NCBI RefSeq assembly: GCF_006345805.1
Contig: NC_043021.1
Coordinates: 24,614,001-24,678,000 of the forward strand
Length of the DNA: 64,000 nucleotides
From: Octopus sinensis
Taxonomy: Eukaryota
Direction of reading: 5' to 3'
Shown: piece by piece, positions 1 to 64,000 of the stretch
How the letters are laid out: the number at the start of each line of letters is the position of its first letter
Position numbering within the stretch: the stretch's first letter is position 1
Notes under the pieces: generated by a model
Database searches by the model: none
The model's input: the letters and a program-made list of their open reading frames with translations, nothing else
Told to the model about the DNA's origin: nothing
Position numbers and translations under genes: made by a program

Positions 1-274
1 AGTTTTGAAGGAAGTGAAGCAAAAGAAGAAGAAAAAAATCATATTAATATTAATAGAAATATAAATTGTGCGTCGCCTAGATTAAAAGAAGGAATATTTA
101 AGAAAATGGTTGTAGAAAAATCAAAGGATTTGAAACGGTGGCCATCGGGCAGAAAATTCGTAAACCTGGAAATCTTGGAAGCGACAACGTTTCAGGCAAT
201 TTTAAATGAGAGACAAATATACAGATATAATAATGATGTATTTACTGTTTTTGACACGTTAGTGTTGTGAATAT

Positions 275-600
275 GAAGGTGCATGGCTCAGTGGTTAGAG
301 CGCCGGGCTCACGACCACGAGGTAGTGAGTTCGATTCCCGGATGGAGCTGTGTGTTGTGTTCTTGAGCAAAACACTTTATTTCACGTTGCTCCTGTTTAC
401 TCAGCTGAAGCAATGAGTTGCAACATCACAGGTGCCAAACCGTGTCGGACCTGGATAACATCGGTGGCGTGGAGAGGGGAGGCTGGTACGCCTGGGTGAC
501 TGCTGGTCTTCCATAAACAACCTTGTCCGGACTTGTGCCTGGGAGGGAAACTTTCTAAGTGCAAATCCCATTGTCATTGATGACCGAAGGGAGTCTTTTA
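275..600 (+). mobile_element. tRNA-derived SINE (family C)
   Basis: Pol III box A TGGCTCAGTGG (284) and box B GTTCGATTCC (329), then a CTTGAGCAAAACACTTTATTTCACGTTG body shared with 5657 and 20623. Confidence 0.8.
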
Positions 601-608
601 ATGTAGTG

Positions 609-720
609 AAGGCGTGTGTGGTCTAGTGGTTAAGCTAGCAATTGAGATCGTGGTTCGGTTCCTTGTATCCTTGAGAAAACCCTAACTTTAATTCACGTTT
701 CTCCAGCTGTAAACGATTTC
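609..720 (+). mobile_element. Degenerate SINE head (family C-like)
   Basis: TGGTCTAGTGG box A-like, decayed box B, CCTTGAGAAAACCC...TTCACGTT core. Confidence 0.5.
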
Positions 721-1381
721 TATTTCGCTCCTGATAAGTATAACCTGCGAATACCGGCACCCGTTCAACGACTCTGTGACTCCACGGACACCATGTTAAG
801 CGCCAGCCTATAAGTCCTCGGACTCACGAAAGACATATATCTGTAATATGCGGATTTTCTTTTGGACAATAATTTTCTTCCAGTTGGTTATTTTGTAAAA
901 ATACTGTAAGCTCTAAATGATGTCGGCGGAGTATCACATTTTCGGCTTAATTCCGCCTCCTCAGTGCTAAACATTGTTTCAATACGAGAGAGGAATTTTG
1001 TTCCTCTCTGCAAATAACAAACAAAACATGTATTTGATATCCCGCTGATGCCATTTTGAGCATTTTTCCACACGACTAAAGTTGGAAATCTATTTTCTGA
1101 GACAAAATTTTTCAGTAAATATCATTCAAGTTCAAATGAGCAAGAACGTGTTAAAAATAGATGCACACATCATTATTTTGATTGTCCCGCTTCGTGTGTT
1201 TATGCTGAACATATAATGTTTAGTGGAAAATAAACATTGTTCACCAGGGCTGGGGTGGAAGTGGAAATTTAGAGCGAGATACAGGAAGAGGAAGAGAAAG
1301 AGAAAGAGAAAGATCAGTTAGAGAGACAATATGGAGGGAGAGAGGACGAGAGTGGGGGGGAAACAGGAAGAGAAATACTGA

Positions 1382-1419
<38 letters not shown>

Positions 1420-2017
1420 GAGAGAGAAAGAGAATGAAGTAAACAATGGACTCTCGTAGTGAAAAGTTAAAATCGATCGCAGTGGAATTTGAACTCGGAT
1501 CTCACGATTAACTGGAGAGAATGAATGACTCAACATGTTCTATTCTAACAGCTCTTTCGTGCCTCGCCATAATGAAGAAAACAACAAACACATACGTATA
1601 CAGTGAAAAACATGATACAACAACAACTACTACTAATGCTGCTGCTGCTGTTCAATTAAATGTACTATCGATTAAAACTAGTTTACTTCAGCCCCGAGGC
1701 AAGTTCCAGTTTTCTATTTATTTTAGAAATATTTCCAATTCTTCGTCGTTGTTCCTTAGCATTTCCTCGATTATGTATTTTTTTTGTAATTTTCACCTCG
1801 ATTTTTTTTTTTTTTTTGGTTTTGATTTAATTAATTTTATCTGATTCAGTTCAGTTAAATTATTTACGTATGTATACATATACACGCGTGATTAGATAAC
1901 GCACACACATACTAATAACGATACACATATATATGCACGCACACAAGCATGTTTGCACACGACCACGTGCAGAGAAGAGAACATTAGATTCTTAAAAGTA
2001 TGTCTATTCATATGTTG

Positions 2018-2055
<38 letters not shown>

Positions 2056-2072
2056 TTTCTCTCTCTCTATTA

Positions 2073-2125
<53 letters not shown>

Positions 2126-2161
2126 ATATGTAAAGATAAACAGAAGTGTAAATATACATAT

Positions 2162-2208
<47 letters not shown>

Positions 2209-2327
2209 TTCAAACCTTTGCTGGTTCACCAAACAGCAAAAAATTAACAGAACTCAATAGTTAAAGACAAAAAAAACATTCGCATATTTTCACAACATCT
2301 AGGCAGCGGGTTCAGATGCAAAATGTG

Positions 2328-2756
2328 GGATCTTTTCGGTTTGAACGGCAGTTTTTAACATAATTTCTTGGTAACTAAAAAAATTTCAAACTTCGTGTAC
2401 TGGTAGAATGTGTTTATAAAACATCTTTTTCTCTTGGCTTTATTGAGAAAATTCTATAGTTTGTAAGATATTTGTTGCTTTTTGTCTTCAATTTCTGCAA
2501 TTTCAACCAATCAATGACGTCTATTTTAGGTGAAAACATTCTGTGCCGTATAAATATGTCCCTCGTTTAAGAAACAGATTGGGTTTATTTACATTTGTGA
2601 AGTAAAAAAGATACCCTTCCCCCACCCCTAATCCTAACCCTAACCCTAACCCTAAAACAGATTGAAATGCAATAGATAGATTCAAGGGTCATAATTATGG
2701 GTGACAATTTCATATGACACCGCTAGAAAAAACTGCCGTTCAAACCGAAAAGATCC
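2328..2756. mobile_element. Non-autonomous DNA transposon (MITE), Merlin-like, copy 1
   Basis: 29-bp perfect TIR GGATCTTTTCGGTTTGAACGGCAGTTTTT; 8-bp TSD AAAATGTG (2320-2327 and 2757-2764); internal (CCCTAA)n. GG termini plus an 8-bp TSD fit the Merlin superfamily. Confidence 0.8.
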
Positions 2757-2986
2757 AAAATGTGTTGCAATGTTGGTCACAAGAGAATAACTTCCCTCTT
2801 TTCACGACAATGGTGCGTTCAACGTTTTCGGCTCATTGCTGCACGAATAAACGTTTCGAATCTCGCTGTACGCGGGGCAAACAGCGATTTTTTATCGGTT
2901 GGCAGATATAAACTCAGATCAACAATTTTTTTTTGCTGAAAGTAAGCAAAGCCAGCACCATGGTTTAGGCTCATGGGTCGGGGTGC

Positions 2987-3131
2987 GGATCTTTTCGGTT
3001 TGAACGGCAGTTTTTTCTAGCGGTGTCATATGAAATTGTTACCCATAATTATGACCCTAGTATCGATCTATTGCATTTCAATCTGTTTTAGGGTTAGGGT
3101 TAGTTATGGTTAGGGGTGGGGGAAGGGTATC
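2987..3131. mobile_element. Truncated copy of the same Merlin-like MITE (one end only)
   Basis: Starts with the same TIR and is the reverse complement of about 2612-2756; stops just after the TTAGGG tract. Confidence 0.8.
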
Positions 3132-3132
3132 G

Positions 3133-3218
3133 TTAGAAATAGCAGTCAAAGAGTTATAGCTATTTCTTCTACTTTTTAGTAGAAGAAATAGCTATAACTC
3201 TTTGACTGCTATTTCTAA
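3133..3218. repeat. Perfect hairpin/palindrome, 41-bp arms, 4-nt loop
   Basis: 3133-3173 is the exact reverse complement of 3178-3218; the loop is TTTT. Confidence 0.95.
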
Positions 3219-3295
3219 ATTCGGTATGTGGTAAGGCAATTCGTTGCTAAACCCTTTATTGCTTAGTATTACTATATATATATATATATATATTC

Positions 3296-3523
3296 AAGGC
3301 GGCGAGCTGGCAAAAACGTTAGCGCGTCGGGCGAAATGCTTAGCCGTATTTCGTCTGCCGTTACGTTCTGAGTTCAGATTCCGCCGAGGTCGACTTTGCC
3401 TTTCATCCTTTCGGGGTCGATTAAATAAAGTACCAGTTTCGCACTGGGGTCGATATAATTGACCTAATCACTTTGTCTGTCCTTGTTTGTCCTCTCTGTG
3501 TTTAGCCCCTTGTGGGCAGTAAG

Positions 3524-3528
<5 letters not shown>
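3296..3528 (+). mobile_element. tRNA-derived SINE (family A)
   Basis: AAGGCGGCGAGCTGGCA head, GAGTTCAGATTCC box B, central CCTTTCATCCTTTCGGGGTCGA...AAGTACCAG domain (resembles the Meta/Sauria-type SINE core as I recall it). Near-identical copies at 15179, 16407, 49078 and 49817. Confidence 0.9.
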
Positions 3529-3576
<48 letters not shown>

Positions 3577-3614
3577 TAGACAAAAACAGATAACAAAGCC
3601 AAGGCTGTGAGGAG

Positions 3615-3760
3615 TTCAGGATATTTACAGGAAAGATATAATCTTACAGCTCTTTCTGGGATATTATGGATATCCCTTCACCATAGACTATGTGAGATGG
3701 TTAGATATCCCAGAAACAGCTGTAAGATTATATCTCTTTCCTTATAAATGTCCTGAAAAC
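3615..3760. repeat. Imperfect fold-back, Penelope pseudo-LTR-like, with hammerhead-like motifs
   Basis: Arms of about 50 bp (GTTCAGGATATTTACAGGAAAGATATAATCTTACAGCTCTTTCTGGGATAT and its inverse); GAAACAGCTGTAAG motif. Confidence 0.65.
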
Positions 3761-3945
3761 TTCTCACAGGCTTGGGTTTGTTATGTTTTCTGTCTTAAAT
3801 ATATATATATATGCATGCATGCTAATACAAGACCCACATTAAACTCCTCACTCGTATTACTATCGAACCAAGAATTTAACTATGGTATGTCACTCTTTTA
3901 GTCTTCTAGATACCAATGCCATACACACACACACACACAACACAC

Positions 3946-4007
<62 letters not shown>

Positions 4008-4879
4008 ATGTGTGTATATAAAATGTTTGTATGTGTTTGCATATCGAAGCCATCGAGAAACGAAGTACATTTAATAACATCACAAAAATTGTGAACTTAG
4101 AAACAGAAGCCCCCCTCTCCCAATACCCCCAAAACCAAGACAAAAAAAAAGAACAGGAACGCAGAAAAAACATTGAAATAAACTAAAATAACAATACAGA
4201 AAAGAACCGAAAATCGACAATAGTTTAGAATTTAATGTCCTATATTTTGGATTTAAATTGGAAATATAGAATTTTTCTATAAGAAAATGTAAATTATTGT
4301 CACTGCTTTCATCTCTTTCCACATCGATATCTCCGTATTTAGCTTGTTGAGGAATTCTTGTCAGAAATGTCTTCTAAGACATTATTCGCACACACGCACA
4401 CACACACACTCTCTCACACTTATACACACACGGACATATATATATATATTGCCCATGAATAATATATATGTATATACACGATATATATAAATTATATATA
4501 TGTGTATGTTATATATATATATGTATATATACATATACATACACATGTATTTGACATATCCCAACCATATAGACACATATGTATACACACGTATCTAGCT
4601 TGTATGTGTGTGTGGACATGTGGGTGTTTGTGTGTCTGTTTATGTGTGAATATGTATGTATACATATATACATATATTTAAATACACATATATGCATATA
4701 TATATTCATATGTATATATGAATATTTACACGCATGGGTATGATTCATATATATATATTAATTGTATTGAATTTTGTCTCACTTTGTTCGTTGACTTACC
4801 GAGAATATAAATACCTGCATACTGCTGCTACTACTAATACTACCTATCCGTGTAGCTAGCTAGTTATTTGATTAATATA

Positions 4880-4925
<46 letters not shown>

Positions 4926-4926
4926 A

Positions 4927-4957
<31 letters not shown>

Positions 4958-5388
4958 CATGTACACACATACATAGATTTATTTACCATGCATATATGTA
5001 CACAAACGCATACACACACATATACTAACAATGGTACCGTATCTGATTGTATTTTTCAAAAGACTTCAATATCGAACGCTTCGATAAACCCCTCCCCCCT
5101 CCACAAACCCAATATTCATCGAAGCCGACCACTTTCAAACCTCGACATAGGCTTATACAACGGGACTCAGTTAGTGCCGCCATTGTCACGTTCTTACATA
5201 ACTCTATTATTGCACAGCTTCCAATGAAATCGATCTCATTCAATATTGACGGGGAAATTTAAAAAGCAATAATTTTTTCTTCTTCTGCTAAGTATATAAA
5301 AATCTGCATTCATGCCACGATAACATACATACATATGTTCGTTATAAATATTTCGTTATAATACTTTTATATTATACTGTATTATATA

Positions 5389-5469
<81 letters not shown>

Positions 5470-5656
5470 TATTTATGTATTATATATATTATATATATCT
5501 GTGTGTGTGGGTAAGTAGATAGATGTGTGTGCGTTTGTATGTAGGTATATGTATATTGTGTGTGTGTGTGTGTAAGTGTATGTGTGTAAGTGTGTGCATG
5601 GAAAGTGCAGCTTTATTTCTGTCGAATGCGACTGTTCGTGTATAGCAATCCGAAGT

Positions 5657-5952
5657 GAAGGCACGTGCTTTAGTGGGTAGAATACTCAGCCTCCAACGAT
5701 TCGGTCGTGTGTTTGATTCCTGGAGTCACGTTGTTTCTTTGAGCAAGACGTTTTCTTTCACGTTGCCCTAATCCACTCAGTTGGCTAAACTGAGCTGAAC
5801 AGGTAATTCAAAGAGCCAGTCGTGTCCCATTCCGTGTCCGGCTGAATCACCCTGAGAATTATGCTAAAAGTACACGTATCTGTCGAGTCCTCTACCCCTT
5901 GTACGTTAATTGTACGGGTAGGGTGTTCCGTTCATCAAAGCAAGTGGGACAC
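5657..5952 (+). mobile_element. Diverged tRNA-derived SINE (family C head; tail shared with 31670-31818)
   Basis: Box A/B remnants, CTTTGAGCAAGACG...TTTCACGTTGC core, tail CTGAATCACCCTGAGAA...TGTTCCGTT. Confidence 0.65.
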
Positions 5953-5989
5953 ACGTCGTGTACTCAAACTTTAATCCTTAACGAAGGAC

Positions 5990-7012
5990 TACAGAATTGG
6001 TGGACGATTGTGTACTCTCAGTACACACTCTTGAGGACATGCAATAGATTCTATACAGCTTCTCGCGTGCATCGAAGGCTTTTGGTCTGACCATCAGCAT
6101 GAAGAAAACTGAGTTTGTCCATCAGCCCAGTCGTGACCATCTCCCCGCTGTTGTCCTTACTGTATATATTGACGGGAAAGTATTAAAAACTGTTTCCGCC
6201 ACTTGGTTCCATTGTGTCCAATGATGCTAAGATGGATAAAGAAATTGAGTCCAGAATCGAGAAGGTTAGATCCACTTTTGGCAAGCTTTATCACAGGCAC
6301 TGGAACAGCCGCGTCGTATCGTGGAAGGTGAAAGTCGATGCATATAAGTCGGTGGTCTTGAAAACATTGTTTGATGAGGCTGAATCTTGGACTCTGTATC
6401 GAAAGCACATCAACAAGCTTGACGTTTTCATATGCGATGCTTGCGCACTATTTCCGACATAAAAACCGAGTGACCATATTCATAACAGCGACGTGCTAAC
6501 AAAATGCAACGTCTTCGGTGTTGAAGCCATCCTCATCAGAATAAAGCTTAGATGGTCGCATCATCTCTCATGTATTAGTGATATCAGAATTCAGAAGCAA
6601 CTTCTCTTTGGCCAATTCCCAAAGGGAAGGTCACTTGGAAGGCCACTCATGCGCTGCAAAGACACACTAGAGACAATCTGAAGCGATGAAAAATTCCCTT
6701 TTCTTCCTGAGAAGACGAAGCACCAGAGCGTAGGACGTGGTGCCAGTCCAGTTTCTCCTCAGTTCAAAGATTTGAGCAAAGTCGACACCAGCATCAAATC
6801 CAACTTCGTGCAAACATGAAGGCAGGCTGGCAAAATGCTGCTCATCTAGATGGAGACCTGTCCTTGTGGTTTGGTGGCACGAAGCAAAGCAGGCCTTGCC
6901 GTTCTCTCAAGAAAATTATTCACAAACACTTTAGCAAACTGAATCCTCAATTTGTTCCATTTGCCAAAAGGCACAAACAGGTCTCAAGGCAGACTCGTGT
7001 CCAGAGAACATA
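5990..7012 (+). mobile_element. RTE-clade (BovB-like) LINE 3' fragment, pseudogenised
   Basis: Peptides FGLTISMKKTE, IESRIEKVRSTFGKL...WTLYRKHINKLDVFH, LRWSHHL...KQLLFG...GRPLMRCKDTL are typical of the RTE RT thumb/C-terminus; there are multiple frameshifts. Confidence 0.85.
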
Positions 7013-7078
7013 ATTAGCATTTTATTTTACCAAACACTCGTTTGTCGCTCACGACAAGAGAATCCATATATATATATA

Positions 7079-7251
7079 GGCGCAGGCTCGGCTGTGTGGT
7101 AAGAAGCTTGCTTCCCAACCACATGGTTCCGGGTTCAGTCCCGCTGCGTGACATCTTGGGCAATGGCCTTCTATTATAGCCTCGGGCCATCCAAAGCCCT
7201 GTGAGTGAATTTGGTAGATGGAAACTGAAAGAAGCCCGTCGTATATATATA

Positions 7252-7284
<33 letters not shown>

Positions 7285-7483
7285 GTGTTTGTGTGTGTGT
7301 GTGTGTGTGTGTTCTTGTGTGTGTTTGTGTCCCCACCATCTTTTGACAACTGATGCTGGTGTTTTTACGTCCCCGTAACTTAGCGGTTCGGTGGAAGAGC
7401 CCGATAGAATAAGCACCTGGATTACAAAGAATAAGTCCAGCATGACCACAACCAAATGACTGAAACAAGTAAAAGAATAAAAG
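7079..7483 (+). mobile_element. Bipartite tRNA-derived SINE (family B) with internal (TA)n(TG)n
   Basis: GGCGCAGG...TGGCTGTGTGGTAAG head, GGTTCAGTCCC box B, GATTTGGTAGATGGAAACTGAAAGAAGCCCGTCG module, microsatellite, 3' module ending GACTGAAACAAGTAAAAG. Confidence 0.9.
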
Positions 7484-7516
7484 TATATATATCTATATCT
7501 ATATCTATATATATAA

Positions 7517-7549
<33 letters not shown>

Positions 7550-7661
7550 ATATATGAAATATGAATTAGAGATAAAACCACTATTATGCAACTCAAACAG
7601 TGATAGACATAAACCAATACATAAATATATATATTTATATAATATAATATATATATATATA

Positions 7662-9647
7662 TGATACTTTGATACTTTGAAGGTTTCGGCCATTATGGCC
7701 AGGCCATGTCTAACTTAATAGCAACCACCTGGTGACGTCTTTCAAGAAGAATTTGGGCACTATGGTCCACTCAAGTAGAGAGTTAGTGTTACAGAGACAT
7801 ATCCGGGGTGTGGGTAGGGGGTTATCCGGGATTTCTTGAGGAATCTGTCCAAAGACTTCTTGAACCCTATAGGGTCAGTGTTTCTGTTTTAATGTGTTTT
7901 GGTGTAATGTTAAGAGAGAGCGGGGCCAATGAGGTGAATAATTGTGCCGTATTGTTGTTATGAGATGAGAGTGCGATTTTTTTGTTTTGGGCGGATGGCA
8001 CGGGGCCCAAGCCTTGGATGTACCTTAAAGAGTGATGCCAACATCATTTGGGCAATGCTGATGGAATATTTTTCCACATCATGCCGATGATGTAGCGCTC
8101 ACGACGACGTTGGAGAGAATAGAGTTTAGCTTTTCTAGTCGACCCAATAGTCGAGGCCTGTCATGCCATCTATCTTTTTTGTGATTGCCCTTTGAGGGTT
8201 GCTCAACTTTTATGATACCTTGTATTGTGTGGGGAGACCACAGTGGACAACAGCATTCAAGGTGAGGTCGGGCAAAAGTGGAGAAGAGAAGGATAATGGT
8301 GTGGATATCTCTCGACTGGAAAGTCTGAGAATCCAGGAATACATTCCTGCGGGCCATGTCAACTTTGGTGTTTATATGAGTAGCCCAGCTTATGTTGTTG
8401 TCCACAATTACTCCCAGTCTCTGATGTTGTTGGACGCCGCGAGAGTTTCACTGAAGGAAGGGAGTATGGGAGTTTCAGGGCATCCTCTTTTCCAAAGTGG
8501 ATTAACTCAAATTTATCCTCGTTCAGCAGCATATTGTTTTTTCCTGCCCATTGGATAACAGCCAGTAGATCTGACTGAAGGCATGTCCGGTCACTCGCCT
8601 CATTTATGACCTTCTGTAGCTTGGATCATCTGCAAAGATTTTTATTATGTTGCTTTGCTTGATGATGGTCATTAATGTCATTAATGTAAATGATGAAAAG
8701 AAGTGGGCCCAGCACAGTGCCTTGCGGAACGCCACTACTGACTTTGGCTGGCTTGATTTTACTCCTTCAACTACAACATGTGAGATCTGTCTGTCAGGGA
8801 ACACTTGATCCATTTCAGTAACTTTCCAGAGACACCAATGTTGGATAGTTTTTTCAATAGGATCTTGTGATCGACCCTGTCGAAGGCCTTACTGAATCAA
8901 GGTAGATGACATCGGTGTTGGAGCCCTCTCCCAAAGCTCTCAAAATGTCCTCAAAGTGATGCAGGAGCTGCGTTAGGCAGTCCCTTCCATTACGGAACCC
9001 ATGTTGGTTGGAGATCACCGTCTGTTGCTTTCCAGAAATGGGGTTATCGAGATCTCACCACCCTCTCAAATACCTTGATGATATGAGAGGTGAGTGAGAT
9101 CGGACGGTAGTTCACTGCAAGGGACTTGTTTCCCTTTTTGAAAACTGGGACAACAGACTGGGACAGAATGTTTTTTGGAATATAGCCAGCATCCAGTGAG
9201 TTTCTCCACAGATTAGCAAGGGGAGATGCAAGTTGGTGTCGACACACCTTCAGGACACAAGCAGGGAACCTATCGGGGCCTACTGCTGAATTGTGTTTTA
9301 TTTCGTTCATCGCCGCTAAGACATCAGGGGCACTAAACGTTATGTCCGATATAGTGTGTTGGGGGTTGACATCACTGATACAGCCCAGATCGGCCATATC
9401 AGGATTGCTGAAAACAGAGCAGTATTGTTTCTGCAGTATCTCGGCCATGGATTTGGCGTTATCTTGGAGAGTGCCATTTCATCAATTAGAGGGCACAACA
9501 ATGGAGACAGTGACCCTGCGTTTCCTCGCAAATGAAAAGAACACTTTGGGGTTGAGTTTGATTTTTTCAATGGCCCATTCTCCTCAGCTGATCTTTGGTT
9601 ATTGATGAGGGTCTTCATTCATTGTTGGAGGTTATATTTTTTGGATT
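7662..9647 (-). mobile_element. CR1-type LINE ORF2 (RT) fragment with intact 3' end, cut by the assembly gap
   Basis: NYRPISLTSHIIKVFERVV, QHGFR, YLDFSKAFDRVDH, IFADD, RPHLECCCPLWSP; 3' tail (AAAGTATC)n at 7662-7680. Confidence 0.9.
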
Positions 9648-9747
9648 NNNNNNNNNNNNNNNNNNNNNNNNNNNNNNNNNNNNNNNNNNNNNNNNNNNNN
9701 NNNNNNNNNNNNNNNNNNNNNNNNNNNNNNNNNNNNNNNNNNNNNNN
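9648..9747. other. Assembly gap (100 N)
   Basis: Run of exactly 100 N, a placeholder of unknown true size. Confidence 1.
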
Positions 9748-9860
9748 AATGAAATCCCAACATCTTCGAATTTTAACCAATGAAATCCCAGCATTGCTTC
9801 GTTATCGATATTGATAAAGAAATATAGCAGACGCACGACACACACACACACACACACACA

Positions 9861-9902
<42 letters not shown>

Positions 9903-11027
9903 CACATGCATATACATTTGCACAAGCACATAGTAAATAATATATAAGCGTACACACAAATACAAACGGACATATACATACACACACATACGCACACAAG
10001 CATACATTGCACGTTCGTGTTTTGCCACTTGCCGCAACAAATTTGCACAAAAGGTAAATAAACCAGAAGGGAGGGATCAATGTTTCATCGTTTCGGGGTC
10101 GATAAATTAAGTACCAATTACGCACTGGTGTCGAGGATGTTTTTTCCAATTTATATCACAGCTTCCGACATGAAAAAATATTTCGCAAATTTTTACAATA
10201 CTGCTCACACTCCACGCGCAAACTCGAGACCGATTTAGGCATATTATTGTTTTGTTTTTGTTGTTTCTGGCTCTTCAAAACCATGGGAGAAGCCTTTTCG
10301 GTAAAAAAAATAAAGAAAATATTCAAAAAATATCGTTAATATTTTTATTGGGCGACGAAATTAATCGAATTAAGAGATATAGCTGTTATTTCTAGCACAT
10401 GTAGAAGACAGAAGAAAGGGTAAATAATTTGAGCTCGAATGCTGCGATTTCATTGGTTAAAATTCTTAAAATTAAACTACGTTTAAGTTACGAATTACAA
10501 TTTTGTTTTCAAATTTGTTTACAATAATGTTTTCTTTTGATACATTCTACCAGTATACGAAGTTTCAAATTGTTTAGTTAACTAGGAAAATCTGGCCTTC
10601 AAAATGAAAATATTTTAAAAAGTTAAGTGTAATAAAAAGTTCATAATTGTTTCTTAGTCGTCTCGACAAAGTCCACGTGGTGGTTTTTTGTGGGTGGGGG
10701 GAGCATAATAGCTTTCTTGTGTGTTGACTAGATTCGTTGGCTGTAGTTGGGTAAACGACCATCGGCCGAAATAGCAGTAGCAGCAGACTGCTACTACTGA
10801 CCTTCGTAAAATGTAAACAAAGCATTTCAACTGTGAAATGATTCTTCTGGGTGTCCTCTAACCCTATTTTATAGGAATCCTCTGCAGGCATATTTAATCT
10901 AGTGGGATGTGTCGGGCATGATAGTATTCGCAGTTTCCACCTTTTCTTTTCAATGATAATCTTGTTAATATTTATTTCAGAAACTTTTCCTAAAGTCTTC
11001 TGCTGGAATAAAGAATACACATTTGGT

Positions 11028-11400
11028 TACTCTTTTACTTGTTTTAGTCATTTGACTGAGGCCATGCTGGAGCACCGCCTTTAGTCGAGCGAATCGACCC
11101 CAGGACTTATTCTTTGTAAGTCTAGTACTTATTCTATCGAACTCTTTTGTCGAACCGCTAAGTTATGGGGACGTAAACACGCCAGCATCGGTTGTCAAGC
11201 GATGCTGGGGGGACAAACACAGACACACAAACACACACGACGGGCTTCATTCAGTTTCCGTCTACCAAATCCACTCACAAGGCTTTGGTCGGCCCGAGGC
11301 TATAGTAGCAGATACTTGCCTAAGGTGCCACGCAGTGGGACTGAACCCGGAATCATGTTGTTGGTAAGCAAGCTACTGATAACACAGCCTCTCTTGCGCC
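11028..11400 (-). mobile_element. SINE family B, full length
   Basis: Reverse complement of the 7079/35532 type, with a short internal (TG)n. Confidence 0.9.
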
Positions 11401-11468
11401 TATACTACCACACAGCCACTTCATTACATATTTCCTTCATTACAATATATATATATATATAATATATA

Positions 11469-11539
<71 letters not shown>

Positions 11540-11653
11540 ATAAATAAATGGAGTTGAACGAAGATGTTAATAAAATTCTTTTATTTTCGACATATGTTTC
11601 GAAGACAACATGGTTTTATTCCAAAGGAATAAACGGTGTAAGATGCAATCTTC

Positions 11654-12182
11654 TCATCAGGAAAGAAAGAGAGCCTCTCTCAACAACAAGTCATTACAAC
11701 AATTACGATGACTGCCTACATGATAAACAGAACGTTAAGTATTTTTTAAAAACCGTTAGTAGATTTGAAGTCAAAGGCAGATAGTAGGAAGAGAAGGGTT
11801 AAAGGAATAATAAGTAGAGAACTAATAAAGAGGGATACGTTGGTTGAAAAAATGTTCAAAGGCTTAGAAATAGACTTCTCTATTGAAGTAAAGTGCAAGT
11901 TAAACTAATTGTTCAAACTATAACAATTAGTTTAACTTGCACTTCACTTAATAGAGAAATCTTTTCCTAAGCCTTTGAACATTCTTTTTATCAACGTATC
12001 CCTCCCTCTCTATTCCCTACTTTTTATTCCTTTAACCCTTCTCTTCCTACTTTCTGCCTTTGACGTCAAATCTACTAACGGTTTTTTAAATACTTAATAA
12101 CGTTCTGTTTATCATGTAGGCAGTCATCGTAATTGTTATAATTGTCTTGTTGTTGAGAGAGGCTCTCTTTCTTTCCTGATGA
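11654..12182. repeat. Long imperfect palindrome (arms of about 260 bp, 8-nt loop)
   Basis: 11654-11913 is the reverse complement of 11922-12182 with scattered substitutions; the ORF track shows IRKEREPLSTT on both strands. Confidence 0.92.
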
Positions 12183-13340
12183 AAGTCGACGAAGTTGTCT
12201 TCGCAGAATTTCTGCATGTTCTTCGCCGTATGAGCAGGACTATCTTGGGTCCACACATAATTCCCGTTGAGGTAGACTTCAGCCAAGGCAAAACCTTGTT
12301 CTGCAGGACTTTATAATAAAAGTCAGCCCCCACCTTTTTCCCAGACTTGAAAAAATGGAGAGGCATCTTTTTTTTCCGTCAGACGCAACGACTCCCAGTA
12401 TCTTTACTTGAGCTGGGAGCTTGGTCCTAAAGACACCCTTTATTTCAGAAGGCCACTTAACAATGTTACGTTTATATATTTGTTGTGCAAGATTTTTTAT
12501 GTGAAATCGTGTGTTGAAACAGATATTGTTGTATTTAGGAATTGTCATTTTGCCAGTTTAGCCAATAAAAACACACGCACTATATATTTGGTGTTATTTT
12601 GCTTCAGTGTTATTTATTTTTTACATTAATTTTAATCTTATTTCGGCTAGAATTCTTTCATCACACTCCTGTGACCGCATCAGTGGTCCTTTGCTTTCTT
12701 CTTTCTTATTTGTGTGTCTCTCCTTACTAACCGTCAGCCATTTTGTATTTCTATTGTACGTATCTTCATTTGCGCATGCGTATATCTCTATGTGCGTCTA
12801 TGTTTAGTTAGTGTGTGGGGGGGAATGCCTGTAATATTTGTATCTTCTGTTTATATACGTTCGTGTAAATACAACACTTACCAACGGATTGATCATTGCG
12901 ACGTTTTAAAACAGCATCAACGGTAAAAAGATATTTTCATCTGAAAAGTTTTTGACACTTTCATTACTTGAGTCAATAGGTGTCTCTGGCTCCTCGCGTA
13001 TGACCCCAAATGTAAATCAGTGTGTACAGCATTTCTGATAGTCTTTGGATCAACTTTCATCTCTATGGACAGTTTTCTCATGAATGTTGTTAGGTCTTTC
13101 GAAATTTTGGTTCTGAGAGATTTAAGAACTACATTATCCCGTTTTTATTTATGTCTCCCTTTCCTTAGTTTCTCTTGATGCCTCCAATGTCCAGTATTCC
13201 ATTCTTAACGTTGTAGACAGTGTTTTTCCGTGGTATGTCTAAGTATTTCATTTATTTTCATTTGTGTTCCTCGCTGATGACAGAAGAATCCTTTTTGGAT
13301 TAATCCAGAAATCGTAACCGATTCGGAGATAACCATATTT
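12183..13340 (-). mobile_element. Degraded Tc1/mariner (maT-like) transposase, two segments
   Basis: 12945-13340 gives HTH-like KTVYNV...MRKLSIEMKVDPKTIRNAVHTDL; 12183-12460 gives VKILGVVASDGKK-MPLHFFK...VLPWLKS...YVWTQDSPAHTAK. Confidence 0.75.
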
Positions 13341-13504
13341 TTACGAATTTCTGTTAGCTTGCTTTCCTCGTTTCGAAACGTGCTGTAATAATACAAGTGA
13401 AGATATTTTGTGTGGTTAGACGATTTAGCGTCTATTTTTCAGCATATTGGCAAAGAATATTTTTTTTTCTTTTTGCCCTTATTTATAAATAATACATGTA
13501 TGAG

Positions 13505-13548
<44 letters not shown>

Positions 13549-13550
13549 AG

Positions 13551-13610
<60 letters not shown>

Positions 13611-14006
13611 CACACAATCGTACATACACACATACCTACATATGTGTGTGTGTTGTGTGTAAGTATGCATGTATATATATATATATCGCTTGACTGACCA
13701 CACGAACTCTTAATCAACACATTCCACTCAACCGTCCCATTGTCTGGTGAGACAGGGAGGTGGTGGATGTTAGAAACATGATTTCTTTGTTTAATGTTTC
13801 ATTCTTAATTAATTTCTCGTGTGAAGCTCTTCTCTTTCCTTCGTCCATCTCTCTCCCCCTTCCTCTCTTTAACCAAGTCCTTATATTTATTTCTCTATCA
13901 ATATATTTACGCACGCGCGTGTGTGCGTGTTCGTGTTTGTGTGTGTGTGTGTGTCTCTGTGTGTGTGTGTGTGTGCGTGCGTATTCGTGTGTGTGTGTGT
14001 GTGTGT

Positions 14007-14041
<35 letters not shown>

Positions 14042-14730
14042 TGTGTCTGTGTGTGTGGTCAAAACTTGGCAAAAGATTAATGACGGACAGAAGAAGCCTC
14101 ACTAAAAATGTCCTATTCTTCTGGGTAAACCAACTGGTTTTATTTGTTCTTTGTATTGCGGCCGCTTCTCCCAGTTCAACGTTGCATGGTTGATACACAT
14201 TGTTAGCATTGAGGCTGCTTCGCTTTCTATAGAACCGGTTCAATATCGATGACTCTAACATTATTTTCAAACACTTTTCACTAATCAATTCAATGTCATG
14301 CCATGCTTGATTCTCTTCCCTTGTTTGCTGTCTCCAATAATTGTCCGCCACACCAACGGTGGTTCGCCATAATCGTCCATCGTTTTATGATTCCCGCTGG
14401 GTAAGGCTTCATTACTTTTCCCTCTCAACAGGCCAACCTGTTGGAGATTAGAGATGAAACGGTTTTCTAGAGTGTTTTCTAAACAGGTTATTGTTTGTTC
14501 GTTTTATTGAGGCTCCCTTCTTGATCTTGTTTTGAATGGGAATCAGGGCTGCGCAAATCAATTTGTTTCCACCGCCATCACATGTTAATTCCCTTCTTTT
14601 AGAAATTACATTGATTGTATGGACGAGGGAGAACTACGTCCGGGGATTCTTCTCCTTATTAAATACACATAAGGTCTGCTTCTCTCACACAAATAATACA
14701 GAGAGATGGGGAAATACTTCGATTCGTCTA

Positions 14731-14938
14731 TTCTTTTATTCTTTTACTTGCTTCAGTCATTTGAGTGCGGCCATGCTGGAGCACCGCCTTTATTCAAACA
14801 AATCGACCCCAGCACTTATTCTTTGTAAGCCTAGTACTTATTCTATCGGTCACTTTTGCCAAACCGCTAAGTTACAAGAACGTAAACACACCATCATCGG
14901 ATGTCATACGATGGTGGTGAGGGGACAAACACAAACAC

Positions 14939-14941
<3 letters not shown>
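14731..14941 (-). mobile_element. SINE family B, 3' module only
   Basis: CTTTTACTTGCTTCAGTCATTTGAGTGCGGCCATGCTGGAGCACCGCC...AACCGCTAAGTTAC. Confidence 0.85.
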
Positions 14942-15002
<61 letters not shown>

Positions 15003-15069
15003 TCCAATGATTTGAAACAAGTAATAGATAACAGATTTATCTTTGCAGTTATTATTATTATATCATCAG

Positions 15070-15135
<66 letters not shown>

Positions 15136-15144
15136 TATTATTAC

Positions 15145-15178
<34 letters not shown>

Positions 15179-15486
15179 AAGGCGGTGAGCTGGCAGAAAC
15201 GTTAGCACACCAGGCGAAATGCTTAGCGGTATTTCGTCTGCCGCTACGTTCTGAGTTCAAATTCCGCCGAGGTCGAATTTGCCTTTCATCCTTTCGGGGT
15301 CGATTAAATAAGTACCAGTTACGCACTGAGGTCGATATAATCGAGTTAATCCGTTTGTCTGTCCTTGTTTGTCCTCTCTGTGTTTAGCCCCTTGTGGGTA
15401 GTAAAGAAATGGGTATTTCGTCTGCCGTTACGTTCTGAGTTCAAATTCAGCCGAGGCCGACTTTGTCTTTCATCCTTTCGGGGTTG
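15179..15486 (+). mobile_element. SINE family A plus a partial second copy
   Basis: Same head, core and tail as 3296; the core repeats at about 15412-15486. Confidence 0.9.
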
Positions 15487-15489
15487 AAA

Positions 15490-16100
15490 GTCATGATACT
15501 GCCCGAGTATTTACAGCCTTCACTAGATTCGAACCATTTAGGTTTGACTTCATTAGCTTCCCCACCCTTCTGATCTACTCTTTCTCAATTTTCATTTTCA
15601 TTTCTCTGTTAGTACTCTGTCAGATTCTAATACTCCTAGATACTTATAACTCTCTTCTCCTTTCAATGATTTTAATGTTTGGCCATCTGGTAATCGGGTG
15701 CCTTCGCTGTTGACTTCCCGTCCCCTTCTCATGACTAATATTGCCCCCTTATCTATGCCAAATTCCCTGTCTACATCTTTGCTGAAGCGTCTTACAGTCT
15801 GTATTAAGGAATCTATCTTTTCCATTCTTACTAAAAAGCTTCAGATCATCCATGAAGAGCAAATCGTCAACTTTCCCCTTACTATTTCGCAACTGAAACC
15901 CTGCCTTTGCCCTGAGGAGGGTCAAACATAAGACAGATATTAAAGGGGACAACAAGTCATCCTGGAAATTTCCTCTTTTGATATTAACTTTCCCTAAGAG
16001 TGCGTCACCTGAGTAGAGGCCTACTTTCCATTTTTTTTTTCATGCTAAAGCTAATTAATTCTCTTATGCTGTCTGCCATACTGAATACACTCAACATATA
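15490..16100 (-). mobile_element. R4/Dong-type non-LTR RT fragment (duplication unit 1)
   Basis: KRGNFQDDLLSPL, LLFMDDLKLFSK, IDSLIQTVRRFSKDV..EFGIDK, ESYKYLGVLE match R4/Dong-type RT motifs. Confidence 0.8.
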
Positions 16101-16406
16101 AATATACTGAATATATTATTATTATTATCATTGTTATTATTTTCATTAGTATCTTCTTTTAATTATGCTTAAATTTCTTGCCGAGTGTCTACCTGACACC
16201 TAGGGCAGAGAAACGTACTGTATACAGTGGTAGGTCATTAAAACAAACACACCAGATAATTCATTTACAGAGTCATGTGATAGAGAAAAGGGGAAAAATT
16301 TTTTTAAATAGAAAAGTAAATAAAGAGGTTAGGGTTATTATTATTATTGTTGTTGTTATTATTATTATTATATTATTATTATATTATTATTATTATTATT
16401 ATTATA

Positions 16407-16714
16407 AAGGCGGTGAGCTGGCAGAAACGTTAGCACACCAGGCGAAATGCTTAGCGGTATTTCGTCTGCCGCTACGTTCTGAGTTCAAATTCCGCCGAGG
16501 TCGAATTTGCCTTTCATCCTTTCGGGGTCGATTAAATAAGTACCAGTTACGCACTGAGGTCGATATAATCGAGTTAATCCGTTTGTCTGTCCTTGTTTGT
16601 CCTCTCTGTGTTTAGCCCCTTGTGGGTAGTAAAGAAATGGGTATTTCGTCTGCCGTTACGTTCTGAGTTCAAATTCAGCCGAGGCCGACTTTGTCTTTCA
16701 TCCTTTCGGGGTTG
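16407..16714 (+). mobile_element. SINE family A plus partial copy (duplication unit 2)
   Basis: Matches 15179-15486. Confidence 0.9.
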
Positions 16715-16717
16715 AAA

Positions 16718-17330
16718 GTCATGATACTGCCCGAGTATTTACAGCCTTCACTAGATTCGAACCATTTAGGTTTGACTTCATTAGCTTCCCCACCCTTCTG
16801 ATCTACTCTTTCTCAATTTTCATTTTCATTTCTCTGGTTAGTACTCTGTCAGATTCTAATACTCCTAGATACTTATAACTCTCTTCTCCTTTCAATGATT
16901 TTAATGTTTGGCCATATGGTAATCGGGTGCCTTCGCTGTTGACTTCCCGTCCCCTTCTCATGACTAATATTGCCCCCTTATCTATGCCAAATTCCCTGTC
17001 TACATCTTTGCTGAAGCGTCTTACAGTCTGTATTAAGGAATCTATCTTTTCCATTCTTACTAAAAAGCTTCAGATCATCCATGAAGAGCAAATCGTCAAC
17101 TTTCCCCTTACTATTTCGCAACTGAAACCCTGCCTTTGCCCTGAGGAGGGTCAAACATAAGACAGATATTAAAGGGGACAACAAGTCATCCTGGAAATTT
17201 CCTCTTTTGATATTAACTTTCCCTAAGAGTGCGTCACCTGAGTAGAGGCCTACTTTCCATTTTTTTTTCATGCTAAAGCTAATTAATTCTCTTATGCTGT
17301 CTGCCATACTGAATACACTCAACATATAAA
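16718..17330 (-). mobile_element. R4/Dong-type RT fragment (duplication unit 2)
   Basis: Same peptides as 15490-16100. Confidence 0.8.
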
Positions 17331-17624
17331 TATACTGAATATATTATTATTATTATCATTGTTATTATTTTCATTAGTATCTTCTTTAATTATGCTTAAA
17401 TTTCTTGCCGAGTGTCTACCTGACACCTAGGGCAGAGAAACGTACTGTATACAGTGGTAGGTCATTAAAACAAACACACCAGATAATTCATTTACAGAGT
17501 CATGTGATAGAGAAAAGGGGAAAAATTTTTTTAAATAGAAAAGTAAATAAAGAGGTTAGGGTTATTATTATTATTGTTGTTGTTATTATTATTATTATTA
17601 TTATTATTTTATTATTATTATTTA

Positions 17625-18039
17625 CTTTTAATCTGTGTGTTTGTTACAATCACTTGCCGAGACACACCCAGCGTCCTAGAGTGAGTGAAGGATAACAGAT
17701 GTTATAGTATGAGTGAAAGTTTGCGGAGGGGAGGGGCAGAGGCAGTAGCGAAATACCTTCATGTAATACAACACATACATTTAACTTGATAGAGTTTTTC
17801 TAAGGATATGAGTAGTACTTGTTAGCACAATATTTTGGATTTCTCCAAGAAACGGTTCTCCTGGGATATTATCTAGACATTTCTGACATCCCTTTCTTAT
17901 CATACCAAGGGCACCCATAACAATAAGAACAGTTCTCGCTTTAAAATGTATTTCAATTTCCAGGTCCTTATATTTATTTAATTTGTCAAATTCCTTTACA
18001 GATATATTTTTGTTTGTGGGAACACTTACATCTATTTTT

Positions 18040-18040
<1 letters not shown>
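17625..18040 (-). mobile_element. R4/Dong-type LINE 3' end (restriction-like endonuclease) with (TAA)n tail
   Basis: IDVSVPTNKNISVKEFDKLNKYKDLEIE...VMGALGMI...TTHILRKTLS; 3' UTR runs into a (TAA)n tract. Confidence 0.8.
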
Positions 18041-18138
<98 letters not shown>

Positions 18139-18717
18139 TTAAGACATTGTAAAATGTCTGCTAGACACTTGAAAAGTGAAAACTTTGTAGCTCTGCCTAT
18201 TCGATAAACCATTTCTTCCACTGCTATTTCTGAATCTTTCACCAAAATTACTAAATAGTTTTTCAGGAACTCTTGTTTGGAATTTTAACATTTCCTGCTG
18301 CTTACTATTTCAGCATGTTCCATGTTCTCTCGTGTTTTTGGTCATTTCATTCCTTCATCACCTGTCCCTACCAATTCTGTCAAGTACCTCTTTTGTTCGT
18401 CTCTAAACATTCTTGCCTTTACCAATTCCTTGGGCTCTTCAAAAGTCTCCTGCAATACAATTCTTGAATTCCTCATGCTTTTGGTACTGCAACTCTTTCA
18501 GTTTTATCCCCCCACCCCACCAGTTCTTTGAAATATTGGCTTCGCATCGAACAGTTGCTTTTATTCAAAGAAATCTTGTTTCTTTTATTTCTTGAAGACG
18601 CATTTTTGGCTCTTGTCTCTCGGAATTTTCGATTCTCCTTTCATCCCCCCACCCACCCGCCTTCATATGTCCTTTTGTCGTTGATATCATTAACAACGAC
18701 TCAAAAATATCGTATTG

Positions 18718-18764
<47 letters not shown>

Positions 18765-19354
18765 ATTCATATTGTGTGTGTGTATGTGTGTGTGTATGTG
18801 TGTGGCGTGTGTGTTTACGTGAGCCTTTGTGCTTGTATTAGTCATTCGCCGATAGAAAACCGGTGTTCGTATGTTTATGTCCTCTGTCACTCAGCGGTTC
18901 GATAAAAAGAAACCGATGGAATAGAGACCAATCTTAGCATAAGTACTTGGATCGATGCAATCTTAACATCAACCCTTCAAAACAGTGCTCCAGAAAGGCC
19001 ACACATGTCAGGAGGGATTCTGCAGTTTTCACCTACGATATTCACCTCACAGGAGACATTTCGAAGATGCCACACTATGTGATCGAACCGTGAACCGTTC
19101 AATTTCTGAACAACATACTCCTGTCTGCATCTGTTAAAAATCGCTATTGCTATGGAGTCATTAACTTTTGATTGTGTTTTAATTTGTTGTTTTTTTGTAT
19201 TGTAATTCGGTTTAAGAGATTTCTGGAGGTAAAAGAATGGGAAGAGATATGAAAGAATTTCGGAGAGAGGAAAAGAAAATGCCAAGAGACGGGACATAGC
19301 AAAATAGAGAATAATATAAAAAGAATATATCTTTTTTCTCTTTTTTTGTTTTCT

Positions 19355-19658
19355 TATATTTGTTTCAGTTCGTTGACTGTGACCACGCCGGAGCACCGCC
19401 TTTAGTTGAGCAAATCGACCCCAGCACTTACTTTTTGTAAGCCTAATGCTTATTCTATCGGTCTCTTTTGCCGAACCGCTAAGTTACGGGGACGTGAACG
19501 CACCAACATCAGTTTCCGTCTACCAAATCCACTCACAAGACTTTGGTCGGCCCAAGACTATAGTAGAAGACATTTGCCCAAGGTGCCACGCAGTGGGACT
19601 GAACCCGGAACCATGTGGTTGGTAAGCAAGCTACTTACCACACAGTCACTCCTGCACC
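19355..19658 (-). mobile_element. SINE family B with internal deletion (microsatellite linker lost)
   Basis: Head and tail modules join directly at about 19510 (CACCAACATC|AGTTTCCGTC). Confidence 0.85.
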
Positions 19659-20622
19659 TATAAATGAATAAAATAAAATAATAAAAAATAATGTAATAAT
19701 ATATAAAAACAACATATATATATATATATATATATATGCGTATGTGTGTATATATATATATATGTACACACGTACGCACATAAACACACGCACACGCACT
19801 CACACACAAATACACACACACATGCACATATACACACGCACACCCAGAAGCACCCGCAATGCTGGTATAGGAATATATTTAAAGAAAGGAAAAAATTATT
19901 AAAAAACAATTGAACGAAACAAGGGGAAATATAAAGATAACATTTTTTTAAAATATCAAAAAATTAATTGAAGAGGGAAACATAAAATAATGTAAAGGAA
20001 GGAAGGAAGGAAGGAAGGAAGGAAGGAAGGAGGAAGGAAGGGGGCATTGAAAGGGGTGGGGGATGGAGTATTTGGTTTCTGCTGAAAAAAGATGTCGCGA
20101 ATTTCTTTCGACAATCAGGATTTTATCTTTGAAAATTATGTAAATCCAGAGACTAAACGATATTCCTTCCGGTAAGAGACAAAAAAATATGTTATCTGAG
20201 CATGCGCATTAGTTGGTTCTTTCCTTCGTGATGAATGAAATTCTGGTCAAACATCTGTTAACCGTCATCTTTTTTATTGCCTCCTTTTTTCTGTCTTTCG
20301 TTTGTTTTTTTTTATTATTTATTCATACACTTTTGTTCTCATTTTTTTTTTGATGGGTGGGGAGGCATGGATGGCCTTTTACTTGTTATCGATATTTTCA
20401 TCGTTTTTAAGTAATATCTTTAATTTACTGCAACCATATCTCGATAAACTACAAATTTACATTAATTTATTCAAATTCATGATTTGGTTTTTTTTCTTTT
20501 GTGTTTTTCGATCTGTTTCCCTTTTTTTTCTCTCTCTCTACGGTTCTTTATTTTGTTTTGTTGTAATTTTTTGGTTTCGCTTTGGCTTTATTTGAAAGTT
20601 GTTGTGCACAAGATGGTCGTTT

Positions 20623-20700
20623 CGGTTCCTGGACCGGGCATTGCGTTGCATTCCTGAGCAAAACACTTCATTTCACGTTGTTTCCGTCCACTCAGATACG
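20623..20700 (+). mobile_element. SINE family C fragment
   Basis: CCTGAGCAAAACACTTCATTTCACGTTG...CCACTCAG core. Confidence 0.55.
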
Positions 20701-20806
20701 AGTTGGGGATCTTCTTTTAGACTTTCTCATCGGTTCTTCACCTCGTTTGCCGAGAACTTTTTTAAAAAATCACTGAAATTCAGCTTAATTTCCACTATTT
20801 CTATTG

Positions 20807-20875
<69 letters not shown>

Positions 20876-21819
20876 CTTTCTCGCACCAAGTAGTTTGTCC
20901 AAGAATTTGAACACCACACCCCCATTCTGACAAAAACTGGATTTGTTAGCATTTTGTGCTTGCAGCCCAACGAACGGCTCTCCTAGTTTCATGTCTTAAA
21001 TGACTGCCTTTTTGTTTCGTGTCGAATAAATTGTCGAAGCTCTCGTCTTATCTTGCTGTTCTGCTATCTTCCATTCAGCCTTTTTTACTCTAACAGCTTT
21101 CTCTGTCTCCTCCTTCCTCTATCCTTCTATTTCTCTCCCTCATTTTCTCACTTCCCTTCCCCCTCTCTTTCTCTCTCTCTCCCTCTCTCTCTCTCCCCAC
21201 GTTCCCTTTCTCTTCTTTCTCTTGCTCTCCTTAGACTAGTAAAGTTTAAAATTATTTATTTCATAAAAACTAAAAACTTTTAACCCCCCCACACACACAC
21301 ACGCATACACACACACACACACACACCATATAATATTTCCAATGCTTTCTCGAATTCTCACTTATCTACTTTTCAAAACCTATAATTGAAGTCTCTTTCT
21401 ACGCTGAAAACTATTCGTTGAGGTTTGATTTGAGGAGATTTGGCAGCTATTTTTAGTAGACCAAGAGACTACGCACAGGTTCCATCACTGGCTTTATGTA
21501 CAAAATGTAAATGGGTTCCGTCAGTTTTAACGATGAGTTTTCCGTTGTTCGATCAACGGAACTTCCTATGACCCTTATCATTCACATGGAGTGGATGACG
21601 ATGCTACGGACACATGTTCCCTTAATGGAATTCTTATGCAGGACAAGCGTCACCTCCACCACCTCCACCACCACTGATTTCAAGTGCTGCTACTGGGCTC
21701 ACAGGAACTCATTCTCAGACCGAGTCTCTAGACCAGCGGTTCCCAACCTTTTCAAAGTGCTTCCCAACCCTTTTATTAAAATGAGTTTTCCCAAGGACCC
21801 CTTTTAATATGCTTATCGT

Positions 21820-21852
<33 letters not shown>

Positions 21853-21860
<8 letters not shown>

Positions 21861-22122
21861 ACCGACCATCAGATGTTGCTACACATCGCTGGTCACAATG
21901 CGTTCGCATTGTTTTAGCCTTCGAATGACGCCACCCCCGTCTGGCTAAGCGAGCAGGCCAACAGAAGAAAGAGTGAGAGAAAGAGTGGTGAAAGAGTACA
22001 GCAGGGATCACCACCCCCTGCCGGAGCCTCGTGGAGCTTTTAGGTGTTTTCGCTCAATAAACACACACAACGCCCGGTCTGGGAATCGAAACCGCGATCC
22101 TACGACTGGGTCATTGCGCCGC

Positions 22123-22124
<2 letters not shown>
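21853..22124 (-). mobile_element. tRNA-derived SINE (family D)
   Basis: Minus-strand GTCGTAGGATCGCGGTTTCGATTCCCAGACCGGG...GCTCCACGAGGCTCCGGCAG head shared with 31491 and 59353. Confidence 0.8.
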
Positions 22125-22160
<36 letters not shown>

Positions 22161-22292
22161 ATATATATGTGTGTGTGTGTGTATGTATATATGTGTGTGT
22201 ATGTATACATATATATATATATATATGTGGTGTGTGTGTATGTATATATATGTATGTGTATATATGTATATATATATATATATATTATATAT

Positions 22293-22329
<37 letters not shown>

Positions 22330-22332
<3 letters not shown>

Positions 22333-22435
22333 TACGGAGATGTACTTGCATAGCAAGTGATTTGATCTGAGATCGTGTGCTGGAACGAAAACAATTGCAG
22401 CGTGGAAGGTGTTTATATGGTTATCCTTATGTGTG

Positions 22436-22499
<64 letters not shown>

Positions 22500-22510
22500 C
22501 ACACACACAC

Positions 22511-22604
<94 letters not shown>

Positions 22605-22705
22605 TACGGAGATGTACTTGCATAGCAAGTGATTTGATCTGAGATCGTGTGCTGGAACGAAAACAATTGCAGCGTGGAAGGTGTTTATATGGTTATCCTT
22701 ATGGT
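22330..22705. repeat. Tandem repeat: 105-bp core plus (TA)n, period about 272 bp
   Basis: TTACGGAGATGTACTTGCATAGCAAGTG...GGTTATCCTTATG occurs at about 22332 and 22604. Confidence 0.9.
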
Positions 22706-22731
22706 GTATATATATATATATATATATACAT

Positions 22732-22811
<80 letters not shown>

Positions 22812-23921
22812 ATATACAATATATATATGTGTGTGTATGTATATATATATATATGAAATTTTCAATATAGTTCACAGACCCCCCCCCAAGTACTACCTTT
22901 ACTGACCACCAGGGGTCCACGGACCCCATGTTGGGAACCACTGTTATAGACTCCCTACCTCCCTATCTACATAGACACAACCTCAAGTCCCCTAGCATTC
23001 CCTATACCTTATTCTGATCAGTTGTTTGCGAGGTTTTCCCGTATGATATTAACCACCGCTTTAGTAAATTGTGTTCAAGGAAGTCACTTGCTATCTTTCG
23101 TCATCATAACTTCCCGTCACTCAAAAGGTTTTCAGACATAATTTGTTCATATAAACACAAATTTTATTCCACTTTTGCCCATTAAGCAAAGTCTCCATAA
23201 TCTCACCTAATTATCATTAATCCCAAACTTATCACTTGCCTATGCTGGTAACATATTCCTTCTCTTTCTCTTTTTGTCTTTCTTTCTCTAGTCTTCATGT
23301 ATCTTTCTCCCTATTTCAGCATATCGCCCCCTCCGCGACCCCACCCCCTCTTCCTCTCTTTATCTATCACCAACTCTCATCCCTAATTGATTTAGTTTAC
23401 CCCTCTGTATTTTCCACGTACATTTCTCCATCTCTCACTCGCCCTCCTCCTCCACTACTCCATTCTTTTATTGCATTGCTTGTCTCTTCATGTCTTTATA
23501 GCCAACAACGACCCCTCATTGATTTTAAGCCTAAACGACACATTTGACCATAAGTGGTATCTCCTTTCATCATACTGACCTTCACTTCCCCATCTTCTCC
23601 CTCCCCCCTTAGGCTCGTCTCTTTTACCTCTGTTCACTCTCCTTATTTCTGACTTCCCCTCCTTCACTCCACCTTGTATTTCTTTTTCTTCCTCTATCTC
23701 TCTATCCCCCTCCCTAAGCCGCTTACATCTTCCCTCTCCTTGTCTTTTACTTCTTTTCTTCTTCATCTCCACTTCAACGTTTAAATCTCACGCGATACTC
23801 TGGGAACGTCTTTTACTAATTTCTTCTTCTTCTGATGACAGAAGTCTGTCCACTTAAGTACTGTATAGGTGTGGAACCAATGGTCACTCGATGACCGATA
23901 AATAACTCTTAACTTCCTAAA

Positions 23922-24043
23922 TGTATGTGTGTGTGTGTGTGTGTGTGTGCGTGTGTGTGTGTGTGTGCGTGTGTGTGTGTGTATGTGCGTGTGTGTGTGC
24001 GTGTGCGTGTGCGTGTGTGTATGTGTGTATGTGTGTGTGCGTG

Positions 24044-24086
<43 letters not shown>

Positions 24087-24207
24087 GTATGTGTATGTGT
24101 GTGTGCGTGTGTGTGTGTGTATGTATGTGTGTGTGCGTGTGCGTATGCGTGTGTGTGTGTGCGTGTGCGTGTGTGTGTGTATGTGTGTGCGTGTGTGTGT
24201 GTGTATA
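23922..24207. repeat. Compound (TG)n/(TGCG)n/(TGTA)n microsatellite
   Basis: Direct reading. Confidence 0.95.
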
Positions 24208-24234
24208 TGATGGATTCTCTCGTCGTGAACGACA

Positions 24235-24560
24235 TGTGACGACGGTTCAGTAAAATAAAGCGTTGATCGTGTTCTATGGACACGAATGCGTCTGTTGATG
24301 TCTGTTGGTGCTTTACAAACATTTTGGCAAATGGAACAAGTTGGGGACTCAGTCTGCTCGAGTGCTTCTGGATTATTTCCTTGGGTGGACAATAACAAAT
24401 AAGGTTTCCTTTTAAAGGAACAGCATTTTGCCAACGTGCCGCCATGCTTGCACGAAACCGGTCCTGATGCTGGGTTCGACTTTGCTTAAATCTCTGAACG
24501 GAAGAGAAGCAGGACTGGAACCAGGTCTTGCGTTCTCATGCCTTGTTTTCCAGCAAGAAA
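24235..24560 (-). mobile_element. RTE-clade LINE 3' end fragment
   Basis: Homologous to 6725-7010 (GATTTAAGCAAAGTCGAACCCAGCATCA; MAARWQNA vs MKAGWQNA); C-terminal CSICQNVC..INRRIRVH zinc-finger-like motif. Confidence 0.75.
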
Positions 24561-24587
24561 AGGGTATATATATATATATAGATATAT

Positions 24588-24777
24588 AGGGAGACTTTAC
24601 GAAAAAAACAAAAGACGAAGACAGGTGGCGTACAAAACAAACAGATGTGTTAGTATAACACTCAGGAATAGAAAAAGTCTTTTATGTTTCGAGCCTACGC
24701 TCTTCTACAGAAAGGGACACAGAAAAAACAAGGAGAGAAAAAATGTGCGTAGTGGCTAACGATCTATCATGGCGACA
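24588..24777 (-). mobile_element. Penelope pseudo-LTR-like relic with hammerhead-like motif
   Basis: Minus strand CTTT CTGTAGA A GAGC GTAG GCTC GAAAC ATA AAAG at 24676-24716. Confidence 0.55.
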
Positions 24778-24787
24778 GATAGATAGG

Positions 24788-24893
<106 letters not shown>

Positions 24894-24975
24894 TAGATAT
24901 ATATATACGCATGTATTGTGTTTTATTTGTTCTATTTCTTCTGCCCGTATGCATGATTATATATATACATATATG

Positions 24976-25017
<42 letters not shown>

Positions 25018-25023
25018 TCATAT

Positions 25024-25240
25024 CCATCATCATCATCATCATCATTTAACGCCCGCTTTCTATGCTGGCATGGATTGGACGGTTTGACTGAAAACTAGCC
25101 AGCTGGGGAGCTGCACCAGGTTCCAACCTGATTTGCTACAGTTTCTACGGCTGGGTTCTCTCTTTCTAACGCCAACCACTCCAAGGCTGTAGCAGGTGCT
25201 TTTTACGTGCCACCGTCATTGGCCACGACCACGATTCCAC
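25024..25240 (-). mobile_element. Probable SINE/LINE 3' tail ending in (ATG)n
   Basis: CATCATCATTTAACGCCCGCTTTCTATGCTGGCATGGATTGGACGG...CTAACGCCAACCACTCC; I recall it as a common octopus retroposon tail; single copy in this window. Confidence 0.45.
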
Positions 25241-25519
25241 TTGGTTCGACGGCTCTTCTCAAGCCACATATATCTACCTATCTAGACCCCTACTTCAGGT
25301 AATATGTATGTGTCGTCCTGGTCCTTGTCTTCATTAAGGGACGATTCCCGACCGTTGTAAGCATTCGAGCCCCAGATGCCCGCTTTGAGGACGACGCCTT
25401 CGTTTCCTGTTTCCCCAGTCTTGGATGCTCTGGAAACGGTTTTGGGGGCTACTTTCCAGCACCAATTTTTAATTCATACTTTGAGATATCTCTTTGACTC
25501 GATTCTATATCATTATCAG

Positions 25520-25637
25520 CCATATTTGTATCATTATCACCGTCATCATCGTCATTTTGGTGTTGTTGCCGCTGTTGTTGTTGTTGCTCTTATTATTATT
25601 ATTATTATTATTATTAATATTATTATTATTATTAATT

Positions 25638-25671
<34 letters not shown>

Positions 25672-25837
25672 TGGTGGTGGTGGTGGTAGTAGTAGTGGTG
25701 GTGGTGGTGGTGTGGTGGTGGTGGTGGTGGTGGTGGTGGTGGTGGTAGTAGTAGTAGTATCATCACCATCATCATCGTCATCATCATCATTTTGTTGTTG
25801 TTGCCGCTGTTGTTGTTGCTCTTATTATTATTATTAT

Positions 25838-25881
<44 letters not shown>

Positions 25882-25905
25882 TCATCATCATCGTCATCAT
25901 CGCCA
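25520..25905. repeat. Mosaic trinucleotide tract (TGT/TAT/TAG/TGG/CAT), locally duplicated
   Basis: The block TTGTTGCCGCTGTTGTTG..GCTCTTATTATT occurs twice (about 25560 and 25795). Confidence 0.85.
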
Positions 25906-26454
25906 TTGTTTGATTTCGATGATATTCCGCTGGTTCCATGTTGTTGTAATCCTACGCGGCCATGTTTACACGGTGCAACGACTGTTTATATTTTACTCAT
26001 CAGATTATTTAATGGAAACAAAGAAGCTGAAATACAACTTTGCAAATCGATTCCCTCTACTTTCTTTTCCTCTCATTAGGTCTTGCTTCTTATTCTCCTC
26101 CTCCTCCTCCTCCTCCTCCTTTTCACATTCTAACAGCTTTGCTAATCTCAGTCAATCCGGTATGTAATCCGACAACCAAGAAATAATGGAAAATTTCTTT
26201 TAGGGATTCCGTTCCAAAACTCAATCGGTGCGTCGTAAGACGATATCAACATCGACAATGATTAATTCCTTGGAAAATATGACAAAATAAATTAAACCCA
26301 CTCTTCCACATTAATTTCGTTCACATTCTTGTTATTAGTGTCTTTATTGTTATTAATGATTCTGTGATTATTCTTTTAATAAAGACAGCAGTTAATGCTG
26401 ACAGACCAATCTTTCTGGCTGTTACAACTTTGACAGAATTAATTATTATCTTCA

Positions 26455-26653
26455 TCCACATAATAATAATAATATAAAAAAATAATAATAATAATAATAA
26501 TAATATAATAATAATAATAATATAATAATAATAATAATAATAATCATAATAATAATAATATAATAATAATAATAATAAAAATAATAATAATATATAATAA
26601 TAATAATGATAATAATAATAATAATAAAATAATAATAATTAATAATAATAATC

Positions 26654-26735
<82 letters not shown>

Positions 26736-26945
26736 TATAATAATAATAATACTAAAAATAATAATAATAATATAATAATAATAATAATAATAATATAATA
26801 AAAATAATATAATAATAATAATAAAAATAATAAATAATAAAATAATAATATAATAAGAATAATAATAATATAAATAATAATAATAATAATAATAAAATAA
26901 TAATAATATAATATAATGATAATAATTATAATAATAATAATATAA

Positions 26946-26976
<31 letters not shown>

Positions 26977-26990
26977 AAACATAATAATAA

Positions 26991-27040
<50 letters not shown>

Positions 27041-27070
27041 TAATAATAATATAATATATAATAATAATAA

Positions 27071-27124
<54 letters not shown>

Positions 27125-27273
27125 AATAAAAATAATGATAATAATAATAAAATATAATATAATAATAATAATGATAATAATAATAATAATAATAATATAA
27201 TAAAAAAATAATAATAATAATAATAATAAAAAATAATAATAATACTAATAATAATAATAAAATATAATAATAA

Positions 27274-27323
<50 letters not shown>

Positions 27324-27328
27324 TATAA

Positions 27329-27369
<41 letters not shown>

Positions 27370-27418
27370 GTAATAATAATAATAATAATAACAATAATAA
27401 TATAATAATAAAAATAAT

Positions 27419-27450
<32 letters not shown>

Positions 27451-27492
27451 TAATAATAATATAATAATAAAAAATAATAATAATAATAATAA

Positions 27493-27528
<36 letters not shown>

Positions 27529-27560
27529 TAATAATAATAATAACAATAATAATAATAATA
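26455..27560. repeat. About 1.1-kb degenerate (AAT)n microsatellite
   Basis: Direct reading. Confidence 0.97.
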
Positions 27561-27689
27561 ATTCTTATTATTATTTTCATTATCATCTTTCAATTCTGTT
27601 TCCATTTCTTGCCGAGAAACGCACTGTATACATTAATCGGCCATTAATATAAACACACCTGATTATTATCATTATTATTATTCCTTCGT

Positions 27690-28905
27690 AACACAGTGTA
27701 GGTCCTGGGTGGATGTTGTTTACCTGGACTTTGCTAAGGCTTTTAATTCTGTTCCACACAAAAGGTTTATGGTGAAACTCTGCAATGGTGTAACAGATGA
27801 CGTTGAAGTCCTTCATTATCGGCCGAAAAGAGGTTGTCACGGTTTTAGGACAGCACTCTTCGCCCTATGAGATGACATCTGGTGTACCACAGGGATCTGT
27901 TCTTGGCCCCCTTTTATTTGTTGCATATGTTAATGACATAGATGCCAACTTAGATAATGCCACAGTGCTGAAATATGCAGATGACATCAAGCTGTACCTC
28001 GAAATAAAGAGGTCAGATCCTGTACACTATAGATCTCTATTGCAATCAGACCTGGACACAATGCAGCAGTGGATCATGGACTGGCAACTCAAGCTGGCTG
28101 TGGACAAATGTACCACCATGCATTTTGGGAGGAAAAAAATCAGCGTCTACTTACTCCCTCCACAACACTAATCTCAAAATTCTTGTGAACGTGGCCTGAG
28201 CGTTATTGTCGACAGCGATATGCGTTGGACAAAATACATCGCTAAAATTGTCAAGAAGGCTGAGGGTGTCTTGGCATCACTCACCAAGTCCTTTGTGAGC
28301 CCCTCTCCGGCTATCTATCTGCGGCTTTATATTGCTATGGTACGACCTCACCTGGAATTTGCATCACCGGTCTGGATATTGCCCAGAATATCAATCGTCT
28401 GGAAGCCGTTCAGCGACGTGCAGCCAAGAGAATACCCTCCATCAGGCATTTGCCATATTCTGAACGCCTTACATACCTGGGCATGGATACATTGAAACTC
28501 CGACGTCTGGCAGCTGACTTGGCAACACCCATAAAATTATTAACCATCTTACAAACAATAACTCTGAGCCCTTTTTCAAACTCCATCTGTCTAACACCTG
28601 TGGACATATTTACAAAGTCAGAAAACAGCACAGCTCCCATGACTTTCGGAAACATTTTTTCACGCTAAGAGCTACTGAAGCATGGAACAAACTGCCGGCA
28701 TCAATTGTTAGTTGTCGGAGCATTGCATCCTTAAAAACTTCCATGCTTCCCGAGATTCTCCCCTCCATACACACGCAAGCATGTATCTGAATCATACACT
28801 GTTCACTTTCCAGACATCTGTACATTACTGCATATACTTTATACGCACTTTTGACAAGCTGTGGTGCACCTGAGCACTAAATACAATAATTTCATTATTA
28901 TTATT
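27690..28905 (+). mobile_element. CR1-type LINE RT/3' fragment
   Basis: YLDFAKAFNSVPH, SGVPQGSVLGPLLF, KYADDIKLY, YIAMVRPHLEFASPVW; ends in an (ATT)n tail. Confidence 0.9.
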
Positions 28906-28907
28906 AT

Positions 28908-29905
28908 GCACCGGAGTCTTTAGTCATCCGTCAAGTCACAACAAGGACCTCACACAGATAATACTTTCCTCGAGATGTGCACTGTGCCCAATAACACTGC
29001 TTTTTGCAGGACATCAATCTTGCATGGGATTTCCAGTTGCTTTAAGAAGTTTTGAAGCTTCAATGGGATTGAGCCCAACATTCCGATCACCACTGGTATC
29101 ACTTTTACATTACCCTCGCATTCCATACGGTCTTGCCATTTCCAATTTAAATTCGGAGTACTTGATGATTTTTCCTTTCAACCTTTTTACTCACAACATT
29201 CATGTCATTTGGTATGGCTACATCAATGATCTGAGAGTTATTGTTTCTCTTATCACAATATCCGGCCGACGGTGTTCGATTACATGATCCGTCTGAAAAT
29301 CATAGTCCCAGAGTATCGTTACTTTTCTATCCTCCTGCATGACTTTACTTGGTACATGCTCAGACCACTTCTCTGTTACTTCATATTGGTATTTACTCCA
29401 TAAGAGCCAATGAAGATACACACACACTTTATCGTGGCGGCGCTAGTATTCTTTTTGTGCAAGACTCTCACATCTACTTACCAAGTGAGTCACATTTTCC
29501 ACACTCCTTCCATAGAGTCTGCATTTCTGGGTCTCAGAAGTTTCATAGACGTTATATTTCACTGAATTGGTAGCGAGAGCCTGGTCTCGTGCAGCAATGA
29601 TCAGGCTTTCGGTGGTACGCTTCAAATCACCTCGCTCAAGCCATTCCCACGATGCTGTATTATCCTTAACGTCCTGTGTATTCCTTTCAACCTGTTCATG
29701 CATTCTCGTTTCGAGAAGGTCTTCTTTTCTCTTCTCCTCAGCTCTTTGGTTAAACTCTTCCTTGTCCATCATTTCATCTGCATTTACCTCCATATCTTTC
29801 GCGGCATATTGCAGCAGGTCTTCATTACTATTTATTAAATACTCGGCAAGCGTTCTCCTTTCACTCCTTATAGGATGGGCTATACTAATTAGTCCTCTGC
29901 CACCA
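28908..29905 (-). mobile_element. R4/Dong-type LINE 3' fragment (CCHC plus RLE endonuclease)
   Basis: ESLIIAARDQALAT, CRLYGRSVENVTHLVSRC, ILWDYDFQTDHVIEHRRPDIV. Confidence 0.85.
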
Positions 29906-29979
29906 TTTTGTCTTTTCTATTATTATTATTATTACTATTATTATTATTATTATTATTTATTATTATTATTATTATTATT

Positions 29980-30526
29980 GAGTGGGAGAGCAGTGGATGC
30001 CATCAAAGTAACGCCGAGGTAAAATATACGAAATATACGAAATATACCCGTCTGATAAGGGTACACCAGGCACATGCAACACAGCCGTATGTGCGCGACA
30101 TGGTGATCTCATTTCAAGATAAACTGCAATGACCTTGCAGGTGGGGCCCAGTTAGAATTTTCTTATGGTCGAGTAACCCATCCCACTCAAAAAGTCCCTG
30201 AATAAGGGTTGTTTAAGGATGTTGAACGAAACATCCATGTTACCAGAGGTGAATTATTCAAACCCCAAAGAATCCCTCTCAACATATGGCTGTGATGCTC
30301 CCCCACTACTTCTGCTCGTGATCAGAAATGCACATATCGTCAGCCACTAAGAGACATGCTCAACTGGTTAAGGTCAAACAACTGACAAGCAAATCTATGG
30401 TATTGAGCAGAATATTTGCTGCAGCCCATCTTTTATACCAAGACAAAACAATGTACATGATGACACTTCCAATCAGTTAAGATCAGAAGCCACGAGAGCC
30501 ACTGCCTGGTATTGCATCAGGGCATT
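29980..30526. repeat. Probable interspersed repeat of unknown class
   Basis: Complex sequence bounded by microsatellites; recalled as an abundant octopus repeat, but there is no second copy in the window. Confidence 0.3.
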
Positions 30527-31490
30527 TATTGTTGTTGTTGTTGTTGTTATTATTATTGTGATGGTGGTGGTGTAGTGCCGATCGCCGTTGTCTTAATTTA
30601 TAATCGCAGTCCAACATTTATATATATTATCTGCAATGAAAACAACAGAAGCTGGTCTTTTATCCACGATTCTCTTCTTACGCAATTTTTTCACAAATTC
30701 CTTTCAAAACTGTTTCGCTTCCTTCTGCTCTACTCGCGAATTTATATCATCACGCACCAACATCCGCCATACACCACAGCACCAACAACAGACAATAACA
30801 ACAGTACTGTATTCTACATAAGACCGCCGCCGCCGCCACCACACCACGAAATATACTTTCATGACCCATCATCATCATTATCATCATCAATATCAATGTG
30901 ATTATAAAACCACAGCCCAACCTCCAACAAGTTCAAGTAAATTAATGTCGGCTGTTTTATCTCCTCCACATTTCGAGCAATTACGACAAGATGTGTCTTC
31001 GAGAAATAGATGCTCCCGCAAAGCAAAATAAAATTTGGGATTTGCGGAGGGTCAATGTTGGTAACAAAAACAGGACAGTGAAAACAAATAGTAAGGGCTG
31101 CTAAGCCATAACAAGGTGAGGTGGCGAACGCTGGAGGAACAATCTTTGACAGGAGAAAAGATAGGAGAGGAGACAGACAAGAATGCGTGTGATCTGTGTG
31201 ACAGATCAAAAGGAAAGAAAGAAGCTCAAGTTAGGAAAAGAAAAATGGCCGATGGTTACGTGTGAGCAACGAGAGAGTAAAAGAGGAAGAGTGGTAAAGA
31301 GAGAGGGACAGAAAGGGAACGGTGAAGGAGACAGGAAAAGAATTAGAGAAAGGATGAGAGAGAAAAAACGAAAGGGAGAGAAGGGGAGATAAAGAGAATT
31401 AGAGAAAGGAAGAGAGAAGAAACGAAAGGGTGGGGAGAGAGCAGTACAGAGAGTCGCATCAAAATTATTAGGATAAACTTACTTGGAAAT

Positions 31491-31818
31491 GCGGTCGTAG
31501 GATCACGGTTTCGATTCCCAGACCGGGTGTTGTGAGTGTTTATTGATCGAACACACCTACAGCTCCACGAGGCTCCGGCAGTGGCGGGGCCAACACTGCT
31601 GTACTATTTCTCTCACTCTTTCTTCCTGTTTCTGTTGTACCTGTATTTCAAAGGGCCAGTCTTGTCACACTCTGTGTCACGCTGAATCGCCCCGAGAAGT
31701 ACGTTAAGGGTGCACGTGTCTGTGGAGTACTCAGTCACTTGCACGTTAATTTCACGAGCAGGATGTTCCGTTGATTGGATCAACTGGAACCCTCCTCGTC
31801 GTAACCGACGGAGTGCCC
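31491..31818 (+). mobile_element. SINE family D head with the tail seen at 5820-5950
   Basis: GTCGTAGGATCACGGTTTCGATTCCCAGACCGGG head; GCTGAATCGCCCCGAGAA...TGTTCCGTTGAT tail. Confidence 0.75.
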
Positions 31819-31872
<54 letters not shown>

Positions 31873-31874
<2 letters not shown>

Positions 31875-32891
31875 CTAGCATTAAAACCCGTCGTTGCCGG
31901 GTCATAGTGCTAGTGCATGTATATATGTGTATATATATGTGTACATATTACATGTGCATCTATATATGTACATCTACACATAAAATACAAAATACAAAGT
32001 TATATCTTGATATCGCTAGTGATAACAATACTGAATTGTTAGCCCGTCTCTTGTAATTTCGATCAATTGTATCTTGTCCTCCCTCTTGTATAGAAGTGTG
32101 GCTACAATCCTGCCTACCTCTACTTCAGGGGGGGGGGGCATTTAAAATTTTTTTCCGGGATGTCCTACGTCCCAGATATAAAGGTAAAAATAAAATATCT
32201 CCACTTTGCAAGTTCGAGTCGAGTACACCCTTGCACGCTCCGTTGACTCGAAACTTGCTTCTATTGTGGCGAATTTACCGCCTTTGATTAGATACCTTAC
32301 GTAGTCGCACCAAGACACTTTTCGATGGTGCTTTCCTCCATGTGTTCAAATCTTCTTTTTTCTCTACATTGTATACTTTATTGACAATAGTCTTTTCTTT
32401 AATTTAATTTTTTATTATCCATCTGGACTATTCCATTTCTGCACGCTAATTTTATCTTTAATTTATTCCCATTCATGTGAAACCACTTATTCAAGTTCAA
32501 ATCATTGATGCAATTTTATACCAATTGCTATTTTTACTCTTGTTATGTTACGATTATATTATACTTTAATTTGATTTTAATTATTACTTACTATATATAA
32601 TTCAATTGTTATTATTATTTTTATTGTTAAAGTGAAAGTATCTGACATAAAATAGAGAAATGATTTTGTTTCACTTTTAACACGTAATACTGAAATAGTG
32701 GAGAAGATATGATATTGCTATGGGCTCGCTCTAGGCAAGAAGTTGAACATTTTTTTTTCCATGAAACTACATGGATCCTAAGTAAGTCATGTGTAAAATT
32801 TGAATGAAATTGGTTGTGTAGTTCTCAAGTTTTAGGGAAACACACAGACAGACAGACAGACACACATTCTCAGTTTTATATATATAAAGAT
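31873..32891 (+). mobile_element. Helitron/Helentron-type non-autonomous element (HINE/Lep1-like)
   Basis: 5' TACTAGC followed by stem AACCCG-TCGTTGC-CGGGTC; 3' (CAGA)n then CACACATTCTCAGTTTTATATATATAAAGAT; TA-rich flanks. Interior continuity is not proven. Confidence 0.5.
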
Positions 32892-32984
32892 ATACATATG
32901 TATACATATATATATACATATATGAACATTACATATATATATAGAGAGAGAGAGGGGGGAGATGAGAGAAAGCGATTTAATCTT

Positions 32985-33150
32985 TTACTTGTTTCTCATT
33001 GGGCTTCGGCATTACATGGACCAAATCGATACCATTGCTTATTTTTTTAAGCCTGGTATTTATTCTGTCCGACTCTTTTGCCGAACTGTTACGTCACAGG
33101 AACGTAAACAAACCAGCACCGATTGTCAAGCGGTGATGGTGAACAAACGC
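32985..33150 (-). mobile_element. Diverged SINE family B 3' module
   Basis: CTTTTACTTGTTTC...CTCTTTTGCCGAAC...CCAGCACCGATTGTCAAGCG. Confidence 0.7.
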
Positions 33151-33389
33151 AAACATTTCGGTTATTATGAGACTAATAACCTGGTGTAGAACGCAATACA
33201 GGTGCGCTTCTGTTAGTTAAGTACAGAGCAGTAATAAGATGAGAGGATAAAGGAATAGGCGATAATCTTAAACCTTCCACTGGCTTCCAGCTGTTTCTGT
33301 TATGAGATGAAGTGCACTTCATATTCAAGGCTCCGGTGAAGCTGTGGGGTGTTACTCAGGCACTCGCCCCCACCAACAACACTCTATGC

Positions 33390-33406
33390 ACGTATATGTA
33401 TGTATG

Positions 33407-33442
<36 letters not shown>

Positions 33443-33492
33443 TGTATGTATGTATGTATGTATGTTTATATGTTTGTATGTATGTATGTATG

Positions 33493-33526
<34 letters not shown>

Positions 33527-33928
33527 TGTGTGTGATGTATGTATGTATGTAGTATGTATGTATGTATGGTATGTATGTATGTATGTATGTATGTATGTAG
33601 GTATGTATGTATGTATGATGTATGTATGTATGTATGTAGGTATGTATGTATGTATGTGTGTGTATGTATGTATATGTATGTATGTATGTATGTGTATGTA
33701 TGTATGTATGTATGTATGTATTGTATGTATGTATGTGTATGTATGTATGTGTGTGTATGTATGTTGTATGTATGTATGTATGTATGTATTATGTATGTAT
33801 GTATGGTATGTATGTATGTGTGTGATGTATGTATGTATGTATGTATGTATGTATATGTATGTATGTAGTATGTATGTATGTATGATGTATGTATGTATGT
33901 ATGTATGTATGTATGTATGTATGTATGT
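33390..33928. repeat. About 540-bp (TATG)n tract
   Basis: Direct reading. Confidence 0.97.
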
Positions 33929-34211
33929 GTCCCCGGGGGCTGCGTGTTAACGTTTGCACTGGCCTAAAATTTCTCGAGGTCGCGTAACTTTGTGGATTGA
34001 GAATTAGGGACCGATAAAATGAATATTGAATCGAAATGATCGACACAAACACTTGAAGGCAGATCGATGCCGGAAAGCATTGGAAGGAAAGAATAAATAA
34101 ATAAACAAACACCCGAATCGAGTATTAGGAAAGGGGAATAACTCTTAGAAGGAGACCATTTCTACAGTTATTTCCCTTGTTTTGCCTACGCAAAAAAAAA
34201 AATTGATAGTA

Positions 34212-34813
34212 CCGTAAATCCTCGAGTATAGTCCGCCCTTGTGTATAACACGCAGGGGATTTTTAGGCGGCTGTACCTCTGAAAAACCTAAACCTTGTGT
34301 ATAATACGCACCCCTTCTCTAACTTGAGTCAAGGAGGTCTATTTAACGTCCTTGGTTTGTTAAAATGTATACGGTAACGTCCTTTATTATTGCCTTCTTG
34401 CCTTCTTTATCTTTGGCATCTGTTTAATTTCATCTTTATTTCTTCTCCATAACCTGACATTGCTTTCGTCAACATCAAATTTTCTTCAGGCGGCCCTATT
34501 ACCATGCTCTTCAGCATATGATATAACTTCAAGTTTAAACATAGCTGAATAAGATCTACGAGGCATTTTATGGGCAAGTAATGTATAAAATGTTTTATTG
34601 GAGATTAATGTACAGGTTTAAGTGACGCTTATAAAAAGCCCTAGTAAAGCCCCACAGCAGTTCAAACATTTAATACTGGTATTCAATTAAGTATCCATTG
34701 TTTGCCACGGTAATGAAAATATTTTTCATTTTTAACCTCGTATATAGTACGCACTAGGGATTTTGACCTTTAAATTTTGGGAAAAAATGCGGATTATACT
34801 CGAGGATTTGCGG
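34212..34813 (-). mobile_element. Internally deleted pogo/Tc2-like DNA transposon retaining a Brinker-type DNA-binding domain fragment
   Basis: TIRs CCGTAAATCCTCGAGTATAGTCCGC / GCGGATTATACTCGAGGATTTGCGG, TA on both sides; minus 34566-34400 reads MPRRSYSAMFKLEVISYAEEHGNRAA*RKFDVDESNVRLWRRK. Confidence 0.85.
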
Positions 34814-35531
34814 TAAAAGAAACGGGAAGAAGACAAATCTATAGAGTAAAAAAGAGTTACAACAGCAGAGAAGGAAGAAAGGATGTGTGTGTGTGTGGGG
34901 GGGGGGGGTGTCTGACTGGCTGTCTGTCTGTCTGTGCGCTATATGTTATAATTTGGAATAATAAAATTTACTGTGGAAGTTAAATATAAACAATAGAAAA
35001 ACGGAGAGAAAGAGGCAAAATATGAAAGCCTGGATTTAAGTTATTTCGCCCCAGTCATTCTGGTAGAACTTTTGGGTTTTACTGCTCGGTCGATTGTTTG
35101 AGAAGCTTCCTCCTACGATATTAACCCCCGCGTTTGTAAATTGTGTTCAAGGAAGTCACTTGCTATCTTTCACCATTATAACTTCTCGTCACTCAAAAGG
35201 TTCTCCAACATAATTTGCTCATGTAAGCACAAATTTTTCTCCACAAATTTTTCTCCACTCTCTATAATCTCAATTATGATTAAGCACAAACTTGTGTTTA
35301 TTCCTTCTCTTTTAGTCTCTTTTTCTCATGTACTTATCTCCATATCTCTGCCTATTGTCCTCCTCCTATCTTTCTCTGTCACCCGCTTTCATTCCTAATT
35401 GATTTAATCCACCCCACTCTCTTCTCCTCGTACCTTTCTCCAACCTCACCAGCACCTGTCGGTGAGGTAGGCAGAGATGATTGACACCAGCACTTGAAGG
35501 TAGTCTGGTGCCGGGAAGTATTGAAAGAAAA

Positions 35532-35704
35532 CACAGGAGTGGCTGTGTGGTAAGTAGCTTGCTTACCAACCACATAGTTCTGGGTTCAGTCCCACTGCAT
35601 GGTACCTTGGGCAAGTGTCGTCTACTATAGCCTCGGGCTGACCAAAGCCTTGTGAGTGGATTTGGTAGACGGAAACTGAAAGAAGCCCGTCGTATATATG
35701 TATG

Positions 35705-35796
<92 letters not shown>

Positions 35797-36023
35797 ATAT
35801 ATATATATATGCGTGTGTGTGTTTGTGTGTCTGTGTTTGTCCCCCTAGCATTGCTTGACAACCGATGCTGGTGTGTTTATGTCCCCGTTACTTAGCGGTT
35901 CGGCAAAAGAGACCGATAGAATAAGTACTGGGCTTACAAAAGAATAAGTCCCGGGGTCGAGTTGCTCGATTAAAGGCGGTGCTCCAGCATGGCCGCAGTC
36001 AAATGACTGAAACAAGTAAAAGA
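35532..36023 (+). mobile_element. SINE family B, full length, young
   Basis: Complete head, long internal (TA)n(TG)n, 3' module nearly identical to 52381-52575. Confidence 0.92.
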
Positions 36024-36089
36024 GAAATAGATAATGAGGTATTACCCGAGTCAAGTGATTTTCTTTTATGTCCGGGCCTTCGAGGCAGG

Positions 36090-36240
36090 TTGGATGAGAC
36101 CAGGGCGTTAGCAAACTGATCACCTCGCACTGTGGACTTTGCCGAAGACCAGTTGATGATGTTGAACCGGGTGCAAGTGTTAAACTTGGTGATCGATTTA
36201 GTCTATAAGCTAACAATTCAGACGATAGAGGGCCGCAAGG
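36090..36240 (-). mobile_element. Possible decayed mariner transposase fragment
   Basis: Frameshifted FNII..HQLVFGKV.SARW-like peptide resembling the mariner linker region. Confidence 0.3.
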
Positions 36241-36752
36241 AATATGACAAGACACTGGTTTGGAATGGTGGATTTATAAATCGTCGGAAAGATGAACGGA
36301 AAAGTTGATCTCTGAGAGATTTGAAAAAAAAAGTGCAGAAAATTTGGATAATCCCTGCAAAGCTTTTGATCCAAAACTTGGATATCTCTCTACCAATTCT
36401 TCGAGAGATCCTGAACATCACAATGTTCCGTAGTAGATGAGACAGTCGCAGAGTCGAGATTAAATGCAGGCGTTTCCAGAACTTGTTTCAAGCTTAAAAG
36501 CCAAACCTGTGACGTCACTGGCTGCCTTCTCTTCCGATGTACAACTTAACGATTTACTCTCCTCGTTTAAGTTTGAAATTCAATTTTAATCGTTATTATT
36601 ATTATTATTATTTGTGTGACGACGGTGATTGCGTAGTCGAGCGGTCAAGCAATTCACTTCCGCCATAAACTCGCTTCCGATCAATCTTGTAAAATCTTGT
36701 GAAGGAAATAACAAATCCCAACGCTCCGTGAGAGAGAGAGAGAGAGAGAGAG

Positions 36753-36831
<79 letters not shown>

Positions 36832-36965
36832 ATAGTTACCCTCTTTGTAACGGCTGCTGGCCTTTTTTTTTCTCTGTTTTTCAGTGCATTTCCCCCCAAT
36901 TTTCTGAAAGCCATTCTCCTGTGCTCGGAATTTTCTTAATATCTAAAAGTGTATATGGAGGGAGG

Positions 36966-37001
<36 letters not shown>

Positions 37002-37019
37002 CAGAGAGAGAGAGAGACG

Positions 37020-37115
<96 letters not shown>

Positions 37116-38223
37116 TGTTTCTTTATTGACCACACAGGGCTGCACACAGATGGGACAAGTTACAAGGTAGAGCTTTTCTTTTGGGGGATGAAAAAAACAA
37201 AAAACAAAAGAAACAAAAAAGGGGTGGCGTAGGTTTTCGATCAAGAGGGTTCGTAAAAGGGAAGAAAAGAACAAAAAAAATAAAATAAAAATAAAAAAAT
37301 AAAAATTAAAAAAAGAAGAAAAGGAAAAGGAACAAAAGAAAAGAGAAATGAAAAAAGAAAAAAGGGGAAAAAAAGGGGAAGAGGGAAAAAAACGATCAAT
37401 AGGGATCGTGTATCACAGTGTTATGATATATGATGTAAAGGGGAAAGCAAGTAAGGTTTATCCGTGGGAAGAAAAGCCTACGAAAAAGACCACGGTAACC
37501 TTGGTCAATATTGTTATATGTTACCACATTTGTTTGCAAGTGGGTAACCCTCTGTTTTCAATTTCTGGGTTCATAGGATTATGCTCAAGGTGGCTTCGTC
37601 ATTCATACGTGCCATCCTTGCTACATTCACCCATCTTTTTTTAAAACATTCGCTAGACAAAACTAGACAAAACTTGCCTCTCTACTCTCACTTTCCTTTT
37701 CAAGTGGTACTTGAAGAAGTTGATGAGAGATTGACCAGAGAGGAAAGTGTTTGTCTCCAATACTTTCAGACGCGTCCACCAGATACATTCTTTCGCCATA
37801 GCCACAAGGATGATGAAAATAGCTCTTCCTTCCCGTTTGAAGGAAGGAGGTGTGACAATATTGACGATAGACTCGGCTGATAAACCGACATGTCCCACAC
37901 GTGACAGCAGTCGTTCGACATAAGCCCACAGGTGGGAAATTGTTGGACACTGCACGAGTGCGTGCAGAACGGTTTCGTCGCTCTGACCGCATCTCGGGCA
38001 GGCCGGCCCCGTGTTTCTCGTGCCGTGTCTGTAGAGCTTATCCCGAACGGGTAGCGCTTCTCGGTAGCACTGCCAGGCCAGAGATCTCTGGAAGTTGTCC
38101 ATGGGCCCTGGCCCGAAAGTCGTCCCGAACAGGCGGGTCAGGTACTCCTCGTCGACGTCCAGGTTCGCCCCGAGCTCGTCGTCGTACCTCCCCTCCACTA
38201 ATCCCCTATAGAATGCTTTTGTT
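37116..38223 (-). mobile_element. 5'-truncated Tx1/L1-clade LINE flanked by (GATA)n on both sides
   Basis: Uninterrupted ORF 37653-38198 with CPRCGQSDETVLHALVQC...W (zf-RVT CCHC); long 3' UTR; AATAAA at 37122-37127 (minus); (GATA)n at 37019-37115 and 38224-38330. Confidence 0.85.
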
Positions 38224-38326
<103 letters not shown>

Positions 38327-38659
38327 GATAGATATATATAGATAAAGTTGTGAATACCTCTGTAAGTGTATGGTGTGCTCCTAGTTCACTTTTATTTCAC
38401 TCCAAATCAACCCGCATCACTTTTGTCTCTCATTTTTTCTTGTCTCATGTCGAAATCCTGTTTTTATACGACCAGTTACAAGCTTAAAGGGAGATCACTG
38501 TGTTGTAAGGTAGAGAAGTTATGTCCCTTGAAACTTCTATAAGTTACCGTTTTTGAGTGATCAAAGTTAGTTTAATTAACTTCTTTATTAATTAATGTAG
38601 GGAGATAGAATAGCTAATATATAAAATTATTAGGCACGGGTGTGGAAACATGATTGTAT

Positions 38660-39700
38660 AGGCTGGATTTCGCACCAGCAACAAAAGTAAATATATAAAT
38701 GCAGTTCTGAAAAGTGAAGTGTGCAACATTGTAAGAGTTGGCAGTGAGCTCCTCCGGAAGCACTCCCTTCTTGATGATCTCCTATACAGCCCCAGAAAAG
38801 CTGGGCTCTCTTACCTCAGAGAAGATCTGAATGGAAAGCACTCAGCAGACAATAAAAAGACTGTGTGTGGATATGCTGCCCGGAAGCTTGAGGAAGAAAT
38901 GGATACAAGACCACTACATCATATCACACTTTGAGGGCGATGTGTTTGCAATGCAGAAACAGGATATTGCCACAAAGTACCTGATGAACAAGAGAGACAG
39001 TGGTGCTCTTGTAATCACAAGGTGCACTGGCATGTGTAGGCTATGTCATGTTTATGTGGAAGTTATCATGCATGCGAGTAGCAGCTGTCCTAAAATGTCG
39101 TCTCGGTACAACCTCCCTGTGCGGCACGATGTTGTTGCTAAAACAATTTACAATGCCATCCGCAAAAAAGATTGTCCTGAATTGCAGAAAACTCCACATT
39201 CATAAACACAAACTCAAAGAATACTGGTGGAATATTCCCATCAAATCTTCTGCGAAATGTAAGCATAACAGGCCTGATATTGTTGTTTGGGACAGAGGAG
39301 GAAAGGTATGTACCATGTTAGAGGTCAGCTGCTCTGCTGATAGAAATATCTCTTTGAAAATCAAAGAAAAAGAGGATATCTATGGACAGCGGCTTCGAAA
39401 CTTCCAGCTTCTCTATTCAGACTATGAATTCATATTCATACCAATAATAATTGGAGCACTGGGTTTTGTTAGTAAATGCTTAAAGGAGAATCTGGATAAA
39501 CTGGGATTTTCAGTAAGAGAAATTGACTGTCTAATCCGTACATTACAAGTGCAATCTGTGAGTGGAACAGTAAAAATATGCAAGACTTTTCTCAAGTTCC
39601 AAATGTGAATTTATCTATGTTAACTACATCCCAAAAATGGAGCCTTGTATCTTTATAGGAAAACGATTCCCTCCTCAGTGGAAGATTTATAATAATTAAA
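38660..39700 (+). mobile_element. RLE-type (R4/Dong-like) LINE 3' fragment
   Basis: CRLCHVYVEVIMHASSSC..RHDVVAK, YWWNIPIK..HNRPDIVVWD...LEVSC..KEKEDIY, IPIIIGALG. Confidence 0.85.
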
Positions 39701-39711
39701 AAATAGAAGAA

Positions 39712-40095
39712 ACATACATACCTGTGCTGAACTATTGAGAAATGTGCAGTTACTCTGTCCAGATTACAAATACAGGTTTATACCTGTAATTACTGGGGCA
39801 CTGAGATATGTAACAGACTGCCTAACTACCAGTCTTGAGAAATTAGGCTTTTGAAAACCAGAAAGGAGAAAGCTAATTCAGAGACTACAGATCCAATCTA
39901 TCACTGGAACTGTAAAAATCTGTAAAACTTTCCAGAAGTTTATCATCTAAATATATATGAGCAGGTCTAGGTATGCAGCTATATTATGAGAATACATACA
40001 TAAAACAAAACATACAAATCTGCACATATATGAGCAGTCTAGGTATGCAGCTTATTATGAGAATACATACATAAAACAAAACATACAATCTGCAC
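39712..40095 (+). mobile_element. Second related RLE LINE 3' end with a duplicated 71-bp terminal unit
   Basis: ELLRNVQLLCPDYKYRFIPVITGALRYV...IQSITGTVKICKTFQKFII*; units at 39953-40025 and 40026-40095. Confidence 0.8.
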
Positions 40096-40198
40096 ACACA
40101 CATACATGCATACATACATACATACATACATACATACATACATACATACATACATACACACACACACTACATACACACACACACACGTACATACATAC

Positions 40199-40229
<31 letters not shown>

Positions 40230-40848
40230 TACGTATATACACATACACATACATACGTACATACTACACATATACATACACACATACATACACACACACG
40301 TACGTACATACATATATACATACATACTACATACATACAGTACATACATTACATACATAACACACACCTACATACTACATACATACATACATACATACAT
40401 CCATACATACATACATACAAGACACACACACACACACATCATACAAACACACATACATACATACATACTACACCACATACATACATACATACATACATAC
40501 AACACACACACCACATACATACATACATACATACATACATACATACATACATACACACATACATCCATACATACATACACCACATACATACATACATACA
40601 TACATACATACATACATACATACACACACAACATACATACATACATACATACTACATACACACTACATACATACATACATACCTACATACATACATACAT
40701 ACATACATACATACACACATAACTACATACATACATACACACACACATACATACATACAACATACATACATACATACAGACACACACACACACATACATA
40801 CATACATACACACATACATACATACATACATACATACATACATACATA
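40096..40848. repeat. About 750-bp degenerate (CATA)n tract
   Basis: Direct reading. Confidence 0.97.
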
Positions 40849-41792
40849 CGAGATGCTTCGTCTTTCATTTACTTGAAATCTTTCATTTTTGTTCCTTCGG
40901 CAATTTCATCGTTTCCTGATTCCCACATAATATACACACAACAAATTGTACGTTGATTAATGTTTACAATTAATAATAATCAGAAATTAATAAAGTCAGT
41001 ATTTTTTTTTTTCAGTTTATTCTTATGTTCTGAGTTCCAATCGAACTGAGATTAACTTTGCCTTCCGTCCTACCGTGTTCGATAAAACAAAGTATTGGTG
41101 TCGAAGGTATCGACTAACCCCTCCCCTCAAAACTCTTGACCGTGGCATTAAATCAGAAACCGTTACTAATAAACATTGTTAATTATAATGCTTTCCGTTC
41201 TTAATTCGTCAACATGTTAATCATAAAGCAATTACATATTATGCAACAGAGAAGGTATGTGATAAAACCAAATGTGACCACCACAATAATTTTACTCAAT
41301 CAAGACTATGATACCCTTATCAGAGGAATCTGAGCAACGCTTTCTGAGGATCCGAAAGAAAAACGACGAAGAATCGAGTGCGAAACCTCCCTCACAACTC
41401 GCCAATTTCTTCTATTTCCTCTCTCTTCTCTAATCTCCACAACTTCCCGCTCTCGTCCCACTCTTTACAGAATGTCGAGAAGTGTTGAAAATACTAAAAT
41501 GAACAGACTCTGATTGAACATGCTTTGATCAAAAGTATTTAAGTTGTTTATGCTGACGGTGTTTTGTGTACCCTGGACTACATTAACCAACATATCCTTT
41601 TTTTGTTTTTAAGGATATATTATGATTTAAGGGAGATTTGGTTAATCGACAACGCAGGGGCTCCCTCGCTGAGCCATATTATAATAAATTATATTATAAT
41701 AAGTTTGGAATGTTTTAGTACGGAAGTCAAAACTGCTGGCAAACAAATAAAATTACTATAATTGTTAGAATTAACCAGTGATATCGTATCTA

Positions 41793-42227
41793 GGATCTTT
41801 TCGGTTTGAACGGCAGTTTTTTCTAGCGGTGTCATATGAAATTGTCACCCATAATTTTGACCCTAGTATCGATCTATTGCATTTCAATCTGTTTTAGGGT
41901 TAGGGTTAGTTAGGGTTAGGGTTAGGGTTGGGGGAAGGGTATCTTTTTTTTCTTCACAAATGTAAATAAACCCAATCTGTTTCTTAAATGAGGGACATAT
42001 TCATACGGCACAGAATGTTTTTTAACTCAATGGACATCAGTGATTGGTTGAAATTGCAGAAATTGAAGAAAACAAACAAACAAATATCTTACAAACTATA
42101 GAATTTTCTCAATAAAGCCAAGAGAAAAAGATGTTTTATAAACACATTCTACCAGTATACGAAATTTAAAATTTTTTTAATTACCTAGAAATTATGTTAA
42201 AAACTGCCGTTCAAACCGAAAAGATCC
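41793..42227. mobile_element. Merlin-like MITE, copy 2 (opposite orientation to 2328)
   Basis: Same 29-bp TIR; different 8-bp TSD CGTATCTA (41785-41792 and 42228-42235); internal (TTAGGG)n. Confidence 0.85.
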
Positions 42228-44046
42228 CGTATCTAAATCCCTAAACTCTAATTATAAAACCTACGAACATTTTTTCCAGCCAATCATGATTGACGTTAGT
42301 TTTTTGAAAGGCAATAACAGCAAACAGAAAACTTTAGTTTACGCGCTTAAAAACTTCATGGAACATTCTAGAATGTTTTGGCGAATTTATAAAAACTGCG
42401 CCGGTCAACTGTGAATAGGGACTTTTCGCCGTCTGCCGATCACGTCTCTCAGATTCAGAGTATTTTCATCTCTCAATTTCTCTCTCTAAGAGATTATTCC
42501 TGTTGAAAGCGACGATTGTCTCTTAAACTTTTGACAATTTCATTATTTTTTGATTAACACATAATAACATGACTGCAACGAGTTGTATATTAAAAGTGTT
42601 TATTGTTATTAAGAAATATTGTTGAAGAGATAAATAAATATTGTTGAAATAATACATGTTAAACATAACACAACAAAAAAAGAATATGGGTGTCACAGAG
42701 AAACATTTAATAAGAATATTTACTGAATACATAAGGAAAGTTTCACAACCAAATTCAGTTCAAGCAATATTTTCAGTGAATATTTTACTCGACATTTTCA
42801 ATCAAAATTATTTTTCTGCACAATTACATATTTATTATATAAATATATTCCTATTTGATTTATTTCATCCAACATTAAGTCAGTTCATATTGATGAACTT
42901 CGATGTTTAATTAACTGGAAAAGAACGCAATTTAGAAAAATAAACAGTAGAAAGCGTTTTAAAAAAGAAAGAAAAATATATATAAATAAAGAGACTCACA
43001 GTTACTCACTCTCAGTGACACGCGGCACCAGGAGCACGCGGCACCAGGAGACACGGCTGTTCTCTTCTAAAAACATTTGATACAACCCAAAACACTCACA
43101 ACATTGGAATTATACCAAAAGGACAGAACGGCGGATGATTGCAAAGCCGCAACTCTAGAACGGCCTCTTCCCTCGTTCCACCAAGCATTTGAAATTCCAA
43201 CGAAATGGAACAGCAGTGAAAAGAAAAACCTTCATTGTCAGAGACACGGCTCACGCCCAACTTTTTCAAATGTTACAGGTTGAAAAATTATTTTCTATGA
43301 ACTCATCCAGCAACATGTTATCCACAATAACATGTAGCAACGATATTCTGGGGCTATTTCGATGAAACATTATTAAGGGACATGCCCAAATAATGGAATT
43401 GTCAGTTCACATTTGCAATGTATATTTTGCTGAGAACTCCACGTAACTGTCTTTTGCCCCGTAAGCCATTTATGGCACTCCATACTTTTGGAGAATACAA
43501 ATTTATTATTCTTTAACAAGAATAGTATCGAGTGTGGCTTCGAAGTTACAGTCAACACTATTCTTAAAGAATAATGTATGAGTGTATCTATATATATATA
43601 AATATGTATGTATGTATGGGTGTGTGTGTGTGTATGTATGTATGTTTGTATGTATGTATGGGTGGGTGTGTATGTATGTATGTATGGATGGATGGATGGA
43701 TGGATGGATGGATGGGTGTGTGTGTGTATGTGTATGTATGTATGGGTGTGTGTATGTATGTATGTAAGTATGTATGTATGCATGTGTGTGTATGTATGTA
43801 TGTAAGTATGTATGTATGCATGTATGTGTGTATGTATAAATATTTTTTTTAACAGCATGACTTGAAGCAGATAAAGCTATGAGTAGCAACTTGTAAAATG
43901 TTGCGTTAAAAAATCTCTTGGATGGGAAAAATGAACCCACATCTTCCGTGAACATGACAGACGTTCTACCATTATACCAAAACAACCCGACGCATTGGAT
44001 TTCCTCCATTCGCTTTGATCTTACCAGTTAGAATTGTTTAGAAGTG

Positions 44047-44206
44047 TTTACATCATAAGAATTTAGAAACTTCGAGAGAATATGAAATAATTTTTCTTAA
44101 CAGTGGGACTCGAAGCAGATAATAGAATATAGCTCTACTTCGAGTTCCAACTCGAAAAACGATTTATTTCATATTTCTTGAAGATTCTAAGTTCTTATGA
44201 CGTAAA
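44047..44206. repeat. Imperfect 160-bp palindrome
   Basis: TTTACATCATAAGAATTTAGAAACTTCGAGAGAATATGAAATAA pairs with TTATTTCATATTTCTTGAAGATTCTAAGTTCTTATGACGTAAA; inner stem GGGACTCGAAGCAGA / TCTACTTCGAGTTCC. Confidence 0.85.
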
Positions 44207-45118
44207 TAATGTGTGTGTGTGTGTGTGTGGGGGGGGGGGGGTGTGCATACAAGCATATATACATACACACACATATATTAATGTTTGTTTATATATGAAT
44301 TTATAACAAGCGATTTAACATTAAACCGAAAAATCATTCAACACTTTTTGGTAGAGTATAAATAATTTTTTTTACTGAGAAGCGATTGATAGTGACTTCG
44401 GAGTCTCGGCTTATCAGCCGTCATCACACAGTTCGTGTCATGCTCAACCTATTGTTTGTATAGCACGCGTGGGCGCTACACACACACACACACACACGGA
44501 TATATATATTCTTCATATAGGGTTAAGAATATAATCCCTTTAATGATTTTATCAAGTGGACAGCCTGAAATAAAAACTTTATAGGTAACATTTTATACTA
44601 AATATATAATTATATTAAAAGGTGCGGGCTGACCACACCGACACGCTATAAATAGATGCCAAATGGCTCTAAAAACCACTTATATATATATACTTATTTA
44701 TGCTGATCTGACATAAGCAACCACTCACGCAAACACAACCATAGACACACACACATACATACACACACACACTTTATCTTTCTCAGAACATACACAAAAG
44801 ATAAGTTTCGCGTGTTTATACCGTTTCATAGAAATGCTAGATCCAGTAATCTACGCCAAATACTGCCACCAACAGCTGCGCCTAAACAATCGATCCATTA
44901 TTCATCGAGAGATTTCCAAAGTCTCTACTGTGTGGTCACCTTAACAAGCTGTTATTCTCATTGTGCTAGAAAGAGTTTCACAACCAGTTTTAAATATACG
45001 TGCAATGGATGCTTTTTTGTATTTCTTTCCCAGATCTTTGTGTCTAGTTTGAAAACAGTTGAAACATTGTCCCTTCCGAGTCCTCTAAATGTTTTGTATA
45101 TTGCTGACTGTTCGATAG

Positions 45119-46462
45119 TCAGAAAGTCTCCGACATCACCGTAAAGAAACAAAATGTAATCAGAATTTCCAGAAAGACAATCACACAACTGACATAGAAA
45201 AGGTAGTAATCCAAAATATCGCAAAGTTGGCGCCTGATCTCAAGACTATCGGTGATTCTGGGTTTGTCATTGATGTTAGATTCATGGACTCCGGCTACGA
45301 TTTCCGGAACGTCAGATTTCCCCGTGTTTTTAAGCAGGGGTAAAAATAAACTGCGGGTCATGTTAACAAATGAAACCAAAGTTGCTCGCTTGTTTTTCTC
45401 GTTGTTGGAAGAGTGAATTCGCTGCAAGAAGCCACCCAAACCGAATGGGAAAGTAAACGGGTTTCTGTGGCAGTGTCTGACCCGAGTGATGAAACAGGAG
45501 AGCATGAAAGTCAGAATGCATTGGATTACATAAAGAATGACAAAGACGGCCAGAATTGAAACCTGGCCGGCGCTGTGCGGTAGTATGCTGCTGAAACTGT
45601 TCATGAAAACAGCGAAAGAAAGAATAAGAACATTGGAGAAGGATATTTTTTCGCCAGAGTCAACTGGTATCAAAAAGACGAGTGTTGTACAGAAATACAT
45701 GAGAAGCAATGGCGATATAACAACGAGCATGTAATAAAGATAATTACGTTGGATAGTGAAAAAGAAATAGATTTTACTGGCGCAAACGTCGCTGGAGACT
45801 TTTTCGTTCATTTTCGCTTCAACCTTCAGCAGACGCCAACCATCATGAATGCTAAAGTGAGACATATTGTATGCGTTATCAGGGTGTACGTTGATGCACA
45901 CTCTGTTTTCTATGTCGGCCAGAGTGGAGAAGACTATTTCACAGACTTGTGTATCGAACGGAAAGTGAGATACTTTGATGCGACAATGAGTCGTGTAGAC
46001 GTCCGTACTTTTCATGTAGGTATTTCCGGTATAGTCGATTCGTAACAGCTGTGATACCATTGTGAAAGCATTAACGGCGTTGATGACCATCAGTGGCGGC
46101 GTCCAGATGGAAGTAGATTTCAGAACAAGATGTTTAATTCCTTCGTGTTTTGAAGGATCCCACGTCAAAATTTCGTCTGTCCACTGCTGGAAAATCGAAC
46201 CTTTTAAAGAGAAGATTTCATTTTTCTCGTCTATACTGACGATATAGTCGAGATAAAAAGTCACAAACAATTGAATATGATCAGTTGAATTATAGATGGG
46301 TCTGATCTCACTGTCGTAATCCTTCATTAGTTCTTTTTTTAATCGGATCTCTGGGGACAATTTGCTTCCTGAACAGAGAGTAGACTGTATCGACAATGTT
46401 AATGCCAGCAATAGAAATGATAATGTTGGTGACGGCGGAAACAGCGACGTTCGGTCGGCCAT
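45119..46462 (-). CDS. Intronless atypical nicotinic-receptor-like Cys-loop ion channel subunit (cephalopod chemotactile-receptor-like), 447 aa
   Basis: ATG at 46462 gives a signal peptide (MADRT...LSFLLLALTLSIQSTLCS); DYDSEIRP, WTD..L.WDP, Cys-loop CRIKVSHFPFDTQVC (45941-45985), M1 to M4, GEK motif; no vicinal Cys in loop C; no stop codons or introns. Confidence 0.92.
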   Translation of the reverse strand: MADRTSLFPPSPTLSFLLLALTLSIQSTLCSGSKLSPEIRLKKELMKDYDSEIRPIYNSTDHIQLFVTFYLDYIVSIDEKNEIFSLKGSIFQQWTDEILTWDPSKHEGIKHLVLKSTSIWTPPLMVINAVNAFTMVSQLLRIDYTGNTYMKSTDVYTTHCRIKVSHFPFDTQVCEIVFSTLADIENRVCINVHPDNAYNMSHFSIHDGWRLLKVEAKMNEKVSSDVCASKIYFFFTIQRNYLYYMLVVISPLLLMYFCTTLVFLIPVDSGEKISFSNVLILSFAVFMNSFSSILPHSAGQVSILAVFVILYVIQCILTFMLSCFITRVRHCHRNPFTFPFGLGGFLQRIHSSNNEKNKRATLVSFVNMTRSLFLPLLKNTGKSDVPEIVAGVHESNINDKPRITDSLEIRRQLCDILDYYLFYVSCVIVFLEILITFCFFTVMSETF

Positions 46463-46650
46463 ATTGATAGGAAGAGACTCAGTTGGAAAGGAATGGTGTA
46501 AGAATGAAAATATATTGAAAGAAACGAAGAGATGAAGATAGACGAGCGACAGGATGCTGGAGAAGTTTGGAAAGTGAGACACATCGATAAATAGCAATAA
46601 ATATATAACAGCTTCCTGCAGGAGCTTCTTTTTGATTGGATAAGAAAGAA

Positions 46651-46686
<36 letters not shown>

Positions 46687-47079
46687 AGAAAGAAGAAAGA
46701 AAGAAAGAAAGAAAAGAAGGAAGAAAACAAGCAAGAAAAAAAGAAAGAAAGAAAGGAAAGAAGGAAGAAAACAAGCAAGAAAAAAAGAAAGAAAGAAAGG
46801 AAGAAAGAAAGAAAGCGTAGATAAGTAAACAAAAAATTTTAAAAAAGCAAGTATATGAAATAATTATCTAAAGATTAAAAAATCTCGTGATGGTGGTGTG
46901 GGGGCGGCCGATAGAGAAAGAAAGATAAAGAGATTGAGAGAGGGAAGGAGGAGAAAGAAAGACACGGGTAGGTAAGTGGGGTGGTAGAGAGACAGACAGA
47001 CAGATAGAATCGGGTGGCTATTGATGGAGAAGAAAGAAGTGTATTTCTATTGATTCGTTAAGTTTTCTTGTACGGCGGA

Positions 47080-47300
47080 CAATAATGGCGTTTTGTGAAT
47101 AATGGCGTTTGTTGTTTTGTGTTGAGACAGTAAGTTGTAGCTTCTGTCGCTGCTCTTTAGATCTGTTTTAATCAACTTAATGCAAACACTTGACCGGAAA
47201 AACACGAAGAGACAAATTGTCGTAAATGCGGCGGCGGTGGCGGTGGCGGCCGCAACACGGCGCCACTGGATGGCGGGGGGGTTACACGTGACGTGATTAT
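47080..47300. promoter_or_regulatory. Candidate upstream regulatory patch of the receptor gene
   Basis: Locally CpG-rich; two AATAATGGCG (YY1-like), CACGTG overlapping TGACGT at 47285-47294; 0.6-0.8 kb upstream of the ATG. Motif-level evidence only. Confidence 0.25.
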
Positions 47301-47527
47301 GAGGAACATTGCTGTCATCGTCTTTCTCTTTCTAATCATCCCCACCATCGTCATCATCGTCATCATCTTCAATGTCGTCGTCGTCGTCTCAACATCATCG
47401 ACATTGTCATAAAGGCATATTGGAAATGAAACACGAGAGTAGAAATGGGAAATTATGGCGTTCATGCCTTTCCACTCGGCATTAATGACAGAAGTGAACT
47501 GACATCACTGACAATGTGAACTGACAA

Positions 47528-47559
<32 letters not shown>

Positions 47560-47644
47560 TAGATGGGTGGATGGATTGAAGACAATCCAGGAAAGTCAAT
47601 GAGGTCAATTGCAAATAAATTTCGTGTATCAGAAAAAAAAACAA

Positions 47645-48480
47645 TCAGAAATGTTGTGCTTGAAGACATCAGATTCTATAAATCTTAGGTTGTGAGGAGA
47701 GGTCAATCCATGGCAGAAGAAAACAAAAGAAAACCGTTTAATCAGATCCAAAAGACTTTTGAACAAACTTAAAAATCCATCAAAAGATGGTGTGATTTGG
47801 TTTTTCTCAGATGAGAAAAACTTTGAACAAGACCAGAAAACTAACAGAGGAAATAACAGATAGCTATGTGCAGACCCTTCTGAGATTCCAAGAGTAATGC
47901 ACACAAAACTTTTTGCAAGTGTCGTGGGTTTGGGTGTTGTTAGCAATGAAGGACGTGTGATGCCTCCTCACTTTTTTTCCACAAAGCCTTAGGATGAATT
48001 GCTGCGTATATTGAAGTTCTGGATAAAGTTGTTAAGCCTTGGATCAACAATGCATTCAATGGGAGGCCTTATATCTTTCAACCAGATTCTGCATCGTCAC
48101 ACAAGGCTCAAACGACACAAGAACAGATGGCCGACAATTTGCAAGATCACATCACCCACAACATTTGGCCTCCTAATTCCTCCAGATCTCAATTCACTGG
48201 ACTATTATGTATGAAGCATCGTTAAGAAAAACGTCAATGAACACCCCCATAGCACCAAAGATTCTTTGAAAGCCGCCATAGTTCGAGTCATGTCTGATAT
48301 GAACCACTTAATCCGAGCTTATAAACGATTTCGACCCCGCGACGAGGCAGTTATTGATGCTTATCGTGGTTTTATTGAATGAAATAATCAACTTGATAAT
48401 TTATGCTATATCAGTTTTTTCTGTTATTAAGGTTTATTTTTAATCAAAAATATGTCCTCAAATACCGTCCATACCCTGTG
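47645..48480 (+). mobile_element. maT-type (DD37D) Tc1/mariner transposase relic
   Basis: WFFSDEKNF, GVVSNEGRVMPPHFF, YIFQPDS...IWPPNS-PDLNSLD (37 residues between the 2nd and 3rd D after repairing one frameshift); right TIR-like ATACCCTG. Confidence 0.85.
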
Positions 48481-48875
48481 TATAATATGTATATTTGCGT
48501 GCGTGTGTGAGAATGTATATATGGATGCATGCTTGTATGTATGTATGTATGTATCTATGTATGTATGTATGTCTGGTACGACTTTAAACTACATCCAGTT
48601 GTGGCAACCTGGTTCGAGGGTTCCCCTGTTTTGAGGAGCATCAAATCACTTCATAGCCACTATTTTTTCCCAAGAGAAATGGCACAGTTCTAAACCAAGT
48701 TCCAACAGTGAACAATGCCATCGTTGCCCCCCCCCCCCATCACCTATCTTGGAACTATCCCTGTTAGGAGTGACGAAAGCCATACGGTTGCAGACATCCC
48801 GGGAGATACCAGGGTCTGAAACGGGGAAGGAGAAGCAGCGTTCAGACCCAGGCCGAAGGCCATGAGGCCCGCTGG

Positions 48876-48939
<64 letters not shown>

Positions 48940-48955
48940 TACATACATACATACA

Positions 48956-49073
<118 letters not shown>

Positions 49074-49077
49074 ATAA

Positions 49078-49307
49078 AAGGCGAGCTGGCAGAGACGTTA
49101 GCACGCCGGGCAAAGTGCTTCGCGGTATTTCGCCCGTCGCTATGTTTTGAGTTCAAATTCCGCCGAGGTCGACTTTGCCTTTCATCCTTTCGGGGTCGAT
49201 AAATGAAGTACCAGTTACGCACTGGGGTCGATGTAATCGACTTAATACCTATGTCTGTCCTTGTTTGTCCCCTCTGTGTTTAGCCCCTTGTGGGCAGTAA
49301 AGAAATA
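49078..49307 (+). mobile_element. SINE family A
   Basis: Same head, core and tail as 3296. Confidence 0.9.
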
Positions 49308-49816
49308 TATATATATGACGACTATGAAGACGATGGCGGTGCAGGTGGCACTGGTGTTGCATATGGCAATAACAACAGCAATTCTCTTATTAACAATGCG
49401 AGTATTGACCCAATTATTTTCTCTTTATGTTTATTTCCAAATTTATTTAGATTAATTTTCAAACGAAACCTTGTTTTGTTTCCTTCTCTCAACACGCAAA
49501 TCCGTATCTCATCACGCACACACATCCGGCATACACCACAACGCCAACAACGGCCAACGACAACAGCACAATACTGTAATCCACATAAGACCACCACCAC
49601 AAAATACACGTTCGTGATACATCATTATCATCGTAATCAATGTCGTCGTCATCATCATCATTCATGTGACTCTAAAACGCAACCGTCAACAAGTCCAAGC
49701 ACATTAGCGTCCAGTTTCATATTCAATGCATTCAGTTCACATTTCTCACAAATAATTTTTTATAAGCATTATATGCATGTTTGTATATGTATATATGTAC
49801 GTACGTGTATGCGCAT

Positions 49817-50003
49817 CTGGCAGAATCGTTAGCACGCCGGGCGAAATGCGTAGCTGTATTTCGTCTGTCGTTACGTTCCGAGTTCAACTTTGCCTTTCAT
49901 CCTTTCGGGGTCGATAAATTAAGTACCAGTTACGAACTGGGGTCGATGTAATCGGTTTAATCTGTTTGTCTGTCCTTGTTTGTCCCCTCTGTGTTTAGTA
50001 AAG

Positions 50004-50007
<4 letters not shown>
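49817..50007 (+). mobile_element. SINE family A with small internal deletions
   Basis: CTGGCAGAATCGTTAGCACGCCGGG...CCTTTCATCCTTTCGGGGTCG. Confidence 0.85.
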
Positions 50008-50058
<51 letters not shown>

Positions 50059-51170
50059 GTGTGTGTGTATGTATGTATGAACATACACACATGGGCAGTC
50101 AGTCAGTCAGACAGACAGACAAACAGACAGAGACCAAATGGAAAAAAACAACGAAAGTTCGAATATTATTAGGGTGATGCTCAAAGAAAAAGTGTTATAG
50201 AATAAAAGTGTAACGTTTCGGACATAGTCTTTCATCGTATACTAGGGGAAAGTCCAAGGGAAAGACAAGGAAGAGAGGAAGGAAATAAGAAAGGAGAGAA
50301 GAAAGCCAGTAAAAAACGTAGGTTACTTTCACGTGCTCGCCCTCTGACTAACCGAATGCTTGAAAGGTAATAGATATCTGCAGGTTGTGACAAAAACATC
50401 TGCCACACTAGTTTTATAAAGATACCGTTATCATCAGCCTAACTTCACTAGCGCCACAGCACTGGCTGTGTAAAATATGGTAAACTATTGATTTGGTGCT
50501 AGTGAAGTTACGCAGCTGGTAACAGTATCTCTATGTAGCTAATGTACGGGTGTTTTGCAGCAAACTGTATGAGTATATGTATGTGCGAGTATGTGTTTAT
50601 GTATATATGTATGTTTGTGTACATACATACATATCTACAACAAATTAATAAGAATGAATAACAGCGGTTCAATCCGTGTCACATATGTTTCGGTAGCACA
50701 GTATTTTATTGATTATAGGAGTATTACATCACACGTCTTCACACAACTTGAACTGCCGAGGTAAAGAGATCGATCGCAATCTATTCCTGCTACCGCGGCA
50801 GTTTAGTTGCATAAAGGCATGGCAGGCATTTCAAATTATGTAATATACGCATAATCGACAAACTAGCCTGCTGCTGAAACAAATGTTGCACGCACTGAAC
50901 TGGTGTCATCCATTTTTATAATCTTGTTCTCAACATTGACTGCATGCTATATGCAATTAATGTTACCACCAGGATTGGAATTCTGAAATACCAGCTATCT
51001 TTTCAGAATTGTTCCAAATGTTTTAGTGGTAAAATGGAATAATGCTAATTGATCGATAAACTAATTCATTTATTACTATTCCCTCAGATTATTCTAATAA
51101 CCAATCACCTGATGGAAACCATTGAGCTAGTGACCATGATCGAGATAATCCTAACGAACCGATATGTATA

Positions 51171-51231
<61 letters not shown>

Positions 51232-51314
51232 GTACATACATACATGCATGCATGCATTCATACATGCATACATACATACATACACACACATACATACATA
51301 CATACATACATACA

Positions 51315-51345
<31 letters not shown>

Positions 51346-51559
51346 CGTATTTTTTGTCCTGTCTTTCTGAAAAGTTTCAAATACGTATTGCATTGCTTCT
51401 GTTTACTTCTCGTTACGATTCCTTTTTCTTTCAATGAAAAATTTGTTTCAACAATGGCAGCCCCAAAGATTAAATATTTTTAATGAATGTGTAAAGTGCA
51501 ATGAAGGCGAAATCACGTGGTTAAGAAGTTCCGGTTCTTCTAAGGCGGGTTTCTAGGCT

Positions 51560-52240
51560 GGGTTCCAGAGATACCGGGGCAAACAATGGGACAGACTATA
51601 GGGAATTTGTGATAAAGCAAACGGAGTGAATACGTGATACGAGACGGATAAATATCAAGGGATGCTGTTTGTAGGGGCGATGCTGCAATGGGAGTTAAGC
51701 AGCGAATTTCGGAAGGCTCTGAAGGACACCAAACTCAACACTAAGGCCGTTGGAAAACCAGAGAGGTCCATTAGATCTCAATTATGTAAGACGTACCCTT
51801 TTGACAAAACCACATGTACTGATAGGGACTGTGTAGGATGTACCTTTAAACCCAGTATTAATTGTTAGACCAGAACTGTGGGGTACAGCATAAAGCGCAT
51901 GGAGCGGGGGGCTGTAAGAACAGGAATGCAACATACTTTTGGGGAGACGTCTGGGAGCCTAGCGGAGAGACTAAATGGACGTTGTCGGAAATATAATGAC
52001 AAGAAACCGTCGTCTATATTCTGTCAGCATTTTAGAGATCGACATGGCGGCATGCTGAGCCGAATTAACATCGACATTATGTCTAAACATTCATGAGAGA
52101 TATCAGAGAGATAAATATGTGAAATGGTTCTTAGAAATGAGACATTACCGATATTTAATAGAAAATATACAGAGGAGGTAACAGAAGCTGAAGGCTGCTG
52201 CTACCACCCACGCAACACGGATGCGTCCGTGTGAGTAGGT
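51560..52240 (+). mobile_element. Penelope-like element GIY-YIG endonuclease relic
   Basis: C-x4-C-x2-C...INC*TRTVGYSI...TFGETSGSLAERL...QH resembles the PLE pattern VVY.I.C...YIGET.RSL.ER..EH. Confidence 0.65.
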
Positions 52241-52380
52241 AGGATGTATGTGATGGCATTGGCAAGTATAAAAGGGTTAGGGTTCGAACGACAGCGGAAT
52301 GCATGTAACCTATGCAAAGAAATGCATGTAAATATGTACAATTCCAACAGCTATGAAGAATTCATTTGTGTATCTCTCGA

Positions 52381-52575
52381 TGTGTTTGTCCCCCTAGCAT
52401 TGCTTGACAACCGATGCTGGTGTGTTTATGTCCCCGTCACTTAGCGATTCGGCAAAAGAGACCGATAGAATAAGTACTGGGCTTACAAAGAATAAGTCCC
52501 GGGGTCGAGTTGCTCGATTAAAGGCGGTGCTCCAGCATGGCCGCAGTCAAATGACTGAAACCAAAAAAAAGAGAG
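52381..52575 (+). mobile_element. SINE family B 3' module
   Basis: Nearly identical to 35830-36020. Confidence 0.9.
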
Positions 52576-52892
52576 AAATATATATATGTATATACACATA
52601 TATACATTATATATACATACATATATACATACATATATACATACATATATATATATGTAGAAATATATATACACACACACATTATTAACATCCCTTAAAG
52701 TAATAATGTATTTTAAAAAGTTAAAAAATTATATACTTTATTTATTTTATTTATTTTTATTTTATCTAGTTTCAGCTCACGAGCTGTGGCCATGCTGGGG
52801 CACCGCCATTTGGTGTTGCTACATGATTTTACTTCCCGAATGCTTTTTAGCAACTGCCATTTGGTGCATGAGAGAGTTCGACGCAGCTGCCC

Positions 52893-55734
52893 TCATCTGC
52901 ACCTCCTGCCGTGAAGTTGGTTCATCCGGGACACCGGACACCGGACACCATGCAGGTCCCTCAGGTTCTTCGGGAGGATATTGAAGAGCTGTGGGCCTCT
53001 GAAGCCCAGGCTATCACAGTATCTTGTCCTACATCTTGATGGCAAATTTGGAGTCCTTGGCACCACGCAGTGGCGCCCAGTTCTGGCATTTGTGTAACTC
53101 TCGATGCCAAAGTTTGGGACAAGTCCTTCCAGGATCTTCCAGATGTATATTATGGCATATCTTTCTCGCCTACGCTCCAAGGAATAGAGTTTTAATCTCT
53201 TGAGTCTTTCCCAGTAGCTTATATGCTGCACAGAGGCTATCTTCTTCGTGTAGCTTCGTTGGATCGCCTCAAGTTCTGTGATCAACTTGACACTGGATGG
53301 TGACCATAGCTGAGAGCAATAGTCAAAGTGGCTTAGGACAAGTGTCCTCCAGAGGACCATCATGGTTTCTTGGTCTCTTGTTCTAAAGGTTCTAAGAATC
53401 CATCCGGCCAGCCGTCTACATTTCATTGCCAATTTAGCAACATGTACATGAAAGGTTGCATCATCACTCATGTAAATACCCAGGTCACGCACTGATTGTG
53501 CCTCTGGGATTGCAATCCCTCCAGGTCCAGTGTATTTATTGGGTATTGCATTTAGTTTTGCATGCTGATAGCATAAAGCTTGAAACTTTTCAGCATTGAA
53601 CTGCATGCTATTCTTTTCAGCCCACTTGTATATTTTGTCCAGCTCACATTGCAGGTGCTTAGTGTCTTCAGGGTTCTGTATTGCCTGTGAAACTTTTGTA
53701 TCATCTGCATAACTTGTGATCGTGGCTCTCTGCGTGCTGAGGGCATGTCTGAGAGGGCCATTATGAACAGTAGTGGTCCCAAAACAGTGCCCTGCGGAAC
53801 ACATATACAAACATGCATATTGGCTACTACCACCTGACTTCTATCCTTCAGAAAGTCATGACGCCATTCTCCCAATTTTCCAACTATGCCAAGATCACGG
53901 AGTTTGTGACATATCATTCCATGATCGACTTTATCAAAGGCCTTTGCAAAGTCGAGATATATCACTTCCACATTTGAGTGGTTGAGCAGTCGTTTCAGCA
54001 CCCAGTCATAGTGTTGTAGGAGCTGAGTTAAGCAGCTTCTTCCTGGTCGGAAACCATGTTGGGTGTCAGGCAGCAAGTCATTTTCTTCAAGGAAGGTGAT
54101 TAGTTTCCTTCTGACTATTCGTTCCATGACCTTGCTGATGTGTGAGGTCAGAGAGATAGGTCTGTAGTTCTTGGCCTCCGCTCTGCTACCTCCTTTATCA
54201 ATAGGGCATATTTTACCTTCCTTCAGTTTTCTTGGAAGTTTGCTAGTTGCAAGGAAGCTCTGAAAGAGGAACTGCAGTGGTCTTGCTAGGACTCTCTTAC
54301 ATACTTTTAGGATTACCGGGAATCCATCGGGGCCAGTAGCTGAGTTTGTTTTCATTTCATCTATAGCTTTTATTACATCGTCTTCCTTTATATTGATGTA
54401 ATCAATCATCGCTGCCTCTGATTTTATATCTGCAGTGGTAAAGAAGTCAGTTGGATTGCTGATTTGGAAATGCCCAAGGGGTGGAGTGAAAACACTCTTG
54501 AATTGCTCATTTAGTATTTCACTTACCCTCATTGGATTTCCTGTGAGTGTGCCATCCTTTTCAAGGAGTGGCCCTATCCTACAGTGCACCGTAGCTGTCT
54601 CTTTGGCATACCTGAAGAAAGCTCTGGGGTTAGATTTTATGTTGTCTATTGCCCAGGCTTCTTTGTCTGCTCTTTCCTTTTCATGGGAGAGTTGTAGACA
54701 TTTTTCAATTTCCAACAGTTTTATTTTCAGGCGGGACTTTTCACTGCTTTCAATTTGTTTGTTTAGGCGATTTGAAACTTTTGTACGCCGTCTCATTAGA
54801 ATTTTCCTCTCTCTGGGGATTTTGTTCTTGTGTATAGTGGCCTTTCTCTCTGGGACACATTTGTAGCATATGGCTTGCATTACAGACATGAATTGTTGAA
54901 GTTTCATGTCGATGTCTGGCGAGGAGAGACATTCAGGCCAGTTTTGTTTGAGGATCTCTTTCTCAATTTGTTTCCAGTTTGCCTTATGGAAGTTCAAGCA
55001 GAAAAGATTCTGAGAGTTTCTTGTAGGCTGCATGTCCATGCTTTCCTTTGGCCCGTACATGGTCAGCTCTACCATGTTGTGATCCGAGAGTAGTGTCGGT
55101 ATCACTTTCACATTATGGATGAGATCCATATCATTTGTGAAGCAGAGATCCAGTATGTTACCTGCCCTGGTTGGTTGGAGTATTACTTGCTCCATGTACA
55201 GGGTGTTGATGAGGTTCAGGAGGGACCTCGCCTGTCCTCGTTCACATCGTGTCATTCCTGGGAGAGAAAGGCCCTCGGGCCATCTGACATTGGGTAGATT
55301 GAAGTCTCCCATAAGAGATACACTTATGTGTTGTTCTAATGTGACTAGAACTTCTATTTTTATAGGCAGTCTTCAAACTTGCCTACATGGCTTGCGGCAT
55401 CTGGAGGGCGATATGTAGCACACACAACTACACCAAGTTGCCTTATATGTACAATTAGTGTGTCACACACCGAGTTTGAGTATGACAAAAGGACCTGGGG
55501 TGTGAGGTCTCCACGGATGTACATAGCAACTCCTCCATGACTCCTTTCTTTTCTGTCGGTCCGTAGTACAACATACTGTGGTATATGTAATTCCGCATCT
55601 GCTATGTCCGGTTTCAGGTGTCTTTCCGTAAGTGCTATGCATAAGGCTTGATTACATGCAACAAAGTCTCTCAAGAACGGGATTTTTGTCATGTTACTGT
55701 GTGTTAGCAGCCCTCTGATGTTCAGTAGGAGCAT
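52893..55734 (-). pseudogene. LINE ORF2 (endonuclease/reverse transcriptase), disrupted
   Basis: Three ORF segments (55360-55734, 53552-55312, 52893-53810) separated by frameshifts and small deletions. Confidence 0.9.
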
Positions 55735-56657
55735 TGAGGTGAGGTGTATGCTGTTGCCGGCGGTGTCCACCTTGGGTCTATTTGCTGTGGCGGTCTTGTG
55801 TATTGTGGATGATCCCATCTGCGAGTTTGAGTTTGATGGAGCCAGGTTAGCTGCTGTACAATCTTTTGTGCCATGCACAAAAAAGATTCTTGTTCAGCAG
55901 TTGCCCTTTCAATAACATGCTGGCGGTTTGTATCGCGCACCACATCTGCGTACCTCCCTTTTGGGGCAGGTGGTGCGTGGTCCATTCCTTTTCCTTTTGG
56001 TAGTTGGTTTCTGACCTGTTTCGAGTTTATGTGGCAGGGTCTTCGATGTGCAAAACGGCAGTCTGCACCTTCATCTCCATGCCAGCAGACACCTTTCATG
56101 TAGAATTTACATATTCGTGTGCTCTGTCTGTTTCTATCCTTTTTGGTACATGGATAGTCAGGTTTGCTTCTATCCTTGGCTGTTTCATCTTTTGGTTTTG
56201 TTTGAGTTTTAGTTTTTCCTTCTTTGGCTGTTTCCTCTTTTGTTCTTTTTGTTTTTCCTCCTTTTATTTCTTTTTTGGCTCTTTCATCTCCATGGCTTTT
56301 GATGCTGGTAGGAGCACTTACACTTGGGTTTACTTCCCGGGCAGGTTTCTCACTTGAATCTTCTTCCTGGGTGTTTACCAAGTGGGGGTGACATCTTTCA
56401 TCAGCACCCGCGCCTTCATCCTTGCCATCTTTACTTTGTTCGTTGTCAAAGATGGCATCAAGCGTGCCAATATGAGATCTTATGAGTGCATAGGAGCGTA
56501 TAAACTCCTGCTTTTTTCGCTCTATCTGCGCTATCGTTCTTTTATATCCACTGCTCTTCAGCGCAGCTGTAATTATGTTGTTCGGATTATCTCCGTCGGC
56601 GTATCGCCAGGCTCTCAGAAACAACGCCAATTCGTTACTTTTCCAGGTTCTGGACAT
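55722..56657 (-). CDS. LINE ORF1 protein: N-terminal Myb/SANT (trihelix)-like helices plus CCCH zinc finger
   Basis: Intact 311-aa ORF; W-x4-E...W...I..AL..SGY.RT..Q...K pattern; CKFYMKGVCWHGDEGADCRFAH. Confidence 0.75.
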   Translation of the reverse strand: MSRTWKSNELALFLRAWRYADGDNPNNIITAALKSSGYKRTIAQIERKKQEFIRSYALIRSHIGTLDAIFDNEQSKDGKDEGAGADERCHPHLVNTQEEDSSEKPAREVNPSVSAPTSIKSHGDERAKKEIKGGKTKRTKEETAKEGKTKTQTKPKDETAKDRSKPDYPCTKKDRNRQSTRICKFYMKGVCWHGDEGADCRFAHRRPCHINSKQVRNQLPKGKGMDHAPPAPKGRYADVVRDTNRQHVIERATAEQESFLCMAQKIVQQLTWLHQTQTRRWDHPQYTRPPQQIDPRWTPPATAYTSPQCSY

Positions 56658-56920
56658 TTTTGATATTTTATTTATTTATCTATCTAATTATATTAATTTA
56701 ATAGTGCGATAGAGGGTAGAGAAGAAATAGAGAAAGAAAGTGTCTATGTATTTAAAGAGAGATTGAGAGCTGAAAGAAGAAGAGAGTAATGATGAGACAA
56801 GGAAAGGCGTGAGGGAGAGAAGTGAAGAGACAAAGAGAGAAAGAAGAAATAGAAAATGAATATATATCTGTCCGTAGCTACAATTTCTTCTAAACTAAAC
56901 TAATTGCGACTATACTTCTA

Positions 56921-56979
<59 letters not shown>

Positions 56980-57607
56980 TATGCACATACACATATATAA
57001 ACAAAGTAACAAATAAATATATAAATAAATAGATGTAACGGAGCTAAAACAGAAACCGAAAGATTATTACAGAATGTAAACAGAGAATAGGCCCTTACAT
57101 TGAATTACGGGAAAATAAATAAATGAAAAGGGGTACTTATCTTATAAGAGGTAGAAGTCCCAAAATCTTCTCCCTATACGAAGAGGTTTTTTTCAAAAAA
57201 AGAAAAGAAAAACGGTTCTTTTTGCTGTTAGAGTCGACTGGAAATAAATCTAAAAGATGTCACCACGTGCTTTTTTCGACGGGGAATCTGGCATGCGTAA
57301 TTAAATTTAGTGTTTTATATTTGGCTTGTAGCGAAATATATTGCGGTTTTTAACCAAAATATCGTAGTACACCACTATGAGATAGCAAGTTCTACTTTTT
57401 TATGAGTTTTCGCCGATTATTTCGTCGATTTATGCAAAGTTTTTTGTTTTTTTTATCACAGAGCAAAGCAACACGTCTTTACTCTACGAAAACCGGAAGT
57501 ATATATTATATTAATTTTTTACCTTAATTGGTTTTACACGCTGGCTACTTGATAAAACCTTATATAGATTTTATCCTTATATTTAATTGATATATATATA
57601 TAAAACG

Positions 57608-57856
57608 CTGTGAGCGGATTTGGTTAGATGGAAACTGGAAGAAGCCCTTTATGTGTCTGTCTGTGTGTCGCCGCTTGATGACAAGTTGTTGGTTTGTTGA
57701 CATCCTCATAACTTAGCGGCGCCGCATAACAGACCGACAAAATAAGTACCAGGCTTCAAAACAAAACAAAAAACCCGATTCGTTCGACTAAAACTCTCCA
57801 AGATGGTGCCCCAGCATGGCCACAGTCTAATTACTGAAACAAATAAAGTATAAAAT
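57608..57856 (+). mobile_element. Old, diverged SINE family B copy
   Basis: GGATTTGGTTAGATGGAAACTGGAAGAAGCCC...GGTGCCCCAGCATGGCCACAG. Confidence 0.75.
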
Positions 57857-57871
57857 ATATATTACACAAGA

Positions 57872-58478
57872 CAGAATGTTCGGACTAAATTTGACAGTTT
57901 GCATAAAATGAAAAGAAAACACAGGAACCCATCCAAAAATATCCACAAGATTATGGCCGGGAGATAAGAGTTGCCACCCTCAGCTTCCACATCGGCCTCA
58001 AGACGGCTCCTCCAGAACTTGGCACATGCATTCCTAACTGTGTCCTTGGGAACATCTTGGCCATCAGCCCGACCTTGGTGTCACAGGCAGAGCAGTTGGT
58101 GTCTTTCTCAACCATGTCCCATACAGTAATCCATGGGATTTCAATCAGGAGAATTAGGAGGCCAGAAATTAGGGGCTGGTGGTGAAGTCGAAGACATTCT
58201 CTGACAACCACTTCTGACTCTTTCCGGTGGGATGGTAAGGAGCCAAGTCCTGGTGCCACACATATGGCCTTCCGGTAATAACTCTCTCCAGCCATGATAC
58301 AGGTAACTCTTTTCCAATATTCAGATGGCTTCCAGTCTACCTGGTCAGCTGACTTTTTCTCAACTACATCTTTAACCTTTATGCTCTCCAACGCCGTTGA
58401 CTTTTTGCCAATACGTCGAGCTGTTTCTAAAAAAAAAAGAGACTCAAAAAAATCGTCAAATTTATACCGAACACCCTG
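57872..58478 (-). mobile_element. Internally deleted maT-type Tc1/mariner element
   Basis: TIRs CAGAATGTTCGGACTAAATTTGAC / GTCAAATTTATACCGAACACCCTG; FWPPNSPD*NPMDY, VWDMVEKDTN remnants. Confidence 0.8.
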
Positions 58479-58984
58479 TATATTGATGGAGTTGTGCAAC
58501 TGAAACCTTAATTGCTAAAGTTTATTTTTTAGGGAAATTTCTTAATTGTTTTCCCTTGCTGATTCCCTTGCTGTCCTATGGAAGACAATAGTTTCAAATA
58601 GTTATCAGTTTGAAATCTCTAAGTAGCAAGACCCCAGCTGAAATTTGAACCCTTGCTCTTGAATTTTGCCAAAATAGAACCATGAACCAATGTAATTCCA
58701 TAAATGGTGTTAACACCGATGTGAATATGGCCGAACCAAACAGCACTAATGATTTATCAAGGTGGAAGAGGCAGACTTGGAAAGAAGAATGCGAAATGGA
58801 AACTGCTTTACAAAAGCTAACAAATTCAACCACAGCCCCGAAAGCGCTGAGGAGGATTCTGTGCCGTTGGTTGAAGTGAGTCGTTCTGTCTGTGAGTCTT
58901 TTTTTCTAACAAGTAATGCACAGTCACTAGATACAATGGTTTAAATTCTTTGTACTTCTTTCAAATTTTACTCTGAAAGTTATA

Positions 58985-59205
58985 CGACAGGGTGCTGAAA
59001 AGTTCCAGGTTTTAAGGGTATCAAAAAAAGGCCTGGTTGGAGGCCCAACCTTCCGAATTCTTTTGCAGGGCTTAAAAAAACTGAAGGACCACTGCAATAA
59101 GATAGTGAATCTGAGAGGGGAATGTGTTGAATAAAATCATAATTAACTGATCCTGCTGTGTTTTCTTTTATCCAAAACTAGGAACATTTCAGCCCCACCC
59201 CCTCG
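58985..59205 (+). mobile_element. mariner-derived MITE
   Basis: TA-flanked TIR-like ends CGACAGGGTGCTGAAAAGTTCC / GGAACATTTCAGCCCCACCCCCTCG; internal remnant of a mariner C-terminus (NLRGECVE*). Confidence 0.75.
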
Positions 59206-59352
59206 TATACAGAGGATTTTTAATTTTAGTGTTCCAATGAAGTAATCCATTTATTATTATAATGATGTAGATTAATGAAATATTTGGAAACTCAAAGTTT
59301 ACTCTACCTGTATGTCAGTCCATCCATTTATATTATATATATATGTATATAT

Positions 59353-59648
59353 ACCTACCTCGAGTCAAAACCTGGCTCATAAGGGCCGATTGCCCAGTTT
59401 CACTGGCGTATAGGTTCCCCAGCTGGCTGGGACGCCGGTCTGTTGCAGGTGAGCTGCTAGATGCAGGAGGAAAAAGTGGGAGAAAGTTGTGGCGAAAGAG
59501 TCAGCAGAAGTTGACCGTTACCTTCTGCCAGAGCCGCGTGGAGCTAAGGTGTTTCGCTCATAAACACACACATCGCACGGTCTGGGATTTGAACCCGCGA
59601 TCCCTCGACCATGAGTCTGCTGTGCAAACGAGTAGGCCATGTGCTTCC
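59353..59648 (-). mobile_element. SINE family D head with a third tail type
   Basis: Minus-strand GGTTCAAATCCCAGACCG...TTATGAGCGAAACACCTTAGCTCCACGCGGCTC; tail unlike 21853 or 31491. Confidence 0.75.
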
Positions 59649-60347
59649 ACACATACCTATATATATGCATGCATACCTACATGCATCCACCTATGTATAT
59701 ATACTTACCTATACCTGTATGCATCTACATATATATATATATATACTTATATATACACATACCTACCTATATATGTGTGTGTGTGTGTGTATTATAATTA
59801 AGTATATGAGTTAGAGGTTAGACAACCATCTAAGGGATAATAAATATCCAATATACTACTGGATGTATACCTATGTATCTATATAACAAAAGTTTACCCA
59901 GAGTTTATAAGGAAGAAAATGGAGAAGATAATTAATTGACAAACATCAGCTAGATCTATTGATTGATTACAATTATATAAATAAATAAATAAATGAGTGA
60001 ATATAACTCTACCCTTACAGCTGTTTCTTCTTTGGGGGTCCAGTGTGCCAAAGTTGACACATCATGCCAAGATTAGACAAGCATTGTACAAAAATGAAAC
60101 AGAAATTGGACAAAAATTGAACCCCAAAGCTTCGTCAGAGTCCATAATGACAAGGATTAAACAAGTAAAAAAGTAAAATAAAATAATAAAAATACTAAAG
60201 AATAGTAAAAAGTAAAATCCAAGATAATATCCAGAGGTTGTGAGATTACATCTTATTTCAATCTGATAGTCTATCCCCCATTGGATTGGAAGCTGATGTT
60301 TGTCAATTATCTTCTCCATTTTCTTCCTTGCTTTATATATATATCTA

Positions 60348-60752
60348 CACTAGCAGTATCGCCCGGCGTTGCTCGGGTTTGTAAGGGAAATAACTATATA
60401 AGCATTTTTAGAGAGTTATAGCCAAAAAGTAGCAAAAAGGTGCATTAAAAATGGGAAAAAAATTATGGTAAATTTTTTTTAAATCGTTGACTCGTCATAG
60501 ACATTTTTAGAGAGTTACTTCCCTTATATGATAGCGTAAAAAATGCATTAAAATGGAAAAAAATGATGGTAAATTCTTTTTTAAATCGTAGACTCATTGT
60601 AGACGCACGCTAATACCCAGAAGGGCTCGATATGAATCACGACTATAAGATACCCGGTTTTGGTTAAACTGCACCGCAAAATGTGGGAGTAGTTAGGAAT
60701 CTAAATCGTAGGAGACAGACACTCACACAACTTCACTTTTATATATAAAGAT
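60348..60752 (+). mobile_element. Helitron/Helentron-type non-autonomous element (HINE/Lep1-like)
   Basis: 5' CACTAGCAGTATCGCCCGGCGTTGCTCGGG stem; 3' CACACAACTTCACTTTTATATATAAAGAT; TA-rich flanks; same architecture as 31873. Confidence 0.65.
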
Positions 60753-61663
60753 ATATATATATATATAAAATATGAATTAGAGATAAAACCACTATGAGGC
60801 AACTCAAACAGTGATAGACATAAACCAATACATAAATAACAAATAATATTATCTCTAATTCATATTTTCTATATTTATACTGTGAAATTTTATTTAATCC
60901 TCAATCTTATTTTTCCCTGTAAGTTTGGAGTCACACTCCCTATTATTATTATTATGATATATATATAATCCCTTCAAATAACAGTTGAATTTTCAACTCC
61001 AAAGTTTTTGAGTATCGTTTGTGTTCAATCCGTGGCATCCCATATCTAGGTTGGCCTACGTTGGCGCGACTGTCATATCCATGATTGATCCCAATTTTTG
61101 CCAATTCTTTTTTGGACTTTGTCTTTTTTATTGAACTTTAAATAATTTTCTTGCTATAAGGACCAGTATTTTATAAGAGTCTAGCAAATATTTATAATCC
61201 TCTTTATGCGGTGTGTGTGACAGTGCTTACACAACAATAGCGTCGGGTAAATGCTTGATTAGTTCAAATTCTTAAAATTCAGCCCCTTGATCAGAGTAAG
61301 ATTATCCAGAAGCAGGTGAGTCGACTAGAAAAGATTGAGCAAACATCAATAGAGATGTATAAACATGTGTATAGATAATATAGAGATGTTATTACCTAAT
61401 TTCACATTCTATAACATCTTTACATCTGTTTCGATACATTCTGTGAAATGGCCATATTAACAGAGATATTTCAGTTGGTCTAAAAACATTATAAGGCAAT
61501 ATTACTAAAAAAAAAACCAAAAGTATCATGATTCATGTATGCTTGCTTGTACCCTTTCGAGAAATATTACCAAATAATGTTTGCACCAAATTGCATAATA
61601 TCCATATTCACATCAACAATTCACATGATACAGCGAAACACCTGTAACCATTTATATATATAT

Positions 61664-61705
<42 letters not shown>

Positions 61706-61944
61706 GTGTGTGTGCACACGTGTCTTTACACTAACATTCAGGTAAAGGTGAGAGTGTTGATGTCACTCAGGTACAAAAAGCCTGATGTTATTTCATCTAA
61801 AGTCATGAAGTAACATTCCTTATTCAAAACACAAACCTCCACAGAATACAACCCAAGTAAATTTTGTTCTAACTCCTTAGAAGTATTGGAGAATTGGATG
61901 TTAAAATGATGATGATGATGAGGAGGAGGATGACGTAACATGGT

Positions 61945-62760
61945 CGGTAATTTTTTGTGGGAAGGGGGAATAATCGATTATATTAACCTCACTACTTGAC
62001 TGGTCCTTTATTGACCCCAAAAGGATGAAAGGTAGAGTTGACCTTGATGGAAGCGAAACCCAAAATGCAAGGAGTTGGAAGAAATACCATTTGGCCCAGT
62101 GCAGTAATAATGCTGCTGGATCACTACATTAATAATAATAATAATAATAATAATGGTTTTTGATTAAGGCACAAAGTTATTTTGAGGGGTGAGGACTGAT
62201 ACCATCAACCCACCTCCCTCCCCCCACCAAACAAAAGATAAAATGCAAAATTGTCTTCAGCAGGGTTTGAAACCTCAATGTAAGATCAGATGTACTGCAA
62301 AACATTTTATCCAACATTCTGATAACTCTGGCAGCTCAGATTGTTTCAAATTTTGACACAAAATTAGAGGACAGGGTTCAGTTAATTACATCAACCCCAG
62401 GACATAACAGGTACTTTATTGGCCCTAAAAGGATGAAAATCAAAAATGACCTCTGTGGAATTTAAAGAAATGGTAGAATTGCCGCTAAGCATTTGCCTGA
62501 CACAAACTTTCACCACAATAATAATAATATAATAATAATAATGGTTTCAAATTTTGCCACAAGGGCAGCGGCTTTGGAAGAGATGAGTCGATTGCATTGA
62601 CCCCCTAGTGTTCAACTGGTACTTATTTTATCGACCCCAAAAGGATGAAAGGCAAAGTTAACCTTGCCAGAATTTTGACTCAGAATGTAAAGACTGATGA
62701 AACGCCACTAAACAATTTCGTCCAGCTTACTAACAATCTGACCAGTTCACAAACTTTCAC
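61945..62760 (-). mobile_element. Cluster of old family-A-like SINE copies separated by (AAT)n
   Basis: GACCCCAAAAGGATGAAAGG (reverse of the family A core) recurs at about 62010, 62425 and 62635. Confidence 0.65.
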
Positions 62761-63768
62761 CACCGTGGTGGTTACAGTAATAATAATAATAATAATTATA
62801 AACAAATGAAGAAAAACATTAAATTTTGCAAGCTTCATTTTTTTTTATTTATTTTCAATTCACTTTATTAATTTAAATGACAAAAAAATGGTTCTAGAAA
62901 GGAAAGGTAGGGTATAGAGGTGGGATAGGGTAGTGGGGAGACAGAGGCCATCCAAAGGGAAAAGATGAGAGAGAAAAAAAGAGATTGAGAAGAAGAAGAA
63001 GAAGAAGAATGCTAATGAAGGAGAAGAGAATGAAGAGGAAATAGAGAGACGAGAGAGAGAGAGAGAGAGAGTCAGAAATAAGAATTTGAGAAATTACAAC
63101 ACAATCAACGTGTGTGTGTGTGTGTGTGTCACCTTAAAAGAAAGTATGGATGTATGTAGTTATACATACACATGTGCATGCACACATACACACTGAAAGT
63201 CCATTGCAGAAATGCATGCGTATGGAGGTGAAATTTACTGACCAAGTGAACAGTTACACCAAACACACACACACACACACACACATTACAGATTTTTTGT
63301 TTTTTAGCATTTTCAAATAAAGAAAATTTTAAATATAAATAAAATAAAATTTAAAACTGGTCTGAAATTTTATGGAAAATGGTAAATAAATTAAAAAAAT
63401 AAAGAAAAATCTTTGCAACCAAGCAACAAAATGAAGAAGCATTGCATAAAACAAGAGGCAGACAACCGAATGCGGAGAGATGCAGGCCCACTGACATAGC
63501 AGTGCAGGGGAGTCCTCTGGTGGCATCGTAAGGTCACATCACCATGACAACTTGTTAATTTGAAGTAGGAACAGGGTTGAGAAGCAAAGGATCAGAACAT
63601 ATATATACACACACACACACACACATACGTGTGTATATTATATACACATACAACAATTTGTGGCCAATAGTGTTGTTAGTGACACATTTCCAAAGAATCA
63701 ATCACTGTCAGTATTTCTGACAGAATGTTAAGGGAGGATTTCACTTTCTCACAGATGTAATGTCAAAA

Positions 63769-63807
<39 letters not shown>

Positions 63808-64000
63808 TATATATACATATATTAATTAATAATAATAATATTAGGGAATAAATCCAAACTTACAGGGAAAAATTAGATTTAGGATTAAATCAAATTTTAT
63901 AGTATATATAAAATTTATAAGTTTAAATTATTTAAATAATTTTTTATTTTTAAATTAATTTTATGTATTGGCTTATGTCTTTCACTGTTTGATTTGCCTA

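What the first reader, a model, noticed from the sequence alone, without database searches (positions are those of the whole stretch)
45119..46462. Intact intronless orphan Cys-loop receptor lacking the whole ACh-binding cage: candidate cephalopod chemotactile/sensory channel
Seen: signal peptide, C-x13-C loop, four TMs and a short M3-M4 loop. My alignment by eye to alpha-nAChR motifs shows loop A WTPPLMVIN (no Tyr), loop B FSTLAD (no Trp), loop D GSIFQQWTD (no Trp) and loop C KVSSDVCASK (no YxCC, no Tyr). The pore keeps GEK (cation-selective), L9' and V13' but is unusually rich in Ser/Asn. Known: octopus has an expanded, intronless, clustered set of atypical nAChR-like genes, including sucker chemotactile receptors that detect poorly soluble molecules. 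Inference: a ligand-diverged cation channel whose ligand is probably unknown. It is the only intact host ORF among decayed TEs, implying purifying selection. Only one copy is visible in 64 kb.
Basis: partly seen in the sequence, partly recalled or inferred. Interest (0 to 1): 0.85.

Follow-up and report, generated by a model that had tools for sequence, protein, structure and literature searches.

The report
Orphan octopus nicotinic-like channel subunit
This is an intact, intron-free octopus gene for a nicotinic-receptor-like ion-channel subunit that has lost every residue needed to bind acetylcholine, but it is not one of the octopus "taste-by-touch" chemotactile receptors, and what activates it is unknown.

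Summary
Window 45119-46462 (-) is one uninterrupted 447-aa reading frame encoding a complete Cys-loop receptor subunit: signal peptide, C-x13-C loop, four membrane helices and a GEK cation-type pore. The acetylcholine aromatic box and the loop C Cys-Cys pair are absent.

It is a real, selected gene.
- Single-exon orthologs exist in O. vulgaris, O. bimaculoides (XP_014770834.1, 90% identical) and Argonauta hians (66%).
- dN/dS is 0.21 overall and 0.035 in M1-M3. M2 is 100% identical between Octopus and Argonauta.

The chemotactile-receptor interpretation is not supported. I recovered CRT1, squid CRB1 and 33 further relatives.
- This 35-member family is monophyletic without our protein in 200/200 NJ bootstraps.
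- A CR-family HMM scores our protein 155-160 bits. CR members score at least 403, and the median non-CR homolog scores 175.
- All CR relatives with a genome record lie on one other chromosome per species. The O. sinensis CRT1 ortholog has a tandem paralog 5.5 kb away.
- Our gene is solitary in 64 kb.

Cage loss and intronlessness are common in mollusc nAChR-like genes.

The best reading is an orphan nAChR-family cation-channel subunit, seen so far only in octopods, that does not bind acetylcholine. Its pore has an unusual Val at 6' (0 of 123 homologs). The gene is already annotated but uncharacterised. Interest is moderate.

The parts
45119..46462 (-). Complete single-exon CDS (447 aa plus stop) of a divergent nAChR-family Cys-loop receptor subunit
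   Evidence: An identical protein exists in the public collection, and single-exon orthologs are found in O. bimaculoides and Argonauta.
46364..46462 (-). Signal peptide region (aa 1-33; hydrophobic core LSFLLLALTLSI)
   Evidence: Read from the sequence. AF2 predicts a helix at 12-28 with low or modest confidence. This is the least conserved region versus Argonauta, at 24%.
45743..46363 (-). Extracellular ligand-binding-type domain (aa 34-240) without the ACh aromatic box
   Evidence: Pfam PF02931, E = 1e-39. Residue mapping. dN/dS is 0.20.
45941..45985 (-). Cys-loop, C160-RIKVSHFPFDTQV-C174
   Evidence: It is 93-100% identical among orthologs.
45473..45742 (-). M1-M3 transmembrane block (aa 241-330)
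   Evidence: AF2 helices at 241-264, 271-293 and 303-330. dN/dS is 0.035 versus O. bimaculoides and 0.05 versus Argonauta.
45584..45652 (-). Pore helix M2 (aa 271-293), EKISFSNVLILSFAVFMNSFSSI. It has E-1', K0', L9' and V13', plus the unusual N5', V6', I8' and S17'.
   Evidence: 100% identical between Octopus and Argonauta. V6' occurs in 0 of 123 homologs, N5' in 1 of 123 and I8' in 0 of 123.
45260..45472 (-). Short M3-M4 intracellular loop (aa 331-401)
   Evidence: It is 44% identical to Argonauta, apart from the conserved stretches NPFTFP and SFV..TR.LFLPLLK. No PDB sequence matches aa 329-447, which include it.
45122..45259 (-). MA-M4 helix and C-terminal tail (aa 402-447). The last 19 residues are invariant between Octopus and Argonauta.

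Best explanation
The gene encodes a functional subunit of a pentameric, cation-selective Cys-loop channel of the nicotinic-receptor family. It is a single-copy, intronless lineage found so far only in octopods (Octopus and Argonauta). It lies outside the chemotactile-receptor family.

Shown here:
- The protein has the full fold and an intact gating interface: the beta1-beta2 loop, the Cys-loop FPFD motif, pre-M1 and the M2-M3 loop.
- It has a GEK / L9' / V13' pore.
- All of this is under strong purifying selection.
- It has none of the aromatic-box residues on either face of the classical site, and no loop C Cys-Cys pair.

Inferred:
- It cannot be activated by acetylcholine through the canonical cation-pi site.
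- My preferred mechanism (about 0.4) is that it works as a non-ligand-binding or modulatory partner in heteropentamers with other octopus nAChR-like subunits. It would contribute pore and gating elements rather than the agonist site.
- The reason is that the classical binding loops A, B, C and E are among the least conserved parts of the ectodomain, while the pore and coupling elements are nearly invariant.
- A homomeric ring of Val at 6', stacked under L9' and V13', would also be an unusually long hydrophobic stretch.
- Nearly as likely (about 0.3) is that it forms its own receptor for an unidentified non-cholinergic ligand.
For: Family and fold:
- Pfam LBD, E = 1e-39.
- The best solved-structure matches are muscle and neuronal nAChR subunits, at 1e-41 to 1e-28.
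- The AF2 model has pLDDT 86, and the Foldseek top 50 are all nAChR chains.

Selection:
- Single-exon orthologs are 90% (O. bimaculoides) and 66% (Argonauta) identical.
- dN/dS is 0.21 overall, 0.20 in the ECD and 0.035 in M1-M3.
- dS of 0.21 matches the 78-88% identity of the collinear flanks.

Loss of the cage.

Conservation pattern, Octopus versus Argonauta:
- M2 100%, Cys-loop 93%, M2-M3 89%, loop F 87.5%.
- Loops A, B, C and E 50-54%.

Unusual pore: V6' occurs in 0 of 123 homologs, where 120 have Thr or Ser.

Outside the CR family:
- The CR clade is monophyletic without it in 200/200 bootstraps, and it is sister to the CR clade in 0/200.
- The CR-family HMM gives 155-160 bits, against at least 403 for members and a median of 175 for non-members.
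- phmmer scores against CRs are 57-111 bits, against 131-160 bits for about 150 other homologs (those checked by name are all non-cephalopod).
- BLASTP identity is 27% to CRT1 and 21% to CRB1.
- It is on a different chromosome from the CR relatives that have a genome record and has no neighbouring paralog.
Against: - No expression, assembly or electrophysiology data could be examined, so both the heteromer and homomer mechanisms are inference.
- The ectodomain as a whole is still under purifying selection (dN/dS 0.20). Loop F and residues S89, K151 and D183 are conserved, which fits a real ligand site as well as an accessory role.
- The trees are neighbour-joining on saturated distances. The sister group of this lineage is unresolved (any partner at most 36%).
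- My CR set holds about 13-14 O. bimaculoides sequences, while the literature counts 26 CRs. A CR subgroup that the word-indexed search missed cannot be formally excluded.
- Absence outside octopods is only as good as the collection's coverage of squid and cuttlefish proteins.
Confidence: 0.6

Rival explanations
1. It is a chemotactile or other peripheral sensory receptor, expressed in sucker epithelium and gated by poorly soluble molecules (terpenoids, steroids, bitter compounds), like CRT1 or CRB1.
For: - It shares general CR traits: intronless, ACh cage lost, cation-type GEK pore, short M3-M4 loop.
- It shares a WTPP motif in loop A and a Tyr at the CRT1 Y39 position (our Y70) with CRT1.
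- In the point-estimate NJ tree, its small group sits next to the CR clade.
- The binding loops are the variable part of the ectodomain, as reported for the outer CR pocket (bioRxiv 10.1101/2025.10.28.685082).
Against: - It is excluded from the 35-member CR clade in 200/200 bootstraps. Proximity (a joint clade of at most 50 of 163 taxa) occurs in only 16/200.
- It scores below the median non-CR homolog against the CR HMM.
- It lacks the CR M2 motif SLATTIFLSN, the loop A / loop B Cys pair seen in the three octopus CRs aligned (absent from squid CRB1) and the CR loop F deletion.
- It is solitary and on another chromosome, whereas the CRT1 ortholog has a paralog 5.5 kb away and all mapped CR relatives share one chromosome per species.
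- The putative pocket contains conserved charged residues (D183, K151) rather than a flat hydrophobic surface.
- WTP also occurs in a non-CR homolog, P0139.
Confidence: 0.15
2. It forms a homomeric (or self-sufficient) receptor for an unidentified non-cholinergic ligand. This could be an endogenous transmitter, a metal ion or protons. It would be comparable to other orphan lophotrochozoan nAChR-like channels such as Alpo4.
For: - The ectodomain is under purifying selection (dN/dS 0.20).
- Loop F YNMSHFSIHDGW, with two His and one Asp, is invariant between Octopus and Argonauta, along with S89, K151 and D183.
- Alpo4 is a comparably good solved-structure match (1.3e-35). It is likewise ACh-insensitive and lacks the signature ligand motifs (PMC10338036).
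- Octopus pLGICs with non-classical ligands exist, for example the dopamine-gated DopC1 (bioRxiv 10.1101/2025.04.02.646353).
Against: - Loops A, B, C and E are only 50-54% conserved between Octopus and Argonauta.
- A ring of five Val at 6' is unprecedented among 123 homologs and may disfavour conduction in a homomer.
- No ligand can be proposed from the sequence.
Confidence: 0.3
3. It is a retrocopy relic without function that merely has not yet accumulated a stop codon.
For: - It is intronless and sits among retrotransposon debris and microsatellites.
- No transcript evidence was found in the tools available.
Against: - The frame is open in four genomes spanning the Octopus-Argonauta split.
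- dN/dS is 0.21, and 0.035 in the membrane block. M2 is 100% identical although synonymous sites are saturated versus Argonauta (pS 0.78).
Confidence: 0.03

Closest known systems
Cephalopod chemotactile receptors (CRT1, PDB 8EIS/9E6B/9YI4; squid CRB1, PDB 8EIZ)
   Same: Both are nAChR-derived pentameric channel subunits. Both are intronless, have lost the ACh aromatic box, and have a GEK cation-type pore and a short M3-M4 loop. They share WTPP in loop A and a Tyr at the CRT1 Y39 position.
   Different: - Identity is 27% to CRT1 and 21% to CRB1.
- Our protein is excluded from the CR clade in 200/200 bootstraps, and its CR-HMM score is below the non-CR median.
- It has no SLATTIFLSN M2 motif and no loop A / loop B Cys pair.
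- Loop F is three residues longer than in CRs, and M1 has the canonical LYY form.
- It is solitary on another chromosome, whereas CRs lie in tandem arrays.
Expanded intronless, divergent nAChR-like genes of lophotrochozoans (PMC6896357: 99-217 nAChR genes in bivalves, 78 in O. bimaculoides; intronless copies are widespread in molluscs)
   Same: - The nearest non-orthologous relatives (27-32% identity) are such genes from bivalves, gastropods, flatworms and rotifers.
- 106 of 123 lack the loop C Cys-Cys pair, and 25 of 123 lack aromatics at loops A, B and D as well.
- P0139, which groups nearest most often in the bootstraps, is also single-exon.
   Different: - This lineage has no stable sister (at most 36% bootstrap).
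- It is single-copy rather than tandemly expanded.
- It carries unique pore residues (V6', I8') and a lineage-specific Cys pair, C189 and C227.
Alpo4, the orphan Cys-loop receptor of Alvinella pompejana (PDB 8BX5; PMC10338036)
   Same: Both are lophotrochozoan nAChR-like subunits without the signature ACh-binding motifs and with no known agonist. Alpo4 is a strong solved-structure match (1.3e-35).
   Different: Alpo4 is no closer than vertebrate nAChRs. It has a 16' Met constriction, whereas our pore has N16' and V6'. Orthology was not tested and is not suggested.
Non-ligand-binding structural or accessory nAChR subunits of vertebrates (muscle beta1; neuronal alpha5 and beta3). This analogy comes from my own knowledge.
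   Same: - The subunit keeps its pore and gating elements but does not provide an agonist site.
- NCBI names the O. bimaculoides ortholog 'acetylcholine receptor subunit beta'.
- Human and Torpedo beta1 are among the best PDB matches (6e-39 and below).
   Different: This is only a functional analogy, with no orthology. Partner subunits are unknown, and co-assembly is untested.

Membership tests
[quoted passage not shown] | N-terminal beta-sandwich ligand-binding-type domain (Pfam PF02931) | tested here: met
   E = 1e-39, 136.6 bits against a 26-bit cutoff. The AF2 model has pLDDT 86.
[quoted passage not shown] | Cys-x13-Cys loop with an FPFD motif | tested here: met
   C160-RIKVSHFPFDTQV-C174.
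[quoted passage not shown] | Four transmembrane helices, with M2 lining the pore and L9' | tested here: met
   AF2 helices at 241-264, 271-293, 303-330 and 402-446. PF02932 scores 25.7 bits, just below its 28.1-bit cutoff. L9' and V13' are present.
[quoted passage not shown] | Cation-type selectivity filter (Gly-Glu-Lys/Arg at -2' to 0', with no Pro-Ala-Arg) | tested here: met
   The sequence is DSGEK. E-1' is shared with 118 of 123 homologs. Ion selectivity itself was not measured.
ACh-binding (alpha-type) nAChR subunit | Vicinal Cys-Cys in loop C | tested here: not met
   Loop C is VSSDVCASK, with a single Cys, C227.
ACh-binding (alpha-type) nAChR subunit | Aromatic box on the principal face (alpha1 Y93, W149, Y190, Y198) | tested here: not met
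   The aligned residues are I127, L181 and S224. Y232 aligns only uncertainly and is His in Argonauta.
Complementary-face (non-alpha) ACh-binding subunit | Loop D Trp (alpha7 W55, gamma W55, delta W57) | tested here: not met
   The residue is S89, conserved in all four orthologs. 43 of the 127 aligned sequences have Trp in this column.
Cephalopod chemotactile receptors (CR) | Phylogenetic placement inside the clade that holds CRT1 and CRB1 | tested here: not met
   The 35-sequence CR clade is monophyletic without it in 200/200 NJ bootstraps, and it is sister to the CR clade in 0/200. The CR-HMM gives 155-160 bits, against at least 403 for members. Caveats: the method was NJ only, and the CR set may be incomplete.
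Cephalopod chemotactile receptors (CR) | Intronless coding sequence | tested here: met
   The CDS is a single exon in the window, in O. bimaculoides and in Argonauta. This is not specific to CRs (PMC6896357).
Cephalopod chemotactile receptors (CR) | Tandem clustering with other CRs | tested here: not met
   There is no paralog in the 64-kb window or within 10 kb either side in two other species. The gene lies on a different chromosome from the CR relatives that have a genome record. The CRT1 ortholog has a paralog 5.5 kb away.
Cephalopod chemotactile receptors (CR) | Loss of ACh-binding residues | tested here: met
   The trait is shared with 25 of 123 non-CR homologs.
Cephalopod chemotactile receptors (CR) | Family sequence signatures (M2 SLATTIFLSN; the loop A / loop B Cys pair of octopus CRs; the shortened loop F) | tested here: not met
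   Alignment.
Cephalopod chemotactile receptors (CR) | Expression in sucker sensory epithelium | not testable with these tools
   No expression data were reachable. The Logan contigs that carry CRs end in (TA)n repeats and are genomic, so they say nothing about transcription.
Cephalopod chemotactile receptors (CR) | Activation by poorly soluble hydrophobic ligands and not by ACh | not testable with these tools
   This needs electrophysiology.

The most novel reading that the evidence does not exclude
This may be a second, independent departure from cholinergic signalling among cephalopod nAChR-family genes. It would be a single-copy lineage, found so far only in octopods, that is unrelated to the chemotactile receptors. 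It would form, or be essential to, a channel gated by a ligand class not yet known for Cys-loop receptors. Candidate features are its unusual hydrophobic 6' Val pore ring, an invariant His/Asp-rich loop F, and a lineage-specific Cys pair (C189 and C227) that could staple loop C.
Probability: 0.2. Interest if true: 0.65.

Novelty: new member of a known kind. Interest (0 to 1): 0.35.

Why it matters
Octopus chemotactile receptors are a textbook case of a neurotransmitter receptor turned into a sensory receptor. This gene shows that the traits used to spot them from sequence are not sufficient: being intronless, having lost the ACh cage, and having a cation-type pore. An octopus gene with all three lies outside the CR family.

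If the gene proves functional, it offers three things:
- A conserved, single-copy test case for what ACh-blind nAChR-like subunits do, whether as an accessory subunit or as a receptor for a new ligand.
- A natural experiment on a hydrophobic 6' pore position that is otherwise almost invariably Thr or Ser.
- A practical point for annotation: the public names ('alpha-6-like', 'subunit beta', 'alpha-like') disagree with one another, and the alpha names do not fit a subunit that lacks the loop C Cys-Cys pair.

Tried and rejected
1. Finding CRT1 in the solved-structure library with our protein, its ortholog profile or sub-regions failed.
- CRT1 never reached the 60 rows shown.
- The region from loop B to pre-M1 and the C-terminal region (aa 329-447) match no PDB sequence at E <= 10.
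- A candidate sister, P0163, was not a CR either.

2. Several key papers are not held: van Giesen 2020, Allard 2023, Kang 2023 and Albertin 2015.
- Accession searches for the gene found no paper.
- A search for 'CR518' returned noise.

3. The CR seed finally came from an alignment in the supplement of bioRxiv 10.1101/2025.06.15.659772.

4. Counting against alpha7 and CRT1 Y58 shows that the ligand position is S89.

5. I considered using the absence of Logan contigs for our protein as evidence of low expression. I rejected this because the Logan contigs that carry CRs end in (TA)n on both sides and are genomic.

6. I considered equating our L181 with the conserved CRT1 L153. In the alignment L153 falls one column later, so I make no claim.

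7. A retrogene poly(A) tail or target-site duplication was not visible downstream of the stop codon.

8. Whether C189 and C227 form a disulfide could not be checked, because model coordinates are not exposed.

9. The idea that CR840 might be XP_014770840, a near neighbour of our XP_014770834, is pure numerology and could not be tested.
Full report
**What is there.** Window 45119-46462 (minus strand) is one uninterrupted reading frame of 447 codons plus a stop. The mechanical ORF extends upstream to 46774. That part is an (AAGA)n microsatellite read in frame, and the first Met is followed by a typical signal peptide.

Evidence for the fold:
- Pfam gives Neur_chan_LBD at E = 1e-39 over almost the whole profile. 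Neur_chan_memb scores just under its threshold.
- An AlphaFold2 model built on 127 homologs has mean pLDDT 86 and pTM 0.77. It shows the beta-sandwich ectodomain, M1-M3, a short intracellular loop and a long MA-M4 helix.
- Its best structural matches are all muscle or neuronal nAChR chains.
- The best sequence matches among solved structures are human and Torpedo alpha1 and beta1, alpha7, alpha4/beta2, 5-HT3A and the annelid orphan Alpo4, at 1e-41 to 1e-28.

I mapped residues with the HMMER alignment to human alpha1 and two MAFFT alignments.

| Site | Canonical residue | Our residue |
|---|---|---|
| Loop A | Y93 | I127 |
| Loop B | W149 | L181 |
| Loop B | Y151 | D183 |
| Loop C | Y190 | S224 |
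| Loop C | C192-C193 | V226-C227 |
| Loop D | ligand Trp | S89 |

- W94 is the structural Trp five residues further on. CRT1 Y58 / W63 and alpha7 W55 / W60 show the same spacing.
- Only Y232 might correspond to Y198. Loop C is shorter, so the alignment is unsure, and Argonauta has His there.
- The pore reads E-1', K0', S2', L9', V13', N16', S17', S20'.

**It is a real gene under selection.**
- The identical protein is in the public collection.
- O. vulgaris CAI9741029.1 ('alpha-6-like') differs at two residues. O. bimaculoides XP_014770834.1 ('subunit beta') is 90% identical. Argonauta hians GAB1607972.1 ('alpha-like') is 66% identical.
- In O. bimaculoides and Argonauta the CDS is also a single exon.
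- The O. bimaculoides locus is collinear with the window. Flanks are 78-88% identical, against about 93% in the CDS.
- Nei-Gojobori dN/dS against O. bimaculoides is 0.21 overall, 0.20 in the ectodomain, 0.035 in M1-M3 and 0.12 in M4. Synonymous sites are saturated against Argonauta, yet dN is only 0.26.
- Between Octopus and Argonauta, M2 is 100% identical, the Cys-loop 93%, the M2-M3 loop 89% and loop F 87.5%. The classical binding loops A, B, C and E are only 50-54% identical.

**It is an orphan lineage.**
- An exhaustive HMMER scan of 1.84 billion cluster representatives found the Argonauta ortholog. After it, nothing is better than about 32% identity (E about 1e-42 for single-domain hits), apart from one broken gene model at 35% over short stretches.
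- The 20 best hits that I could name are bivalve, gastropod, flatworm, rotifer, nematode, hemichordate or crustacean nAChR-like proteins. None is from a cephalopod.
- There is no paralog or pseudogene fragment in the 64-kb window, or within 10 kb either side in the other two species.
- Its sister group is unstable in bootstrapped NJ trees, with any partner at 36% or less.
- Among the 123 nearest homologs, 106 lack the loop C Cys-Cys pair. Twenty-five also lack aromatics at loops A, B and D.
- The literature reports that intronless nAChR genes are widespread in molluscs, and counts 78 nAChR-like genes in O. bimaculoides (PMC6896357).
- Cage loss plus intronlessness is therefore not diagnostic of chemotactile receptors.

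**Test of the chemotactile-receptor idea.** The primary CR papers are not held. I took a CR paralog (LOC106875776, O. bimaculoides) from a supplementary alignment of bioRxiv 10.1101/2025.06.15.659772. It hits PDB 8EIS / 9E6B (CRT1) at 5e-115 and squid CRB1 (8EIZ) at 2e-38. The residue numbers agree with the published Y39, Y58, F124, L153 and L191 (10.1101/2025.10.28.685082). A profile of these three sequences retrieved the family: CRT1, CRB1 and dozens of relatives from O. bimaculoides, O. sinensis, O. vulgaris and unnamed sources.

Results:
- Our protein is 27% identical to CRT1 (96 bits) and 21% to CRB1 (73 bits).
- phmmer scores against all CRs are 57-111 bits, below about 150 other homologs at 131-160 bits; those checked by name are all non-cephalopod.
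- In a 163-taxon alignment the 35 CR sequences are monophyletic in 200/200 bootstraps without our lineage. Our lineage is their sister in 0/200. A joint clade of 50 taxa or fewer appears in 16/200.
- A CR-family HMM scores members at 403 bits or more and our four orthologs at 155-160 bits. That is below the median (175) of 197 non-CR proteins.
- The alignment shows CR signatures that ours lacks. These are the M2 motif SLATTIFLSN, a Cys pair in loops A and B of the three octopus CRs shown, a three-residue deletion in loop F, and a changed M1.
- All CR relatives with a genome record lie on a single chromosome per species (58.2, 59.5 and 78.3 Mb). Our gene lies on others (35.5, 45.6 and 28.9 Mb).
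- The O. sinensis CRT1 ortholog has a tandem paralog 5.5 kb away.

Residual resemblances to CRs are WTPP in loop A and a Tyr at the Y39 position, but WTP also occurs in a non-CR homolog. I therefore do not file the gene as a CR. There are two caveats. The trees are NJ on saturated distances. My set has about 13-14 O. bimaculoides CR sequences, against 26 in the literature (PMC11526382).

**How it probably works.**

Shown:
- The fold is complete and the gating interface is intact.
- The pore is cation-type and under very strong constraint.

Inferred:
- With no aromatic box on either face, it cannot be activated by ACh in the canonical way.

A new observation is that position 6' of M2, which is Thr or Ser in 120 of 123 homologs, is Val here (0 of 123). 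N5' (1 of 123) and I8' (0 of 123) are also unusual. All three are invariant from Octopus to Argonauta.

I lean (about 0.4) towards a non-ligand-binding or modulatory partner in heteropentamers, for two reasons:
- The binding loops are among the least conserved parts of the ectodomain, while the pore and coupling elements are nearly frozen.
- Five Val at 6' under L9' and V13' would make an unusually long hydrophobic stretch in a homomer.

An own, unknown ligand is nearly as likely (about 0.3). That view is supported by ectodomain dN/dS of 0.20, the invariant His/Asp-rich loop F, and the conserved S89, K151 and D183. A sensory, CR-like role remains possible (about 0.15) but has no specific support. 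A dead retrocopy is effectively excluded.

**Novelty and verdict.**
- The gene is already in public annotation under three inconsistent names, and I found no paper that mentions it.
- It is a new, uncharacterised member of a known kind: the divergent, intronless, ACh-blind nAChR-like subunits of lophotrochozoans.
The unusual 6' Val pore is a point worth testing.
- Interest is moderate, at 0.35.

Noticed in passing
window 52172-62379: About 10.2 kb is absent from the collinear O. bimaculoides locus (junction at L002 ~5758-5760). It carries frameshifted LINE-type ORFs: an endonuclease plus RVT_1 at 53552-55312(-), an RVT_1 tail at 52893-53810(-) and a zf-CCCH ORF at 55722-56657(-). This looks like a lineage-specific retrotransposon insertion.
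   Followed up: partly
window 45584-45652 (M2, aa 271-293): The pore helix has Val at 6' (0 of 123 homologs; 120 have Thr or Ser), Asn at 5' (1 of 123) and Ile at 8' (0 of 123). All are invariant between Octopus and Argonauta.
   Followed up: partly
window 45782-45784 and 45896-45898 (C227 and C189): Two Cys are invariant in the four orthologs and absent from those alignment columns in all 123 homologs. One is in beta8 and one in loop C. They may form a lineage-specific disulfide that replaces the vicinal Cys-Cys.
   Followed up: no
window 45836-45871 (aa 198-209, loop F): YNMSHFSIHDGW is identical between Octopus and Argonauta, although loop F is usually variable and loops A, B, C and E are only about 50% conserved. 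It contains two His and one Asp.
   Followed up: no
window 46642-46815 and 43603-43837: An (AAGA)n array lies 180 bp upstream of the ATG. It accounts for the 'SFFLSFFL' extension of the mechanical ORF. A (TATG)n array lies downstream of the gene.
   Followed up: yes
window 26460-27562: An (ATA)n array of about 378 copies explains the GC content of 0.17 in that 2-kb bin.
   Followed up: yes
window 37653-38198: An ORF with a zf-RVT domain (E = 1e-8), which is another reverse-transcriptase fragment.
   Followed up: no
L011 10001-11233 and 16715-17917 (O. sinensis CM016874.1): The CRT1 ortholog is a single exon of 410 aa, with a 400-aa paralog 5.5 kb downstream. All CR relatives with a genome record sit on one chromosome per species. 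The three octopus CRs aligned share a Cys in loop A (KMCNS) and one in loop B (YLCVA), which squid CRB1 lacks.
   Followed up: partly
L006-L010 (Logan contigs SRR11869384-94): Contigs that carry a CRT1-like gene (83% identical to CRT1) mostly end in (TA)n repeats, at both ends where the contig reaches them. They are therefore genomic rather than transcript assemblies. No ortholog of our protein was recovered from Logan at all.
   Followed up: partly
L004 10001-11287 and 18554-19594: An ENA metagenome contig of 251 kb carries two intronless Cys-loop receptor genes 7 kb apart, near phage-integrase-like and Dam-like ORFs. This is probably invertebrate host DNA within a metagenome assembly.
   Followed up: no
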